A stretch of DNA of 64,000 nucleotides from Actinomycetes bacterium (GTDB lineage Bacteria; Actinomycetota; Acidimicrobiia; Acidimicrobiales; Acidimicrobiaceae): contig JAJYGA010000009.1 of the NCBI GenBank assembly GCA_021785255.1, positions 11,397 to 75,396 of the forward strand, read 5' to 3'. Below the pieces are notes generated by a model, which saw nothing but the letters and a program-made list of their open reading frames with translations, was not told where the DNA came from and did not search any database. The translations under genes were made by a program, and so were the position numbers. Shown piece after piece: positions 1-64,000 of the stretch. Each line of letters starts with the position of its first letter. Position 1 is the first letter of the stretch.

Positions 1-207
1 GTTATCAATTCTATGTACTCACCGACTCAGGAGCTTTTCGATAAGGCTTGGAACATACTTGATGCATATAAAGCTGCAACCAGTTCCGAAGGAAAAGGAG
101 CTGTTATGTTTGGCGATGAAATGATCGATGAAGCAAGCAGAAAGATGGCTATGAAGTTTGTCTCAAGGGGAGAACGAGCTGGTCTAAAGAGAAGTTCCAA
201 CGGTTAG
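1..207 (+). CDS. 3' end of a CitE/HpcH-type (citryl/malyl-CoA lyase-like) gene; the 5' part lies outside the window
   Basis: The frame is open from base 1 to the TAG at 205-207. The tail ...SSEGKGAVMFGDEMIDEASRKMA resembles the conserved G-x-G-...-G-x-M-I-D C-terminus of citrate-lyase-beta-like lyases. Acyl-CoA genes lie nearby. Confidence 0.45.
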   Translation, partial: VINSMYSPTQELFDKAWNILDAYKAATSSEGKGAVMFGDEMIDEASRKMAMKFVSRGERAGLKRSSNG

Positions 208-952
208 TGTTGTCGCTTTGTTATCGGTACTATCTGGCGGAAAGGTGTGTTCTGATGACGAAAAATAAGTGCTGTCACACCTTGCTGGATTTACTGGAGC
301 AAAGGGAACACCATCGTCCAGAAGTCATGTTCACCAATTAGCGGATCCGCGAAAACTGGCGGTAAACGAAGAGGAGAATCGACCAGAACGGATTAGTTTG
401 ACTCGTACGTAGTCACGCCGAGGAACCATCACAACTCCAATAGAGTTCAAATGTAAAAGTAAATGACATATCTGTATTCTTGCCAAAAGATTGGAGAAAT
501 CCAAGGATATGGCGACTATTGTGCACAACTTTAGGTGGCACATAACCGAGTTTCGCGGAGAGAAATTGTTGTGAGTGCCATCATGTCACTGTGGTTTGCA
601 GTACATGCATACATGCAAGTGCTGCAGAGTTCCGTTGATCATTGTCGCAACTAAGGCATATGGTGATTACGTATGCGCGAACGTATCGCACTTGTCACTG
701 TCCTGCGCGAAGAATTCCGAAAGTTCGACACGAAGTAGAAATATGTGCATCCCTGTTACTGTTATGAGTATCTCCTGACTCGTACGTTGCCAGCAAAGTG
801 ACAGCTAAGAGCATGGCTTGATCCTTGACAGGTGAAACGGCACGAGTATCGGGTGTTCTTGCCGATGCTGTCATTATCTTTTTGAGAAGCGTCTTTTTTC
901 TTTTATTGGTCTTGTTCTGTTTTGCACATGTCAAGTATCTATGTGACGATCC

Positions 953-1786
953 TTAGGCTAATTTTTTGACACCTTCACCGAGTACGAGAACGATAGCACC
1001 TGCAGCCAGCATCGCTACTAAAAACGTTGTTGCTGGTCCGCCTGTTGCCTTTAGGACTGCGGCTGTAATTTGGGCCCAACTGAAGGCTACTTGAGGAAGT
1101 ATGTATGTGGGTATGAACCAAAACAATATGGCGTCAATTATCGATGTACCAATAAGCCAAAATCCCACTTTCCGAAGCACCGCTCCGGGGCTGGGATGAA
1201 TTACGAGGGAAAGTATGAGCATTAGTGCGGCAATAGCTATAAAGAGTTTTTCCAGTTTGTTGGCTTGTTTTGCGTAGGTTCCTAAATTAGGAAGAGCCGA
1301 TCCAGGAATCTTAATGGCTAATCCCTGCTGAGCAATGGTTTGAGCGACTTGGGTAGAATAGGGTGCTATTTGAGAGGCGACATCCTGTGAAAATGCGGGA
1401 CCACCCAGTACGATCGGACCTGTGTTAGCGCCAGTCAGATGGCCTTGTGCCGTGTTCATTGCGTTTTGAAACTCTGCGTCCACCTGTGGATTCGCCAACG
1501 CTTTGGTTATGATCTGATCCAGCTGTGCTTCACTAATGGCTGCGTTTCCGCCAAAAAGAGGAAGTAGGGCGGTACCTAATGCTCCCGCCATGGCGGAACG
1601 CACAGATGTATTCTTAACTAGTTGAGTGGTTGCCTGCCCGAGTCGTCCAGGCTCAAGAAATGATAGCTGAGTGAGATGTATGAAGGTGGCTCCCCATCCA
1701 AATAAGAGGCCAATGGTCAAAATTAAACTACCCAAGGTTCTGCGCATATTTCCTCGCGTCTTGTCTAGCCCTTCAAGGCACTTCAT
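953..1786 (-). CDS. Polytopic membrane protein, function unknown
   Basis: 277-aa ORF with several long hydrophobic segments (LGSLILTIGLLFGW..., IAALMLILSLVI..., WLIGTSIIDAILFWFIP..., FLVAMLAAGAIVLVL). No catalytic motif recognised. The start could be the internal Met (MRRTLGS). Confidence 0.6.
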   Translation of the reverse strand: MKCLEGLDKTRGNMRRTLGSLILTIGLLFGWGATFIHLTQLSFLEPGRLGQATTQLVKNTSVRSAMAGALGTALLPLFGGNAAISEAQLDQIITKALANPQVDAEFQNAMNTAQGHLTGANTGPIVLGGPAFSQDVASQIAPYSTQVAQTIAQQGLAIKIPGSALPNLGTYAKQANKLEKLFIAIAALMLILSLVIHPSPGAVLRKVGFWLIGTSIIDAILFWFIPTYILPQVAFSWAQITAAVLKATGGPATTFLVAMLAAGAIVLVLGEGVKKLA

Positions 1787-1861
1787 TTAGACTATCGGCA
1801 CCTAGATACTTATGGCTTAGTGAGCAACTAAAAGTTTTGATCCTTTCACATCTCTATCGAG

Positions 1862-3460
1862 CTAATTTGACTCCAGCAATCTTTTTGCAATCACCTTTAG
1901 GGCTAATGTTTCGTCTGCTCCTTCAAAGATCGACAGTACTCGAGCATCGACAAAGAGCCTGCTGACTGTGTACTCTTCTGCATAACCCATTCCGCCATGG
2001 ATCTGCATTGCCTCCCTGGTCACCCACTCGGCAGCTTTGCAGACGTAAGCCTTGACCATCGAGGCCTCAAGAACACCTTCACCTTTTGCCATCATGGATG
2101 CAACATCGTAAGAGAATTGTCTTGCAGCTTGTATATGTGCTGCCATTTTCCCGAGCTTGACTTTTGTTAGTTGGTAATCAACGATGTGTCGTCCAAAGAC
2201 TGATCTCTGGTTGGCATACTTTAGAGCTTGTTCATACGCTGCCTGCATGACCCCGACGGCCCGAGCAGCCGTTTGGATTCTTCCGTTTTCGAATCCTTCC
2301 ATCTGGAAGTAGAATCCCTTGCCTAAGCCGTTGTCTCCTCCGACAAGATTCTCATTCGGTACCCACCAGTTTTGAATGGAGACCTCAAATGAGTGCATTC
2401 CTCGGTACCCAATTGTATCGATTGCGCGACCTTCGATTCTTCCCCTAGCTCCTCTTCCTGAGGGATGAGTCTTTTCGAGAAGAAACTCATGCCCTGATGA
2501 TCTTTCCTTGTCGATTATGAAAAGGGAGAGACCTCTGTAAGACTTTGTCCGATCCGGATCTGTGCGAGCGAGCAGCATGAGAACATCCGCCCTTCCAGCG
2601 AACGTGCACCAAGTCTTGACTCCGTTTATTGTCCAACCGTCACCATCTCTTGTTGCTGTCGTTTGAATGTTGGCGACGTCCGAACCGAAGTCTGGCTCGG
2701 TCACCGCGACAGCACTCATAAGCCTGCCGGAAGCGAGTTTAGGTAACCAGCTTCTTTTTTGCTCCTCGGTTCCACCTTTTAGTAGTGCGCGAGCAAGGAT
2801 CTCCGGTCGAGTTATTAGTGACCCTCCTATTCCAAGAGATCCTCGAGAGAGTTCTTCAGTAGCGATTACCATTGCTAGATAGTCGTTCCCTCCTCCAGCG
2901 GCGAACCCTCCGTACTCCTGTGGAATCGACAGTCCGAATGCCCCCATCTCTCCGAGATCGGATATGACCTCCTCTGGAACATCAAGATTCCCGCGGTGGA
3001 CTTCATCGGCCACTGGCATAAGTTTTTCTGTTGCAAATCGGCGGAAGGCGTCTTGAAGTAGTTCAAACTCTCCTTCAAGTCCTCTATCCCCAGGAGTGTC
3101 AGCTAGAGAAGCCACGAAGTTCGGCTCCCGGTATTTGGTGAAAAAGCGTATGAAGTCTTCGCGTTCTGAGGAGTTGAGGGGAAAGCAGTAGTCTCGACCA
3201 AGGGAGTTTGAGACGATTTGATGCACGACGTCTGCCACGTACGCCTGTGCCAATTTTAGCTGTAACTCCCCTTTTCGTGCGTAGTTGAGAGCGCTACGAG
3301 CGGCTTGGACTGCGGAAGCGAGGTGCGCAAGATCGTATGCTATCGCTTGATCATCGTCCAAGGAGAGATTTCTCCTAAAATTTTCGATTGATCTATTGAC
3401 AAAAGAAGTACAGAACGCGACCGATGTTTCAAGTTCTGTGATGTTTGAACTTTCCATCAT
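1862..3460 (-). CDS. Acyl-CoA dehydrogenase family protein with a long N-terminal extension
   Basis: 532 aa. It has the ACAD signatures AVTEPDFGSDVANIQTTA, WCTFAGRADV and QIHGGMGYAEEYTVSRLFVDARVLSIFEGADE. Confidence 0.9.
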   Translation of the reverse strand: MMESSNITELETSVAFCTSFVNRSIENFRRNLSLDDDQAIAYDLAHLASAVQAARSALNYARKGELQLKLAQAYVADVVHQIVSNSLGRDYCFPLNSSEREDFIRFFTKYREPNFVASLADTPGDRGLEGEFELLQDAFRRFATEKLMPVADEVHRGNLDVPEEVISDLGEMGAFGLSIPQEYGGFAAGGGNDYLAMVIATEELSRGSLGIGGSLITRPEILARALLKGGTEEQKRSWLPKLASGRLMSAVAVTEPDFGSDVANIQTTATRDGDGWTINGVKTWCTFAGRADVLMLLARTDPDRTKSYRGLSLFIIDKERSSGHEFLLEKTHPSGRGARGRIEGRAIDTIGYRGMHSFEVSIQNWWVPNENLVGGDNGLGKGFYFQMEGFENGRIQTAARAVGVMQAAYEQALKYANQRSVFGRHIVDYQLTKVKLGKMAAHIQAARQFSYDVASMMAKGEGVLEASMVKAYVCKAAEWVTREAMQIHGGMGYAEEYTVSRLFVDARVLSIFEGADETLALKVIAKRLLESN

Positions 3461-3513
3461 GCCAGTTTAACATAGCCGTCAAAGTTGCTACTTTCAGGAT
3501 GTGATCATTCGTG

Positions 3514-4173
3514 CTACTTGAGTTTTCCAACGACGGTTACAAGTGGAGGAAGCACAACGGTTGCTTCTTGAGGGAGGGGATGCTCTGTCATGTGAAAGAG
3601 GTAGTCCACCTCTGGTCCCGACTTAAAGCCCACTGGAGCCTCCGCCCACATGTCCTTTAATTCAACGCCAGCGTCAGCGAGGAGCTTAGGCACCAATATT
3701 CCAATGTCTGGCCACTTGATGGCCGAGGTATCAGCACTCAAGGGGTTTTCGTCGATGCGACCTGCCGACGTTATAGGTTCTTGAATTACGATCCAGCCCC
3801 CACCTTTTACGGCACCTAACATTTTGGATACCGCCACTGCTGGAGACTGTACACCTAGGAGCAGAAAACGAGCGAAAACAAGATCTACTTTTTCTGGGAG
3901 ACCAAGCTCTTCAACGGCTTGAGTCACAGCAAGCACCTGTGAGAAGAGGCTCGCCTTGGAGGCAATTTCGTTACGTCTCAAAGGATCAATGTCTACTGCA
4001 TACACACGTCCTGTTCTGCCCACTTGAGTGGCGAGAGCCACTGATACATCTCCGTTTCCCGCTCCAATATCAGCAACTTTCCATCCCGGACCAAGCCCAA
4101 TGCGTTGTAATGCGGTGATAAGTGGTCTACGATAAACATCGTCTCTTAATTCATAAAGGTCAGTTAACATCAC
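3514..4173 (-). CDS. Class I SAM-dependent methyltransferase
   Basis: Motif I VADIGAGNGDVS, followed by an acidic residue after beta-2 (VYAVDID) and a post-I/II layout typical of the Methyltransf_11/25 type. Confidence 0.8.
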   Translation of the reverse strand: MMLTDLYELRDDVYRRPLITALQRIGLGPGWKVADIGAGNGDVSVALATQVGRTGRVYAVDIDPLRRNEIASKASLFSQVLAVTQAVEELGLPEKVDLVFARFLLLGVQSPAVAVSKMLGAVKGGGWIVIQEPITSAGRIDENPLSADTSAIKWPDIGILVPKLLADAGVELKDMWAEAPVGFKSGPEVDYLFHMTEHPLPQEATVVLPPLVTVVGKLK

Positions 4174-4197
4174 AGATGTACGCTAGCTTGGAGGATT

Positions 4198-4632
4198 GTG
4201 AAAGCAACCATACTTCTATGTGATTCAGCCTTAGTGGCTGAAGGTAAATTATTCGTCTTAGGTGGAGGGTGGTCCCTTACGGGTCCCGGTTTGGCTCCAA
4301 TGGCAATAGCCTTGAAACTTGATGTAGCCTGGGGTGAGACTCAAGATATGCATCATTGGGAGCTATTTTTGGTGGACCAGGACGGAAGTGCAGTAGTGTT
4401 TGATACGCCTGAAGGCCCTCAACCGGTGGAGGTGCGTGGCGACTTTCAAGTAGGTACACCCCAAGGCGTCCCCTTGGGAGCGGATATCCCTGTTAACATA
4501 GCCGTTAACCTTGGTCCCCTGCCTCTGCCTCCTGGTGGTAGATACACGTGGCGACTTAGCGTAGATGGTGAATTGAACGCGGGATGGGAGGCCTCGTTCT
4601 CAACTCGAATGGCCGAAGAGGGCCAAGTTTAA
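4198..4632 (+). CDS. Conserved-looking hypothetical protein
   Basis: 144-aa ORF with a GTG start. It is tightly packed, lying 10 nt before the next gene. No motif recognised. Confidence 0.5.
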   Translation: MKATILLCDSALVAEGKLFVLGGGWSLTGPGLAPMAIALKLDVAWGETQDMHHWELFLVDQDGSAVVFDTPEGPQPVEVRGDFQVGTPQGVPLGADIPVNIAVNLGPLPLPPGGRYTWRLSVDGELNAGWEASFSTRMAEEGQV

Positions 4633-4641
4633 AGGACTGTT

Positions 4642-5157
4642 ATGACGACTTACGAGAGACCGTTTGGTCGTCCGTTGGAGGACTTCATTGTCGGCGATGT
4701 TTACAAGCATTGGCCTGGCAAGACGATAACAGAGTATGATGACCATCTTTTCTGTATGATAACGATGAACCACCACCCCCTGCATACGAACGCTTACTAT
4801 GCGGAGCATGAAAGTGTGCAAGGGAAAAATGTTGTTGTAGGAAATCTGGTTTATTCATTGGTCCTCGGAATGAGTGTTCCGGATATCTCGGGATCTGCAA
4901 TCGCTAACCTCGAAGTGGAGTCACTTGTTCACAAGAACCCCGTGTTCCATGGGGATACTATCTATGCTGAGACGCGTGTCATCGAAGTCGTTGAGTCAAG
5001 ATCGAAAAAAGATCGAGGCATCGTTAAAGTTGAGACCAAGGGTTTCAATCAAGACGGTGTCGAGGTGTGTTACTTTCGCCGAAAAGTAATGGTTTACAAG
5101 AGGGAGTTCATGCCGCCTCGACGTAGACCTTACGGTGGGGCTATCTGGCCCGTCTAG
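4642..5157 (+). CDS. MaoC-like (R)-specific enoyl-CoA hydratase / hot-dog fold dehydratase
   Basis: The HPLHTN...GKNVVVGNL...FHGDTIYAETRV...GIVKVETKGFNQDGVEV pattern is typical of MaoC dehydratase domains. Confidence 0.85.
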   Translation: MTTYERPFGRPLEDFIVGDVYKHWPGKTITEYDDHLFCMITMNHHPLHTNAYYAEHESVQGKNVVVGNLVYSLVLGMSVPDISGSAIANLEVESLVHKNPVFHGDTIYAETRVIEVVESRSKKDRGIVKVETKGFNQDGVEVCYFRRKVMVYKREFMPPRRRPYGGAIWPV

Positions 5158-5260
5158 CTCTAACACTGATTTGTAACGATGGGTTTTGAGAGCGCTGCTC
5201 GTAGTGCTTTGTAAGTCACGACCACCTCGTCTATGGATTTATCTGGCTCTCCTAGAAGCG

Positions 5261-6772
5261 CTAGTTGGGATTAGAAGAGCTAAGAAATACCTTATTGTAC
5301 AGATCTTCGCCGTAGCTTGTTGGAAGTGGCTCGCGTTTGACTAACCTGAAATTCCGATGTCCGTCCGCGTCTCGTTCGGCCCTGAGGAAGAGAGCGACAT
5401 TGCCATTTTGTCTATTACAAAAACTCTCTGCAAAGTCGAATTGATGCGTGACAAAGAGTACCTTGACGTGGGCATCTAGGAGTGCTCGAACGATTTGACG
5501 AGCAATCTCAGACCCCTCTCGCTCGTTGGTCGCCGCAAACGACTCGTTGAAGAACACTATGGAGTGGGACGTGAGCTGATCGGTGATAGTGCTCATCCGG
5601 AGTAGTTCCTCGTCAAGCCTTCCACTTCTCATAGATGCATCTTCTTCTCGAATGAAGTGTGTGAAGATTCCAGTAGATACGTTTGCCCGGTATGATTCGG
5701 CCGTGACAAACATGCCGCACTGCATCATCAGTTGTGCCAATCCCACGCTTCGCAGGAAGGTTGATTTACCGCCAGAGTTGGCGCCGGTTATGAGTATGAG
5801 CATATTTCCAGCAGCATCAATATCGTTACCAACTATAGGACCCTGCGCCCGCAGCGCCAGGGAGGCATCGCGGAGTTCAGTAAATGTAAGCTCAACGTTG
5901 TTCCACGCTATTGGGACAGGGAAACACGTGGGCTGATTCATCTCTTGGAGTTGTTCTTTCAAATTGAGACATCCAATGTAAAATCCTAATTCGGAGCGCA
6001 ACATGGAAAAGTAGCTCTCGATGTGATCCGCGGACTGAGCCGTTGCGTTCGCTACAGTATTGAGTCCGCGATTGACTAGATCTGATAAAGCGTTAGCACC
6101 TGCTTCGTCACGTGAGGGTATCGCGAATGTGTATGACGATCGCGGTCCAATTCCAATACGTTCTTTCCAACCCAACTTAATGTCCAGAGGTGAGCGAAGT
6201 ATGTAGTTGGTCCCGGAGTTGTCTTTATATAGTTCGGCGCTCATGAGGACACCATCTTGAAAACGCAGACGTTTTAGATGACGGTCGATTGTGGCGAAGT
6301 ACTCGTCGTCCAAATCAGTCTGAAGACTTCGAAAGAGCGTCACAAAGCCGTCGGAATGGACTTGGCCGACAAAACCATCGGCCAGTACTCTCAACTGTTT
6401 AAGCAAACCTACAAACATCTCGAGTTCTCTCACGGCGCCGCTTAAGATCGAAGATGGAAAGTGCGATGATCTATGTCCCCATAGTCCTTTCTTAGCACGA
6501 ACCGACGTAACGGTTATTTCATATAACCTTCTTGCCATCTCAGGGTAGGCAATACAGTCAGCAAGGATATGTTGGCGATAGGTGATTTCTTCCGAATCCG
6601 TTAGGCTCGTGAGCATTACTCTCTTGGACACATCAAGGATGAATTTATCTCCTTGAGCCATCGATTCGAATAACGTCGACAGTCCTAGATCTTGGATCAG
6701 GTCTTGGGAGTTGGGAGGAAGTTCACCGTCGAAGTCGAAGTCGTGCTGGGCGTAGAGCAAGTGAGCTTTCAC
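5261..6772 (-). CDS. MutS-domain-V-only ATPase (MutS-like paralogue B); no mismatch-binding, Smr or nuclease domain
   Basis: 503 aa with a GTG start that overlaps the upstream stop (GTGA). Walker A ITGANSGGKSTFLR. MutS-type signature region SGRLDEELLRMSTI. Walker B IVFFNESFAATN. LFVTHQFDF matches the ATHyfEL motif of MutS. No GxFYE domain I. Confidence 0.85.
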   Translation of the reverse strand: MKAHLLYAQHDFDFDGELPPNSQDLIQDLGLSTLFESMAQGDKFILDVSKRVMLTSLTDSEEITYRQHILADCIAYPEMARRLYEITVTSVRAKKGLWGHRSSHFPSSILSGAVRELEMFVGLLKQLRVLADGFVGQVHSDGFVTLFRSLQTDLDDEYFATIDRHLKRLRFQDGVLMSAELYKDNSGTNYILRSPLDIKLGWKERIGIGPRSSYTFAIPSRDEAGANALSDLVNRGLNTVANATAQSADHIESYFSMLRSELGFYIGCLNLKEQLQEMNQPTCFPVPIAWNNVELTFTELRDASLALRAQGPIVGNDIDAAGNMLILITGANSGGKSTFLRSVGLAQLMMQCGMFVTAESYRANVSTGIFTHFIREEDASMRSGRLDEELLRMSTITDQLTSHSIVFFNESFAATNEREGSEIARQIVRALLDAHVKVLFVTHQFDFAESFCNRQNGNVALFLRAERDADGHRNFRLVKREPLPTSYGEDLYNKVFLSSSNPN

Positions 6773-8454
6773 GATATGATCCTTTTTCTCATGAGATCGT
6801 AAGTAAGGTGATACTTTTCAGCAATTGCCAGAGCATAAGCCAAACCATCTGCGGGACCTCGCACAACTTTGTAGGTTCGCTCTGATGGATTTTCCGGAAC
6901 AATGGTGCTCTTCATGCTTACAATAGTTTCGCCGAGCGATGCAATTTCGTCGATAAATGTGACGTAGACGCATAGAAGATCTAGTTCAATAACTCGTTCC
7001 ATGATCTTGGTACCCAGGCACCTAGCGTCATTCAAAGTTGTCGATGTGAAGATCTCGTTCATGATGATAATGCTGTTGGTCGTGGCTTTTTCAAAGACGT
7101 CGTGGATCCTTACCAAATCGTCTTCGAGCTTGCCGTTCATGTTGGCGGGATCTTCTTCCTGTTCAAAGTGGGTGTATATCTTGTCGAATAGAAAAAGACG
7201 AGCGGAGGTTCCTGGCACCGGACAACCGATGCTTGCAAAATGATGCAACTGTCCAAAAGTCCGTGCAAAAGTCGTCTTACCCCCTTGATTTGGCCCAGAT
7301 ATAACCAAGACCCGTTCGAGTCCTTTCAAGTAAAAATCATTGCTGATAACCGGAGTTCTTGTCGATACCAACTTGTTGGCCAACGCCAAATCGAAGGTAT
7401 CGTTCGCAAAGATTTCCTTTGACTCTTGAGAGACTTCCGGATAACAAAACCTTAAACCAGCCAAGCGGATTGGTGAAATGTACTCGATATAGGCAACATA
7501 AAACCGAAGTTCTCGCTCAAATCGTCGAATGTTCTCATCGAAAAATCCAACGTGCTGAAGGCAGTAGTCGTCTAGTGCGCAAAATTCGGTACTAAAGAGG
7601 CGGGCCAATAGTTCAAGGATTCTTGTTCCTACATGGTTCATGCCTGGACGCCCGGGATAAAATATTTGGTAGTCTTTTACTGCGCCTTGCTTGAAGCGTT
7701 CAAACGTTTTATCGACCTCAGCGCTGTAGTCAGATTCGCCTTCATATCTCCTCACTTCGACTTTAAGACCCTTGATACGTATGGAGTATTTGATATCGGC
7801 CAAAATCTTCTTGAGGTTGTTTGTCTCAATGTTGAGACAAACAAATTCGTCGGAGGATACATAGTCGGAAAGGTAATTACGGAAGGCGTTAAGCCGCTTT
7901 GACCTTAAATTACAGGAATTAAGACGAGCGGAGAGAACGGAGATAGCTTCGCAATAGATTGCGACTTCATCAAGAAACCAACCCTCTTTCTGGTAGTGAT
8001 TTTGCATTTTTTCAATCTGTTGGGCATGTATGTCTACCTGGAGTATGTTTTGTGCGAAATCCTTGAGCGCTTTCAACAACGTCTGATCTTCTAGATCACG
8101 AAAAATCTCCTGCCGAGAGTACACCTCCTGGATATCGTGAAGTTGATTGTAAAAGTGCTTTGCAACGAAGCCAGGATCTCTCTGTCCAGCAACAATTGCA
8201 CTTACTATAATGTCGAGATTCAGATCCGATACAAAGGACTCACTATTTTGATCCTCAATATGCTCAGCGTCACAAGACTGTTCGAATAGCAGGCTCCCAA
8301 ATAGGCCTGGAGTTGATGCCGCTGAAGACGGCTTCGTTGTCTCGACATCGGCGACTTCATTGTTGAGTGAGACGGGACTATCATAGCCGGTGGAAAGGTT
8401 TCTGACAAGCGATGGTGTTTCCGTTTGAGTAACATCCCTTTCTGACTGGCTCAT
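6769..8454 (-). CDS. MutS-domain-V-only ATPase (MutS-like paralogue A) with a low-complexity N-terminus
   Basis: 561 aa with an ATG that overlaps the upstream stop (ATGA). Walker A ISGPNQGGKTTFAR, then NGKLEDDLVRIHDV, Walker B IIIMNEIFTSTT, and VYVTFIDEIA. The long helical N-terminal region resembles the MutS core/lever only loosely. Confidence 0.85.
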   Translation of the reverse strand: MSQSERDVTQTETPSLVRNLSTGYDSPVSLNNEVADVETTKPSSAASTPGLFGSLLFEQSCDAEHIEDQNSESFVSDLNLDIIVSAIVAGQRDPGFVAKHFYNQLHDIQEVYSRQEIFRDLEDQTLLKALKDFAQNILQVDIHAQQIEKMQNHYQKEGWFLDEVAIYCEAISVLSARLNSCNLRSKRLNAFRNYLSDYVSSDEFVCLNIETNNLKKILADIKYSIRIKGLKVEVRRYEGESDYSAEVDKTFERFKQGAVKDYQIFYPGRPGMNHVGTRILELLARLFSTEFCALDDYCLQHVGFFDENIRRFERELRFYVAYIEYISPIRLAGLRFCYPEVSQESKEIFANDTFDLALANKLVSTRTPVISNDFYLKGLERVLVISGPNQGGKTTFARTFGQLHHFASIGCPVPGTSARLFLFDKIYTHFEQEEDPANMNGKLEDDLVRIHDVFEKATTNSIIIMNEIFTSTTLNDARCLGTKIMERVIELDLLCVYVTFIDEIASLGETIVSMKSTIVPENPSERTYKVVRGPADGLAYALAIAEKYHLTYDLMRKRIIS

Positions 8455-9125
8455 ACCGTACCTCGTGATGCTATCTGTGATTTCAAATCGTATTTGTCCA
8501 TAACGATTTGATCCCGAAAGATCCTGCTTGCTGAGTCAATGATCTTGTCATCGTTCCTTATAGGCAGCGTAGACCGTGTTGTATTTTGCAGTGGCTGGTT
8601 CTTGACTTTGAAACCAGGCCACGTATCACTTGGTGCATCTTTGCTCAATATGCCAAGCGCCCTTCTTGTAGCTTGGAAAGGAAGCGTAACGACAGAGTCA
8701 AACGCACTGAACTTTGGCGCATTACCTGATTGGGGGTGGTTTGCTTTGGGGTCTTTGGATCGCCCTGTCCTTGATACATAGTCATGTAGGATCTGTCGAA
8801 TCTGAAGTTTCATCTTGATACCACGGCTAGTTTCGTTTTCAACGATAGTTTCGACCGGCTGGAGTCTTCCAATACCAAGTATGTTCTCAGGTGGTTCTTT
8901 CTGAGATATTACTGCAATATCGTGCTCGAAATCTAAACGTCTCAGAAGAACATTACCAAAGTCAGTATTTTCTTGATGATGTCCTTCTGACCGATTCCAC
9001 GTCTCGTTCGTCGAATGACCAAGCCTTATGGCCACCGGCCTCGATCGACTCTGGTGAGTGGAACCGCAATCAAAGTGGGTGAGATTCGACCTAATTTTTC
9101 TGAACAAGCTTGTAGCTTCGGCCAT
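8451..9125 (-). CDS. Hypothetical protein, first gene of the MutS-like operon
   Basis: 224-aa ORF. AGGAGG lies 4 nt upstream of the ATG (revcomp of 9130-9135). The stop overlaps the next start. The protein is hydrophilic with a His/Asn/Ser-rich N-terminal third. No family recognised. Confidence 0.65.
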   Translation of the reverse strand: MAEATSLFRKIRSNLTHFDCGSTHQSRSRPVAIRLGHSTNETWNRSEGHHQENTDFGNVLLRRLDFEHDIAVISQKEPPENILGIGRLQPVETIVENETSRGIKMKLQIRQILHDYVSRTGRSKDPKANHPQSGNAPKFSAFDSVVTLPFQATRRALGILSKDAPSDTWPGFKVKNQPLQNTTRSTLPIRNDDKIIDSASRIFRDQIVMDKYDLKSQIASRGTV

Positions 9126-10016
9126 AAGACCTCCTAGCTAGGACTGTCGTCGTAGTTAGGAGCCATCAGCCACCTTGGCAGTTAGGGCGAGCTCCATCGC
9201 CTAAGTTCCACTTTAGCGGATCTGTGAATTTGAGCGGTAGTAGTCTTAGGTCGAGTACCTGTCGATACGCTACCTCGATCCACGTGCGTCTAGAAGCTCG
9301 GACGCACATCACAGCAAACAAGGAGGTCAGATGACATAATCCGAGCGACAAGCTCACGATAGCTAGCCGGTGTGAGTCCGGTCCAAGGAGACGCAGAGTC
9401 CTTGGTAGTGAAGCCCCCGGTTTGAGTATGGATGCCCGAGTCGAAGCGGGGTCGCAACCTGCGGGCCGCTCAAGCGGTTCAGTGGACATCAGCATGGTTT
9501 GACAACCAGGGCCTGTACTACTTGCACGGAACTAATTCGATACCCGAAGGGAGCGTAACCATGTCCAGAAGACCGTCGGTAAGCCGTATGCGGGAAAACT
9601 CAGTCCAGCATTGCACCAGTCTCCAAATAACGCAAGAACTAATACACAAAATCCCCAACATACTCGAAGCATATGAGCTTGACTGGTATACCAAGGGATA
9701 TCCTGTTCACCACCATTGCTACTAGTTATTAGTAGTTATTAGCCACATAACGGAGGTGGTCGCTGGGGAGGCTGGCTCCAATCGTGGGGGCTGCTGGTCC
9801 CAGGCGGTGGGTTGGAACATGTCACCATATAGCCTGGTCGGGACCTTAACCACGATTGGACGATGCTCAACCAGTGGCTTACCTTACTCTACTATTTCTG
9901 TCTCTATGTCTCCGAAGAGATCTGAACCGTTAGTCATGTTACCAGCAACACTCAAGCTTGATGTGTACTAGAGATTGCTGGCGACGACGGTTGTGATATG
10001 CTGTAAGATGATTTAA

Positions 10017-10934
10017 ATGCTATTGGAATTCCAGGATTTGACCAAGTCTTACGGCGATACGGTAGCCCTTGACAGTCTGTCATTTTCGGTTTCAAGTGGC
10101 GTGCTTTTTGGATTCCTTGGCCCAAACGGTGCTGGAAAAACCACGGCGATGAGGGCGGTGCTGAATCTAGTTGCCCTTGACCGCGGTGACGTTCTCGTCG
10201 ACGGCATAGATGTTAGAGAGAACTCAAGCGTGAGATATGGATATCTACCTGAGGAACGTGGCCTCTACCCTAAGATGAGCGTCTTTGATCACCTCGTTTA
10301 CATTGCTCGACTACACGGTATTGATCGCAAAGAAGCGGGAAGAAGAGCGAATGCCATGATCGATATATTGGACATACAACCTGGTGGAAAGTCCAAAGTC
10401 GAGTCGTTATCTCTTGGTAATCAACAACGATGCCAAGTTGCTGCAACCCTTATCCATGATCCGGAGATCCTCATTCTTGACGAACCTTTTTCAGGGCTCG
10501 ATCCAATGTCAATCGACATAATAAAGGATCTGTTGATTGAGCGGGCTCGACAGGGGCGGATAGTGTTGTTCTCTTCTCATCAGTTAGAGGTAGTCGAAGG
10601 CCTGTGTGAATCTGTTGCAATTATAAACAAAGGGCATCTAGTGCTAAACGATACTACCGAACACTTGACTTCGCTATCAGAGCGGTTGGTCATTCAAGTT
10701 AGAGAAGATCCAGAGGGAGAGTTTCTGAAAGATGTCAAAGAGTTCGAGATTGTAGACAAACAAAATGGTGTACTACACGTCAAGAAAAACTCAGATGAAA
10801 TACATGACGATGAACTCTTACACTTGGGACTTTCCTGTGGAACAATTCTGCGATACGATCACGAAAGAAGATCATTAGCTGGCGTATTTAGAGAGGCTAT
10901 TGTCAGGGACAATGCTGAAGGGGATACTGTGTGA
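10017..10934 (+). CDS. ABC transporter ATP-binding protein (ABC-2 exporter type)
   Basis: Walker A GPNGAGKTT, signature LSLGNQQR, Walker B ILILDEPFSGLD, H-loop SSHQL. Confidence 0.9.
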   Translation: MLLEFQDLTKSYGDTVALDSLSFSVSSGVLFGFLGPNGAGKTTAMRAVLNLVALDRGDVLVDGIDVRENSSVRYGYLPEERGLYPKMSVFDHLVYIARLHGIDRKEAGRRANAMIDILDIQPGGKSKVESLSLGNQQRCQVAATLIHDPEILILDEPFSGLDPMSIDIIKDLLIERARQGRIVLFSSHQLEVVEGLCESVAIINKGHLVLNDTTEHLTSLSERLVIQVREDPEGEFLKDVKEFEIVDKQNGVLHVKKNSDEIHDDELLHLGLSCGTILRYDHERRSLAGVFREAIVRDNAEGDTV

Positions 10935-11017
10935 CACAAGACTCGACTTTCGATTGAAATCTACTTAAACCTATATGGAAACGCGGTTAGAGACATGATT
11001 ACGAGACAATTACCGAT

Positions 11018-12208
11018 ATGAACCAGGTAAAGCTAATAGCAATGCGGGAGTTCTCCCAGCGTACGTCCTCTAGAGCCTTCAAGATAGCGACAGCTATAAC
11101 GATGCTGATAGCGTTAGGATATGTCGTTATACCTCATGTTCTAAGCGGTAAGCCAAAACCAGAAACTATCGCTTTAGTTGGCAGTGTTTCAAAGGAAATC
11201 CCAGCAATATTTTCTCAGGTCGCAGCGCTAAGCAACACCAAGGTTCGTTTTGTCTCAATCCCATCAATATCTCAAGCTAGAAGTCAACTGACCAGCGGAC
11301 GGGTATCGGTCGCTTATTCGCCAAGAGTTGGTCTTTTGGTTAAAACTATCTCTTCTACAGACCAGGCCGCGATTTTTGCCAAAGAAGTGTCGGTTGATAT
11401 TGGCAAGTTTCAAGCTTTACAGAAAGCAAACTTGACGCCAGTTCAAAAAAAGATCTTGCTATCTCCGACTAACGTCCGAGTTGCCGCAGTAGGGTCTACG
11501 CTACAGGTAGCACCTAGCACGCAGAAGGCTTCTATCTTTGAGTTGATATTGACCTACATTCTTCTTTCACAGTACGGAGCATGGGTAATGCTCGGAGTTA
11601 TTGAGGAGAAGTCGACCCGCGTTATAGAAGTTTTGCTCTCTGCCGTGAGGCCAATAGAACTACTTGTCGGTAAGATCATTGGAGTAGGACTCGTTGCGCT
11701 AGTCCATGCGAGCCTTATTTTAGTAGCACTCATAGTTGGACTCAGCTCAATTGGATCAAGCCCTTTACAAGTTCTTCCGAACTCCCTCATCGTTCTTGCT
11801 CCACTATGGCTCATCGTTGGGGGAGCGCTTTACTGTACGATGTTTGGCGCGGCAGGTTCAATGGTGACGAGAATCGAAGACGCACAAGCTGTGAGTTTTC
11901 CGATCGCGGTACCGATGTTAGTTGGATACATTGCTGGTCTTACGGCAATGTCCCAAACGTCATCTCCATCTACCATAATAAAGATTCTGAGTTTCGTCCC
12001 TGGTGTGTCACCGTTCCTAGACCCGGTGATGGTGGCGTCGGGTGTGATGTCTATTCCCCTTATGCTTGTTTCGCTAGCTATCTCGCTAGTAACTACATAC
12101 TTCCTTAGTAAAGTCGCTGGGAAAATTTACGTAGCCTCAATTCTGAAGATCGGAGCAAGGGTCAAGCTATCTGCAATCAAGAAATCATTTTCAAACGAAT
12201 ATATATAG
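11018..12208 (+). CDS. ABC-2 family transporter permease
   Basis: 396 aa with an N-terminal TM helix, a large extracytoplasmic loop and five C-terminal TM helices. It immediately follows the ATPase gene. Confidence 0.75.
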   Translation: MNQVKLIAMREFSQRTSSRAFKIATAITMLIALGYVVIPHVLSGKPKPETIALVGSVSKEIPAIFSQVAALSNTKVRFVSIPSISQARSQLTSGRVSVAYSPRVGLLVKTISSTDQAAIFAKEVSVDIGKFQALQKANLTPVQKKILLSPTNVRVAAVGSTLQVAPSTQKASIFELILTYILLSQYGAWVMLGVIEEKSTRVIEVLLSAVRPIELLVGKIIGVGLVALVHASLILVALIVGLSSIGSSPLQVLPNSLIVLAPLWLIVGGALYCTMFGAAGSMVTRIEDAQAVSFPIAVPMLVGYIAGLTAMSQTSSPSTIIKILSFVPGVSPFLDPVMVASGVMSIPLMLVSLAISLVTTYFLSKVAGKIYVASILKIGARVKLSAIKKSFSNEYI

Positions 12209-12389
12209 CCGAACGACTTTATTTCAAGTCACCAGGTCCGTTGATGAACTGGGTCAACATTGCTGACAGAGTGTCTTGGTGAGACGCGAGTCTGCATGGC
12301 TAGTACGCCTTCGCTCGTGTAGCAAATGTGAAACGAGCTGTTTTGATCAATGAAACCGTACGGATCATATCAAGTTCCGGCTTCTGGAG

Positions 12390-12972
12390 GATATTGTGTG
12401 TGAGCAGTCGCACAAGGGTCATGCCTCTATTGCAAGATCTGTGAACACTGTGCCAACTTTGCTGTCGAAGCCGCTAGCTCCCAGATTCTTGCAGCGAGCT
12501 TTTCCCGTCCACTCCGATGGCAACGGCGTAGTGCGAGAACTTACCTACATCGAGACCACAATAGACGTTGTACGGACATTCCATGAGCGGGTATCCTTTC
12601 CTTCGTTGCGGCCACAGTCAGACACCTGATTTAGACACCCGCGTTACGACGAGGCCTGAGGATCACTCCATGGCCATGTCCCTATTAGTCTTTTACAGAG
12701 CGTCTCTGGGCCTGGCGACAACACCCCCCGGATCATCAGTGACAGGGTCGTTGAGTCATACCGGGCCCAGTGACCTAACCTCGACCATCGAGGCTTCCTA
12801 AGAGGTAACGTGAAGTTCGTTCCCACCACTCGGCAGTCAGTGTTGCTCTGAGTGTGGACACACGGACAAAACAAATCGCAAGAGTCAAGCTATCTTTTGT
12901 TGTATATCGCGTGGACATACCGCCAACGCAGACATCAATGCAGTCCAGAATGTAATCGCAACCGCCGTATGA
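12390..12972 (+). pseudogene. tnpB: Decayed tnpB (IS200/IS605-IS607 family RNA-guided nuclease), C-terminal half with frameshifts
   Basis: 12841-12972 reads CCSECGHTDKTNRKSQAIFCCISRGHTANADINAVQNVIATAV*. This is the TnpB zinc finger plus the RuvC-III NADxNA box, with the last Cys replaced by Arg. An adjacent frame reads GNVKFVPTTRQS (the V-x-P-x-x-T-S-Q box), so at least one frameshift is present. Upstream only patchy matches remain (e.g. SHKGHASIARSV) and no intact ORF. Confidence 0.7.
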
Positions 12973-13110
12973 CATACGGTTCAAGGACGTGGAGGAACAC
13001 CGCACGCTAGGTCTAACAAGACACAGCACAGCGACCAGTGAAGCGTCAACCAACCAGGGCCGCGTGAGCGGCTATGCAAGCCTCGTCCGTAAGGGCAGGG
13101 TGGATGTCAC
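12955..13110 (+). ncRNA. TnpB-associated right-end (reRNA/omega-RNA-like) scaffold relic
   Basis: It overlaps and follows the tnpB 3' end. It contains stem-loops (ccgtatg-aca-tacgg; ggccgcgtgagcggc) and ends in ...gcaagcctcgtccgtaagggcagggtggatgtcac. This is the hairpin-plus-GGNGGATGTCA-like terminus I associate with IS605/IS607 right ends. A homologous copy lies at 24495-24570 on the minus strand. Confidence 0.45.
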
Positions 13111-13164
13111 GCAGCAATAGTTCTGGCAGAAACGCGTCTATCCTTTAACAGTAGCGGCCTTACT

Positions 13165-14106
13165 CTAATACTTGTTGAGAGGCAGATTGTTACTCCAGTT
13201 TGAACATGAACCAGCAGGACTCACCGAAGGAGTAAAAGAGAACTGTCTGGTTACAAAGTTGAAGTAGACAACATTTCCCTGACCCCACACAACCTTAGCA
13301 TTTGATCCCACAACACCAACGACACTTAGCGGATTAGATCCAGCTGGAGGATAGGATATTTCTGTTGGTGAATACTGGGAAGTCGCTAATGGCACATTTG
13401 GGCCTTCATTCTTTGCGTAATAAACTCGAGCCTGTGGGGTGCTATCAGCAGGGTAGCCATTGCTGGTATTCGAGGCAATTGGGTTATAGGCTCCAAAAAT
13501 TAGGAAGTATTCAGTTCGTCCGTTCCATAGACAGCTAAGGCTGCTGGTTATGGTAAACATTTCGTCACCAATATCAACACTTTGTCTTAATCCCTCCATT
13601 GCAGGACTATTCGGCGGTCCAGAGATGATTCCGCTTGGTTGAGCGTAGAACTCCTGGTTGCTTTGAGCTTGAACCTGTTGCTCCTTCTGTTGCTGTGCCG
13701 CTATGTACGCGGAATGGGCGGAGGGGTGTAGAGCCCAGAACTGTCTGTAGAGATCAACTTCCAGCACCTGCAGTGCATTGTCTTTTTCGAACAGAGCCGC
13801 TTTGTTCGGAGGCATCTTGTTTTCGTGGTCTAATGAGTTGAGTTCAGCAACTTTCTGTTCCTCCTGAGGAGTTAGTTGTAGTTGTAGTTGGCTCAACGTT
13901 TGATGCTCAAGTACGGTTAGTTGTTGTTGAAATTGGCTCAAGGTGTCATTTGCAAGCTGATCTGAAATCAGAGTCGTATGAGACTTTGCTTTGTGTGAGC
14001 TTTGGTCCCTTTGTTGGGAAGTTGTTACGAATGCGGCAGCAGTAACCAGAACAGAAGTGGATACGACCGCCGTTGTCAACTTGATTAGGGGCTTCATTTT
14101 CATCAC
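13165..14106 (-). CDS. Secreted protein of unknown function (signal peptide, Gln-rich coiled segment, C-terminal globular part)
   Basis: The N-terminus MMKMKPLIKLTTAVVSTSVLVTAAAFV is signal-like. It is followed by Q/L heptad-like repeats (QLQLQLTPQEEQ). No family recognised. Confidence 0.65.
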   Translation of the reverse strand: MMKMKPLIKLTTAVVSTSVLVTAAAFVTTSQQRDQSSHKAKSHTTLISDQLANDTLSQFQQQLTVLEHQTLSQLQLQLTPQEEQKVAELNSLDHENKMPPNKAALFEKDNALQVLEVDLYRQFWALHPSAHSAYIAAQQQKEQQVQAQSNQEFYAQPSGIISGPPNSPAMEGLRQSVDIGDEMFTITSSLSCLWNGRTEYFLIFGAYNPIASNTSNGYPADSTPQARVYYAKNEGPNVPLATSQYSPTEISYPPAGSNPLSVVGVVGSNAKVVWGQGNVVYFNFVTRQFSFTPSVSPAGSCSNWSNNLPLNKY

Positions 14107-14140
14107 CTTCCTGTCTATTATGTTGAATGCTCGTCAGTAC

Positions 14141-15136
14141 CTATATGTCATACTGGACGTCGGTTAGATATGCAACATAGGCACCTCGCAGTTGGAAGCT
14201 GTAGTACTCAGCTTGACTCCATGAGGTATTGTTAGTTTGATTTGGACTGCAACCCGCACTACTCTGTTGGTTGTTGTAACTGAGTACTCCAAAGAAGTTG
14301 AAGTAACTATCAGCGCTGTAGGGACCATTCACCCAGTCACCTATATTGCCAGAACAGTAGAGTTCTGGAGCTGCGACCGACGGTTCGGCACCAAATGATA
14401 CGTACAGTTCTTGAGAAGTAGTCCAATAGCCTGGAGCCATGTTACCATAGTCCACCATCGCAGGTTGATAACTACCAGCGGCAGCAGCATAGCCTTCCAC
14501 CCATGCGTATGCAGCACTCCCCGAACTCCACTGCGTCTCAAGATCTGATCCACCAAGCACTGAAATATTGGCGTCGACTGTGTGCACTTGTTGGGCAATC
14601 GTTTCGACTAACTGCTCCCAACCGGAGCCATATGTATAGCTAACGCCACAGGAATTATTAGTTCCGATAACAAGATCCAGTGGATCATGTGGAGCTGCAT
14701 AGCGGAAACCAAGAGCGTACCAATTTGCAAGTGTCTCTATTTGACTAGCATCGGCATAAAGTACCTGTTCAAAATTGACGAGTTGGGTACTTTGGCTACC
14801 CACTTGACATCCAAAGTCCAAGATTACCATACCGCCCCATCCTCCAACGGAGTTTGCATAGTAGCCATGATTTTCACCGTCTATCTGGGCTTGGCTGTTG
14901 TTCAAAGTCTGGACGTAGAAGCTTCCAGTTGAAGGTGGTTGATTTGGATATGGATTGATATAGGTGGGATTCTCTAGGTTTGTCGGCTGTAAGGTGGTCG
15001 TAGTTGCTGTACTTGTGGCAACCACCTGAGTAGTTGGAGTCTTAGTAGCTTCTGATATCAAAGAAAATATTGCTTCATGACCAAGGGACCTTGTCGCTAT
15101 TGCGTTTAGGTTTCCGACCGAAGACGTGCGCGTCAC
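14141..15136 (-). CDS. Putative secreted protein of unknown function; the ORF as given lacks its signal peptide (see the C8 tract)
   Basis: 331-aa ORF from GTG 15136. Its N/S/T/Y/G-rich composition with paired Cys is typical of extracytoplasmic proteins. The same frame stays open upstream and encodes ASLLLLAGVLVVG, but with no start codon. Confidence 0.65.
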   Translation of the reverse strand: MTRTSSVGNLNAIATRSLGHEAIFSLISEATKTPTTQVVATSTATTTTLQPTNLENPTYINPYPNQPPSTGSFYVQTLNNSQAQIDGENHGYYANSVGGWGGMVILDFGCQVGSQSTQLVNFEQVLYADASQIETLANWYALGFRYAAPHDPLDLVIGTNNSCGVSYTYGSGWEQLVETIAQQVHTVDANISVLGGSDLETQWSSGSAAYAWVEGYAAAAGSYQPAMVDYGNMAPGYWTTSQELYVSFGAEPSVAAPELYCSGNIGDWVNGPYSADSYFNFFGVLSYNNQQSSAGCSPNQTNNTSWSQAEYYSFQLRGAYVAYLTDVQYDI

Positions 15137-15234
15137 AAGTGATTCATTTGGACGACTTTGTCGTGTGAACGTACTCCTGCCGGAGTCACCTACAACTAAA
15201 ACTCCTGCCAGGAGTAGGAGGGATGCAAAAGCAA

Positions 15235-15242
15235 CCCCCCCC
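15235..15242. repeat. C8 (G8 on the coding strand) homopolymer inside the 5' end of the 14141-15267 gene
   Basis: I counted eight consecutive C at 15235-15242. GTG at 15267 (minus strand) reads VKIIRSGLRGG and then goes out of frame. One extra G would join it to VAFASLLLLAGVLVVGDSG... and the 331-aa body. Confidence 0.9.
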
Positions 15243-15645
15243 GAAGACCACTTCTAATTATTTTCACAAGTACACCCCCAAAGTAACCACTAAGACCTCT
15301 CATTACCCTGTACACTTCACAATACACGAAGCACAGCAAGGTGCAAAGGATTTTGTATTTTTGTTCTCAGACAGTCCAAGTCACCACTCTGGAAGGCTCC
15401 CCCAGAATTGATCCACCTCTAATGTGAGGAGTCCGACCAGTATAGATTTGGTAGGAAGAAACACATGAAAGGGAGAAAGCACATCTAAGAGCAGATGATC
15501 ACAAAACTGGATCTTGGGGTCTCAGTGGGGAATTTAGTCAGTCCTAACCACATGCCAGGGGTGAGTTTGGGAGGATCACAGGGGTTCTGCCAGAATGGAT
15601 TAGTCAATCAAACAACTCAACCTGGAGAACCCCTGTGGAACAAAA

Positions 15646-16040
15646 TGCTAGCCGAATTGCCGAGATCCTGCTCGGTCTCGAAGATGTCAATTTGATCGGT
15701 GTCGAGGATCTGGATGACGAAGGGGTAAAACTGCCTCTTCGGGTTCACATCGAATTTTCAGCGTAGTTGAAGAGGATGTCATAGAGATAACGGCACGAAT
15801 CCGTGTACGGTTCTGGGGAGTGAGTCCAGCTTTGACGATAGTAGCGGAGTTGAGGTCTGCTTTTTGTGAGGTTGATCTAATAGTCCTTGTCAGCTGGGAC
15901 GAGGGCAACTACCTGACAGGTACAAGATATCCCATGGGAAATTAGCTAGCTGTATCTCGCGAAGACAATGGGCGTCGCCAATGAAGCTATTGCTCGTCGC
16001 ACTAAATATGCAGCTGCAGTATGGATTCGATGAAATCGTT
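15646..16040 (+). pseudogene. Degenerate ISL3-family transposase N-terminal relic
   Basis: One frame reads ASRIAEILLGLEDVNLIGVEDLDDEGVKLPLRVHIEFSA*. This resembles the ISL3 N-terminus (LLGLpgv.V..ve.....l.v.ve). Downstream frames are broken by many stops. The support is weak. Confidence 0.35.
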
Positions 16041-16135
16041 ACGTTTTGTGCTTCATAAGAGTCATTGAGCAGCCAGCTCCCTTGCAACTACTTGAGTTGC
16101 TAAAGGTTTGACGAAGAGTCTGTCGATACCTATAT

Positions 16136-17227
16136 GTGAACTCATTGGAGACGTTAGATGGTTGGTTGACTGAGCTGCTAAAACGTGGGGGGTCTGATCT
16201 GCATCTGAAAGCACAGGCTGTTCCCAGGATAAGGATAAATGGAGACCTAGTCGCTGTAGATGCAGCTCCGGTCGCTCCTGACGAGACGATGTCAATTGCC
16301 CGCTATGCCATGGGAGAAGAGATGTGGGCTGGATTTGTGCGTCGCCATGAGGCCGACTTCGCTTACAGAAGATCTGGACTTGGTCGTTTCCGAGTGAATG
16401 CATTTTTGCAACGAGGGTCGGTTTCGATGGTTTTTAGGGCGGTTAGCACCAATCCTCCGACTATCGAAGAGTTGGGATTACCTGATTCAGTCAGGAAAAT
16501 CTCGGAAGAACACAGGGGGTTAGTCCTTGTGACCGGACCTACTGGATCGGGAAAGTCGTCGACGTTGGCAGCGATGGTGAATCATATCAACTCAACTCGA
16601 AGTGCTCATATAGTTACTATTGAAGATCCTCTTGAGACCTTGCATCAAGATAGAAAGTCAATAGTCAACCAACGTGAAATTGGCTTTGACACCCAGGACT
16701 ATGCAACAGCGATGCGGGCCGCGATGAGACAGGATCCTGACGTAATTTTGGTAGGAGAGATGCGAGATTTGGAGACGGTGACCGCTGCCATTCAGGCTGC
16801 GGAGACCGGGCATCTTGTACTTTCGACCCTTCATACTACTGGGGCTGCAGAGACTATTATTCGAGTGGTTGACTTTTTTCCTCCGCATCTCCAACAACAA
16901 GTCAGAATATCTCTAGCGGGAATCTTAAAGGGAATCGTATGTCAGAGATTAGTGAAGACCAAAGATGGAACTTCGAGAGTCCCAGCTCTTGAGATCATGA
17001 TTGCCAATGGTCGTACCATGCAGTGTGTAGTTGACCCAGTGAAAACTTACGATATAAGGGAAATCATAAAAGAAGGATCGTTCTATGGAATGATGACCTT
17101 CGACCAGTCGCTGCGTGATCTTTACAAGGCAGGCACGATCTCATTGGAGGATGCCTTAGGAAATGCTACAAATCCTCATGATCTTAAGCTTTCTATTGGA
17201 GAAATCACAGAGATGGCGTCGATGTGA
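16136..17227 (+). CDS. pilT: Type IV pilus retraction (twitching motility) ATPase PilT family
   Basis: It can be aligned by eye along its whole length with PilT. Shared elements are GSDLHL, RFRVNAF, Walker A GPTGSGKSST, IVTIEDPLE, Walker B DPDVILVGEMRDLET and the His box TGHLVLSTLHT. Confidence 0.9.
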   Translation: MNSLETLDGWLTELLKRGGSDLHLKAQAVPRIRINGDLVAVDAAPVAPDETMSIARYAMGEEMWAGFVRRHEADFAYRRSGLGRFRVNAFLQRGSVSMVFRAVSTNPPTIEELGLPDSVRKISEEHRGLVLVTGPTGSGKSSTLAAMVNHINSTRSAHIVTIEDPLETLHQDRKSIVNQREIGFDTQDYATAMRAAMRQDPDVILVGEMRDLETVTAAIQAAETGHLVLSTLHTTGAAETIIRVVDFFPPHLQQQVRISLAGILKGIVCQRLVKTKDGTSRVPALEIMIANGRTMQCVVDPVKTYDIREIIKEGSFYGMMTFDQSLRDLYKAGTISLEDALGNATNPHDLKLSIGEITEMASM

Positions 17228-17283
17228 CTGTAGTCACCGGACGTAGAAATTTCGAATTTTGTTTTTAGTAACTTCTACATAGG

Positions 17284-18120
17284 ATGCTGTCACTTAAGTT
17301 TTATGGAGTTCGCGGGTCGTTCCCATCACCTGGTTCAGCTATGTCGTATTTTGGCGGAAATACTTCATGCGTGGCTGTCTGCAACGAGGTGGCGTCCCAA
17401 CGTGAGGCGCTTCTTTTGGATGTTGGAAGCGGAGCGGTAAGCGCATCTGAAGAGCTTCTTGCCAAAGGTGTGAGACGATTTCATATATTTCTTTCCCATC
17501 TTCACTGGGACCATGTGCAGGGGTTTCCTTTCATGAGCCTCTTGGATCGGAAAGACTGTGAAGTGGATCTTTATGGCCCAGCAGAGTATGCACCATTGGA
17601 ACAGGTCTTCTCTCAAGTTATGTCTCCTCCCCTTTTCCCGGTGGACCTGAAAAAAAGGGGTGCTGTGGTTCAATTTCTAGAGATTTCGAAGCCGGTTCAT
17701 CTGGAGAGTTTGCGTGTCGAAGTGACGCCGATAGCGATATCTCATAGCGATCCCGCGCTTGGATATAGGCTTGACTCAGGCACTTCGTCAGTTGCGTACC
17801 TTACAGATCATCAATGTGGTCATGACTTTAGCTTTATTTCGAAGGAGCTTGTTTCGTGGGCACAGGGCGTAAATACGCTTATTCACGATGCTCAATACAC
17901 CAAAACCGAGTTCTCTCAAAAGTCGGACTGGGGCCACTCTACCTATGAGTTTGCTGTAAAGATGGCGGAACTGGCTAACGCTAAACGGCTTATCTTCTTT
18001 CACCATGATCCAAAGCGCTCTGATGAAGAACTCTTGTTGATTCTTAAAGATTGGAGCACAAAGGCTCTACCTTTTGAGCTGTTGGCTGCCAGAGAAGGCG
18101 AGGAGTTTCAGATCGACTAG
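17284..18120 (+). CDS. MBL-fold metallo-hydrolase
   Basis: HxHxDH motif (SHLHWDHVQG), a later His/Asp ligand pattern (ISHSD, WGHST, FFHHDP). 278 aa. Confidence 0.85.
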   Translation: MLSLKFYGVRGSFPSPGSAMSYFGGNTSCVAVCNEVASQREALLLDVGSGAVSASEELLAKGVRRFHIFLSHLHWDHVQGFPFMSLLDRKDCEVDLYGPAEYAPLEQVFSQVMSPPLFPVDLKKRGAVVQFLEISKPVHLESLRVEVTPIAISHSDPALGYRLDSGTSSVAYLTDHQCGHDFSFISKELVSWAQGVNTLIHDAQYTKTEFSQKSDWGHSTYEFAVKMAELANAKRLIFFHHDPKRSDEELLLILKDWSTKALPFELLAAREGEEFQID

Positions 18121-18325
18121 TTGAATAAAGTGAGCTACGCGGCTGTTAGCGTACAACATAGAACTCCAAAGTGTACTTGCTTGAAGTCTTGCTCCAATGG
18201 CAAGTGTCGAAGCAATGATTCTCATCTGCGCAAATGTCGTGACGGCTGAGCCTTTTATGCTGGATTTGATGGCGTTTCAGGGTCTTGCCTGGCTAGGGTT
18301 TTGATGCAATAGCAGTAGCTAATTC

Positions 18326-18889
18326 ATGGAGGCAGTTTTGGCCGAAATAGTTGAAGTTCAAGAGATACGAGGAGTGTACCTAGTTACTCCCCAAAGTTTT
18401 GAAGATGACCGCGGTATATTTGCTGAGACCTATCGTAGATCATGGTTCCCAGAAGGACGAGAGATGGTGCAAGGATCTCGTTCTGACAAAACTCCTGGTT
18501 CTCTGGTTGGACTTCACTATCATTTACACCAGGCCGACTACTGGTACGTGGTAAGCGGAAGAGCTCAAGTGGTTTTGGCGGACATAAGAGTAGGTTCTCC
18601 AACGGAGCTTGGTGTCTTTTCCATAGAACTAGGTAATCATAATTTGCAGGGCTTGTTTATACCACCAGGAGTTGCTCATGGATTTGCGTGTCTGGAGCAG
18701 ATGGTACTTACTTACTTGGTCGATGGGTACTATAACCCAAGAGATGAACTCGGAATACGATTTGACGATCCAGAACTAGCCATTACTTGGGCACTCTCCA
18801 ATCCAACTATCTCAGCGCGGGACGACAAAAATCCGTTACTTAGCAAACTCGATGACTATCTCCGACCAAGGTACGGCCTAAGAACTTAG
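18326..18889 (+). CDS. rmlC: dTDP-4-dehydrorhamnose 3,5-epimerase family (cupin)
   Basis: FEDDRGIFAETY, GLHYHLHQADYWYVVSGRAQVVLADIR and FIPPGVAHGF are typical RmlC blocks. Confidence 0.8.
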   Translation: MEAVLAEIVEVQEIRGVYLVTPQSFEDDRGIFAETYRRSWFPEGREMVQGSRSDKTPGSLVGLHYHLHQADYWYVVSGRAQVVLADIRVGSPTELGVFSIELGNHNLQGLFIPPGVAHGFACLEQMVLTYLVDGYYNPRDELGIRFDDPELAITWALSNPTISARDDKNPLLSKLDDYLRPRYGLRT

Positions 18890-18969
18890 GATTGTTACTT
18901 TCTGTGATAAACTTATGCTCTGACTTTCGCTTAAACTGAGTAGGTCAGGTCGAGGCGCGGAGGAAAGAG

Positions 18970-20724
18970 ATGGATACCCGCATGGGCGTTGATGTTCGCG
19001 TAGATGATATCGAGCGCGCCCGTCTAGCAGGTGCGGCCGCTCGAAAACTAAGTTTTATCGTTATTCTGACGACAGTGCTGCTGCTTTTAGTGGCAAGAGA
19101 TCTATACAGAGAGTTTTCGGGGGGCAACCTTGGCTTTAGTATCCAACTGCCACTTGGTCTTTCTTCCTACTTTCCAGCTCTAGTTTTGATTGCACTATTG
19201 GTAGGGGCTATTGCTCTGCCTATGCTGGGACTCGGGCGATCCCCTCACCAGCTTGTTCGTCCATCTGATATAGATGTAAGCTCAACTGATATTTTAGGTG
19301 CTCCTCAAACGGTCAAGATGATTGATCAACTTATCAAAGAGTATAGGAACTTCGCTACCTTGAAAGAAAGTTTTGGCGCCTCACCACCTCGTGCGATCCT
19401 TTTCGAAGGTCCTCCAGGTACAGGTAAAACGATGGCAGCCAAGGTAATCGCGAGAGAGTCAGGCGTGCCGTTTCTCTTTGTTAGTGGCTCAGCTTTTCAA
19501 GCGATGTACTACGGACAAAGCAGTAAGAAAGTGCGTTCATACTTCAAGCACCTTCGAAAGTTAGCTCGAAACTACGGAGGCGCTATCGGGTTTATAGAGG
19601 AGTTTGACGCTATAGGCGCTTCTAGATCGAGTATGGGAGCTCCTCAAACCTCTGATGGTGTAAGTGGTGTTGTGGCAGAACTTCTGGTACAGTTGCAGTC
19701 TTTTGAAAGCCGTACGTGGCTGGAGCGAGTTGGTAATTTTGAGATATTTTCTCCTTTAAAGGGTCGCCCTTCCCCTCGATTTTTGGTTATTGCTGCGACT
19801 AACCGAGCTTCGGAGTTGGATCCAGCACTGATGCGTCCAGGTCGATTCGACAGATCTATACATTTTGAGCTTCCTAATGCAAGTGCCCGTAAAGAGATGC
19901 TCTTTGGATTGTTAGATGTTCGTCGTATCAACTGTGATGTTGATGTGGAGACTGCAACGATTGAAAAGATCTCTTCAATGTCCAGTGGTCTCTCCCAAGC
20001 AAGCATATTTAGGTTGGTGGAAGAGGCCGGGGTTCTGGCATTTCATGACGACCGTAACGTCATTACTGACGCTGATCTATGGAATGCGTTCACTCATATG
20101 TCGTTGGGAAGAAATGCAGGAGCGCCATATGGAGACTTTGAAAAGTTAGTGGTTGCTGTGCATGAGGCTGGGCATGCCACGTATCGTTGGTTCGGAGGTG
20201 GCAAGGCGGACCTTGGGGTCGTCTCTATTTTGAAGAGGGGAGAGGCGCTGGGACTTACCGCTGCATATCATCTGGAAGATCGCTATCTAGTTACCAAAGA
20301 TGATCTCTTAGATGAGATCGCAGCTTTGTTTTCAGGTATGGTAGCAGAAGAGTTAATCTTTAGAGAGATTAGTACCGGCTCTGCTTCCGATCTCAAACGT
20401 GCAAGTTCGATTGCTTTGAAGTATGTGTGCAGTTTTGGCATGGGAAGTTCTCTCGTCTCTACTGGAGAGTTGTCTCCTCAAGCAGAGATCGCGCTTTTAA
20501 CCTCAGATGGATCTGTGAAAGTAGAAGTCGAGTTGGTGCTGGAAGAAGGGAAAAGGCGCTGCTCAGAAATCATCACTACCCATCTCTCCCAGCTTTGGCG
20601 CTTATCACTTAGCTTGTATGAGACGGAGGAACTTGATGCTAAGGCCGTTGAACGTCTACTCGGACAACGATCAACGAAGACTAGTACGATAGTACTTAGC
20701 GACTTTAGCCCCCTTTCGCAGTGA
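18970..20724 (+). CDS. FtsH-family AAA+ zinc metalloprotease paralogue with a very short extracytoplasmic loop
   Basis: Two N-terminal TM helices lie only about 20 aa apart. Walker A GPPGTGKTM, Walker B FIEEFDAIG, SRH ATNRASELDPALMRPGRFD, zinc site VHEAGHA. Confidence 0.8.
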   Translation: MDTRMGVDVRVDDIERARLAGAAARKLSFIVILTTVLLLLVARDLYREFSGGNLGFSIQLPLGLSSYFPALVLIALLVGAIALPMLGLGRSPHQLVRPSDIDVSSTDILGAPQTVKMIDQLIKEYRNFATLKESFGASPPRAILFEGPPGTGKTMAAKVIARESGVPFLFVSGSAFQAMYYGQSSKKVRSYFKHLRKLARNYGGAIGFIEEFDAIGASRSSMGAPQTSDGVSGVVAELLVQLQSFESRTWLERVGNFEIFSPLKGRPSPRFLVIAATNRASELDPALMRPGRFDRSIHFELPNASARKEMLFGLLDVRRINCDVDVETATIEKISSMSSGLSQASIFRLVEEAGVLAFHDDRNVITDADLWNAFTHMSLGRNAGAPYGDFEKLVVAVHEAGHATYRWFGGGKADLGVVSILKRGEALGLTAAYHLEDRYLVTKDDLLDEIAALFSGMVAEELIFREISTGSASDLKRASSIALKYVCSFGMGSSLVSTGELSPQAEIALLTSDGSVKVEVELVLEEGKRRCSEIITTHLSQLWRLSLSLYETEELDAKAVERLLGQRSTKTSTIVLSDFSPLSQ

Positions 20725-20889
20725 AGAGAAGTTAATGCAGTTAATGTGGGCGCTAAAATTACTAGAAGTTCTCAAGAAATTTTGAGAACGACCATATATC
20801 CTTACGTGCTGGAGCGATTCAAAATCTGAACCCGTTGGGCATTGTCGCTAAGATAGTTTTGGACCGTTTTACGAAAGAGAGGATCACTC

Positions 20890-21942
20890 GTGACGGCGAT
20901 TTTAGTTGTTGCCATAATCGTCTTGCTAGTTGGGGCGATCTCAGGCGCGACCATGTCAGCGATCGGCAAAGAGAGAAAGTCGATAGAGTCTCATAAAAAG
21001 GTCTTGAGCGTGATGGAAGATTTGGCGAGTTCTACCACTGAGAACAGAACCCAAACCAAATCCAAAGATCCTGAAGGTGCACGGATTCATGTGAGGGCTG
21101 TGAGACCAATTGGGCAAAGAACCAATGGAAGCGCTAAGGCGGTATTTACTCAAAGCGATGATCCTCTTACGGTAGCAGCCAAGAGTCGTGGTCGTATCAT
21201 TGGACTTCATGGTGACAGGTTTTTTGTGGAAGAAGGTGACGAGAATCCCAAGACACTTCAGATTCCAATCGTAAATCTTAAAGAAACTGACGAACACGTT
21301 CACCAATTCAGTGAGTTGGAGAGCAATGATTTAGCTGAAGATCCAAAAGACGAGTCTCGTGTTTCTAATAAAACGGTTATCGAAGACTACCCAGAGCCAG
21401 AGCCAGAGTTGGATGATCGACAACAAAGAGCTGTGCCCTTGCATGTTTCTCACGCCCCTCAGATGAAGATTGGTTCTGTGGTTATGGCAGTTGGGGTTGG
21501 AGTGATTGGTGTATCCGCTCTTGTCTTTAAGGTGGCGACCACCTCTTACTCCTCGAAGAACTTTGCCTCAACCTCTCTTTCTCCAAAGAAGTCAAGCTCA
21601 AGTTCATCTAAGAAGAATTCGACCACCACGACTACAGCTCCTCTTCAAATAACTCCGACAGCTTCTAACGCTGCTGGCGCTACTTATAACGTGTCTGGAG
21701 GGACTTTAACGATTCAACTTACGGCCTCGGCGCCGTGTTGGGTTGAGCAGTCTAATGTGCCATATGGAAAGTTATATTTTGCACAGACGTTGGCAGCTGG
21801 TCAAAGTCAGATTCTTACTACTTCGGCTCCAGTTTGGATTAGAACTGGAAATGTGGGAGCTCTTTCTGTAAAGATCAATAATGTGCCTGTGGTGATATCG
21901 GCACCTCCAGGAGCATACAACCTCTCCTTCAATGCTGGCTAA
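20890..21942 (+). CDS. Single-pass membrane protein with a RodZ-C (DUF4115)-like C-terminal domain
   Basis: GTG start, an N-terminal TM helix, an acidic linker, a second TM helix and a Ser/Thr-rich spacer. The C-terminus TIQLTASAPCWVEQSN...IRTGNVGALSVKINNVPV resembles the RodZ C-terminal beta domain. Confidence 0.55.
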   Translation: MTAILVVAIIVLLVGAISGATMSAIGKERKSIESHKKVLSVMEDLASSTTENRTQTKSKDPEGARIHVRAVRPIGQRTNGSAKAVFTQSDDPLTVAAKSRGRIIGLHGDRFFVEEGDENPKTLQIPIVNLKETDEHVHQFSELESNDLAEDPKDESRVSNKTVIEDYPEPEPELDDRQQRAVPLHVSHAPQMKIGSVVMAVGVGVIGVSALVFKVATTSYSSKNFASTSLSPKKSSSSSSKKNSTTTTTAPLQITPTASNAAGATYNVSGGTLTIQLTASAPCWVEQSNVPYGKLYFAQTLAAGQSQILTTSAPVWIRTGNVGALSVKINNVPVVISAPPGAYNLSFNAG

Positions 21943-21955
21943 GTCATGAGTTTTG

Positions 21956-22291
21956 TTAACGGTGAGTATTCCACGACTCTTTATTAGTGAGTCCACTAAC
22001 TCTTTTGTGCGACATGAGGTCGTCTGATTTAACTGTTCCAAAGTCCGAAAGGAAGAACTTGTCAGTCAGATGACAAAGCCCACCGGCAAATGCGAGAGGG
22101 GTAATCGACCTGTGTGAAGCTGTCGGAAAAATACCCATGGAGTATCCGTAAGCTAATCCGTGAGGAGAGGTTGAAACTGTTAGCAACCAGGCGGTAAGGG
22201 ACGAGGCTAGCTGGTAAGGGCAACATATGTGAGCAGCCGGATAAACATCGTGATGATAAACAAGCCAAAGTTGCTGAAAGGCTTGAACCAA
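21956..22291 (-). CDS. Hypothetical small hydrophobic protein, possibly a truncated membrane hydrolase remnant
   Basis: 111-aa ORF abutting the island's left repeat. HRSITP ... GGLCHLTDKFF is faintly reminiscent of YdjM-type membrane hydrolases. The support is weak. Confidence 0.3.
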   Translation of the reverse strand: MVQAFQQLWLVYHHDVYPAAHICCPYQLASSLTAWLLTVSTSPHGLAYGYSMGIFPTASHRSITPLAFAGGLCHLTDKFFLSDFGTVKSDDLMSHKRVSGLTNKESWNTHR

Positions 22292-22560
22292 ATAGGTATG
22301 TGGGACGGTCGCATCATTTGAAAACAGGTTCGCGTGTTAGCTTGATGGAGTATTTTCCCACCTATGGATGTGAAGCTCCAACTACTTGTGCAACTTCACG
22401 GTTGGATATTGATGGTGACGACTCTTTGATCGTCACAGTACTTTCAGTCACAAATGGTTCCAACGACCATCCCCTTTTCTTTTCACTGCCCACTCCTTGT
22501 AACTAGATCTAACGATCTGACTTAGCTACAAGTTTGTCGCATTCACCCACTTCAAATACT

Positions 22561-22634
22561 GGTAAAGAGTTTCCGGAATGAATGGAAACGTATTACTGGA
22601 ATGGGTGGAAAACTCAAGTTAGTGGAATATTCAT
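22561..22634. repeat. Left copy of the imperfect direct repeat bracketing the 22.56-26.23 kb island
   Basis: ggtaaagagtttccggaatgaatggaaacgtattactgg...aatattcat matches 26178-26226 (ggttaaagagtttccggaatgggtggaaacgtattactgggatattcat). The left copy has an extra ~26 nt that re-duplicates ggaatgggtggaaa. Confidence 0.85.
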
Positions 22635-22649
22635 GCACTTCGAGGAGGT

Positions 22650-22840
22650 CTCCGGACGGTCCGGGCTGCTACTGAGGCATGCGGTCACTGTGATCGCGGA
22701 TGATGTCGACGCCCACTTCGAGCGAGCAGAACGCGAGGGTACCGCCCTACTCGGGGCGCCAAAGGATCAACCGTGGGGGTCCGCGACTACGTTGCCCTCG
22801 ATCCGGAGGAACACCAGTGAAAGTTCGCCACCGCGACGGT
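22650..22840 (+). pseudogene. C-terminal fragment of a GC-rich VOC (glyoxalase/bleomycin-resistance) family gene
   Basis: It reads ...VIADDVDAHFERAEREGTALLGAPKDQPWG. After a frameshift it continues VRDYVALDPEEHQ*KFATA, with TGA where the conserved Trp is expected. There is no N-terminal half. Confidence 0.6.
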
Positions 22841-22984
22841 CACTCCGTCATACATCTGGTCCTCGGTCCGGTCGACGTGGCCATTGACAAGTCGTGCCTG
22901 CTCGCTGCACAAGTCGACGTTCCGACCGTCAGGAAGCGGCCGCCGCCAATCTTTCCGGAGTCCGCTTCCGCTATACTGGCGCGG

Positions 22985-23854
22985 GTGACCAGCATCGACT
23001 ACAGCGACCGTCGGCGGCAGCTGCTGGCCAACGTCGCTGAGTGGGCCGGGTCCGAGCAGAATATACGGGTGGCGATCCTCACCGGGTCTGCTGCCCGCGA
23101 AGCCGATGATAGTGACGCCCTGTCGGATCTCGACATCGAGCTGTACGTGGAAGATCCCGCAGCCCTCCTAAGCGAACGGTCCTGGTACCGGCGCTTCGGC
23201 AGGGTGCTGGCGGTAGAGGAGCTGCCCAATCCCGGCTGGCACCCCACACGCCTTCTCTACCTCCAAGGCGGGAAGATCGACTTCATGATCGCCTCTTGGG
23301 CCGCCCTTCCCGGCACTCGCTATGAACGTGTCTACCGGGTGCTGGTGGACAAGGACTCGCTCACCGTCGATCTGCCGCCCCCAGAGCGGACGGACGTTGC
23401 ACCACCCACTCCAGAGGCGTTCGACACCTGCGTCAACTGGTTCTCGGCCGCCGCGATCATGAGCGCCCGCTGCATTGCCCGCGGCGATCCGTGGGCCGCC
23501 AAGTTCCGCGACTGGGACCTCAAGGTGGAGCTGCTCAAGATGATCGAGTGGGACCACCGAGCTCGCTACGGCTGGGACTACGACACCTGGTTCAACGCTA
23601 AGCACCTCGATCTCTGGGTCGACGCGGAGATTCGTTCGGCGCTCGATTCCTGCTGGGCCGGGTTCTCCCCAGCTGACGCCACGTTGGCGCTGCTTGCCTC
23701 CATGGATCTGTTCGTGCGGCTGGCGGAAAGGACGGCACCGGCAGTCGGAGCGGCCTGGGTCGAGAGTTCGGCGGTGTGCCGGGAGGTGGAGACAATCCTT
23801 GCCATGGGTGGGTTCGGTGGGCCGGACGTCTCATCGGACGCCCCGTCGGTCTGA
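22985..23854 (+). CDS. ANT(6)/AadK-family aminoglycoside (streptomycin-type) nucleotidyltransferase
   Basis: From GTG 22985 it reads TSIDYSDRRRQLLANVAEWAGSEQNIRVAILTGSAAREADDSDALSDLDIELYV. This parallels the AadK region ...ERIRLVTLEGSRTN...DYDISYFV. PTPEAFDTCVNWFSAAAIMSARCIARGD parallels PTAREFDDCCNEFWMVSTYVVKGLARNE. The gene is strongly GC-rich with GC-biased third positions. Confidence 0.7.
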   Translation: MTSIDYSDRRRQLLANVAEWAGSEQNIRVAILTGSAAREADDSDALSDLDIELYVEDPAALLSERSWYRRFGRVLAVEELPNPGWHPTRLLYLQGGKIDFMIASWAALPGTRYERVYRVLVDKDSLTVDLPPPERTDVAPPTPEAFDTCVNWFSAAAIMSARCIARGDPWAAKFRDWDLKVELLKMIEWDHRARYGWDYDTWFNAKHLDLWVDAEIRSALDSCWAGFSPADATLALLASMDLFVRLAERTAPAVGAAWVESSAVCREVETILAMGGFGGPDVSSDAPSV

Positions 23855-24494
23855 GCTTTCCGAGGCCCGGGGTTGTTGGGATAGGTGCTCGGCAACCCAC
23901 CGGTGTGAGAAATCTTTGTTCGCTCGAGCTCTCGTAGCGCGGGTATCACTCCGGTGGCGATCCGTTCTCTTTGTTCTGGTGCCGATGGACCAAGAGGCAT
24001 GAAGTTGAACGCTGAGGACCCACCGCCCCAGCTGGTATCTCAGAGACGGCGAGAACCAAGGCAGGAACGAAGGAGACGCCTGGCCAACTGACGGTTTACA
24101 GTCCTAGATGCGAAATGTGCGACAGACGTGAACGCAAAGCAAACACATGTGCGCCTATCCTTCCCCGCCTCAAAGGGCCAGGTCTGTCGGCGTGTTTGAT
24201 CACTTATCTTGCTCGAATTCACATTAACGACCAGTGGGAGCTTGACTACCTTTATTGCAAGTATGGCGTTTGGGTTATTTATTGGTTGTGTAGGATAGGC
24301 CTATGGCGACACAACATGCTGATGGAAGGTTGACATACATGAGTAGAGGAGTTCCAGTTGCTTACTACTAAGGTGGCGACATTCTTGGTCATTGCTGCGT
24401 TCGTGCTGGGTCTTAGGTCGATGTGGACTGGTAACAGATCTTGGATCATCTTGACTTACACTTCCCTAATGGGCGTGTGTAGCGTCATCGGAAT

Positions 24495-24570
24495 CGTGAG
24501 GCTTCTCGGATTTGGGTGAAGCGAACCTCCCCGCCCTTACAGACGGGGCTTCTGGCTCCGCCGTTTGGTT
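24495..24570 (-). ncRNA. Orphan TnpB right-end RNA scaffold relic, homologous to 13045-13110
   Basis: The minus strand reads ccccaaccaaacggcggagccagaagccccgtctgtaagggcggggaggttcgc. The copy at 13.05-13.11 kb reads caaccaaccagggccgcgtgagcggctatgcaagcctcgtccgtaagggcagggtggatgtcac. No tnpB is attached. Confidence 0.4.
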
Positions 24571-24692
24571 GGGGTTACCTGGCATCGCTGTTACCAGCAA
24601 CATTAAATTGACCCACTTCCAGCGTTAAAAGGAACCCCACCCAACAGACAATACTCTTGAGTGAAGTATCTAATTTCACGAAGGAGTTTTAC

Positions 24693-25034
24693 ATGCTGAA
24701 AGGTAGGTTACTTAAGAACATATTTGATTTGAAAGCACAAGGTCTTAGTTACCGGGCAATTGCCCGAGAGACTGGGCATTCAAGAAATACCGTGCGTAAA
24801 TATCTAAGAGATGGAGCGAGCACGAAACGAAACGAGACAAAGTTGCCGAGAGTATCAAAGCTCGATCCCTACAAAGATGAAGTAAATCGGCTTGTATCTG
24901 AAGGGCTTTTAAGTGTACCAGTAATCATGTCAAAAATTGTTCCACTTGGTTATACAGGTAAAGAAAGCATCTTGAGAACATATGTTAGAAGCATTCGACC
25001 GCCCACAAAGCCAAGACAAACAGCTACCAGATAA
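24693..25034 (+). mobile_element. istA: IS21-family IstA transposase, N-terminal HTH fragment only (truncated)
   Basis: MLKGRLLKNIFDLKAQGLSYRAIARETGHSRNTVRKYLRDG...SKLDPYKDEVNRLV...GYTGKESILRTYVRSIRP matches the IstA N-terminus. It stops after about 113 aa and the DDE domain is absent. Confidence 0.8.
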
Positions 25035-25063
25035 ACAGTCTCAGTCCGTTTGGGAAGTATTAG

Positions 25064-25375
25064 CTACTCTGATTCCAGAGGAACAAAAGACATATTCCAG
25101 TGTCCCTGTTCAGAGTTTCCTTGAATAACAATGGGCTCCAAATATTTTTGCATGGAGGCGAAGATCTCGTCAGCACTTTTAGTCCATATGAAGGGTTTGG
25201 GACTCTCGTTCGAACTCTGAGTCCACTTGGTAATGCCTTTGGTTAGTTCGTTTACACCATGGTGGACACTTAGTTGTAGATAACTTGGTGGCACGAGCTG
25301 AGAACCATCTCTCTACTTGGTTCATCCACGAAGAATACGTCGGTGCGAAGTGGAACTCAAACCTCGGCTGGGCAA
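25064..25375 (-). pseudogene. IS630-family transposase C-terminal fragment, frameshifted
   Basis: QPRFEFHFAPTYSSWMNQVERWFSA is in one frame and ...ESPKPFIWTKSADEIFASMQKY in another. Both are hallmark IS630 (DDE_3) C-terminal blocks. Confidence 0.8.
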
Positions 25376-26140
25376 GTAACCAGGTTCTGTTCCCGTACAA
25401 CCTGGCCAAGAATACAGTCACGATCTCGATCACGTCGTTTGCTAAGTCCTCTTCAAAGGTGGAGCCCTCTTTGACGTTGATGATCACGACTTCAACGTCA
25501 AAATGTTCACACAGGCTAACGACGAGTTCCGATCCAAAACGAAGCAGTCGACCCTTGTTGCTGAGCACCGGCTGAGGGACATCGCCTGAATAGATCTGCG
25601 AGATGAGTACTTTCAGCCCTCCTTATGGTAGTTGAGACCCGATCCCACGTCAGAGATGACCTCATAAACTAACGCCTTTGCAGCGCAACACTTTCCAAGA
25701 GAGCCGCCTGACGGGCCAGATCGTCTTTTGCCCGTTGGTAGACACTCGTGCATATGCAATTGTCACCCTTGACGACGGAGCTACATAAATGCCGGAGCCT
25801 GGCAAGATCGTAGCGTCGTCTGGCACCAGGGGTTCGCTCAGCTGGTTCAGTTCGCCCTTCATCCTCTCACCCGCGCAGGGTGTCTGGGTGAACACCCATC
25901 TCTCTTGCTGCTACTCCGATTGGGACGAGTGTCGAGAAATATGCATTTGTATTATTGATTTCAGATGTCTACTTACTTGCTATCGAGCAGTTAGCTGCCC
26001 TTAGGCGGATGACCCTTGACCTTTCATTTGCCGTAGTGGTCTTCCATCGGTACCAGGTTGTCTTAACGATTCCGAAACTCCGTGCCATCTGGGTGATCGC
26101 TATAAACCGGTTGAGTTCTGGTCTTCCTCTGCAATATAGC
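25375..26140 (-). pseudogene. IS607-type serine recombinase (tnpA), multiply frameshifted
   Basis: A MerR-like HTH (LNRFIAITQMARSFGIVKTTWYRWKTT) and the catalytic block IAYARVSTNGQK are present. VISDVGSGLNYHKEG, KGRLLRFGSELV and VEVVIINVKEGSTFEEDLANDVIEIVTVFLARLYG lie in three different frames. Confidence 0.75.
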
Positions 26141-26177
26141 GAAAACCTTTCAGAGGGTCTCTCCTGCTCCAACAACT

Positions 26178-26226
26178 GGTTAAAGAGTTTCCGGAATGGG
26201 TGGAAACGTATTACTGGGATATTCAT
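26178..26226. repeat. Right copy of the island-bracketing direct repeat
   Basis: See 22561-22634. It lies immediately upstream of the IS607-type recombinase HTH. Confidence 0.85.
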
Positions 26227-26322
26227 AGTGAACAAACGGTGTGTTCCTCAAAACGGCAACGCGGCTAAGTAGCGAATCGATAGTTTTGGTTAGAAACACA
26301 ATGTCTCTTACATTGAAAAGTT

Positions 26323-28479
26323 CTACTCGACTGAGTGGATGATGAACGCAAGTACAGAACTCTCATCTCTCCAGGCGTCATATCTTCCAGTTGGACCCAT
26401 GTGTCCTGCTCCCATGTCCACTTTGAGTACCGTTGGTGCCATGGGGGAAACAGTCCGGATTTTTGCCACCCATTTTAATGGCTCCCAGTAAGAGACCCGA
26501 GGATCGTTAAAACCCGCACTTACATATAGAAATGGGTATATCCCTTGATCTTTGTAGTTGTCATAGGGAGAGTATGACAAGATGGCATCATAGACGTCGT
26601 TGTCCATTAGTGGATTACCCCATTCCTCCCATTCCGTTACCGTAAGAGGGAGGTCAGGATCTGATATAGTTGTAAGGCAGTCAACGAATGGCACTTCCGC
26701 AACGATTGCTCGAAAGAGGTCAGGTCGAAGGTTCAACGACGCCCCCATTAACAGACCGCCAGCGCTAGCCCCTCTGGCTACGAGGAGATCCTTGGAGGTA
26801 TAACCTGCGGAGACGAGATGCGAAGCGCATGCTATGAAGTCAAAAAAGGTGTTAGTTTTTTTAGTTAGCCTTCCCTCTTCATACCAGTGGCGTCCTAACT
26901 CTCCGCCACCACGTACATGTGCTACGGCAAAGATAAATCCTCGATCTAATAGTGAGAGCCTAGATACAGAAAAGGTTGGGTCGATAGAGGATTCATAAGA
27001 TCCGTATCCATAAAGCAAGGTAGGACTAGGTGATGAGGCATCGGTATCTTTATGTCTGACTAGAGATATCGGCACTAAAGTGCCGTCGTTGCTGCGTGCC
27101 CAAAGTCGCTCAGAGGTGTAGTTACCGGGTTCGAACTCTCCCAAGACGGGCTGAACCTTCAATAGAGAGACTGAATAGTCGAAGAGAGAAAGCTCAAATA
27201 TGGATGTTGGAGTTGTAAAAGATGTGTAACCATATCTAAATACATCTGTGTCATACTCGGCGTTAGTGGCGGGCCAAATGGTGCCTAAGTTGTCAGGAGT
27301 GGGAATTTGGTACTGACTTTTATCGTCAACGCGTATGAGTCTTATCCCCAGTTGAGCGTCAGATCGCAGCACTAGCGCGATGTGACTTTTAAAGATCTCT
27401 AATCCTTCAACTTTATCTCGGTCACCCAGTTCCAAGAGGTTGTTCCACGTTATCTTGCCACTATGACCATAGGGATCCTTGATCTCAGAGAATACGACTG
27501 AGAAATCTTCACGGTATCGATTTGTAATCAGGTAAGTTGCCTCTTCGTGGGTGTCGGTTGAGTACTCTATGCCCTCTTCCCTTTGCAAGAACACTTTTGG
27601 AGGGCTAAGTGGCAATCCCGCTGGTATGAGAAGTTGTTCAGTCGTTTTTTTGGACTGGCAGTCGATCACTATGAAGCGTTCATCAGAGGTTTTACCTAAG
27701 TCTACAAAAAAACGCTCATCTGTCTCTTCGTAGACCAACTTGTCTTCGGATTGATCGGTTCCTACCTTGTGAACGTATACCTGGTAAGGACGCATCGAAT
27801 CATCGGGTCGTACGAAGAACAAGTAATCTGAGTCCCAAGACCAGACAACACCGTAATACGTGTTATCGATAGTATCAAACGGCTGGTAGGCGTTGGCGGT
27901 TTCAGCAATCTTGAGCTCAAACGTCTCTGAGCCGTCAAAGTCCAGCGAGTAGGCTATGAGCTCATGGTTGGGGGAAACCGTTGAAGCGCCCAGTCCCATA
28001 TAGTCGTGGCCTTCAGCGAGAAGGTTTTCGTCTATGATCACTTGTTCCGCTGGGGTGTTATTGCTGAATCTGGGCCTTCGGCAGTGAATGGGGTACTGCA
28101 TTCCTTCCTCAGTGCGTCCATAGTATTCATAGGGTCCCTTAGCTGCAGGCACGGACATGTCGGTCTCTAAGACTTTAGACTTGATCTCATTGAAGATCTC
28201 GTTCGAAGTCTCCTCCACATATGGAAACACCCTGTTGAAGTAGGCGTTTTCGGCGGTGATGTAGCTTAACGTGTCTGGGTCGTCACGATCGCGCATCCAG
28301 TAGAAATCGTCAATTCTTGTTCCTCCAAGACCCTTTAACGGTTCCGGAATTGTCTTAGGTGGGACAGGTGGATCAAGGGAAAGTATTGTGGTTGAAAGTT
28401 TGTTGCGAATCACATTGTAGATCCTAAAGGCGTTTTCTTCTCCTTGTATCTTCCTATTAGTACTATATGGATAGTACAA
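26323..28479 (-). CDS. ptrB: Oligopeptidase B / S9A prolyl-oligopeptidase family serine protease
   Basis: 718 aa with DDFYWMRDRDDP near the N-terminus and the catalytic Ser motif RGASAGGLLMG. A C-terminal Asp/His region (SAGFNDPRV, GAGHMG) is also present. The true start is probably internal, because only 21 bp separate this ORF from the divergent sufB ORF. Confidence 0.9.
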   Translation of the reverse strand: MYYPYSTNRKIQGEENAFRIYNVIRNKLSTTILSLDPPVPPKTIPEPLKGLGGTRIDDFYWMRDRDDPDTLSYITAENAYFNRVFPYVEETSNEIFNEIKSKVLETDMSVPAAKGPYEYYGRTEEGMQYPIHCRRPRFSNNTPAEQVIIDENLLAEGHDYMGLGASTVSPNHELIAYSLDFDGSETFELKIAETANAYQPFDTIDNTYYGVVWSWDSDYLFFVRPDDSMRPYQVYVHKVGTDQSEDKLVYEETDERFFVDLGKTSDERFIVIDCQSKKTTEQLLIPAGLPLSPPKVFLQREEGIEYSTDTHEEATYLITNRYREDFSVVFSEIKDPYGHSGKITWNNLLELGDRDKVEGLEIFKSHIALVLRSDAQLGIRLIRVDDKSQYQIPTPDNLGTIWPATNAEYDTDVFRYGYTSFTTPTSIFELSLFDYSVSLLKVQPVLGEFEPGNYTSERLWARSNDGTLVPISLVRHKDTDASSPSPTLLYGYGSYESSIDPTFSVSRLSLLDRGFIFAVAHVRGGGELGRHWYEEGRLTKKTNTFFDFIACASHLVSAGYTSKDLLVARGASAGGLLMGASLNLRPDLFRAIVAEVPFVDCLTTISDPDLPLTVTEWEEWGNPLMDNDVYDAILSYSPYDNYKDQGIYPFLYVSAGFNDPRVSYWEPLKWVAKIRTVSPMAPTVLKVDMGAGHMGPTGRYDAWRDESSVLAFIIHSVE

Positions 28480-28536
28480 ATTTGATACACAAACGTTAGA
28501 ATGTGTACATCGCAGAGTGCTGTGATCCGATCCGCA

Positions 28537-29946
28537 ATGGAGGCACTAGTGGCAAATAGTTTAGATCTTGGTAAGTATCAGCTCGGCTGGAGCGACGTGG
28601 AAGACTATGTCTTTAAGCCCAAGAAGGGCATATCTGAAGAGATAGTTCGCGAGATGTCTGCAATGAAGAAGGAACCTGAATGGATGAAAGAGTTTAGGCT
28701 CAAAGCCTTAGCTCATTTCTTCAAACGTCCCATGGCGTCGTGGTTTGCTGTGAACATGCCTGACCTTGACTTTTCTGATATCTACTACTACATTAAACCT
28801 ACCGACAAACAGGTCAATGCCTGGGATCAACTGCCGGATTCTGTAAAAGCGACCTATGAGAAGCTTGGCATACCCGAAGCCGAGCGTAAGTATCTAGCTG
28901 GTGTAACGGCTCAGTACGAGTCTGAGGTTGTTTATCATCGTAACCGTAAAGAGCTGGAAGATCAAGGTGTGTTATTTTGCGATATGGACTCGGCCTTACG
29001 TGACTATCCTGATCTTGTCAAGCAGTATTTTGGATCTGTTATCCCACCTAATGATAATAAGTTTGCCGCGCTGAATTCAGCGGTCTGGTCAGGTGGATCC
29101 TTCATATATGTGCCTCCAGGTGTCAAAGTCGAGATGCCATTGCAGGCATATTTTCGTATCAATGCGGAAAATATGGGTCAGTTTGAACGTACGCTGATAA
29201 TTGCCGACGAAGGTTCGCAGGTTCATTACATCGAAGGGTGCTCAGCGCCTGTCTATACCACGGACTCTTTGCACTCAGCGGTTGTTGAATTGATTGCTAA
29301 ACCGGGAGCACGAATAACCTATACTACGATTCAGAACTGGTCAACAAACGTCTATAACTTGGTGACCAAGCGAGCTCGTGCTGAAGCTGAAGCACGTGTT
29401 GAATGGATAGATGGGAACATTGGATCTCGGTTGACCATGAAGTATCCAGCCGTTTACCTTGTAGGTCCCAAGGCCTCTGGTGAGGTTCTTTCGGTTGCTT
29501 ATGCTGGAGCCGGTCAGCATCAAGATGCAGGGGCAAAGATGGTGCACGCCGCACCTGAGACCACTTCGACCATAGTTTCAAAGTCAATCTCTAAAGACGG
29601 CGGAATCTCGACTTACAGAGGACTTGTGCACGTCGATGAAGGTGCAAAGGGATCAAAAAGCTATGTAAGATGCGACGCCTTGTTGCTTGATGACCATTCG
29701 ATATCTGAAACCAAGCCATACATGGAAGTTGGAGAGAGGGATGCATCTATCGGGCACGAGGCTACCGTGTCAAAAGTGGGAGAAGATCAACTCTTTTATC
29801 TGATGTCGAGAGGCTTGACTGAGGCCCAATCGATGAGCCTTATAGTGAATGGTTTTATAGAGCCTGTGACTAGAACTCTTCCTATGGAGTATGCAGTTGA
29901 GTGGTCACGTCTGATCGAGCTGCAGATGGACGGATCTATTGGCTAA
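28537..29946 (+). CDS. sufB: Fe-S cluster assembly protein SufB
   Basis: YQLGWSD...EPEWM...[18 protein letters not shown]...HYIEGCSAP...QNWS...[21 protein letters not shown] are canonical SufB blocks. The ORF opens at 28501, but ATG 28537 fits the usual N-terminus better. Confidence 0.93.
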
Positions 29947-30008
29947 AGGTGTCACTGATCGCTCCGAGCCTTAGTTATGTCATAGGGTCTTGCAGGTCAT
30001 AGGTGTTG

Positions 30009-31544
30009 CTAGAACGCGTCTGGCTCGATTAGAGGAAGATCAACTCCAAAGGTAGCGCCTTTGCCGAGTCCGTCGCTGTATACCCAAGCTCTTCCTCCAT
30101 GAGCGTGAACAATTGCTGCGACTAGCGACAGCCCGAGACCAGCCCCACCTTGTACTCGTGATCGAGAGGCATCAGAGCGGTAGAATCGTTCGAACACCTT
30201 CGATAAGTTGTCGGCGTCGATTCCTGGACCTGAATCTTTAACCTCAAGCCGAGCGTAACGTTCCCACAGAAGCTCCTTGATGGTGGTGTCTACGCTACCA
30301 AAGAGATCACCTACGTCCTTTGAGGTTGATTTGGCACCTTTGGGGATAGATTCCAACTTTGAGATCTGATAGGTCTTTATCCAAACAGGAGAGTCGGGCG
30401 CCGTATGGCTTCTTACATTTGAAAGAAGATTAGCCACAACTTGAGTTATTTGATTCCTGTCACCGAGTACCCAGAGATTGTTTCCCAACTCTGTGTGGAA
30501 GGTTCTTTGGGGTTGAACCACCGATGCGTCAGTGGCGGCGAGATGTACAATCTGAGAAAGATCGATTGGTTCAAGTATCAAAGGACGGTTTTGATCCATT
30601 CGCGCGAGCATCAATAGATCTTCTACGAGAGCGCCCATCCTTTTTGATTCGGACTCAATTCGCTCCATACTCTTTTTAAGGTCACCCTCGTCTTGTAGAG
30701 CGCCTTGTTTGTAAAGTTCTGCATATCCTTGAATTGAAGTTAGTGGTGTTCGAAGTTCGTGACTGACATCTGCGATGAAAACTCGAAGCCGCTCTTCTGA
30801 ATTTTTGGATCGGTCGAGAGCGCTTTGGATTCGTTCTAGCATTTTGTTTAGTGCGTTTGCAAGTCGCAAAACCTCTGTTCCTGTCCCTTTAGCTTCGACC
30901 CTACGATCGAGTTGGCCATCAGCGATGGATGAGGCTGTGTCTGTCATTGCCTGAATGGGCTTCAGGCCAAAGCGAAGTGAGGCACTCCCAATGGATGAAA
31001 GTAGAAGGAGAACTCCAATGGAAACTAGGAACTCTACGACCAAGAGACGGTGTAAAGTGGCCGCCAACTGGGTTTCCGGCAGGGCGACCACGACCAAGCC
31101 AGTACCTATCGGTAAGTTTTCACTTTCCGCAAGTACCCGGTAGCTCAGTTCTTGGTTTCCGCCCACGCTCCTAACTGTGCTGACCTCTCCGATTTTGAAG
31201 TTGTATTTGGTCGTCTTTCCAACTGTGCGTGTGAGCTGAGGTGGAGAACCTATTGAATTGTTTGCGGCCTTAATCGGCAAAGTCAGGCCCACGCCGCTTT
31301 TATCGATAAATTCAATGTAGGTGCCTACTGGCCATTGACCTAGCGCACTTTGAGGTACGAGTCCGCCGTTGAGATCGCCATTTACTAAAACATGTGAAGC
31401 TGAACTCATCGAAGAGACGAGCTGCTCGTCCAGTCTTTGATAAAGAAACGAGTTTAAAGAAGAGTAAAGGGCGAGGTCAAGTATGAGAGTAGTAAGCGCT
31501 AAGAGACCAAGGATAATAGCTAATAGTTTTGCTCTAAGCGACAT
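30009..31544 (-). CDS. Sensor histidine kinase (TM-sensor-TM-HAMP-HisKA-HATPase)
   Basis: H-box ADVSHELRTPLTSI, N/G boxes (NLLSNVRSHT, DSGPGI, GGAGLGLSLV). Confidence 0.9.
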   Translation of the reverse strand: MSLRAKLLAIILGLLALTTLILDLALYSSLNSFLYQRLDEQLVSSMSSASHVLVNGDLNGGLVPQSALGQWPVGTYIEFIDKSGVGLTLPIKAANNSIGSPPQLTRTVGKTTKYNFKIGEVSTVRSVGGNQELSYRVLAESENLPIGTGLVVVALPETQLAATLHRLLVVEFLVSIGVLLLLSSIGSASLRFGLKPIQAMTDTASSIADGQLDRRVEAKGTGTEVLRLANALNKMLERIQSALDRSKNSEERLRVFIADVSHELRTPLTSIQGYAELYKQGALQDEGDLKKSMERIESESKRMGALVEDLLMLARMDQNRPLILEPIDLSQIVHLAATDASVVQPQRTFHTELGNNLWVLGDRNQITQVVANLLSNVRSHTAPDSPVWIKTYQISKLESIPKGAKSTSKDVGDLFGSVDTTIKELLWERYARLEVKDSGPGIDADNLSKVFERFYRSDASRSRVQGGAGLGLSLVAAIVHAHGGRAWVYSDGLGKGATFGVDLPLIEPDAF

Positions 31545-31553
31545 AGATGATAT

Positions 31554-32291
31554 CTAGGAAGGAAGTCTAAGGCTGTATCCCACACCTCGTATTGTCTTGA
31601 TGAGCGGTGGGTGGGTGCTGTCAATTTTTTTCCGCAGATATGAAATGTAGGTTTCAACGATGTTCGCGTCACCGCCAAAGTCATACTCCCAGACGTGATC
31701 GAGGATTTGAGCTTTAGATACCACCTTGTTGGCATTGATCATTAGAAATCGCAACAACTTGAACTCGGTAGCTGTTAATTCGATCTCTTCGTTCCCGCGG
31801 CGCACCTCGTGCGTATCTTCATCCAGAACAAGGTCGGAAAAGACTATGCGTGCCTGGCGATCGGGCGAGTTTCCGGAGCGGCGAAGAATTGCACCAACTC
31901 TTGCTGAAAGTTCCGCAAGTGAAAAGGGCTTGGGAAGGTAGTCATCTGCACCTGCTGTTAGTCCTGTCACTCTATCTTCGATGGCGTCTCGTGCGGTGAG
32001 AAAGAGTACGGGCGTTTTGTTGCCTTCTTCTCTGAGGCGTTTCAGAACCTGGAATCCATCCAGATCGGGCATCATGATGTCCAAGACAATGAGATCAGGC
32101 CGAAAGGTTCGAGCTCTCTCAAGTCCTTCTCGTCCAGAGTTTGCTATCGCAACCTCGTAACCTTCGAAACCTAAAGACATATTTAGTAGTTCAGTGATTG
32201 GAGGTTCGTCATCTATTACGAGAACCTTGATTCCGAGCGGCTCTTTACCCACTCGAGTGCCTCCTTGCTTCGAAGTTACGGTATCTTTCAC
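31554..32291 (-). CDS. OmpR/PhoB-family response regulator
   Basis: Receiver domain (VLVIDDE, DLIVLDIMMPDLDG, LTA, KPF) plus a winged-helix output domain (LTATEFKLLRFLM, IKTIRGVGY). Confidence 0.92.
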   Translation of the reverse strand: MKDTVTSKQGGTRVGKEPLGIKVLVIDDEPPITELLNMSLGFEGYEVAIANSGREGLERARTFRPDLIVLDIMMPDLDGFQVLKRLREEGNKTPVLFLTARDAIEDRVTGLTAGADDYLPKPFSLAELSARVGAILRRSGNSPDRQARIVFSDLVLDEDTHEVRRGNEEIELTATEFKLLRFLMINANKVVSKAQILDHVWEYDFGGDANIVETYISYLRKKIDSTHPPLIKTIRGVGYSLRLPS

Positions 32292-32324
32292 CTGTACACT
32301 ACCTTTCGACCTTCAAGTGCCAAG

Positions 32325-33821
32325 CTAGGCTCCTGGCGGAGCTGACGCTAATGTGACTGTAGCAGAGTTTTGTCCGCTGCTAGGATCTAACCATGTAATT
32401 GTCACTGTAGTCCCTGGAGATCTACTTTGGATCGCCTTCACAAGCTGCGAGATACTCGTGATCTTCGTACTACCTATGGCTTGGATTACATCTCCTGACT
32501 GGATACCAGCTGACATAGCGGGTGAGTTGGCGACGACATTATCAACCAAAACACCGGAGGTGTTTGTACTGTAACCAAGTTGGCTCGCCAGGGAAGGAGT
32601 AAGATTTTGAACTCCTACTCCTAAGAAACCATGTGAGGAGGAAGTCGCGGAAGATACTCCGTTAGGGTGTGCTTCAATTTGTTTTACAATGGAGAGCACG
32701 GAGTTGATCGGTTCAGCAAAACCGATTCCTTGTGCGGACTGAGATGAACCTGATCCAGTAGCGGCTGCCGTGTTCATCCCTATTACGTACCCTGCTGAGT
32801 TGAGAAGTGGTCCCCCCGAGTTGCCTGGGTTGATTGGTGCATCAGTTTGGATCATATTGTAAAGCGTTTCCCTTGCTCCGGTATCGCTTTGTGCCGTGAT
32901 TGTTCGACCTAGTGCTGAGATGATTCCTTCTGTGACAGTGGGCGTTCCTTGGAGGGCAAGCGCGTTTCCAATTGCTACGACAGGATCGCCAACTTTCATG
33001 GTGTTTGAGTTTCCTAACGTTACTGTAGGTAGATTGGATGCCCCTTGGATCTGTAAGAGTGCAACATCGTGACTGGGGTTGGTTCCGATGACCTTCGCTT
33101 GATAGGATTTCTTCGAGTTATAGAGAGTGACTTTGATGCTACTGGCACTAGCTATTACGTGGTTGTTTGTGAGGACATATCCGTTTGGCGATATGATCAT
33201 CCCGGTTCCGGCTGCTTGAAACTGACTTGGACTCGAATTCCCGAAAAAGCCGTTAGACGGGGTTGTGATATAACCTGTGGTATTTATGTCAACGATTGCG
33301 GGCTCCACTCTGCTGAGTAGCTGAGTGACAGATGGAGTTCCTTGCGTACTCGAGGTGGATGCAAGTGGGGTGGCGGTAGCTTGTTTGATGATAGGAGCAG
33401 CGTTGTCACTAGCGTGCTTTGCAACTTCATAACCTACTCCAGCGCCGACACCACTGGCGATTAAAGTGGCGACTAAAGTCGTACCGACTAATGCAGATAT
33501 ACCTCTGCTTCTTGGCTTGTGTTTTCTGTCTTTAGGATTACTGGAGTCTAGGTGCTCGCCGGGTTTGTTGTAAGAGTACGAGTATGCCCCGGACGCGTAT
33601 GAGGCGGTAGTTGCGTACGGATCAGCTGTGTGCTCTTGACCGACTTCCTGTGATGCATCGTTTTGTGTCTGTGCGTCATCATCAGAGTTTGATAGGTGCG
33701 AGAAAATATTGAACGTATTCAAAGTCTCCTCCTCTAAAGCATTTTCTATGGGAGTGATTTGTTCGTGAGAACTGTTTGGCTGGTTTTGATCATTGCTTGG
33801 TGTAGTCTCTTCATCACTCAT
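32325..33821 (-). CDS. HtrA/DegP-type (S1C) serine protease with a C-terminal PDZ domain, membrane-anchored
   Basis: A low-complexity cytoplasmic N-terminus is followed by a TM helix (GISALVGTTLVATLIASGVGAG). The catalytic triad context is TNNHV, DVALL and GNSGGPL. PDZ-like GDVIQAIGSTKI. Confidence 0.88.
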   Translation of the reverse strand: MSDEETTPSNDQNQPNSSHEQITPIENALEEETLNTFNIFSHLSNSDDDAQTQNDASQEVGQEHTADPYATTASYASGAYSYSYNKPGEHLDSSNPKDRKHKPRSRGISALVGTTLVATLIASGVGAGVGYEVAKHASDNAAPIIKQATATPLASTSSTQGTPSVTQLLSRVEPAIVDINTTGYITTPSNGFFGNSSPSQFQAAGTGMIISPNGYVLTNNHVIASASSIKVTLYNSKKSYQAKVIGTNPSHDVALLQIQGASNLPTVTLGNSNTMKVGDPVVAIGNALALQGTPTVTEGIISALGRTITAQSDTGARETLYNMIQTDAPINPGNSGGPLLNSAGYVIGMNTAAATGSGSSQSAQGIGFAEPINSVLSIVKQIEAHPNGVSSATSSSHGFLGVGVQNLTPSLASQLGYSTNTSGVLVDNVVANSPAMSAGIQSGDVIQAIGSTKITSISQLVKAIQSRSPGTTVTITWLDPSSGQNSATVTLASAPPGA

Positions 33822-34378
33822 CTTCGTCTCCTCAGCTTTAAATCTTTCTAACTATATACAACCTCCAAATGCTAGGTTTTAGCTGGGAGTTGAGTTAGAC
33901 GGTTGTATGATCCTCTGGTGTGCTCAAGTTCTTTAAGGTAGCTGTTAAATAAGTACACTTCTTCGGGTCGCTTGAGTCTGCGAATTCATGTCTGACCAGC
34001 TAAGCCGACTTCACTTCAGCTCGAACCATTTCAAAATGTCGATATTACCCTTTTGAATGCGATAACGCCCCATGTCTGCTGATCATTGTGAAGGCGTATG
34101 TTGACATCGAGTTGGCGGATATTTGTATGGTTATCTGAGAAAAACATAAGATGAGACTTAGATTTTAGGTGCTGCGCCTGATTGCACTGTAAAGTCGGAT
34201 TGTTGGCGAAACACTGGATTACTTTAATCTCAAATGAGAGGCTCCATCTCGAACGCAACGCCGCGGTGGTAGACTTAAAACTGACAAGATCAAATCCTCT
34301 TCTGTCAAGAGACATGTGAGCTGAAGTAGCCCATTATTTAAAGTTCAGTCTTTCTGATTCAGCGATCGGAGAACACAA

Positions 34379-34708
34379 TTGAGTATGCGAGAAGAGTGCA
34401 AGCACTTTCAGAGTCGTACCTATGATTCGGGTGAAGCGTCCCGATTTTGTGTGCTCGACTTAGCCCCGGAAGCTCCATGGAGATGTCCGCCGGAGTGTGC
34501 ATCGTTCGCGCCGAGGCTTGCTGATGTAGCCTGGGTACATGGGTCGTTGATCCCCAGAGCCGTGGGTGCTGAGCCTGAGAGCGCGGCCGACAAAGAGGTT
34601 CAGTCACTTCTACGCGACGCTGAGAAGGTGGTTCAAGAGGAGGCTTTTGAGATCGCCAAAGAGAGACCCAAAGGCTACTTTTCCAAGTGGAAAAATCGCA
34701 AGCGTTAG
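34379..34708 (+). CDS. Hypothetical Cys-containing small protein
   Basis: 109-aa ORF (TTG at 34379, ATG at 34385) with C-x17-C...C-x3-C spacing and a basic tail. No family recognised. Confidence 0.4.
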   Translation: MSMREECKHFQSRTYDSGEASRFCVLDLAPEAPWRCPPECASFAPRLADVAWVHGSLIPRAVGAEPESAADKEVQSLLRDAEKVVQEEAFEIAKERPKGYFSKWKNRKR

Positions 34709-34711
34709 CCT

Positions 34712-35512
34712 TTACGTAAATTTTGGTTTTCTTTTTTCAGAAAATGCTTCGACAACTTCGTTTATGTCATCCTGATTTAAAAATGCTGTGTTCCATAGTG
34801 CTACCTTTTCAAGGTCGTCAAGGAGAGTTCTGTTGTACATTGAGTCCAAGATGCGTTTGGTCCCTTGCACCGCAGTAGTGGAGTTGCATGCTATTTCGTT
34901 CGCCAGTTCTAGCGCGTACTCCTCTGTGGCCTGCTTGTCTTTGAATACTTGATTGACGAAGTGGATCTCCTTAGCTTCTATAGCGTTGAAGTCGCGTCCG
35001 GTGAGGGCAAGTTCGTACAAGGCCCCGCGTGGGATGATCGAAGGTAGAAGCTGAAGCGAACCTAGGTCTGCCGTAATTGCGATCTTTGTTTCTCGAATGG
35101 AAAAGATGGAGTCACGAGAGCAAAGACGAATTGAACAAGCTGCAATCAGATCGACACCTCCTCCTAAACAGTATCCAGAGACAGTTGCTATGGAAGGAAT
35201 CTTAAAGTTAGCAAGTATCTTCGTGACTGCTTGGAGTTGTTGAATCCTCTCGAAAAGGATTACTTGGCGATGTGTTGAACCTCCGGTTAAGCCGGTTGCG
35301 AGTTCAGATAACTCCGATAGGTCAAGCCCCGTAGAAAAGTGAGCCCCTTCCGATGAGATGATTAATGCCTTGATACGTTCATTATCTTGTATCTCTGTGA
35401 GAGCCTCTCTCATCTCTTGAAAGTAGGCTTTGCCCATGGCGTTGAACTTTTCTGGCTTCGCTAACCGTACGATAGCCACGTGGTCTTTTAGTTCAACGGT
35501 TATAACTGACAT
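34712..35512 (-). CDS. Enoyl-CoA hydratase/isomerase (crotonase) family
   Basis: The layout KPEKFNAM...FSTGLDL...GYCLGGGVDLIAACSIRLCS...ETKIAITADLGS is typical of crotonases. Confidence 0.9.
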   Translation of the reverse strand: MSVITVELKDHVAIVRLAKPEKFNAMGKAYFQEMREALTEIQDNERIKALIISSEGAHFSTGLDLSELSELATGLTGGSTHRQVILFERIQQLQAVTKILANFKIPSIATVSGYCLGGGVDLIAACSIRLCSRDSIFSIRETKIAITADLGSLQLLPSIIPRGALYELALTGRDFNAIEAKEIHFVNQVFKDKQATEEYALELANEIACNSTTAVQGTKRILDSMYNRTLLDDLEKVALWNTAFLNQDDINEVVEAFSEKRKPKFT

Positions 35513-35573
35513 GTTTCGTCTCCTTCTTGGGAGTTAGCAGTCTCTGAACCTAAAGCAGAGTCATTCGGTGTTT

Positions 35574-36110
35574 TCATTCCTTTGTTGGGTGATCTGTAGA
35601 GTTTGCTGATACTGTCGTGAGTAACCTTTCTAGACGATCGAGCCGCTCACTTAGCGACTCTTGTAGCTTGGCAATGGTGGTGTCTTGGGAGGTGAGGTGG
35701 GTGTCGATGATCTGTGATTCGTGAAGAAGGGCTTCGGCGTCCTGATACGTCTGGTTTGCCCTCTTGTCAGCTGCCTTGGCTTGAACGTCTTGGCCAACCA
35801 TGATTATAGATAGCAGGACGAGCTGTAAGAAGGTTTGAGCAACCCAAGCGACGATGGCCTGAATCCCCGAGCGTAAGGCAGATGGCAGGCTGAGAAGATC
35901 AAACGCGGCGAAAAGATATGCACACCACATGGATCCGACGGCTTTCGTGATCCTTACGGCTAGCCATGCGTTGAACCTGTTAGCGGTGTTGTCTCGTGGA
36001 AGCTGGTCAAAGACCCGTATAGGTTTTTCTAACTTGCGCAACTCGAGCCACGGATGATGCTGTAATGGATCCGACGGCGAGTCATGCGATGAGACAGTTG
36101 ATGTCGTCAC
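35574..36110 (-). CDS. DUF1003-like membrane protein
   Basis: Two TM helices (GSMWCAYLFAAFDLLSL; TFLQLVLLSIIMV) are followed by QDVQAKAADKRA... and a coiled C-terminus, as in DUF1003 proteins. Confidence 0.6.
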   Translation of the reverse strand: MTTSTVSSHDSPSDPLQHHPWLELRKLEKPIRVFDQLPRDNTANRFNAWLAVRITKAVGSMWCAYLFAAFDLLSLPSALRSGIQAIVAWVAQTFLQLVLLSIIMVGQDVQAKAADKRANQTYQDAEALLHESQIIDTHLTSQDTTIAKLQESLSERLDRLERLLTTVSANSTDHPTKE

Positions 36111-36285
36111 TTGAACCTCTCTATCTTTTTAGTATTTCCTTACATTTCACGCTAGCTTTGTTGACCATAGTGTCCGCTCTGGTGGAGTTTTCCTAATGTC
36201 AAGGTCTGATGATTTCTCACATTGCGGTAGGGTAATTATCAGATCTGTTGCATGTTCTCTCTTTAATCGATTGGGATGGGTTTAG

Positions 36286-37527
36286 TTGAGGTTATTTAAA
36301 GATGATCTGTCTTGGTCACTTCCGAAGGAGATGACCAATGAGGAGTACATCAAGTACTTAGAGGGGTTGTTTGGCGAAATATCGCCGCCTAGCGCTTCTT
36401 TGGAGGATTGGCGATATGGGGAAGTAGACGAGCTTGATCTGCGTGATTTTAGATGTGTAAATCCACAGTTTCAACTTGAAGAGGATCTTCTTCAAGACTG
36501 GATGACCGAGTGGTCTTCAAGAGGGTCCAACAACTTCGTCAACTTTGCAGCTATCGCTGACTTCAAAACGGTTGTTTTTCGGGGGTTTCAGAACAACGCA
36601 AGACTTTCCATTGAACCAAGGGATCTTTATGAGCCCTTGGTTGTAGAACTGTCTGAACCTTTTGAAACGTTGTCCAAGGCACTATCTCCAAAGACGATCT
36701 CTTTGGAGATAGGTGAGTTTGATCGTGCGACACCAGCGTTCATTGCGTTGTTGGGTCCTTCTGACGTTTCAGCTGTTGTTACGCGCGACCTTGAAGTGGT
36801 AGTTCCTGATGGGAAACGAGCCAGCGTCGTTATAGTTCGCGAAGGAGGATCACGCGGTGACCTTTACCTTGATGGTATCAGGGCGACGGTGGGGAAGGAT
36901 TCGACACTGGAACTTCTCATCCTTCAGAACCTAAACGAATACGTTTGGGACATCACTTCATACACTTCAAACGTTGCAAGTGGTGGAAGTCTTTCTTCTC
37001 TGACGGTATCGCTCGGATCCAATTACTCTAGATTGAGAACCAGTTGCAATCTTCTTGAAAGGGCTGCTCAAGCTAGACTAAAGGCAGCATACATTGCTGG
37101 TGGAGATCAAACCATGGAGTTTCGAACCTTTCAAAACCACATGGCTCCCAATACCAGTTCAGACTTGCTTTATAAAGGGGCCGTGGCGGGGAGTTCTCAC
37201 TCCATCTACTCAGGACTCATAAAGATTCAAAAAGGAGCACGCGGATCCAACGCCTTTCAGACAAATCGCAATATCGTCCTAAGCGAGCGTTCTCGTGCTG
37301 ACTCGGTTCCCAACTTAGATATTGAAGAAAGTGACGTCAAGTGTTCCCATGCATCTGCAGTGGGGCCGGTAGATCCCGAGCAACGATTTTACCTCGAATC
37401 AAAGGGAATCAAAACAGAGGTCGCTGAAAAGATGATTGTGAGCGGATTCTTTAGAGATCTTTTTGGAAGTCATTCATCTATTGATCTTTCTAGTTTGGCA
37501 TTAAAAGCACTGGAGAAAAAGTGGTAG
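36286..37527 (+). CDS. sufD: Fe-S cluster assembly protein SufD
   Basis: The C-terminal beta-helix blocks FQTNRNIVLSERSRADSVPNLDIEESDVKCSHASAVGPVDPEQRFYLESKGI are characteristic of SufD. TTG start. Confidence 0.85.
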   Translation: MRLFKDDLSWSLPKEMTNEEYIKYLEGLFGEISPPSASLEDWRYGEVDELDLRDFRCVNPQFQLEEDLLQDWMTEWSSRGSNNFVNFAAIADFKTVVFRGFQNNARLSIEPRDLYEPLVVELSEPFETLSKALSPKTISLEIGEFDRATPAFIALLGPSDVSAVVTRDLEVVVPDGKRASVVIVREGGSRGDLYLDGIRATVGKDSTLELLILQNLNEYVWDITSYTSNVASGGSLSSLTVSLGSNYSRLRTSCNLLERAAQARLKAAYIAGGDQTMEFRTFQNHMAPNTSSDLLYKGAVAGSSHSIYSGLIKIQKGARGSNAFQTNRNIVLSERSRADSVPNLDIEESDVKCSHASAVGPVDPEQRFYLESKGIKTEVAEKMIVSGFFRDLFGSHSSIDLSSLALKALEKKW

Positions 37528-37547
37528 GGAGACACGAAAGTAACGAA

Positions 37548-37862
37548 ATGATCTTCATATGCAAGACGGATGAGATGAAAAGCGGTGAGGCGCGTCAATT
37601 TCAAGTTGGATCCATGAAAGTCGCTGTCGTTCGCATAGATGAAGACTTTTACGCTATTGGTGATACGTGCTCGCATGCCAAGTACTCGCTTTCCGAAGGC
37701 GAAGTATACCTAGAGGAAAAGGAGATCGAGTGTTGGAAGCACGGAAGCACGTTCTCCTTGCTTGACGGAAAACCTCAATGCTTGCCAGCAACCAAGCCAG
37801 TTCCTGTTTTTGAAGTTGTCGTAGACGGAAACGATGTATACGTCAGATTGGAGCATCGATGA
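37548..37862 (+). CDS. Rieske [2Fe-2S] ferredoxin-type protein embedded in the suf block
   Basis: CSHAKYSL ... CWKHGSTF gives CxH...CxxH. The ORF opens at GTG 37521, but ATG 37548 is more likely. The stop overlaps the next start (ATGA). Confidence 0.88.
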   Translation: MIFICKTDEMKSGEARQFQVGSMKVAVVRIDEDFYAIGDTCSHAKYSLSEGEVYLEEKEIECWKHGSTFSLLDGKPQCLPATKPVPVFEVVVDGNDVYVRLEHR

Positions 37863-38632
37863 CGAGTAATCTCGTAGAACCAGTTCTAGAGATAAAAGAC
37901 CTCCATGTATCAGCAGGGGATAGGGAAATCCTAAAGGGCATCTCTCTAAAGGTGGCAAAGGGTGAGAAGATTGCGATTATGGGACCTAATGGTTCTGGTA
38001 AGAGTACGCTCTCAAGTGCTATTTTGGGCAAGCCGGGATATGAAGTGACTAATGGAGAAATAAGGTTTTTTGGTCACGATATAACGGTACTTCCTACTTA
38101 TGAGAGAGCTCGGTTGGGACTCGCCCTTGTTTCACAGTATCCACAGGAAGTTGAGGGGGTAAACCTCTACGATCTTGTCGATTCTGCTTTAAAGGCTCGA
38201 GAGATGACGGAGGAGGATCTTTTTCGGAGACTTCGTGAGGAGGCTGAAGAAATTGGTTTTGCCACGTCTTTGCTTGATAGATGGGTTAACGTCGATCTTT
38301 CTGGCGGAGAGAAAAAGAGACTTGAGACACTTCTGTTGGCTTTGGTGCCATCGAAATTGGCCGTTTTAGATGAGATAGACTCTGGCCTAGATATCGATGC
38401 TTTGCGCCAAGTGTCTCATCGTATTGACGCTCTAAGTGCCGATACGTCAATGGCTGTAATTGCAATTACGCACTACTCAAGACTTCTAAAAGTGCTTACC
38501 GTAGATAGAGTGTTAGTCTTGGCACACGGTGAGTTTGTAGCTGAAGGTGGCCCTGAACTTGCTGAGGAGCTTGAGCACACGGGATACAAAGAGTACGCGT
38601 CTCAAGAGGTGGAGGAGTCGTTCCCCTTTTAA
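37859..38632 (+). CDS. sufC: SufC-like ABC ATPase (divergent paralogue)
   Basis: GPNGSGKSTL, GEIRFFGHDI, LSGGEKKRLE, AVLDEIDSGLDIDAL and ITHYSRLL are present. It is clearly more divergent than the copy at 49464-50213. Confidence 0.85.
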   Translation: MTSNLVEPVLEIKDLHVSAGDREILKGISLKVAKGEKIAIMGPNGSGKSTLSSAILGKPGYEVTNGEIRFFGHDITVLPTYERARLGLALVSQYPQEVEGVNLYDLVDSALKAREMTEEDLFRRLREEAEEIGFATSLLDRWVNVDLSGGEKKRLETLLLALVPSKLAVLDEIDSGLDIDALRQVSHRIDALSADTSMAVIAITHYSRLLKVLTVDRVLVLAHGEFVAEGGPELAEELEHTGYKEYASQEVEESFPF

Positions 38633-38745
38633 TATTTAAGTCTGATTGCAGGTTTATTTGTGACTTTTGTCACCGTTGTGCTAGAGTGATGGTGGTGGCG
38701 AAAGCCGTAAAGTTTCGGAGGGGAGGCTGCAAAGCAGCCAAATTG

Positions 38746-38772
38746 TTAGGGACCGACTATGTCGGTCCCTAA
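38746..38772. terminator. Perfect 12-bp-stem hairpin between convergent genes (candidate bidirectional terminator)
   Basis: ttagggaccgac-tat-gtcggtccctaa. It is preceded by a 6-bp hairpin, ggctgc-aaa-gcagcc, at about 38726-38740. The flanking U-tracts are weak. Confidence 0.5.
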
Positions 38773-38911
38773 AGTATTCATACGCCTGTCGCAGATAGTC
38801 AACTGCGTAAAGTCCTCTGCAACGAACGATCATGTTAATGTGAACCGGGCGTAAGGTAGCTAAGTCTCCACCAAGTGCAGTAATAAGCAGGCCGCCCAAG
38901 ACACGACTTTT

Positions 38912-40075
38912 CTACGAAAGAGAAGCGAGTATCTCCGATTTGGTCCACTCTAGTGCTTCACTATTATTGAAAAGCGCAGCTCCTGTTATCTTTTCCGACG
39001 AATGAAAAGTAACTAGCAAGTGGTCTTTTTGATGTATCACTTCGTCTTTGGAGTCTTCCATTCGGACTCCAACGGTCTGGATTAACTGGCCATGCTGTTC
39101 GGTCCAGGCGAACGGAAGTTCGTAGTCGATACTAGGAGCTCCGGTTATGCTTCTTGCAACTTGCATTGCCTGATTGACGGTTGACTCAAAGTGCTCAACG
39201 TGAAGGTGCTGCTGATAGATAGGGTCAAACCAACTAGAAGCATCTCCTACTACATAGAGATCGTCGGTGTCAAGAACTCTTCCTGTTTTATCGGCCATGA
39301 GAGCGCCAACAGCGTCAAAGTGAAGTGAATCGGAGTCCTTTAACCATTGAGTGGCTGGCCTTACTCCAATGCCAATGACCACGACGTCGAAGGCGAATTG
39401 TTGTGAAGGTGTTTCTATCGAAACAAAATCTTCATTTTGAGAGTCAACTATAGAGACTGAAGTGCCAAAGATGGTTTCTACACCGTTGGACTCGTGGAGT
39501 TCTTTCAGGGCCTGAGCCAGATATGGACCTATGGCTTTGCTCATCGGTTGTTCGTCAGAGTCGAACAGAACTACTCGACTTACCTGGTGAGATAGAGACG
39601 ATGCAACCTCTGAGCCTATGAATCCGGCACCTACAACACCAATTCGAACCTCATTGGAAAGCTGATCTCGTAGTCGTAGTGCGTCGTCGATGGTTCTCAG
39701 ATAGATGACTCTGTCAGAAGGAGCTGCAGTTGTAATGGTGACTGGTTTCGCTCCAGTTGCTACGATTGCCAGGTCATAGCTGATCTCCTTGCCATCGCTA
39801 AGTTGTATCTTTTTTGCGTGAGAATCGAGAGCAGTGGCGGTCAGGCCCAGTTGTTGTGAAAAAGGTTCCGCCACACTTCCTCGCAAAAAGCATCGCTCAA
39901 GAGGAAAAGTCTTTTTGATGAGTTGTTTCGATAGAGGTGGCCGTTGGTAAGGAGAGAAGGATTCTTCTCCTATTAAAGTTATCTCACCACTAAAACCTAC
40001 TCGCCGTAACTCCCGAGCGCTTCGAAAACCTCCGAGGGAGGCCCCGATGATTACGCACCGTTTTGGCATGGTCAA
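38912..40075 (-). CDS. FAD-dependent ferredoxin reductase (pyridine nucleotide-disulfide oxidoreductase family)
   Basis: Two Rossmann motifs (VIIGASLGG, VVGAGFIGSEVA) and YVVGD. The size and layout match putidaredoxin/rubredoxin-reductase-type enzymes. Confidence 0.85.
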   Translation of the reverse strand: MTMPKRCVIIGASLGGFRSARELRRVGFSGEITLIGEESFSPYQRPPLSKQLIKKTFPLERCFLRGSVAEPFSQQLGLTATALDSHAKKIQLSDGKEISYDLAIVATGAKPVTITTAAPSDRVIYLRTIDDALRLRDQLSNEVRIGVVGAGFIGSEVASSLSHQVSRVVLFDSDEQPMSKAIGPYLAQALKELHESNGVETIFGTSVSIVDSQNEDFVSIETPSQQFAFDVVVIGIGVRPATQWLKDSDSLHFDAVGALMADKTGRVLDTDDLYVVGDASSWFDPIYQQHLHVEHFESTVNQAMQVARSITGAPSIDYELPFAWTEQHGQLIQTVGVRMEDSKDEVIHQKDHLLVTFHSSEKITGAALFNNSEALEWTKSEILASLS

Positions 40076-40087
40076 TCTGTGCTTTAA

Positions 40088-40285
40088 TTAACTTCTCGAG
40101 ACGATCTTGATTGCTTGGGTTGGACAGCTAGCCGCTGCCTGTTCTACGAGTGGTTGCAATGAATCTTCCGGAGATTCGTCAAGCACATAGAGATAGCCGT
40201 CATCTCTTACTTCAAAGACAGAAGGCGCTATTTGCATGCAGACCGCATTAGATTGGCACTTGTCGAAATCAACCTCGATTTTCAT
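40088..40285 (-). CDS. Small single-cluster ferredoxin
   Basis: 65 aa. C-x5-C (CQSNAVC) ... CP (ASCPTQAI) is typical of 3Fe-4S/4Fe-4S actinobacterial ferredoxins. It lies 12 nt upstream of the reductase gene. Confidence 0.85.
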   Translation of the reverse strand: MKIEVDFDKCQSNAVCMQIAPSVFEVRDDGYLYVLDESPEDSLQPLVEQAAASCPTQAIKIVSRS

Positions 40286-40416
40286 GGCTCTCCTCTCTTT
40301 CTGCTTTTTCTACCCTAGTTGCGCTAGTTCATAAGATGCTCATAGTTGCAACTATGGAACGTCTCAGGAACGTAGGATAGCGTTTGAAACGAGCTGACCA
40401 GTAAGGAGTTTCTTAC

Positions 40417-41130
40417 GTGAGGGTATTAGTTGTTGACGACGAGGTAAGTCTAGGTGAAGCTCTAAAGCGTGGACTTAGTGCCGAAGGTTTTGCTGTTGAC
40501 TTGGCTCGCGATGGTTTAGAGGGTCTGAGAATGGCCAAAGAAACATCTTATGACATAATTGTGCTTGATATCATGTTGCCCGGCATGAACGGATTCAAGT
40601 TGACAGACACTTTGCGTAAAGAGGAGGTCTGGACCCCGATCCTCATGCTTACCGCAAAAGACGGAGAGCTGGACGAAGCTGAAGCGTTAGATACAGGAGC
40701 AGATGACTTTTTGAAGAAGCCGTTCTCCTTTACGGTTCTCTTGGCGAGAATCAGAGCACTGCTGCGTAGGGGTATCGAAAGCCGTCCACCGGTACTTTGC
40801 GCAGGAGAACTTACTTTGGATCCAGCGAGTCATATCGTAAAGCGTGCAGACACTGAGATCGAACTTACCTCGCGAGAGTTTTCATTCTTGGAACTGCTGC
40901 TCAGGTCAAAAGGTCGCGTTCTGACGAAGCGAGAGATAATCGAACATGTCTGGGATTACGACTTTGAAGGAGACTCCAACATTGTGGAGGTCTACATTGG
41001 ATATCTTCGACGCAAGATTGACCTTCCATTTGGTACGAAGTCCATAAAGACGGTGCGAGGAGTAGGTTATCTCCTTGAGGAGTCTGGAGGCATCTGTGCG
41101 GAAGAACCGGTAGCAACAAAGGTTGGTTAA
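40417..41130 (+). CDS. OmpR/PhoB-family response regulator
   Basis: VLVVDDE, DIIVLDIMLPGMNG, LTAKD, KPF; winged helix LTSREFSFLELL, IKTVRGVGY. Confidence 0.92.
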   Translation: MRVLVVDDEVSLGEALKRGLSAEGFAVDLARDGLEGLRMAKETSYDIIVLDIMLPGMNGFKLTDTLRKEEVWTPILMLTAKDGELDEAEALDTGADDFLKKPFSFTVLLARIRALLRRGIESRPPVLCAGELTLDPASHIVKRADTEIELTSREFSFLELLLRSKGRVLTKREIIEHVWDYDFEGDSNIVEVYIGYLRRKIDLPFGTKSIKTVRGVGYLLEESGGICAEEPVATKVG

Positions 41131-41187
41131 GATTATTTCTTACCTAGAGTAAGATAACTACGGGGTTATTGGCACTTTAACGGATCG

Positions 41188-42759
41188 GTGAGAGAGTTTC
41201 AAGGTTATAACCGTCGTACGGAGAGAAACTATAGGACCAAGCGTAAGTGGTCTGTCCGAGGGCGTACCACAATGGTGGCGTCGTTAGTCGTCGGGTCAGC
41301 TCTTGCACTTGGATCAATAATAATGGTTGAACTGCTACGAAGTGAACTCACGGCCAATGTGGTTGAGACCGCCAAAAACGAGTCGGTAAATATAGTGTCA
41401 CTAGTACAAGGTGGGGAACTACCTAATCCGATACCTATACCTAGAGGGGACTTAGCAGCTCAAGTTATTGCACCAAACGGCAAGGTCATAGCGTATACTC
41501 CGAATTTAGCTGGGGTGAAAGTACAGTATAAGTTTTCCGCTATGAAGGGTACGGCTCAGACAGTCGTTCATCAATCTAATAACTCTATTGTCCAAGTGGG
41601 AGATCATGACCACAACTACATACTGGTAGCTAATCGTGTCAATGTTGCTGTTCCTGTGGAGACGCAAGCGGCAAAGACATACCAAGTGTTGACTTCCAAA
41701 GGTAAGAAGAAGAGCCAGGTTGTCTTTGGCAGTACCGCGCCGGGAGACTACTACGTCTATGTTTGGGCTTCACTTCAGTCCGTAGATCAATCGGTCAGAA
41801 CGTTGTTTCTCATACTTTTAGCTGGTTTTCCTCTGCTGATTGCAGTTGTAGTCATAGCTACTTGGCTTACCTCAAAGAAGGCATTCGAGGCAGTGGAACG
41901 GATAAGGGTTGATGTCGATGAGATATCTGAGACGAATCTATCTCGGCGAGTCTATGAACCTGATCAGGGCGACGAGATAGCACGCCTTGCTCATACCATG
42001 AACCAGATGCTGGAACGGCTCCAAATCTCGACGGAAGAACGGAAACGATTCGTAGCTGATGCATCGCATGAACTGAAAAGTCCTTTGTCAGCTCTGAGGA
42101 CCTCGTTAGAGATTGCACTGCGTCACCCTGGGGAGGTCGACTGGCAATCGACCGCTAAAACTGGTATTGCGGAGAGCCAAAGAATGCAGCATATCATTGA
42201 GGATCTACTGCTTCTTGCCAAAGCCGATGCGGGACAACTAATTGATAGCTTTCGCACAGTGGATATTGATGATCTAGCTGCGGAAGAGTGCCAGAGACTC
42301 AAGGTCCTTACCGACATACGCTTTGATCTTACTGATATGTCGGCCGGACGAATTCAAGGAGATCCTGAGCGAATCCGTTCGGTAGTGAGGAACTTGCTAG
42401 AAAATGCAGTTCGGCATGCGAACTCTATGGTATGGGTATCACTGCGAACCGTGGATGGCCATGTCGTACTTCAGGTGGCAGACGACGGAAAAGGTGTTAG
42501 CGAGTTAGATAAGGAAAGAATTTTTGATCGCTTTACCAGGTTAGACGAATCCAGAAGTCGAGACCAAGGCGGGTCTGGACTCGGACTAGCTATAGTGCGG
42601 TCAATTGTTCTAGCTCATGGAGGCAAAATATCTGTCTCTACAAATGAACGCTGTGGCCATGGGGCACAATTCACAGCTGTTTTTGAGGCTGATTCCTGTA
42701 GTGTATTGGAGTCGGATGCGTTTCCGTTCCCATCGATGGACGTTAACAGCTCGCCGTAA
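41188..42759 (+). CDS. Sensor histidine kinase (HAMP-HisKA-HATPase)
   Basis: H-box ADASHELKSPLSAL, NLLENAVRHA, DDGKGV, GGSGLGLAIV. The start is uncertain (GTG 41188 or the downstream ATG). Confidence 0.9.
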   Translation: MREFQGYNRRTERNYRTKRKWSVRGRTTMVASLVVGSALALGSIIMVELLRSELTANVVETAKNESVNIVSLVQGGELPNPIPIPRGDLAAQVIAPNGKVIAYTPNLAGVKVQYKFSAMKGTAQTVVHQSNNSIVQVGDHDHNYILVANRVNVAVPVETQAAKTYQVLTSKGKKKSQVVFGSTAPGDYYVYVWASLQSVDQSVRTLFLILLAGFPLLIAVVVIATWLTSKKAFEAVERIRVDVDEISETNLSRRVYEPDQGDEIARLAHTMNQMLERLQISTEERKRFVADASHELKSPLSALRTSLEIALRHPGEVDWQSTAKTGIAESQRMQHIIEDLLLLAKADAGQLIDSFRTVDIDDLAAEECQRLKVLTDIRFDLTDMSAGRIQGDPERIRSVVRNLLENAVRHANSMVWVSLRTVDGHVVLQVADDGKGVSELDKERIFDRFTRLDESRSRDQGGSGLGLAIVRSIVLAHGGKISVSTNERCGHGAQFTAVFEADSCSVLESDAFPFPSMDVNSSP

Positions 42760-42785
42760 ACGATTGATTTATCTGGAGAGATCTT

Positions 42786-43976
42786 TTGCGAACACGAAAA
42801 AGACGTCGGCCAACCAAGAGAACCTTTTGGTTACGCCGTTCTATAGTTGGTAGCTTGACACTTTTTATACTTGTGACCGGCTACTCTTACGTCAATGCCC
42901 TGACAGCTCCTGGAGGAGCTGGATTTGGTGTAACTACTGTTGAATGGGTTCGAGGCCACGGAGGGGCAAGTTTTGTCCGGACGTTGGAGAACACGTGGTA
43001 CACATTAAATGCACCAAAAGTGGGAGGGAAACCCCCTAAAGGAGCGTTCATACCCAAGGGGAAGGCCAAAATAGCTAGTGCTTCTGAGCTATCAACCACG
43101 CCGCATCTTCCACCTCCAGCACCTATTACCCCATTAGCTTTTCCTTCTCTTCCGAACGAGGGGAAATGGACTCCAGAGGGTCTTACTGTAAGTGGATATC
43201 CGAGCATGTATGTAACGCTTTTAAGGCCGGATCCGATACACACATCGCTGATTGCTGGAATAGCTTGGATGGATCCTCACCTTGTTAACTTTACTCAGTT
43301 CGCTGGCTATCAACAACCACCGTCAGGCGGCCCATGGCCCTATAGTTCTCCTATTCCAAAATCAATGCAGTCTAATCTTATAGCGGCGTTCAACTCTGGT
43401 TTTCGCATGCAAGACGCCCATGGAGGATACTATGCATACGGCAAGTTCGGAGTTCCTCTTGCAAACAATGCAGCTTCTTTTATTATCTATAAAAACGGTT
43501 CCGCCAATATTGTAGCCTGGCACGGTGGACAGAAAATTCCGAAAAACGTTGATGTGGTGCGCCAGAATCTCACCCTTTTGGTAAACAACGGAAAGATAAA
43601 CCCCGCGGTATACGACAACAACTACGCTATCTGGGGTCAAACAGTAGGAAATACAGTCCTGGTTTGGCGTTCTGGGGTGGGTATAACAAAAAATGGTGCA
43701 ATAGTTTACGTAGCTGGACCAGGTCTGTCGGTACAGTCGCTTGCGAATTTATTGCTCAAAGCTGGAGCGGTTAGGGCAATGGAGTTTGATATCAATACAG
43801 ACTGGGTTAACTTTTTCTACTTCAATCAAACGCCGGGAACATTGGCGTCTCCAGCCAACGGTTCTCAGCTAGTCGGAGGAATGTTGAGGCCTGTTAGTAG
43901 ATACTTTGGGGTCACTGGCCGTGACTTCGTAGGAGTGTTTGCCAGGCAGAAGGCCGTCCCACTCACGGGTAGTTAA
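42786..43976 (+). CDS. Membrane-anchored exported protein, possibly of the phosphodiester glycosidase (DUF2233/NAGPA-like) family
   Basis: A basic N-terminus plus TM helix (SIVGSLTLFILVTG). AAFNSGFRM...GGYYAYG and the C-terminal LLLKAGAVRAMEFDINTDW resemble the family's FN.GF and Ga..Al.LDgG blocks. Confidence 0.45.
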   Translation: MRTRKRRRPTKRTFWLRRSIVGSLTLFILVTGYSYVNALTAPGGAGFGVTTVEWVRGHGGASFVRTLENTWYTLNAPKVGGKPPKGAFIPKGKAKIASASELSTTPHLPPPAPITPLAFPSLPNEGKWTPEGLTVSGYPSMYVTLLRPDPIHTSLIAGIAWMDPHLVNFTQFAGYQQPPSGGPWPYSSPIPKSMQSNLIAAFNSGFRMQDAHGGYYAYGKFGVPLANNAASFIIYKNGSANIVAWHGGQKIPKNVDVVRQNLTLLVNNGKINPAVYDNNYAIWGQTVGNTVLVWRSGVGITKNGAIVYVAGPGLSVQSLANLLLKAGAVRAMEFDINTDWVNFFYFNQTPGTLASPANGSQLVGGMLRPVSRYFGVTGRDFVGVFARQKAVPLTGS

Positions 43977-44231
43977 AATCGATTCTTTGCAGAAAAGTCC
44001 TCAGCACAACCTAGAGAGTTCCTCCAAATACTTGGCTGTTCTGGTTTACATGCATTAAAGATAACATAACAATATTTTCCTTGATGATAATCGGTACGCT
44101 GGTGTCAGATTAGTAATAGACGTCTTTAAAATGCAGGGGTGAACTTAGGACCAGAGGCCCTGACGTTGCTGACAAGGATTTCGTTTCAACGGTTGCAAGA
44201 AACAGAGAAATAACTCGAAACAATATATAAG

Positions 44232-44252
44232 GTAACCCTATCTTTGGGTTAC
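44232..44252 (-). terminator. Hairpin 2 nt after the helicase stop codon
   Basis: gtaaccc-tatcttt-gggttac (7-bp stem). On the minus strand it is followed by a moderately T-rich stretch, cttatatattgtttcg. Confidence 0.45.
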
Positions 44253-44253
44253 A

Positions 44254-47200
44254 TCAGTTATATTTCACATTGCCAGCTGACGATCTCTTCTTCGTCCCAG
44301 GCAAAGGAGCGAGAAGGTTTTCTAGGTCTTCAGGTGTGAAGCGTGCCCCGCTTTGTTTGGCTTCGTCTAAGATCCCAGAAGCCAGTTCAGCTTTTTGTTG
44401 TTGAAGCTTCACGATCTTTTCTTCTATGGAGCCGGCCACGATGAGTTTGTAAACAAAGACAGGTTTGTCCTGTCCAATTCTATGTGTTCTGTCTGTAGCT
44501 TGGTCTTCTGCTGCTGGGTTCCACCAAGGATCATAGTGGATGACGGTGTCTGCCGCGGTGAGGGTTAAACCAACACCGCCGGCCTTCAGGCTGATGAGAA
44601 ATACGGGTACTTCGAGATTCTGAAACCTACTTACGGGTGTAACGCGATCTTTGGTATCGCCTCGCAACTCTACGTAGTCAATTCCATGTTTCCTGAAAGA
44701 AGTTCCGATTAAGTCAAGCATCTCTGTGAACTGAGAAAATACTAGTATCCTTCTACCTTCTGCAAGAAGTTCCTGTACCATCTCCAAGAGTGCGTCGTGT
44801 TTCGCGGACTGTGCCACGCTCTTAGCGGATTGACTTTTCAAAAGTCTTGGATCACAACAGACCTGACGAAGTTTCAACAACGCATCGAGAACAATGATTT
44901 GGCTTCTTTCGAGTCCTCTTCTGGCGACTTCGTCTCGAATCCGTTTGTCCATCGTTGCTCTTACTGATTCGTAGAGATCTCTCTGAGTCCCATCAATGTC
45001 GATTGGTCGAACGACGATGGTCTTAGGAGGGAGTTCCTGGGCAACATCGGATTTGGCCCTTCGAAGTATGAAAGGACGCAGTCTTTTTGAAAGCGTACTT
45101 AATCGGACTGTATCTCCATGAGTCTCTATGGGAGTAGCCCAAACCTCCTTGAAAAAGCTCTTGTCTCCTAAGAAACCGGGAAGGAGAAAGTCGAATTGAG
45201 CCCAAAGTTCTGAAAGGTGATTTTCAATTGGGGTACCTGTTAGCGCCAGACGGTAGTTGCTAGTTAGCTTGCGTATTGCGTTCGCGGACTTGGATGCCGC
45301 GTTTTTAACGTATTGGGCTTCGTCCAAGATAACGGTGTGAAAAGATATTGATCGTATCTTTTCAATGTCTCGCCATATCAAGGGATAGGTAGTTAGGACG
45401 AGGTCGTACTTCGCAATCTCGGAGAAGAAACTCTGGCGTTCGGAGCCATGTAGCGTTAGCACTGAGAGAGTCGGAGTGAACTTTTTCGCTTCGCTCTGCC
45501 AAGTATGGATGAGGGAAGTTGGAAGTATGACTAAAACGGGTGCCTTCAGCCGTCCGGATTCTTTTTCAATAAGTATGTGGGTCAGTGCTTGAAGTGTCTT
45601 ACCAAGTCCCATGTCGTCGGCCAAGATACCGCCGAGATTGTTCTCTCGGAGAAACTGCAACCATGCCACTCCTTCGGTCTGATAGGTGCGCAGCTGTGCA
45701 TCGAGAGATCTTGGTACCGTGATTTCTTTGATGCCGAAAGATGGCATTTGCGACTGTGTGAGTGCAATGACACTTTCAAGACCTTTCTCGTCGAGATCAA
45801 AGTGAGAAGCTAGTTCTTTTGCTCTCGTCGCGTCGAATCGTGATAGACGTAGTGCAGGACTTCCTTTTCTTGAGAAGAGATCGACAAGAGTACCTACGAT
45901 AGGCTTCAGTCTTGAGGCGGCCACTGCGATTTGGGCACCCTCTTTTGGTCTGAGAACAATGGTCTCGTCATCATTAACTCTGGAAAGTCCATTGGGGTCG
46001 AGCCATCTTCGATCGCGGGAGAATAACTCTAAAAGAAGTTGCTTCAGATCTAGGCGCTTACCTTGCACGTCTATCCCCAGTTCAACGTCAAGCCATCCGT
46101 CCTCGCTGGGTGTTATATCCAGATACCACTGTGACACGGGGGCTTTGTAGTGGCGAAAACTGGGATCAATATTAATCTTCCATCCTGCAGCACTTAGTTT
46201 GGGTAACTCATCTTGTACAAAGGGTTCCCAGTCTTGTTCGTCTTGCAATCCCATAATGACTTGATCCTTGCCGAAACCCTCGAACTCAAAAAGAGCCAAG
46301 TCGAAGTATCCTAAGCTGCTGAGATCTATTGCGTTGGTAAGCGCAAGTTCTTTGTCCAGATCACGTTTTACCCGAAAGGGGTTTTTGTCTGCGTCGTGCG
46401 CAATCTCGTACTTGTCGTCGATCTCAAAAGCTATCTCGTCATATCTGAATTCGAAGTGAACATAGTCAATGGTTCGTGTATAAATGTCGCCTTGCCACGA
46501 ATATCCGTATTTTATGTGTGCAGGCCCAGTTGAAAAGGTAGCTATGGGTTCTAGGTTTGCTTTAATGTTTCGTATCTTCTCGAGAGGATCTTCCAGCGGT
46601 AGAGAAAGCTGGTCTTCGACGGTGGACAACAGTTCTCTTAGCTGTTTTGCCTCCACTGCGTTCAGTGGAGGAGCTTTAATTATCTTGTTGAGTAACTTGG
46701 TGTAGTCGCTGCTTCTTATTGGCCCTACGACATGTGTGTAAGTATCTATGCCAAAGAGGATGTCACCTACGGCAAATGTCTCTAGGGGATGCTCGTCTTG
46801 GTGTAAAGTGGGGATCTGTTCCCCGGTTCTTATGACATCCCACTTGAGAGTAGCTGGAATCTCTGAGACGTAAGTCAAAGGAATACTTACATCTTCGAAG
46901 TAAAGCCTTCTTGTCTCGCTCAGGGTCTTAATGACCTCTTCGCAAAACATAGGACTGAGTGGGAGTAAAAGGCTGGTAGTGTACTTAGAAGGCGTGCCCA
47001 TCAACAAGAGCTTTATGGCTTGTTGATCTTCAGGGCTCACAAAAGCTGGTGGGCTACGTAAAGCGTTTTGAAAGTTGCTCCATTCTTCAAAAGCACCTGT
47101 AAATGAACCATCTTTACGTACTCTGGATTTGAGCGGACGCAGAGAAGGTCCCTTCCAGGGCTCATTTAGGGCAAACTTCCATATGAGAACGTAGGGACTA

Positions 47201-47565
47201 CTCTTCGTCGATCTTTCTTCTTTAGGGTGTAACGTCTGGTTGAGCTCATCTAAAAAACGTTGTGCTTTCGAGCGAACAGAGGTACCTGCATTGGGAACCC
47301 TATGCTTTAATGTGGCAAGCGCCACAGCGGCACTATGTTTGCAATAAAAGCCGACTGGACACGAACAAGTTGAAGATAGAGTCCCGCGTTCAAAGTTGAG
47401 CACTACGGTATAAGGACGTGCTGCTGTACCTTTAACAGTGGCTGTGACTCGTTGAGCATCTATGGAGAGATCCATAATGTAGTCAAGGTAGGGTTGTGCC
47501 TTTTTTATCTCGCGTTCGCCAAAATATTGAAATGCATCTACGAATGTGAAGTCATAGGCGTCCAA
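44254..47565 (-). CDS. SNF2-family helicase/translocase with an N-terminal SWIM zinc finger (HelZ-like)
   Basis: SWIM CSCPVGFYCKHSAAV. SNF2 motifs I LADDMGLGKTLQ, II ILDEAQYVKN and III LTGTPIENH. Helicase-C blocks GGVGLTLTAADTVIHYDPWWNPAAEDQATDRTHRIGQ. Confidence 0.92.
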   Translation of the reverse strand: MDAYDFTFVDAFQYFGEREIKKAQPYLDYIMDLSIDAQRVTATVKGTAARPYTVVLNFERGTLSSTCSCPVGFYCKHSAAVALATLKHRVPNAGTSVRSKAQRFLDELNQTLHPKEERSTKSSPYVLIWKFALNEPWKGPSLRPLKSRVRKDGSFTGAFEEWSNFQNALRSPPAFVSPEDQQAIKLLLMGTPSKYTTSLLLPLSPMFCEEVIKTLSETRRLYFEDVSIPLTYVSEIPATLKWDVIRTGEQIPTLHQDEHPLETFAVGDILFGIDTYTHVVGPIRSSDYTKLLNKIIKAPPLNAVEAKQLRELLSTVEDQLSLPLEDPLEKIRNIKANLEPIATFSTGPAHIKYGYSWQGDIYTRTIDYVHFEFRYDEIAFEIDDKYEIAHDADKNPFRVKRDLDKELALTNAIDLSSLGYFDLALFEFEGFGKDQVIMGLQDEQDWEPFVQDELPKLSAAGWKINIDPSFRHYKAPVSQWYLDITPSEDGWLDVELGIDVQGKRLDLKQLLLELFSRDRRWLDPNGLSRVNDDETIVLRPKEGAQIAVAASRLKPIVGTLVDLFSRKGSPALRLSRFDATRAKELASHFDLDEKGLESVIALTQSQMPSFGIKEITVPRSLDAQLRTYQTEGVAWLQFLRENNLGGILADDMGLGKTLQALTHILIEKESGRLKAPVLVILPTSLIHTWQSEAKKFTPTLSVLTLHGSERQSFFSEIAKYDLVLTTYPLIWRDIEKIRSISFHTVILDEAQYVKNAASKSANAIRKLTSNYRLALTGTPIENHLSELWAQFDFLLPGFLGDKSFFKEVWATPIETHGDTVRLSTLSKRLRPFILRRAKSDVAQELPPKTIVVRPIDIDGTQRDLYESVRATMDKRIRDEVARRGLERSQIIVLDALLKLRQVCCDPRLLKSQSAKSVAQSAKHDALLEMVQELLAEGRRILVFSQFTEMLDLIGTSFRKHGIDYVELRGDTKDRVTPVSRFQNLEVPVFLISLKAGGVGLTLTAADTVIHYDPWWNPAAEDQATDRTHRIGQDKPVFVYKLIVAGSIEEKIVKLQQQKAELASGILDEAKQSGARFTPEDLENLLAPLPGTKKRSSAGNVKYN

Positions 47566-47729
47566 CCGTGGGCTCCTTGATGGGTTTTGATAGTAGAGCT
47601 TAGTACAAAAAGAGAGCTACTGCACCTCGCTTTTAGGGGTTATTCTTGTCGTTAAGGATTACGTTAGGTTACCGGAGTGCTTGCCTGACGTTTCTTTGGA
47701 TAAGGCGTGTTTGTGGTGTTCCGCAGTGC

Positions 47730-48197
47730 TTATTTCGCCATGGCGCTTTGTAGCGCCTGGGTCAAGGTGTTCCATGGAAGCGTAGCACACTTTATTCTAA
47801 CTGGGAACTTTACTACACCCTGTAAGGCGATTAGCTCGCCAACGGTGTGCTCGTTGATTGGTTCGATTGTTTCACCATCGATGTCGTCTTCGTCTTTTAG
47901 GGCCAACATCTTCTTGAAGGTTCTTATCGTTGTCTGAGCGTCTTTAACTGACTTGCCCTTAACAGCGTTGGACATTAAAGACGCGGATGAGCGAGAAATG
48001 GAGCAACCTTGACCGTCTATCTTGATATCTTTGACTATCTCGTCTTCTACAACGAGAAATACCTTGACTTCGTCACCACAAAGGGGGTTGTATCCTTGCT
48101 CCACCACGGCCGGAGGCGTCTCTAACGTCCCTTGGTTTCTGGGATTCTTGTAGTGATCTAGGATGATCTCTCGATAAAGATCTTCTAGGCCGGACAT
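47730..48197 (-). CDS. sufU: SUF-type Fe-S scaffold/sulfur acceptor SufU (NifU/IscU-like)
   Basis: NPLCGDEV, GCSISRSSASLM, CATLPW. Confidence 0.9.
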   Translation of the reverse strand: MSGLEDLYREIILDHYKNPRNQGTLETPPAVVEQGYNPLCGDEVKVFLVVEDEIVKDIKIDGQGCSISRSSASLMSNAVKGKSVKDAQTTIRTFKKMLALKDEDDIDGETIEPINEHTVGELIALQGVVKFPVRIKCATLPWNTLTQALQSAMAK

Positions 48198-48210
48198 CTA
48201 CTCTCCTTTT

Positions 48211-49479
48211 CTACTTGAAAAAGTCTTCGGTACGTTCAAGGGCGGCGACCAGAGCCTCTACATCTTCTTCTGTATTGTAGAGATAGAACGATGCACGCGC
48301 GGTCGCGGGTACGTTGAGTGAGGTCATCAACGGTTTGGCACAGTGATGTCCAGCTCTAACGCATACGCCCTCTTGGTCAAGGATCTGAGAGACGTCATGT
48401 GGATGGACACCTTCAAGTTCGAAGGAGATAACTCCGCTTCGTTTTTTCGGATCCCGCGGACCGAAAACCTTGATTCGAGATCCAAAACGTTCTTCCATGA
48501 GATCCATTGCGTAGGTCAAAAGTGAGAGTTCATGAGCCCTTATAGCGGTCAAAGATACTCCCTCTAGATAAGTCAGTGCTGCATCCAACCCTACCGCTTC
48601 GGCAATCGGAGGAGTACCGGCTTCAAATTTGTGAGGAATGTCGTTTGTTGTAAATCCCTCTGTTGTGACGTTCTGAATCATCTCGCCGCCACCTAGAAAA
48701 GGATACATCTCTTGGAGAATTGATCTTTTGGCCCAAAGAGCTCCGATTCCTGTAGGTCCGAGCATCTTGTGCGCTGTTGTACAGTAAGCATCGACTCCTA
48801 AGTCCTTAACGTTCGTCGTGAAATGTGGAGAGTACTGTGCACCATCTGCGATCACAACAGCTCCTACGCTGTGAGCCATCTGAGTTAGCTCCTTCACGGG
48901 GTTGATCGTACCTAAGACGTTGGACGCCATAGTAACGCCAAGTATCTTTACTCCCTTGAGTTTTTCTTCAATGTCATCAAGTATTAGTTGCCCGTCATCG
49001 TCGAAGTCTAAAAAACGCAGTTCAAACCCGATCTGTTCTTTCAAGATCATCCAGGGAACGATATTTGCATGATGTTCCATTTTGGTTATAAGGACAACGT
49101 CTCTTGGTGAGAGGAACTTTCGCCCATAACCTTGCGCGAACAGATTGAAGGCTTCGGTTGCGTTTTTCGTAAAAACTATCTCAAGTTCGGGGTGTGGAGC
49201 CCCGAGGAACTTGCCAAGATGACATCGAGCGTTTTCGTATAGGTTGGTAGCTTGCTCCGCTATACGATATACGCCCCTATGTACATTAGCGTGAGTCTGC
49301 CTGTAATAGTCGTCCATTGACTTGATGACACTGTAAGGTCGTTGAGAGGAAGCCGCGGAATCAAGGTATACAAATGGATCTTGTTTGACCTCTTTGAATA
49401 TGGGAAAGTCGTTTTTTATCGCCTGAGCGTCGAGCACACCTTGGTCGAGGATGTTATCCACCATTAGTTCGTTCGCCAC
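48211..49479 (-). CDS. sufS: Cysteine desulfurase SufS (class II)
   Basis: PLP-Lys context TAHKMLGPTGIGALW and catalytic Cys RAGHHCAKPL. The alternative ATG at 49464 would give a TAATG overlap with the sufC stop. Confidence 0.93.
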   Translation of the reverse strand: MANELMVDNILDQGVLDAQAIKNDFPIFKEVKQDPFVYLDSAASSQRPYSVIKSMDDYYRQTHANVHRGVYRIAEQATNLYENARCHLGKFLGAPHPELEIVFTKNATEAFNLFAQGYGRKFLSPRDVVLITKMEHHANIVPWMILKEQIGFELRFLDFDDDGQLILDDIEEKLKGVKILGVTMASNVLGTINPVKELTQMAHSVGAVVIADGAQYSPHFTTNVKDLGVDAYCTTAHKMLGPTGIGALWAKRSILQEMYPFLGGGEMIQNVTTEGFTTNDIPHKFEAGTPPIAEAVGLDAALTYLEGVSLTAIRAHELSLLTYAMDLMEERFGSRIKVFGPRDPKKRSGVISFELEGVHPHDVSQILDQEGVCVRAGHHCAKPLMTSLNVPATARASFYLYNTEEDVEALVAALERTEDFFK

Positions 49480-50213
49480 TTTTCGTATCCGCTCCTTTCA
49501 AGAGATAAAGCAAGTTCTGCGTCGCCGGATTCAACGATCTTCCCATCTACTGCCACATGAACGACATCAGGCTCAAGATAGCCCAATATACGTTGGTAGT
49601 GAGTTATCATCAACGTTCCCATCTCCGGCCTCTCTTTTCTAATTTCAGATACACCGTTTGCTACGATCTTTAGAGCGTCGATATCTAACCCCGAGTCAGT
49701 TTCATCCAATAGAGCTAAGTCCGGCTCAAGAAGTGCCATCTGGAGAATCTCGTTACGTTTTTTTTCACCCCCGGAGAATCCGGCGTTTAGATGTCGTTCC
49801 GCAAAAGAAGGATCCATTCCTAGTCGCTCCATCCACTCAAGCAAAGCAAAGCGAACTTCTAGAGCAGAAACATCGATCCCTTTGCGAGCGGACATGGCTT
49901 GGCGTAAGAACTGTACGACCGACACACCTGAGATCTCTTCGGGATATTGGAAGGCTAAGAACATCCCAGCCTTAGCTTTTGCGTCTGGCGTCCAAAACGT
50001 TATGTCTTCTCCTTTAAAGCGGACAGTTCCGTTGGAGATGACATATGATGGGTTTGACATTAGCGCATTAGCAAGAGTCGATTTTCCAGCACCATTGGGG
50101 CCCATTATTACATGAAGTTCTCCGGGAGCGATCTCAAGGTTCAATCCCTTCAGTATCTCCTTGCCTTCAGCCTCGACGTGAAGGTCGGTTACTTCGAGGA
50201 GCGTGTTATTCAT
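49464..50213 (-). CDS. sufC: Fe-S cluster assembly ATPase SufC (canonical copy)
   Basis: GPNGAGKSTL, FLAFQYPEEISGV, FSGGEKKRNEILQ, ALLDETDSGLDIDAL, ITHYQRIL. Confidence 0.93.
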   Translation of the reverse strand: MNNTLLEVTDLHVEAEGKEILKGLNLEIAPGELHVIMGPNGAGKSTLANALMSNPSYVISNGTVRFKGEDITFWTPDAKAKAGMFLAFQYPEEISGVSVVQFLRQAMSARKGIDVSALEVRFALLEWMERLGMDPSFAERHLNAGFSGGEKKRNEILQMALLEPDLALLDETDSGLDIDALKIVANGVSEIRKERPEMGTLMITHYQRILGYLEPDVVHVAVDGKIVESGDAELALSLERSGYEKWRTN

Positions 50214-50287
50214 AGCTTTGATTCTAGCGAGTCGAATTTACACTATGACGATATGATAAATAGATAGGACGAAAGAGTTCAAACACT

Positions 50288-50860
50288 CTATCTCCAAAAG
50301 GTAACGAGATCAATAAGAGAAGGATCTCGAGACTCACTTGTGGAGCGAGGATTGGTTCCAAGATACACCCACGCAACGATGTGATCGGTCGCTTCGAGGC
50401 CTATGGCTGTTTTGACAAAGTCGTCATATGTCGCTTCTCCTGTTCTCCACATTGAGTCATAACCTAGGGATTTGGCTGCTAAGAGTAGGTTTTCAACCGC
50501 GGCGGCAGTCGAGAGAATCTGTTCTACCTCAGGAATCTTTGAGCGGAGGTTAATCTTTGTGGCGACGGCTATCACCATGGGCGCCCTTTCGAACTTGGTG
50601 CTTTCTTTTTTTATTTGCCCTTCGGTCAGTGTCGAACCTTTCGCCCTAGCGCGTCTTTCAAGTGCCTCAAGTAGAACTTTTTGAAACCGCATTTTTTCTT
50701 CGTCTTTAAAGACAATGAAGTGAAATGGGCGAAGAACTCCGTGGTCTGGTGCGTTTGCGGCAGCTTTCAAGATCATCTGAAGCTCTGTTGGAGAAGGAGC
50801 TGGGTCGACGAGTCGTCCGACGGACTGTCGCGACATGATGGTCTTTATGACGTCATTCAT
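50288..50860 (-). CDS. Nitroreductase family protein
   Basis: IMSRQSVGRL..., AAANAPDHGVLRPFHFIVF and the C-terminal WVYLG are typical NfsB/FRase-fold blocks. Confidence 0.8.
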   Translation of the reverse strand: MNDVIKTIMSRQSVGRLVDPAPSPTELQMILKAAANAPDHGVLRPFHFIVFKDEEKMRFQKVLLEALERRARAKGSTLTEGQIKKESTKFERAPMVIAVATKINLRSKIPEVEQILSTAAAVENLLLAAKSLGYDSMWRTGEATYDDFVKTAIGLEATDHIVAWVYLGTNPRSTSESRDPSLIDLVTFWR

Positions 50861-50966
50861 GTCGACAAGACTACCAGGGGAACCTTCTGATTTTGAATGT
50901 AAAACTCTCTATCGGCGGTGATCTCCAAAGGCCTAGCTGAGCAGTATTGTGCGTAGCTGTCGACGA

Positions 50967-51575
50967 CTACCATCCACGTTCTATCCACTCCTCAAGATGA
51001 GGACTCTCAATACCCAAAGATGTAAAGTTGCCGTGTCCAGGTAAGACTATTGTTTCTTTTGGGTATGGCTTGAATAGGCGAGTTTCGATTGATTGGATTA
51101 TTGTTGGAAAGTCACCACCTTCAAAGTTGGTTGCACCTGGCCCTCCAGGGAATAACGTATCGCCGGAGAATATGACAGGATGATCAACAAGTTCAAAGCA
51201 CAAAGAACCTTCTGTGTGCCCAGGCGTGAAAAGTACTTTAAGACTCTGTCGACCGAAGGGGATAACCTGCTCGTCTTCTATGATTTGATCGTAACTCGGA
51301 AGCCGGTGGGCATCCTGGGATGAAACCGCCACGTCGATCCCAGCGTTTCGAACGGCCTCTACCGCTCCTATGTGATCCCAATGTCCGTGGGTCTCTACCA
51401 CGCGTTTGACGCCTAAAGTGGTGGCAAGTTCCAGGAGTTTGTCGTGTTCGTTTGCGGCGTCTATGAGTATGGAGTCTCCAGTTGAGCGACATTGAACTAT
51501 AAACACATTATTGGCAATTGGGCCAACGATGGTTCGAAATATTGCGACATCATCAAAGCGTATTTCCGCGTCCAA
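50967..51575 (-). CDS. MBL-fold metallo-hydrolase (glyoxalase II-like)
   Basis: ETHGHWDHIG (HxHxDH), TPGHTEGS, GDTLFPGG, LPGHG. Confidence 0.85.
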   Translation of the reverse strand: MDAEIRFDDVAIFRTIVGPIANNVFIVQCRSTGDSILIDAANEHDKLLELATTLGVKRVVETHGHWDHIGAVEAVRNAGIDVAVSSQDAHRLPSYDQIIEDEQVIPFGRQSLKVLFTPGHTEGSLCFELVDHPVIFSGDTLFPGGPGATNFEGGDFPTIIQSIETRLFKPYPKETIVLPGHGNFTSLGIESPHLEEWIERGW

Positions 51576-51686
51576 TTTTTCTCCTCAGATAGTTGTAGGA
51601 TGGTGAAAACTCATACGGCTCAAGGATAAGTACAATGAGACTTCTCCAGATGAGTGTAGTCCATTGGTCGGCATTTAGGAGGTTCT

Positions 51687-52802
51687 GTGAATTTCGCCTT
51701 TAGTGAAGAGCAGCAGGAGCTGCGAAAGTCCGTGAGAAGATTTTTGGAGGACAAATCTCCCGTCTCTGAAGTGAGAAGGATCATGGAAAGCGAGACGGGG
51801 GTCGATGAAAAGCTTTGGACTCAAGGCGCCGAACAACTTGGACTTTGCGCAATAGCTATCCCAGAAGCCTATGGTGGCCAAGGATACGGCCAGGTTGAAC
51901 TGGGAATTATCTTGGAAGAACTTGGCAGAGCTTTGACACCAATTCCTTACTTCTCATCTGTTGTTCTCGCAGCAAACGCGTTACTGTTATCGGAAGACGA
52001 GCGTGCTAAATCGGAGTTCTTACCTAAAATTGCGTCGGGCGAACGGCGATTTGCGGTAGCTGCATTAGAAACACCTCATCACTATGACGTGACGAAAGTG
52101 GCTAGCAGCGCCGAGCCCAGTGGTGAGAGTTATCTCCTGAATGGGACGAAGAGGTACGTGGTTGATGGTCCCTCTTCCTCTGATCTTTTGGTGTTTGCGA
52201 GCACGGGAGGCAACGCGTCGATGTTTCATGTAAGCTGCGATGCTCCTGGCGTAAGGATTGATCCAACACCTACTTTGGATCTCACCAGACGACTAGCGAC
52301 GATCAACTTTGAAAACGTCGAAGCGCAACTAGTTGGAGCGATGGGTGGGGGTGTTCAACTCTATGATCGGCTCATGGATATAGCCTGTGCACAGATGGCA
52401 AATGAGATGATGGGCGGAGCACAAAGAGTGCTTGAAATGGCGGTTGATTACGCAAAGACAAGGATTCAATTTGGTAGACCCATAGGGAGTTTCCAAGCGA
52501 TCAAGCATAAGTGTGCTGATATGCTGGTCGAAGTTGAGTCCGGTAAGTCTGCTGCATACTACGCGGCTTGGGCCGCTGACAACGACCCTTTGGAACTCAA
52601 AGTTGCCGCACCTCTGGCTAAAGCTTTTTGTGGCGATGCCTACTTTGTTGCTGCATCGGAGAACATTCAAATCCATGGTGGTATTGGATTTACGTGGGAG
52701 CACGATGCGCACCTTTACTTTAAAAGGGCGAAGGCCTCTCAGCTGATGTTTGGTGACTCATCATACTTCCGATCCCAGTTGGCAACTGAAATAGGAATTT
52801 GA
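51687..52802 (+). CDS. Acyl-CoA dehydrogenase family protein
   Basis: 371 aa with a GTG start. It has the ACAD C-terminal blocks FGRPIGSFQAIKHKCADM and IQIHGGIGFTWEHDAHLYFKRA. Confidence 0.9.
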   Translation: MNFAFSEEQQELRKSVRRFLEDKSPVSEVRRIMESETGVDEKLWTQGAEQLGLCAIAIPEAYGGQGYGQVELGIILEELGRALTPIPYFSSVVLAANALLLSEDERAKSEFLPKIASGERRFAVAALETPHHYDVTKVASSAEPSGESYLLNGTKRYVVDGPSSSDLLVFASTGGNASMFHVSCDAPGVRIDPTPTLDLTRRLATINFENVEAQLVGAMGGGVQLYDRLMDIACAQMANEMMGGAQRVLEMAVDYAKTRIQFGRPIGSFQAIKHKCADMLVEVESGKSAAYYAAWAADNDPLELKVAAPLAKAFCGDAYFVAASENIQIHGGIGFTWEHDAHLYFKRAKASQLMFGDSSYFRSQLATEIGI

Positions 52803-52978
52803 CCAGGGCAAGTTTGGGTAATGCTCAAAGTGCTCGACTCTTAAATGGAGGTTTCGTTGACAACTGAGTCCTGCAAGCTTAAGTTGGGATTATCAAAGTA
52901 TGAGTAGTGTTGTCGCTAGAATAGATGTGTGACAAAAGAGTCGATAGTCGAACAAGCTCATAGTTTTCGGAGCTAATC

Positions 52979-53380
52979 ATGCGTCGATGGATGATTAGAG
53001 CTACCCAAGAGGATGTGATAAAGGCAAGGAGTCTGTTGTTAGACGCTTTGCGTGAAGGAAAGATTAGTCACGCCGAATACCGAGAGCGACTCGGGGCAAT
53101 TGATAAGGCAAAGTACGTTGGAGACGTTTACGATCAAGTCTTTGCTAGTTCTGCTGCGTTGCGCCGTAGAAGTCGGCATAGATTCTTCAGTGTTCGTAAG
53201 TTAAACATTTTATGTCTGATCGTAGCGTTCATGGTCTTTCTTGGATTTGGCGCGGGAGATTCAACGACATGGATAGTAGTGGGAGGGCTAGCTCTGATAA
53301 CGCTTGTGGCTAATGCGATCAAAGTGTTCAGAGCGAGCCGATCGGCAAGAGGGTCGTTGCGCAGATCCGTTGATCTTTGA
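52979..53380 (+). CDS. DUF1707-domain membrane protein
   Basis: The N-terminal RATQEDVIKARSLLLDALREGKISHAEYRERLGAI matches the DUF1707 pattern (RaSDaDRe....L..a..eGRL...Ef.eR). Two TM helices lie at the C-terminus. Confidence 0.7.
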   Translation: MRRWMIRATQEDVIKARSLLLDALREGKISHAEYRERLGAIDKAKYVGDVYDQVFASSAALRRRSRHRFFSVRKLNILCLIVAFMVFLGFGAGDSTTWIVVGGLALITLVANAIKVFRASRSARGSLRRSVDL

Positions 53381-53402
53381 TGTGGTAAAGAAAGGAACGT
53401 CT

Positions 53403-53753
53403 ATGTCTGATGGAAAGTATCATGAACTTTCCGACAACTTGCGTGATTCAGGAAGAGAGTTACGCAAGCTCATCCCTGAAGTGTATCGGGGATTTGCCGG
53501 ACTCCATCGAGCAGCCTATGAAGATGGTGCCCTGTCTGGCAAGTTTAAAGAGCTTTTAGCTCTTGTCATTGCAATCTCGCAAGAGTGCGACGGCTGCATA
53601 GTGAGTCACGTGTCCTCTGCAATAAGGAAAGGTGCTAGCGAACAGGAGGTAGCAGAAGCTATAGGAGTTGCCATTGCAATGATGGGCGGACCTGGAACTG
53701 TGTGGGGACCGCGAGCATTCGAGGTTTACCAAGAGTACGCCAAGGAGCCCTAA
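53403..53753 (+). CDS. Carboxymuconolactone decarboxylase (AhpD-like) family protein
   Basis: The CxxC-type motif ISQECDGCIVSH sits in a helical about 116-aa protein. The ORF opens at 53304 but overlaps the previous gene, so ATG 53403 with an upstream AAGGAA is preferred. Confidence 0.75.
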   Translation: MSDGKYHELSDNLRDSGRELRKLIPEVYRGFAGLHRAAYEDGALSGKFKELLALVIAISQECDGCIVSHVSSAIRKGASEQEVAEAIGVAIAMMGGPGTVWGPRAFEVYQEYAKEP

Positions 53754-54613
53754 TTTCTATTTGAAACTGACAAATAGTAGTTCGCCAAAGGCTTAGTAGG
53801 GTCCAAGCAATGAAGCTGATAAAGAGATCGATACCCAACAGGATCTTCTATCTCTCCTAGTAAGGCTCCCTGCGTTGTGTCCAAGACGTCGATCCCGTAG
53901 ACCCCCTCTCCTAAGTGAGAGACAGCCTTATTGACAACGACTGATACTGCGTTGGGAGGAGTTGCGACAGTGATTTTTGCTCCTTGAGAAAGGTTGGCTC
54001 GAAACTCACCAGTGCGAGGAGTTTTTCTGACCCAGTATGCAACGTTGATACCGATCACGTAGGCTCTCCACTCATAGAGGACATCGTCAATAAATGGTTG
54101 GACCACGAAATCTGCCGCGGAGGCATTTGACAGATAGGCATATGCATCATTTTCGTTCTTTAGCAGACTTACACTAGAACCGCCGTGACCGAAGCGATCT
54201 TTTATGACTACGGGCTGCGTACTGAGAAGCTCAGCTACTATTGAGGCGTCTAAGGGTACTGTCTGTACCGTCGGAATGCCATGGTTGTGGCAGAACTCAA
54301 AGGTTTTGAGTTTGTCAGTCGCTACCTCAAGTAAAGACGATCGATTCACAACTTTGAAACCGATCTCTTCCAGCCCCTTTGATAATGATACGTTTCGAGA
54401 TCGAAAGATCACTATGGCGCTAAGTTCCTTTAGCTCCTTCAACTGGTTTTGTGAAGTTGCCAAGAGTGACTGAGATGTTACGACGAAAGGACTTAGCCCT
54501 GTCTCTGCAACTGACTTTCGAAGCCTAGCTGCAAAGTATGCGTTAATAACGAGATCTCCCCTTGCGTATACGATCAATGCTCGTCTTGGCATCTCCGACG
54601 AGACCTTACTCAT
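53750..54613 (-). CDS. RimK-type ATP-grasp ligase, paralogue 2
   Basis: VVIKDRFGHGGSSVSL, EWRAYVIG, TGEFRANLSQGA, YGIDVL. The start overlaps the stop of the upstream paralogue (ATGA). Confidence 0.75.
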   Translation of the reverse strand: MSKVSSEMPRRALIVYARGDLVINAYFAARLRKSVAETGLSPFVVTSQSLLATSQNQLKELKELSAIVIFRSRNVSLSKGLEEIGFKVVNRSSLLEVATDKLKTFEFCHNHGIPTVQTVPLDASIVAELLSTQPVVIKDRFGHGGSSVSLLKNENDAYAYLSNASAADFVVQPFIDDVLYEWRAYVIGINVAYWVRKTPRTGEFRANLSQGAKITVATPPNAVSVVVNKAVSHLGEGVYGIDVLDTTQGALLGEIEDPVGYRSLYQLHCLDPTKPLANYYLSVSNRN

Positions 54614-55506
54614 TTGATGGGATCGAGGTGTTTGATGAGGGCTCGTGCAAAGAACCCAGCAACCTCGACTCCAGTGATTTCAGATATCCTTCGTAGATGA
54701 GCGTTTGAGTTTACTTCGAGGACTAATGGCCTGCCCTCTGGATCAACTATCAGATCGACACCGGCACTTAGTGTGCCTACGGCTTGCGAAGCTTTTATGG
54801 CGGTTGTGACTACGTCCTTGCCGGGAGAAATAGGTTTTCCTGCGGCACCGAGGGTTAAGTTTGCTCTGAACTCTCCTGCATTAGGCATCCGTTGAACGGC
54901 CGCAACTGCTTCCCCGTCAATAACTTGAATTCTCAGGTCTGAGTTATGGATTGACGGGATGTAACGTTGGAAAATGAGGGGTCTGTGTTGCAACTTACTC
55001 AGTGATTCCTGGAGTTCGATACGGTTTTGCGCTCTGAACACCTCCTTTCCGAAAGACCCTTTGGAAGCTTTTACGATGATTGGATAACCTAGTAGATCTT
55101 CAACTTGAGTTATGAACGTGTTCGGTACTGACTGTCCTGGGTACATTTCTGGCGGAACAACTGTGGTAGGGAACGGAATGTTATTTTCGGACAAAACGAG
55201 GTGTGTGAGTGCTTTGTCATCACAGACCTTAATAGCCTCGGAAGAGTTGACCGTGTGCACTCCTAGAGACTCTAGTGCCTTTGCAAGTAGCGTGTCTTTT
55301 ACCTGTAGAGCGGCCGCGATAGGGGACTCGAGTTTCGGAAGCAGATTTCGACAACCGTCTTGGAGGTGGAGATAGATATCAAAAGAGTTCACAATCTTCG
55401 CGCTGTGCCCCTCTTTGCGCAGAGCGTCGGCTACAAGCTGAGCCTGATCCTGGAACTTAACACCTAGGCCCAAGTTGGCAATAACCCAAATCTCTTCAGA
55501 GTGCAC
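54610..55506 (-). CDS. RimK-type ATP-grasp ligase (alpha-L-glutamate-ligase-like), paralogue 1
   Basis: CDDKALTH, IIVKASKGSFGKEVF, DLRIQVIDGE, AGEFRANLTLGA, AGVDLIV...LEVNSN. Confidence 0.85.
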   Translation of the reverse strand: MHSEEIWVIANLGLGVKFQDQAQLVADALRKEGHSAKIVNSFDIYLHLQDGCRNLLPKLESPIAAALQVKDTLLAKALESLGVHTVNSSEAIKVCDDKALTHLVLSENNIPFPTTVVPPEMYPGQSVPNTFITQVEDLLGYPIIVKASKGSFGKEVFRAQNRIELQESLSKLQHRPLIFQRYIPSIHNSDLRIQVIDGEAVAAVQRMPNAGEFRANLTLGAAGKPISPGKDVVTTAIKASQAVGTLSAGVDLIVDPEGRPLVLEVNSNAHLRRISEITGVEVAGFFARALIKHLDPIK

Positions 55507-55593
55507 AGGACTAACATAGTCTCTAATCTTGTATGGTCACACGGCTAAAAGGCTAGGAGGAGTTTCTTTAGATGATCTTGAAGCGATGTAGTT

Positions 55594-56328
55594 GTGGATG
55601 AGTTGAGAGGCAGACGTGGTGTTATCAACTACCACCTACAGAAGGTAACGAAGAAAAGTGAAGATACCAACAAACTTCCCTTACTCGTGATGTCCCAAGG
55701 ATATGTGCTTGGTGCCAAATCTGAAAGTCTTGGTCGGCAAAATCTGGAAGCGGCACAGAGAGTGTCGTCTCTAGCTGGTTGGTCTGTCTTGTCATTTTGG
55801 CCCTCTGGAGTGGGTGGATCCGATGGAGAGTTTACGTTGTCGAATGCCTTGGAAGATAGTCTAGATGTCGTAACGTTCATCAGGAAAAATGAATGGGCCC
55901 AAGAGGTGGTACTCTTAGGTTTTGATGTTATGGGAGCGGTTTTTTTGGCGACGGCAGGGGGATCAGACGGTGTCGTCGGGGTAGTGGCCGTCGGAAGCGA
56001 TGCTGGTCCTGAGGGCTTAATAGAACCGACCTCGCTGCTGACAAGACTGTCCCTGAGCTCGGTAAGAACACCTCATGGATATGGCCTAGCGGCGGTGACG
56101 GGAGAAGCCAGAATGATTGAGGAAGCCTCCCGACTATGTTTGGGGAAGATTCCGGTACTGATCGTCGTTACCACGGATAGGTATAGAAACCGTACGGCAG
56201 ACTCCATATTTGGGGCTGTGAACTTCTCCAAATTCGAACTTCATTCCTTTATCACTGATGAAGTTTCCTTGCGTTACGACCCCCAGGTCTATGCGGTGTT
56301 GGCGGGCTGGTTGGATAGAAACTTTTAA
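55594..56328 (+). CDS. Hypothetical protein, possibly alpha/beta-hydrolase-fold but lacking a GxSxG nucleophile elbow
   Basis: 244-aa ORF (GTG). The strand-helix alternation LLVMSQGY..., VVLLGFDVMGAVFLA shows Asp where a Ser nucleophile would be expected. The start is uncertain. Confidence 0.4.
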   Translation: MDELRGRRGVINYHLQKVTKKSEDTNKLPLLVMSQGYVLGAKSESLGRQNLEAAQRVSSLAGWSVLSFWPSGVGGSDGEFTLSNALEDSLDVVTFIRKNEWAQEVVLLGFDVMGAVFLATAGGSDGVVGVVAVGSDAGPEGLIEPTSLLTRLSLSSVRTPHGYGLAAVTGEARMIEEASRLCLGKIPVLIVVTTDRYRNRTADSIFGAVNFSKFELHSFITDEVSLRYDPQVYAVLAGWLDRNF

Positions 56329-56329
56329 C

Positions 56330-56977
56330 TCAATCTCGTTGAATCTCAACCTTTAATTGCTGTGCGGCGGCTTTGGGATCCTTCGCATTCACGAGATATC
56401 TAACGACAACAAAGCGCGATGCTCCCACTTCTTTCAAGTGCCGAATTTTAGTAGGATCGACGCCTCCGGTGACGAAAAATGGAAGCCTGGCCACTTTGCT
56501 TGCGAAGTTCAAAAAGTCTTCTCCTGTACCCTCTCGCCCTGGTTTTGTAGGAGTTGGCTCGATTGGGCCCACAGATACATAATCGATGTCCAAGGTCAGA
56601 GCTTCCATGAGTTCGGTTCTTGAGTGCGTCGATAGTCCCAGGATCCGACCCGTGCCGATGAGTCGCCTCACGTCAGATACCTTTATGTCGTCTTGTCCGA
56701 CATGCACACCATCGGCTTCTGCAAGCAATGCTATGTCTGGCCTATCGTTGACTATGAATGGAACGGAGCGAGATCTACAAAGACGTTGCAACGTGCGTGC
56801 TTTTTCTAGGATGTCTTGGTCGGGAAGCTGTTTTTCTCGTAGCTGGACAATATCCACGCCGCCTTCTAGAGTTTGGTCGACAAATTCAGACACATTGTCA
56901 ACAATTGGCGTGCACAGATACAAGCTAGTTCTACTTATCATCTCTGTTCTTGAAACCATTAATGCCTCACAGATCAC
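56330..56977 (-). CDS. thiE: Thiamine-phosphate synthase
   Basis: VDIVQLREK, FIVNDRPDIA, DGVHVGQDD, YVSVGPIEPTPTKPG, FVTGGV. The true start is probably an internal Met. Confidence 0.9.
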   Translation of the reverse strand: MICEALMVSRTEMISRTSLYLCTPIVDNVSEFVDQTLEGGVDIVQLREKQLPDQDILEKARTLQRLCRSRSVPFIVNDRPDIALLAEADGVHVGQDDIKVSDVRRLIGTGRILGLSTHSRTELMEALTLDIDYVSVGPIEPTPTKPGREGTGEDFLNFASKVARLPFFVTGGVDPTKIRHLKEVGASRFVVVRYLVNAKDPKAAAQQLKVEIQRD

Positions 56978-56986
56978 CCCGTAAAC

Positions 56987-57553
56987 TTATTTTTTGGCTT
57001 TGGCCTTCATCTGGGCTTTGTAGTCTTTCACGAGACGTAGCGTCTCTTCTGAAGTAATGTCTGCAACCGACATATGAACGCCCTCCTGCCCAAAAGGAGC
57101 CGTAGCTTCGCGCCAGTTTATTGGAGTTATGCCAAACTGCTTTCCCAGTAACGCCGCGAATATCTTGGCTTTTTGTTCTCCGAATCCGGGAAGCTTGGTG
57201 AGTCTATCTACGAGATCTTTGCCGCTTTCTGCTTCCAGCCAGATTTTTTCGGTATCGTTGCCGTATTCGTGGGTTATGATTTCGCACAAAAGAATACAAC
57301 GTGCGGCCATGGATTTTGGGAATCGGTGAAGGGCCGGTTTTTGCGAAAAGACATCCGTTAGAGCGGATGTGCTCATAGCTGCAATTAGAGAGGCATCAAG
57401 CGTACCTCCAAGCCGCTCTCTTAGGAGCGCGGGAGCAGAGAAGGCTCGTTCCATCGGTATCTGCTGATCCAGCAACATTCCAATTAGTAGAGCAAGTGGC
57501 TCCTTTTCAAGTAACTCGTTATGACTCTCTTCAGTGGTCAAATAGATGGGCAC
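56987..57553 (-). CDS. HhH-GPD-type base-excision-repair-like protein
   Basis: LLIGMLLDQQIPMERAF...LTKLPGFGEQKAKIFAALLGKQFG contains a helix-hairpin-helix G-x-G motif. Confidence 0.65.
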   Translation of the reverse strand: MPIYLTTEESHNELLEKEPLALLIGMLLDQQIPMERAFSAPALLRERLGGTLDASLIAAMSTSALTDVFSQKPALHRFPKSMAARCILLCEIITHEYGNDTEKIWLEAESGKDLVDRLTKLPGFGEQKAKIFAALLGKQFGITPINWREATAPFGQEGVHMSVADITSEETLRLVKDYKAQMKAKAKK

Positions 57554-57636
57554 AAATGCTTCCTAATTCTTTAAAGATGGATACAGCGGGGTAAGCACAA
57601 TAGTCACTGAAAGTCCCACTCTCTCAATCCTCACGC

Positions 57637-60387
57637 CTATGGCTTTGTTGTGGGATCGTTGCGATCGAATTCAATCATGTAAAAGTCGATAGCGTCTTGA
57701 ACTTCTTCCGGCTTAGCGTCACCGTTTCGCATGAGCTGCTCTAAGACTGCGACAACTACGTGTGCTTCGTCGATCTCAAAGAATCTTCTCAGGGTTTCTC
57801 TGGTATCTGAGCGTCCAAACCCGTCCGTGCCCAAAGCAACAAATGGCCGATCGACAAATCTCGAGATCTGATCAGGTACAAGTTTCATGAAGTCGCTGAC
57901 AGCGACTATTGGACCTTCACCTTGGAGAAGTTCCTTTACGTAAGGTATCCGAGGTTGCTCAGTCGGATGAAGGCGATTGTACCTTTCTACGTCGAGAGCG
58001 TCTTGTCTCAGCGACTTATATGACGTGATGGAGTATGTGGAGACGTCAACGTTGAATCGCTCGGCGAGCGTCCTTGCGGCTGCCATGGCTGCCTGCCACA
58101 TCGATCCTGAGAACAACACTGAAGCCTTGCGCCTATGCTCTCGAGGTGTCGAGCTTGATACGAGTTGCGACTCGTCAACTTTACTTTCAAGATACTCGAA
58201 CTGATATGCGCCTTTTATGATCTGAGATTTTAGTACATCTGCGTCAACACCTTCGGGAATTGCAGGCATGACGTAATTTTCGTTGTATGCCGTCAAGTAA
58301 TAGACGTGATCGTGTCCCCCGTCTGGACCATACATGTCGTATATGCCGTGCTCGACGATGGTAGCAACTTCATAGGCAAAAGACGGATCATAAGTCATGA
58401 CAGATGGTACAGTTGAAGCAAGAATTTGTGAATGCCCATCTTGATGCTGGAGTCCTTCTCCGTTTAGGGTTGTTCGACCGGCGGTGGCCCCTAGGAGGAA
58501 ACCTCTAGCCCTTGCGTCATTAGAGGCCCAGAATGCATCTCCAGTCCGTTGGAAACCAAACATTGAGTAGAACAGATACACCGGTAGCATCGGTACATTT
58601 AATGTAGAGTAAGCCGTCCCTGCAGCCATAAACATAGCGGCGGCCCCGGCTTCTGTGATGCCCATCTCGAGAATCTGACCATCTTGTGCTTCGGAGTAGG
58701 AAAGAAGAAGTCCTGCGTCCACTGGCGTATAGAGTTGGCCGTCAGCGGCGTAGATCTTGGCCTCTCTGAAGAGAGCTTCTAGTCCAAATGTACGCGCCTC
58801 GTCTGGAACAATTGGCACAACATACTTCCCGAACTCCGGTTCTTTCATCAAATTTCTAAGCAGTTTAGAGAAGGCCATTGTCGTAGAGACGGCTTGCTTA
58901 CCTGAACCGAGGTAAAACTCTTTGAATGCATCAGAACTCGGCATTGGTAATACGGCGTTACCATGGTTTCTCCGAGGAAGTGCGCCCCCTAGTACTCGTC
59001 TTCGAGTACGTAAGTACTCCGCCTCTGGTGAGTTCTCTGGCAGTCGTAGATATGGTGGCTTTTCTTCATCCAAAGCGACCTCGTCGAGAGCGTCTTGTAA
59101 GTGGAGGCGATCTCGTAATGTGAGTAGTTGAGCTTTGGTCATCTTCTTTATTTGGTGAGTCGAATTTCGTGCTTCGATGTCAGGACCCAACGTCCAGCCT
59201 TTGACGGTTTTGGCTAGAATCGCGGTAGGACTGGTGTCATTCGTCATTGCAGTTTTATAAGCGCCGTAGAGTTTTCGATAGTCGTGTCCTCCACGCGGCA
59301 ACGCTTGAAGTTCCTCATCACTTAGATGCTCTACCAGCTTACGCAAGCGAGGATCGGGACCGAAGAAGTGTTCGCGAATATAGGCTCCCGATTCGGTTGC
59401 ATACTTCTGAAATTCGCCATCTGTGGTAGTGTTCATCTTGTTCAATAAGACGCCATCGATATCACGCATGAGAAGTTCGTCCCACTTGGTTCCCCAGATG
59501 ACCTTTATAACGTTCCAACCTGCGCCTCGAAAGAGAGCTTCTAACTCCTGTATGATCTTGCCATTACCCCTGACGGGACCGTCTAGTCTCTGGAGGTTAC
59601 AGTTGACGACGAATACTAGATTGTCAAGATGCTCACGACCCGCAACCGATAAGGCCCCATTGGTTTCGGGTTCGTCGAACTCACCATCACCTACGAAAGC
59701 CCACACCTTGGCTCCCTGGGTATCTTTTAGGTGGCGGTTCTCCATGTAGCGATTAAATTGAGCTTGATAGATAGCAGCGATAGGCCCAAGGCCCATTGAC
59801 ACAGTGGGAAACTGCCAAAACTCAGGCATAAGTCTTGGGTGAGGGTAAGAGGAAAGCCCCTTGCCGTCCACCTCACGTCTGAAACCATCGAGTTGTTCTT
59901 CGCTGAGTCGACCTTCGATGAAAGCTCGAGCGTAGATTCCAGGAGATGCGTGTCCTTGAAAGTAGACCATGTCCGCAACATCGCGATTGTCGCTTCCTCG
60001 GAAGAAGTGGTTGAAGCCTACCTCATAAAGCGCTGCTGATGACGCGTAGGTTGATAGATGTCCACCTATGCCATCTGATGATATGTTCGCTCTAGTAACC
60101 ATTACTGCTGCATTCCAGCGAATGTATGCCCGAATTCTCCTTTCCAGGTATTCATCTCCTGGAAACCACGGTTCCTGTTCAGGTGGAATTGAGTTAATGT
60201 AGGGAGTAGTTATGGTTGCGGGGATGCCTACCTGCTGTTCTCGAGCACGTTCCAGTAGTCTCATTAGTAGGTAGGTTGCCCTTGATCGCCCTCTGGTCTC
60301 TACTAACTCTTCAAATGAGTCAAGCCATTCTGAGGTTTCTTCGGGGTCAATGTCCGGAAGCTGGTGAGAAAATCCATCGAATATCAC
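57637..60387 (-). CDS. aceE: Pyruvate dehydrogenase E1 component, homodimeric type
   Basis: 916 aa. It has the ThDP-binding GDGEFDEPE...NCNLQRLDG and many AceE-specific blocks (GGHLSTYASSA, FQGHASPGIYARAF, GTDGFGRSDTR). Confidence 0.95.
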   Translation of the reverse strand: MIFDGFSHQLPDIDPEETSEWLDSFEELVETRGRSRATYLLMRLLERAREQQVGIPATITTPYINSIPPEQEPWFPGDEYLERRIRAYIRWNAAVMVTRANISSDGIGGHLSTYASSAALYEVGFNHFFRGSDNRDVADMVYFQGHASPGIYARAFIEGRLSEEQLDGFRREVDGKGLSSYPHPRLMPEFWQFPTVSMGLGPIAAIYQAQFNRYMENRHLKDTQGAKVWAFVGDGEFDEPETNGALSVAGREHLDNLVFVVNCNLQRLDGPVRGNGKIIQELEALFRGAGWNVIKVIWGTKWDELLMRDIDGVLLNKMNTTTDGEFQKYATESGAYIREHFFGPDPRLRKLVEHLSDEELQALPRGGHDYRKLYGAYKTAMTNDTSPTAILAKTVKGWTLGPDIEARNSTHQIKKMTKAQLLTLRDRLHLQDALDEVALDEEKPPYLRLPENSPEAEYLRTRRRVLGGALPRRNHGNAVLPMPSSDAFKEFYLGSGKQAVSTTMAFSKLLRNLMKEPEFGKYVVPIVPDEARTFGLEALFREAKIYAADGQLYTPVDAGLLLSYSEAQDGQILEMGITEAGAAAMFMAAGTAYSTLNVPMLPVYLFYSMFGFQRTGDAFWASNDARARGFLLGATAGRTTLNGEGLQHQDGHSQILASTVPSVMTYDPSFAYEVATIVEHGIYDMYGPDGGHDHVYYLTAYNENYVMPAIPEGVDADVLKSQIIKGAYQFEYLESKVDESQLVSSSTPREHRRKASVLFSGSMWQAAMAAARTLAERFNVDVSTYSITSYKSLRQDALDVERYNRLHPTEQPRIPYVKELLQGEGPIVAVSDFMKLVPDQISRFVDRPFVALGTDGFGRSDTRETLRRFFEIDEAHVVVAVLEQLMRNGDAKPEEVQDAIDFYMIEFDRNDPTTKP

Positions 60388-60492
60388 TTTGCTAGTATTA
60401 CACCTCCAGTTCTACTTGTCTACCTTAGCGGCTAGAAGTGTTGAACTGGTATAGGTAGGGTAGGATCTTTACCTTAGTCATGAGGAGCTTTT

Positions 60493-60918
60493 GTGATCAA
60501 GATATTTACCGACGGGGCCTGTTTGGGTAACCCGGGACCTGGGGGATGGGCGTGGATCATTGACGACGAGCGTTTGGGATTTGGTGGTGAACCTCTAACT
60601 ACCAATCAGCGGATGGAACTGACGGCGGTAATTGAAGGACTAAAGCACGTTGACGGAGACGTGGTTGTTGTCTCAGACTCGACTTATGTAGTTAATTGTT
60701 TTCGCGATCAATGGTGGCGTAAGTGGGTAATAAATGGATGGAGGAACTCCAAAGGTGACCCGGTGGCGAACGCAGACCTCTGGAAGGTATTGGTTCCACT
60801 GGTAACGGAGTCGAGGCGTTCAGTGGCATTTGAATGGGTCAAAGGACATGCAGGAAACAGACTGAACGAGTGTGCTGACGCTCTAGCTCAAAGGGCAGCG
60901 CGGGAATCTACCAGCTGA
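60493..60918 (+). CDS. rnhA: Ribonuclease HI
   Basis: The DEDD(H) pattern is present: IFTDGACLGNPGPGGWA, TNQRMELTA, VVSDSTYV, VKGHAGNRLNECADALA. GTG start. Confidence 0.9.
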   Translation: MIKIFTDGACLGNPGPGGWAWIIDDERLGFGGEPLTTNQRMELTAVIEGLKHVDGDVVVVSDSTYVVNCFRDQWWRKWVINGWRNSKGDPVANADLWKVLVPLVTESRRSVAFEWVKGHAGNRLNECADALAQRAARESTS

Positions 60919-61410
60919 GACGAGCATCAATTTATGAATCCCGTTGTTTCTATTTTTATTTGGATGGATAGAACGAACATGGAGTATAGATTCAACTGAT
61001 TCCACCTCTTCAGGAGATCATGGTGTCTCTATGACCACCATTAGATCTTGATTTCGATGCCACTTCATCTCGAAAGTCGTTGCGCTGTGGGCCGACGCTG
61101 CCTAGCAAGTGTTGTCCGGAAGGTCTACGGATGTATGATCGCAATCGACTCATCGTCACATATGGGAAGGTTGAACGCTGCAAGGTTGATGATGCCGATT
61201 TGGCATACGGATTTGGAATGACCATGAGCCTTAGCTCTTATCGAAAAGTCTTCGTCTCAGTTGCAGCAAAATAACGGGAAAGATTGCAAAGCTGGTGCAG
61301 CGGGAATCTTTAATTTGTATATGCGATGTTTGCATATGACCAGGTGAGCTTCGTAGTTGGGATCTATGTGCAGGTGTCGTTGTGACAAATCAATTTGTAT
61401 AACCTAATGT

Positions 61411-62184
61411 GTGAACATGGAACTAAATGGAACAACCGCAGTAGTAACTGGAGGCGCTTCAGGACTGGGGCTTGCAACGACGCATGCTCTGGTTGAAAAA
61501 GGAGTACATGTTCTCGTAATTGATCGAGATAGTGAGCGAGCTAAAGAACTCCAAAATACTTTAACAGACAACGTGAGCGTTGTAGTTGCTGACGTGACCA
61601 GCCGCGACGACGTTGAAAATGCTCTCGAGGTTCTCGCGGGACGTGGACCGCTTCGAGTGACCGTGAATTGTGCTGGAATCGGAATAGCGAAGAGAATAAT
61701 AGGGAAAGATGGTTCTCCGCATGACATTGAATCTTTTCACAAGGTTATCCAGGTCAACTTGATAGGTACCTTCAACGTAATGGCTGTTGCATCAGCGGCA
61801 ATGGCTAAAACTGATCCTCTGGACTTTGGCGAGCGGGGCGTGGTTGTAAACACGGCTTCGATAGCAGCTTACGATGGTCAGATAGGCCAAATCGCATACT
61901 CAGCGTCAAAAGGAGGCATTGTTGGCATGACGTTACCGGCAGCTCGCGATCTGTCAGTAGTTGGTATTCGTGTCGTCACCATAGCTCCTGGTATTATTGA
62001 CACTCCGTTACTTGGGTCTCTTCCTGAGGACGCTAGGGCAAGGCTCGCTGCTGGCGTACCGTTCCCTCATCGTCTAGGAGTACCTCAGGACTATGCAAAA
62101 CTTGTCCTTTCAATCTGCGATAACGGATACGTAAATGGAGAAGTAATTAGGTTAGATGGCGCTCTTAGGATGCCACCGCGCTAA
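61411..62184 (+). CDS. Short-chain dehydrogenase, 3-hydroxyacyl-CoA dehydrogenase type-2-like
   Basis: [30 protein letters not shown]. Confidence 0.88.
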
Positions 62185-62230
62185 AAGCTGAGAGAAAGTC
62201 TAAATAAGCTGCAAGGCAATCGGATGAACG

Positions 62231-63172
62231 TTGTACGAGAGGCGTAGCATTGACATCATGAGGTTCGTAAAATTTGGTGACGATCTGATTTCTTCTAATG
62301 GTGTTGGTACATGGCAGTTTGGATCGAAAGAGTGGGGTTATGGTAGCGGCTACGCGCGGTCGACGGCAAAAGATATATTACGTAGAGCCCTAGAACTAAA
62401 TGTAAATTTCATAGACACAGCAGAATTGTATGGCTTTGGAGCTTCAGAACGTATTGTCGGCGACGCGTTAGAAACCGACAGATCTAAAGTTTTTATTGCT
62501 ACGAAGTATTTCCCTGTTGTTCCACTCCCTCCGCTTATGGCTGAACGAGCTTATGGTAGTGCGAAACGTCTCCGAACTGACATTATTGACCTATATCAGC
62601 TTCATTTTCCAAATCCAGCGTTTCCTCTGGAATGCCAGGTGGGAGGTCTTAGGCGACTTTTGGATCGGGGTACGGTTCGTTATGGAGGAGTTTCCAACTT
62701 CTCGCTGAGCTACTGGCAAAGCGCGGAAACTGTACTCAGACGACCTTTGATCTCCAATCAAGTGCATCTCTCTATCATTTCGCAGAAGCCTTTACTTGAG
62801 ATGCATCCCTGGGCAGTTGCAAATGACCGAGTCATTATCGCCTATTCTCCGCTCGAACAAGGTCTCTTGGGCGGACGATACAGTTTGGACAATAAACCCC
62901 ATGGATTTAGACGTTATACTTCGCACTTTTCAAATGAATACTTGGTAAGGGCTAGACCGCTTCTTTTTAGACTCACAGAGATAGCAAAGCTATATGTGGC
63001 TACACCTGCACAGATTTCACTCGCTTGGCTTTTGAAGTTACCTAATGTAGTAGTGATTCCCGGAGCATCTTCTGTTTCGCAACTGGAGAAAAATGTCGAG
63101 GCATCTGAAATTGACTTGACTGACGAGCACTTTGAGGAGCTAAAGGAACTTGGCAATGAACTCTCAAAATAG
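62231..63172 (+). CDS. Aldo/keto reductase
   Basis: GTWQFG, NFIDTAELYG, LYQLHFP, GVSNFS and IPGASSVSQLEKN are AKR blocks. ATG 62258 (MRFVKFG) is a plausible true start. Confidence 0.88.
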   Translation: MYERRSIDIMRFVKFGDDLISSNGVGTWQFGSKEWGYGSGYARSTAKDILRRALELNVNFIDTAELYGFGASERIVGDALETDRSKVFIATKYFPVVPLPPLMAERAYGSAKRLRTDIIDLYQLHFPNPAFPLECQVGGLRRLLDRGTVRYGGVSNFSLSYWQSAETVLRRPLISNQVHLSIISQKPLLEMHPWAVANDRVIIAYSPLEQGLLGGRYSLDNKPHGFRRYTSHFSNEYLVRARPLLFRLTEIAKLYVATPAQISLAWLLKLPNVVVIPGASSVSQLEKNVEASEIDLTDEHFEELKELGNELSK

Positions 63173-63347
63173 AGAAGTTATTCGGGAATGAGTTGATGCG
63201 CCGTAGTGCCGAGTATATGAAAGTATCGCCAGCGTGAGACGTGGTTGTGTGCAACTTGTGTTGCATCTTGTATTTTTCTTGAGTAGTCTTCGAAGTGTTA
63301 GTGACGAATAAGTCACTATTCGAAGAAGTTAAAGGTGACCCGAAGTA

Positions 63348-64000
63348 GTGTTAAACGTTGATGAGGAGGTGAGGTCAACGTCTGACGAGTTCGATGTTGT
63401 CGTTGTGGGCGGAGGCCCTGGAGGTTATGCTGCTGCTCTTTACGGAGCCTCGGCAGGGCTAAATGTAGCCGTTGTGGAGAAGGAAAAAGTTGGAGGAACA
63501 TGTCTGCATCGAGGTTGTGTTCCAGCCAAAGAGTACTTGGAGACGGCTGCCATATACAGGACAGTTTTAGATTCAGCAGAGTTTGGAATTTCGTCTTCGA
63601 CCCCCACGGTTGACTTTTCCGTCTCACAAAGCAGAAAACAGAAGGTAGTGGACCAGTTGTGGCGCGGTTTGAGTGGACTAATGAAAGGCAGAGGAATCAC
63701 TGTCATTGAGTCCGTGGGCCGATACGAAGGCAATGGAGCTGTATCACTTTCAGACGGAAGTACAGTGCGCGGTGATAGTGTCATTTTGGCATCGGGTTCA
63801 ATACCAAGAACTTTCCCCGGATTCGAAGTTGACGGTCGATACGTTTTGACTTCTGATGAATTTCTTTCTCTGAATGAACTTCCTGGTTCCGTAGCTGTTA
63901 TTGGCGGTGGGGCTATAGGGTGTGAGTTTGCTTCCATGTTAAGTGACATGGGTGCAGAAGTAACGATTGTTGAGGCTCTTCCGAAGATCCTCGCAGGATG
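63348..64000 (+). CDS. lpdA: Dihydrolipoyl dehydrogenase, N-terminal part (runs off the window end); absent from the supplied ORF track
   Basis: I translated the + frame: ...SDEFDVVVVGGGPGGYAAALYGASAGLNVAVVEKEKVGGTCLHRGCVPAKE...VAVIGGGAIGCEFASM. It contains the redox-active CxxxxC and both Rossmann motifs. The start is either GTG 63348 or GTG 63369. Confidence 0.9.
   Translation, partial: MLNVDEEVRSTSDEFDVVVVGGGPGGYAAALYGASAGLNVAVVEKEKVGGTCLHRGCVPAKEYLETAAIYRTVLDSAEFGISSSTPTVDFSVSQSRKQKVVDQLWRGLSGLMKGRGITVIESVGRYEGNGAVSLSDGSTVRGDSVILASGSIPRTFPGFEVDGRYVLTSDEFLSLNELPGSVAVIGGGAIGCEFASMLSDMGAEVTIVEALPKILAG

Follow-up and report, generated by a model that had tools for sequence, protein, structure and literature searches.

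A predicted fluoride-regulated MutS4A/MutS4B operon with a degenerate leader gene in a Ferrithrix-like actinobacterium

Described relatives and layout of the operon

The closest described relatives of the proteins considered here are MutS4A and MutS4B, reported by Lin, Nei and Ma (2007, Nucleic Acids Res 35:7591; PMC2190696) as the products of adjacent genes in which the stop codon of A overlaps the start codon of B, with MutSac as their only domain and their function unstudied; the carriers listed include the acidophiles Thermoplasma and Ferroplasma, and also Thermoanaerobacter and Chloroflexus. That paper predates the fluoride riboswitch and does not tie MutS4 to fluoride. Genes for mutS and DNA repair were listed downstream of the crcB motif by Weinberg et al. 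(2010, PMC2864571; see also PMC7266159), and the fluoride riboswitch regulon was described by Baker et al. (2012, as cited in PMC7266159). MutS4A/MutS4B is a known fluoride-response gene pair, the linkage of crcB motif and mutS having been reported already in 2010. Neither a functional study of MutS4A/B nor an experiment tying the pair to fluoride tolerance was found in the literature, and the pair is absent from a 2024 review of fluoride resistance.

The locus studied here lies in a window of 64,000 nucleotides, by which is meant the whole stretch of DNA that was analysed. The original prediction described three minus-strand ORFs chained by two 4-nt overlaps and preceded by an AGGAGG close to the first ATG, and all of these features were found in the sequence (Table 1). 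ORF2 and ORF3 fit the published description of MutS4A and MutS4B, being two paralogues in which profiles detect only the MutS ATPase (MutSac there, MutS_V here) and which are patchily distributed across distant phyla, suggesting horizontal transfer; the present pair differs from those described in that an extra, degenerate leader ORF precedes it. The region upstream of ORF1, which had been regarded as an ORF-free structured spacer, contains a fluoride riboswitch that was overlooked, together with a near-threshold match to a group II intron that is a relic on our reading. The three genes very probably constitute a fluoride-regulated MutS4A/B operon, and the explanation as a whole, in which a riboswitch, a dead-phosphatase leader and MutS4A/MutS4B form a fluoride-inducible unit, is given a probability of roughly 0.8.

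The host is a Ferrithrix-like acidophilic actinobacterium; the pyruvate dehydrogenase E1 protein encoded in the window clusters at an identity of at least 90% with its counterpart in Ferrithrix thermotolerans. Fluoride enters cells mainly by permeation of HF (PMC11139923), which fits an acidophilic host. No crcB, extra enolase or other gene of the fluoride regulon was found near the operon in the window.

Table 1. Positions of the operon and of the upstream elements in the window
Feature	Position	Strand	Remarks
ORF1	8451-9125	minus	224 aa
ORF2 (MutS4A)	6769-8454	minus	561 aa
ORF3 (MutS4B)	5261-6772	minus	503 aa; GTG start overlaps ORF2 stop
ATGA overlap, ORF1/ORF2	8451-8454		
GTGA overlap, ORF2/ORF3	6769-6772		
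Fluoride riboswitch aptamer (crcB motif, RF01734)	9150-9210	minus	Rfam match
Expression platform	9123-9165	minus	aptamer 3' strand GGCUCCUA, anti-SD helix, SD AGGAGG, ORF1 ATG
Shine-Dalgarno (SD) AGGAGG of ORF1	9130-9135	minus	4 nt before ATG
ORF1 ATG	9123-9125	minus	
Group II intron match	9364-9497	plus	near threshold

Riboswitch and probable leader gene

In a search of the whole window with Rfam, the RF01734 match scored 49.3 bits (E 1.2e-10), above the gathering cutoff of 34, and spanned model positions 1-64, so that this locus resembles the described fluoride regulon in having an aptamer above the Rfam cutoff in its 5' leader. The aptamer ends 14 nt from the Shine-Dalgarno sequence of ORF1, and in the ligand-free minimum-free-energy fold its 3' strand, GGCUCCUA, is paired with UAGGAGGUC, which covers the AGGAGG. 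A helix sequestering the Shine-Dalgarno sequence also forms in three related loci (L007, L093 and L010), where the sequence differs on both strands; the fold z-score of the expression platform in the window is an unremarkable −1.2. Formation of a fluoride-locked aptamer pseudoknot is established for this riboswitch class. Binding of fluoride would therefore lock the aptamer 3' strand into the pseudoknot and free the ribosome-binding site of ORF1, suggesting a translational switch that turns expression on. No terminator-like hairpin with a U tract was found 3' of the aptamer. Many described fluoride riboswitches use terminators, whereas the one here is predicted to act by sequestering the Shine-Dalgarno sequence, and its target is a degenerate leader ORF, not the MutS gene itself. 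Ribosomes translating the open ORF1 frame would bring the signal by way of the ATGA overlap to ORF2 and then, by way of the GTGA overlap, to ORF3, but it should be noted that ORF2 has a GAGG of its own, 6 nt before its ATG, so that coupling through ORF1 may not be obligatory.

ORF1, as judged from sequence comparison, descends from a His_Phos_1 (histidine phosphatase) gene, is specific to its lineage and is predicted to be catalytically dead. A His_Phos_1 gene occupies its position in the two closest relatives; from its first residue ORF1 aligns collinearly with the His_Phos_1 proteins of the syntenic genes in L093 (E 1e-9, with 28% identity over 163 aa) and L007 (E 1e-5), and an HMM built from three His_Phos_1 proteins gives it 19.0 bits, the maximum in 2000 shuffles being 5.8. 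In its catalytic motifs RHG has become GHH, SPLxRA is deleted and SHD has become SKD. The reading frame is not a product of chance, since none of 20000 shuffles was free of stops and the other five frames hold 8-16 of them. ORF1 matches nothing in Pfam, NCBIfam or PADLOC, and no homologue was found in 85 related loci, in an index of 5.8 billion proteins or among 1.84 billion representatives searched exhaustively with HMMER; in these searches it is confined to one species. It had been proposed as a dedicated partner or effector co-conserved with the MutS-like pair, and with no homologue in any of these searches that proposal is abandoned. ORF1 probably serves as a translated leader that relays riboswitch control to ORF2. 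That it is instead a novel protein with a function of its own, namely a pseudo-phosphatase with the MutS4 pair or a phospho-ligand as binding partner, would be consistent with a frame still open at about 75% amino acid divergence, with a codon score that is positive and gene-like in frame 0 alone and with its strong, riboswitch-controlled Shine-Dalgarno sequence, but is rather doubtful for a protein seen in a single species that has neither the Arg of RHG nor SPLxRA nor the second catalytic His, and whose gene is 3 to 8 times as diverse in nucleotide sequence within the species as ORF2 and ORF3, although the changes counted (4 nonsynonymous and 3 synonymous) are too few to be decisive.

The MutS4 pair across genomes and as proteins

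MutS4A and MutS4B are adjacent in all of the loci showing both (83 loci from many phyla, with the ORF2 homologue immediately upstream), and in 79 of the 83 they share the 4-nt ATGA or GTGA overlap. This constant adjacency, the overlaps and the complementary H-loops (Phe in A, His in B) make an obligate heterodimer a reasonable and, on sequence grounds, likely arrangement, in keeping with the heterodimer that was envisaged originally. In a survey of related loci with a covariance model built for this analysis, 113 riboswitch matches (E <3e-4) were obtained in 1.04 Mb. A fluoride riboswitch on the same strand precedes MutS4A in 60 of about 75 loci with upstream sequence, 43 of the 60 lying no more than 300 nt from the conserved core, and upstream of about 20% of the pairs none could be detected. 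Recurrent neighbours encode crcB, DUF190, enolase, pyrophosphatase, a Na+/H+ exchanger, MFS, Usp, HAD and FlK proteins and hydrogenase/Mrp-like complexes, a set that resembles the described regulon with its crcB, enolase, pyrophosphatase, Na+/H+ antiporter, Usp, HAD and formate-hydrogen-lyase-like complexes; the window differs from that regulon in having no fluoride exporter near the operon. The relatives include Thermoanaerobacterium and Chloroflexia MAGs, and the pair is, as was foreseen, an accessory module; its distribution is patchy.

The accessory, patchy and apparently horizontally spread character of the family, together with group II intron sequences near the operon and weak PADLOC matches (E 0.001-0.05, to the P-loop only), could be taken to favour the earlier suggestion that the MutS-like pair senses foreign DNA, in anti-phage or anti-plasmid defence or in surveillance, with ORF1 as effector. 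This is highly improbable. PADLOC gave no significant match and no family beyond the P-loop, ORF1 is species-specific and catalytically dead by motif loss, and no nuclease or other effector is conserved beside the pair in related loci. Moreover, fluoride riboswitch control and fluoride-regulon neighbours, not defence genes, are the rule in homologous loci, and the flanks of the operon in the window are metabolic genes and an ABC transporter.

The ATPase core was correctly identified from the sequence, with Walker A (GPNQGGKTT in ORF2 and GANSGGKST in ORF3), a signature-like segment (GKLEDDL and GRLDEEL), Walker B (IIIMNEIF and IVFFNESF) and the VTF and VTH motifs all present. MutS_V is the sole Pfam domain of ORF2 (E 1.3e-17) and ORF3 (E 6.2e-21), with neither MutS_I, II, III or IV nor Smr or HNH detected in either protein; the absence of MutS_I, Smr and HNH agrees with the original prediction, as does the conclusion that the pair is not canonical MutS1 or MutS2, for its NCBIfam scores, 57-71 bits, fall well short of the cutoffs (400-642) and it has neither Smr nor domains I and II. 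The view that the proteins consist of domain V preceded only by helical regions does not hold for ORF2. Its AlphaFold model (pLDDT 76, pTM 0.75, residues 1-49 below 50) aligns in Foldseek with MSH2 and MutS far beyond domain V, over about 500-590 columns with a query-normalised TM-score (TMq) of 0.5-0.6 and E about 1e-18, and contains a β-hairpin at 223-236, so that ORF2, on the basis of this model, probably also holds core/lever and clamp parts (domains III and IV). It also probably has the C-terminal helix-turn-helix that had been thought missing, since the model places two terminal helices at 537-560 and its match to the MutS2 core extends as far as residue 557; ORF3 retains only the first part of this region (PLPTSYGED). 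The N-terminal 50 residues of ORF2 are disordered and conservation begins near residue 52, whereas the N terminus of ORF3, MKAHLLY, is conserved. The family of ORF2 homologues comprises more than 7900 clusters and that of ORF3 at least 8000, the latter with 53-79% identity over 98-100% of the length in many phyla. The AlphaFold model of ORF3 is poor (pLDDT 56), its best Foldseek matches being MutS2 and MutS.

Among homologues of MutS4A, Asn is present in Walker B in 74 of 74 and Phe in the H-loop in 73 of 73, and among those of MutS4B, Walker-B Asn is found in 78 of 79 and H-loop His in all 79. These departures from the usual motifs are constant from phylum to phylum. With Phe in place of the H-loop His, the ATPase site of MutS4A is, as far as sequence can indicate, degenerate. 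The segments predicted to form the clamp tips are strongly conserved but have net charges of only about +1 (ORF2, 200-275) and 0 (ORF3, 172-225), and such non-basic tips are weak evidence against simple binding to the DNA backbone.

Proposed role and comparison with known systems

In the proposed mechanism, MutS4A and MutS4B would form an asymmetric, heterodimeric, ATP-gated clamp in which one ATPase site is degenerate. The clamp would contain the MutS ATPase and, from structure prediction, probably lever and clamp domains, with Asn replacing both Walker-B aspartates, and would lack a mismatch-binding domain, a MutL-connector domain and a nuclease. We infer that its role is most likely a fluoride-stress function on a nucleic acid or nucleoprotein substrate, as opposed to mismatch repair or phage defence. 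DNA can be named as the substrate only tentatively; the ribosome or RNA is a doubtful candidate, and equally so a protein or other substrate.

A more specific possibility, by analogy with KamC (the NCBIfam name of a MutS_V-type ATPase, the lysine 5,6-aminomutase reactivase), is that MutS4A/B is an ATP-driven reactivase that strips Mg-fluoride-phosphate complexes off inhibited enzymes, enolase or pyrophosphatase for example, or remodels another protein. ORF3 matches the KamC model with E 4.7e-19, equal in strength to its MutS1 and MutS2 matches, enolase is present in 14 of 84 loci and pyrophosphatase genes in some (L009, L015), at times in one riboswitch-controlled transcript with the pair, and the predicted clamp-tip segments are conserved yet not basic. 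However, scores of 40 and 69 bits fall far below the KamC cutoff of 300 and come from the ATPase domain alone, no enzyme is a constant neighbour of the pair, and ORF2 is predicted to fold like the DNA-clamp proteins MutS and MSH2 throughout almost all of its ordered part, which makes a reactivase distinctly unlikely.

The dimer might instead act like MutS2 (RqcU), clamping stalled or collided ribosomes when fluoride inhibits translation GTPases or depletes ATP. In lacking domains I and II the pair is like the MutS2 core, the top Foldseek matches of ORF3 are MutS2 entries (9a5o_B, 7vuf and 9kce), MutS2 is also among the best sequence matches, ribosome-bound MutS2 structures are present in the PDB (7qv3 and 8qpp), and in E. 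coli NaF is reported to deplete ATP and to alter RNA decay (PMC10100675). It is unlikely, however, that the pair acts in this way: there is no Smr domain, the proteins have 503-561 residues compared with 785 in Bacillus subtilis MutS2, which leaves them without the C-terminal modules of MutS2, the TIGR01069 model, with a cutoff of 400, gives only 57-68 bits, and no ribosome-rescue partner is conserved near the pair in related loci.

The preferred reading of MutS4A/B as a fluoride-regulated clamp can be set beside better known MutS proteins. Like MutS2/RqcU, MutS4 is without mismatch-binding and connector domains, would dimerise through an ABC-type ATPase and would act outside mismatch repair, but MutS2 pairs with itself, carries KOW and Smr nuclease modules at its C terminus and has a canonical DE in Walker B, whereas MutS4 is a pair of paralogues with no nuclease and with NE in Walker B. 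The eukaryotic MSH2-MSH6 and MSH2-MSH3 complexes are, as is proposed for MutS4, heterodimers with two non-equivalent ATPase sites, and MSH2 is the best structural match of ORF2 (TMq up to 0.60), but MSH proteins keep domains I and II, neither of which MutS4 has, and signal to MutL homologues. The D693N substitution in E. coli MutS is engineered and impairs Mg2+ coordination and ATP turnover. The structure of that mutant (PDB 3k0s) is among the structural matches of ORF2, and its change of the Walker-B Asp to Asn is the natural state of both MutS4 paralogues, where the Asn is presumably functional. The ATPase chemistry of the pair may be suited to conditions in which Mg-fluoride species poison ordinary P-loop enzymes.

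Operon Layout, Riboswitch, and Putative Leader ORF

We interpret the locus as an operon of the MutS4A/MutS4B pair that is very probably controlled by a fluoride riboswitch and begins with a degenerate ORF, a putative leader; ORF2 fits MutS4A (A) and ORF3 fits MutS4B (B). The original prediction had described three chained minus-strand ORFs, and both the ORF listing and the raw sequence bear this out, with overlaps of ATGA at 8451–8454 and GTGA at 6769–6772 and an AGGAGG at 9130–9135, 4 nt 5′ of the ORF1 ATG. Scans of 5000–9700 for promoters and terminators gave nothing above chance and no assignable promoter.

Features of the operon and its surroundings in the window
Feature	Position	Strand	Description
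ORF3 (MutS4B)	5261–6772	minus	503 aa, GTG start
ORF2 (MutS4A)	6769–8454	minus	561 aa, ATG start
ORF1	8451–9125	minus	224 aa, ATG start
Fluoride riboswitch (RF01734)	9150–9210	minus	found by Rfam scan
Group II intron D1-D4-4 match	9364–9497	plus	47.3 bits, just below the cutoff of 49
ABC-2-type transporter	10017–12208	plus	ABC_tran + ABC2_membrane_3, divergent from the operon
Group II intron D1-D4-7 match	22058–22202	plus	72.9 bits
Streptomycin adenylyltransferase family ORF	22700–23854		PF04439, E 4e-38

The riboswitch is located in the 5′ leader, on the same strand as the operon, and matches the full Rfam model (positions 1–64) with 49.3 bits against a gathering cutoff of 34 (E 1.2e-10); its aptamer ends 14 nt upstream of the Shine-Dalgarno sequence (SD) of ORF1. 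The spacer that had been described as ORF-free and structured holds this riboswitch together with the near-threshold group II intron match, which has the riboswitch on one side and the divergently transcribed ABC transporter gene on the other and is read as a putative intron relic. In L007, one of the two loci most closely related to that in the window, a group II intron match (2973–3049) is also present upstream of the riboswitch.

When 9105–9215 is folded to its minimum free energy, the 3′ strand of the aptamer, GGCUCCUA, pairs with the SD-containing segment UAGGAGGUC, and a corresponding anti-SD helix is predicted in L007, in L093 (the other close relative), and in L010, in all of which both strands differ in sequence; in L010, the switch acts directly on MutS4A. 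The terminator scan found no terminator-like hairpin 3′ of the aptamer. In the fluoride-bound aptamer of this riboswitch class, the 3′ strand forms a pseudoknot. Since the strand predicted to mask the SD is the pseudoknot strand of the bound aptamer, fluoride binding should hold it in the pseudoknot and free the SD, which would constitute a translational ON switch. Both fluoride binding and expression switching by the window aptamer are predictions from the covariance match and the fold.

ORF1 had been proposed as a dedicated partner or effector of the pair, a proposal that is not supported by the homology searches, which show it to be an orphan. A word-indexed search of 5.8 billion proteins gave no homologues outside its own species; HMMER, run exhaustively on 1.84 billion representatives, and tblastn of 85 related loci found it in the same species only, and it has no Pfam match at E values up to 1. 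Other ORFs in the intervening position (253 aa in L009, and those in L015, L021, and others) have no similarity to it. In the two nearest relatives, whose MutS4A is 69–71% identical to that of the window (79% for MutS4B of L007), the gene that separates the riboswitch from MutS4A encodes a histidine phosphatase (His_Phos_1) of 258–259 aa, and it was only in direct comparison with this syntenic gene that a relationship emerged: ORF1 is collinear with the phosphatase from residue 1, with 28% identity over 163 aa (E 1e-9), and scores 19.0 bits with an HMM of three phosphatases as compared with a maximum of 5.8 in 2000 shuffles. At the DNA level, the riboswitch and the first codons are the only part still similar to the relatives (89% over 100 nt). 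The descent of ORF1 from His_Phos_1 is supported by these sequence comparisons. It is not, however, a functional member of the family: it lacks a Pfam match, and in its catalytic motifs GHH stands in place of RHG, the SPLxRA segment with the second Arg has been lost, and SHD has become SKD, which removes the second His. A relative 79% identical to the window species, in which the His_Phos_1 gene is still intact, occurs together with that species in one metagenome sample (ERZ27233564; L001 and L008).

The frame of 224 codons has nevertheless stayed open; none of 20,000 shuffles is stop-free, the other five frames contain 8–16 stops, and the codon score is above zero in frame 0 only. We infer that enzyme function was lost and that translation through ORF1 was retained because it would relay the decision of the riboswitch to ORF2 through the ATGA overlap, although ORF2 also has a GAGG of its own, so that the relay may not be obligatory. 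Variation within the species is higher in ORF1, with 7 differences in 675 nt as against 6 in 1686 nt and 2 in 1512 nt for ORF2 and ORF3, but the counts are too small to carry weight, as they also are for the dN/dS of ORF1. A dead phosphatase gene serving as an open, translated leader would be a small example of a frame that is perhaps preserved for regulation and not for its protein.

A search of the window for fluoride-regulon genes, among them crcB, enolase, DUF190, Usp, Na+/H+ exchanger, and dynamin-like genes, found none apart from an ABC ATPase. ABC_tran homologues are found in 9 related loci, and the window copy is 37% identical to that of L062. The D1-D4-7 intron match adjoins a 2-kb segment (22000–24000) with a GC content of 0.58, compared with about 0.47 elsewhere, which includes the streptomycin adenylyltransferase family ORF and may have been acquired horizontally. 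Putative IS relics had been reported within 3–7 kb of the operon; the ORFs at 13165–15136 gave no Pfam match.

Protein Anatomy and ATPase Motifs

The Walker A, GKLEDDL/GRLDEEL, Walker B, and VTF/VTH strings that had been listed are all present in ORF2 and ORF3, and Pfam identifies MutS_V as the sole significant family in each (E 1.3e-17 and 6.2e-21, respectively), with neither MutS_I nor Smr detected. The description of ORF2 as consisting of domain V only holds at the level of Pfam but not for the predicted fold. The AlphaFold model of ORF2 (pLDDT 76, pTM 0.75), in which residues 1–49, the non-conserved N terminus, are disordered, aligns with MSH2, MSH3, and MutS over about 500–590 columns (TMq 0.5–0.6, E ~1e-18), and PDB entry 3k0s, the D693N mutant of Escherichia coli MutS, is among its structural matches. 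Because this alignment extends over more than double the length of domain V, ORF2 probably also includes a lever and a clamp; two C-terminal helices follow its ATPase domain. The model of ORF3 is poor (pLDDT 56) and was used only for the identity of its top matches, MutS2 and MutS.

The Asp of Walker B is replaced by Asn in all 74 A sequences and in 78 of 79 B sequences, which come from many phyla, whereas the catalytic Glu is kept. At the H-loop position, A has Phe (73/73) and B has His (79/79). These invariant motif states imply, by analogy with MSH heterodimers, two non-equivalent composite ATPase sites and also an altered handling of Mg2+, as is reportedly the case in the engineered D693N form of E. 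coli MutS. The earlier reading of the two proteins as a non-canonical MutS pair that is probably heterodimeric is supported.

The predicted clamp tips, residues 240–275 of ORF2 and 172–225 of ORF3, lie in parts of the models that have low confidence. They nonetheless rank with the most conserved non-ATPase segments of both families, examples being DYSAEV..FERFKQGAVKDY of ORF2 and DNSG...WKER..PRSSY of ORF3, and have no basic character, which suggests that the modeled tips may contact a specific ligand rather than the generic DNA backbone.

Fluoride Link across Loci and Possible Function

Homologues of the pair are numerous, with at least 8000 homologous clusters for ORF3 and 7973 for ORF2, typically 53–79% identical over nearly their full length. 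A genome scan recovered 80 loci, which are spread over Actinomycetota, Dormibacterota, Chloroflexota, Firmicutes, delta- and alpha-proteobacteria, Planctomycetes, Verrucomicrobiota, and Acidobacteria and include relatives that are 53–64% identical. In every locus showing both genes they are adjacent, the ORF2 homologue being immediately upstream of that of ORF3, and 79 of 83 related loci have the 4-nt overlap between them (ATGA in 48 and GTGA in 31).

A covariance model constructed from four aptamers produced 113 riboswitch matches with E below 3e-4 in 1.04 Mb of related loci. A same-strand riboswitch is present upstream of MutS4A in 57 loci, in 43 of these no more than 300 nt from the conserved core, and Rfam's own model adds three further loci, to give 60 of the approximately 75 loci (about 80%) that have upstream sequence; at the Rfam cutoff, twelve loci have no upstream fluoride riboswitch. 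Several loci bear 4–6 riboswitches, and in L086, L091, L027, L070, and L073 these are separate matches within a single 13-kb locus, forming dense fluoride-response islands.

Where a gene intervenes between riboswitch and MutS4A, it varies among loci, examples being His_Phos_1, pyrophosphatase, FlK-type thioesterase, Na+/H+ exchanger, MFS, HEAT-repeat protein, and dynamin-like GTPase genes. Recurrent neighbors in the 84 loci are a dynamin-like GTPase (22 loci), an Mrp/hydrogenase-like complex (19), enolase (14), MFS (13), Usp (10), Na+/H+ exchanger (8), CrcB and DUF190 (6 each), and HAD (4), in agreement with the fluoride regulon as presented in a 2024 review of fluoride resistance (PMC11139923). 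The dynamin-like GTPase (Dynamin_N, about 580 aa) adjoins the pair, often by less than 200 nt (L014, L016, L018, L019, L040, L045, L049, L050, L065, and others), and five or six copies have a fluoride riboswitch of their own. It has no mention in the passages of that review located by keywords, of which dynamin was not one (PMC11139923), and it may be an unrecognised member of the regulon. In a delta-proteobacterial MAG (L055, 3742–4413), a gene for an FlK-type fluoroacetyl-CoA thioesterase (PF22636, E 1e-34) comes after the fluoride riboswitch and before MutS4A/B, an arrangement that may point to a connection with organofluorine metabolism.

A mutS gene was already listed downstream of the crcB motif by Weinberg et al. 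in 2010 (PMC2864571), as restated later (PMC7266159), and the present results indicate that the riboswitch-linked mutS-like gene is the MutS4A/B pair. Our literature search found no functional study of fluoride-linked MutS-like genes, and the 2024 review does not mention the gene (PMC11139923). The pyruvate dehydrogenase E1 of the window shares a 90%-identity cluster with that of Ferrithrix thermotolerans, from which the source organism is taken to be an acidophilic relative within the Acidimicrobiia. The same review describes permeation of HF as the principal way in which fluoride enters (PMC11139923), and a low pH outside the cell should therefore sharpen fluoride stress.

The original prediction had placed the operon in a defence-type module, a reading that the results do not support. 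No product of the three ORFs supports an anti-phage role, ORF1 having no match in PADLOC-DB 2.0 and ORF2 and ORF3 only matches of P-loop length (E 0.001–0.05), which we regard as noise. A different possibility, to which we assign a probability of only about one in five, is that MutS4A/B functions not in DNA repair but as a dedicated fluoride-stress ATPase, the Walker B Asn of both proteins and the degenerate H-loop of A being adaptations to metal fluorides. In one version, the pair could provide an ATP switch that still works when ordinary P-loop enzymes are trapped by ADP-MgFx; in another, the clamp tips could recognise and resolve fluoride-poisoned complexes of enzymes, the ribosome, or the replisome, so that the pair would be a sensor or remodeller. 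Most of what is understood of fluoride resistance concerns exporters and the over-production of inhibited enzymes; such a role, if real, would represent a new functional class of MutS proteins and the first activity within the cell for repair of fluoride damage. The tight association with fluoride riboswitches over many phyla, together with the family-wide changes in the ATPase, converts a vague annotation as "DNA repair" into a defined and testable target.

Relationship to Known MutS Families

Profiles from Pfam, NCBIfam, and PADLOC-DB 2.0 were searched with the three ORF products. ORF2 and ORF3 score 40–71 bits with the NCBIfam models for MutS1, MutS2, and KamC, well under cutoffs of 300–642. 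For MutS1, TIGR01070 gives 66–70 bits (cutoff 641.7) and NF003810 gives 69–71 (cutoff 480), and there is no match to MutS_I or MutS_II at E values up to 1, domain I (GxFxE) and the connector domain II being absent. For MutS2, TIGR01069 gives 57–68 bits (cutoff 400) with no match to Smr, and both proteins stop right after the ATPase domain, without the Smr nuclease domain. KamC, the reactivase ATPase of lysine 5,6-aminomutase, matches in the ATPase region only (39.9 bits for ORF2 and 68.6 for ORF3; cutoff 300).

The features of the pair fit those of MutS4A and MutS4B as described by Lin, Nei, and Ma in 2007, who found that these proteins have the MutS ATPase domain (MutSac) alone and are encoded by adjacent genes in which the A stop overlaps the B start (PMC2190696), and it is by this match of sequence features that ORF2 and ORF3 are assigned. 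As in MutS4, the ATPase domain (MutSac/MutS_V) is the only one detected by profiles, and the A stop and B start overlap, here in the GTGA between ORF2 and ORF3. A and B are likewise distinct, anciently duplicated lineages; in a profile-profile comparison, they align only over 214 ATPase columns with 25% identity. The sporadic spread over distant bacterial phyla is also shared, a distribution that Lin et al. took to suggest horizontal transfer for a family whose function was unstudied (PMC2190696). The taxa overlap as well, Lin et al. having included Thermoanaerobacter tengcongensis and Chloroflexus aurantiacus and the present loci including Thermoanaerobacterium and Chloroflexia MAGs. This type of system is already in the literature, and the operon described here adds another example of it.
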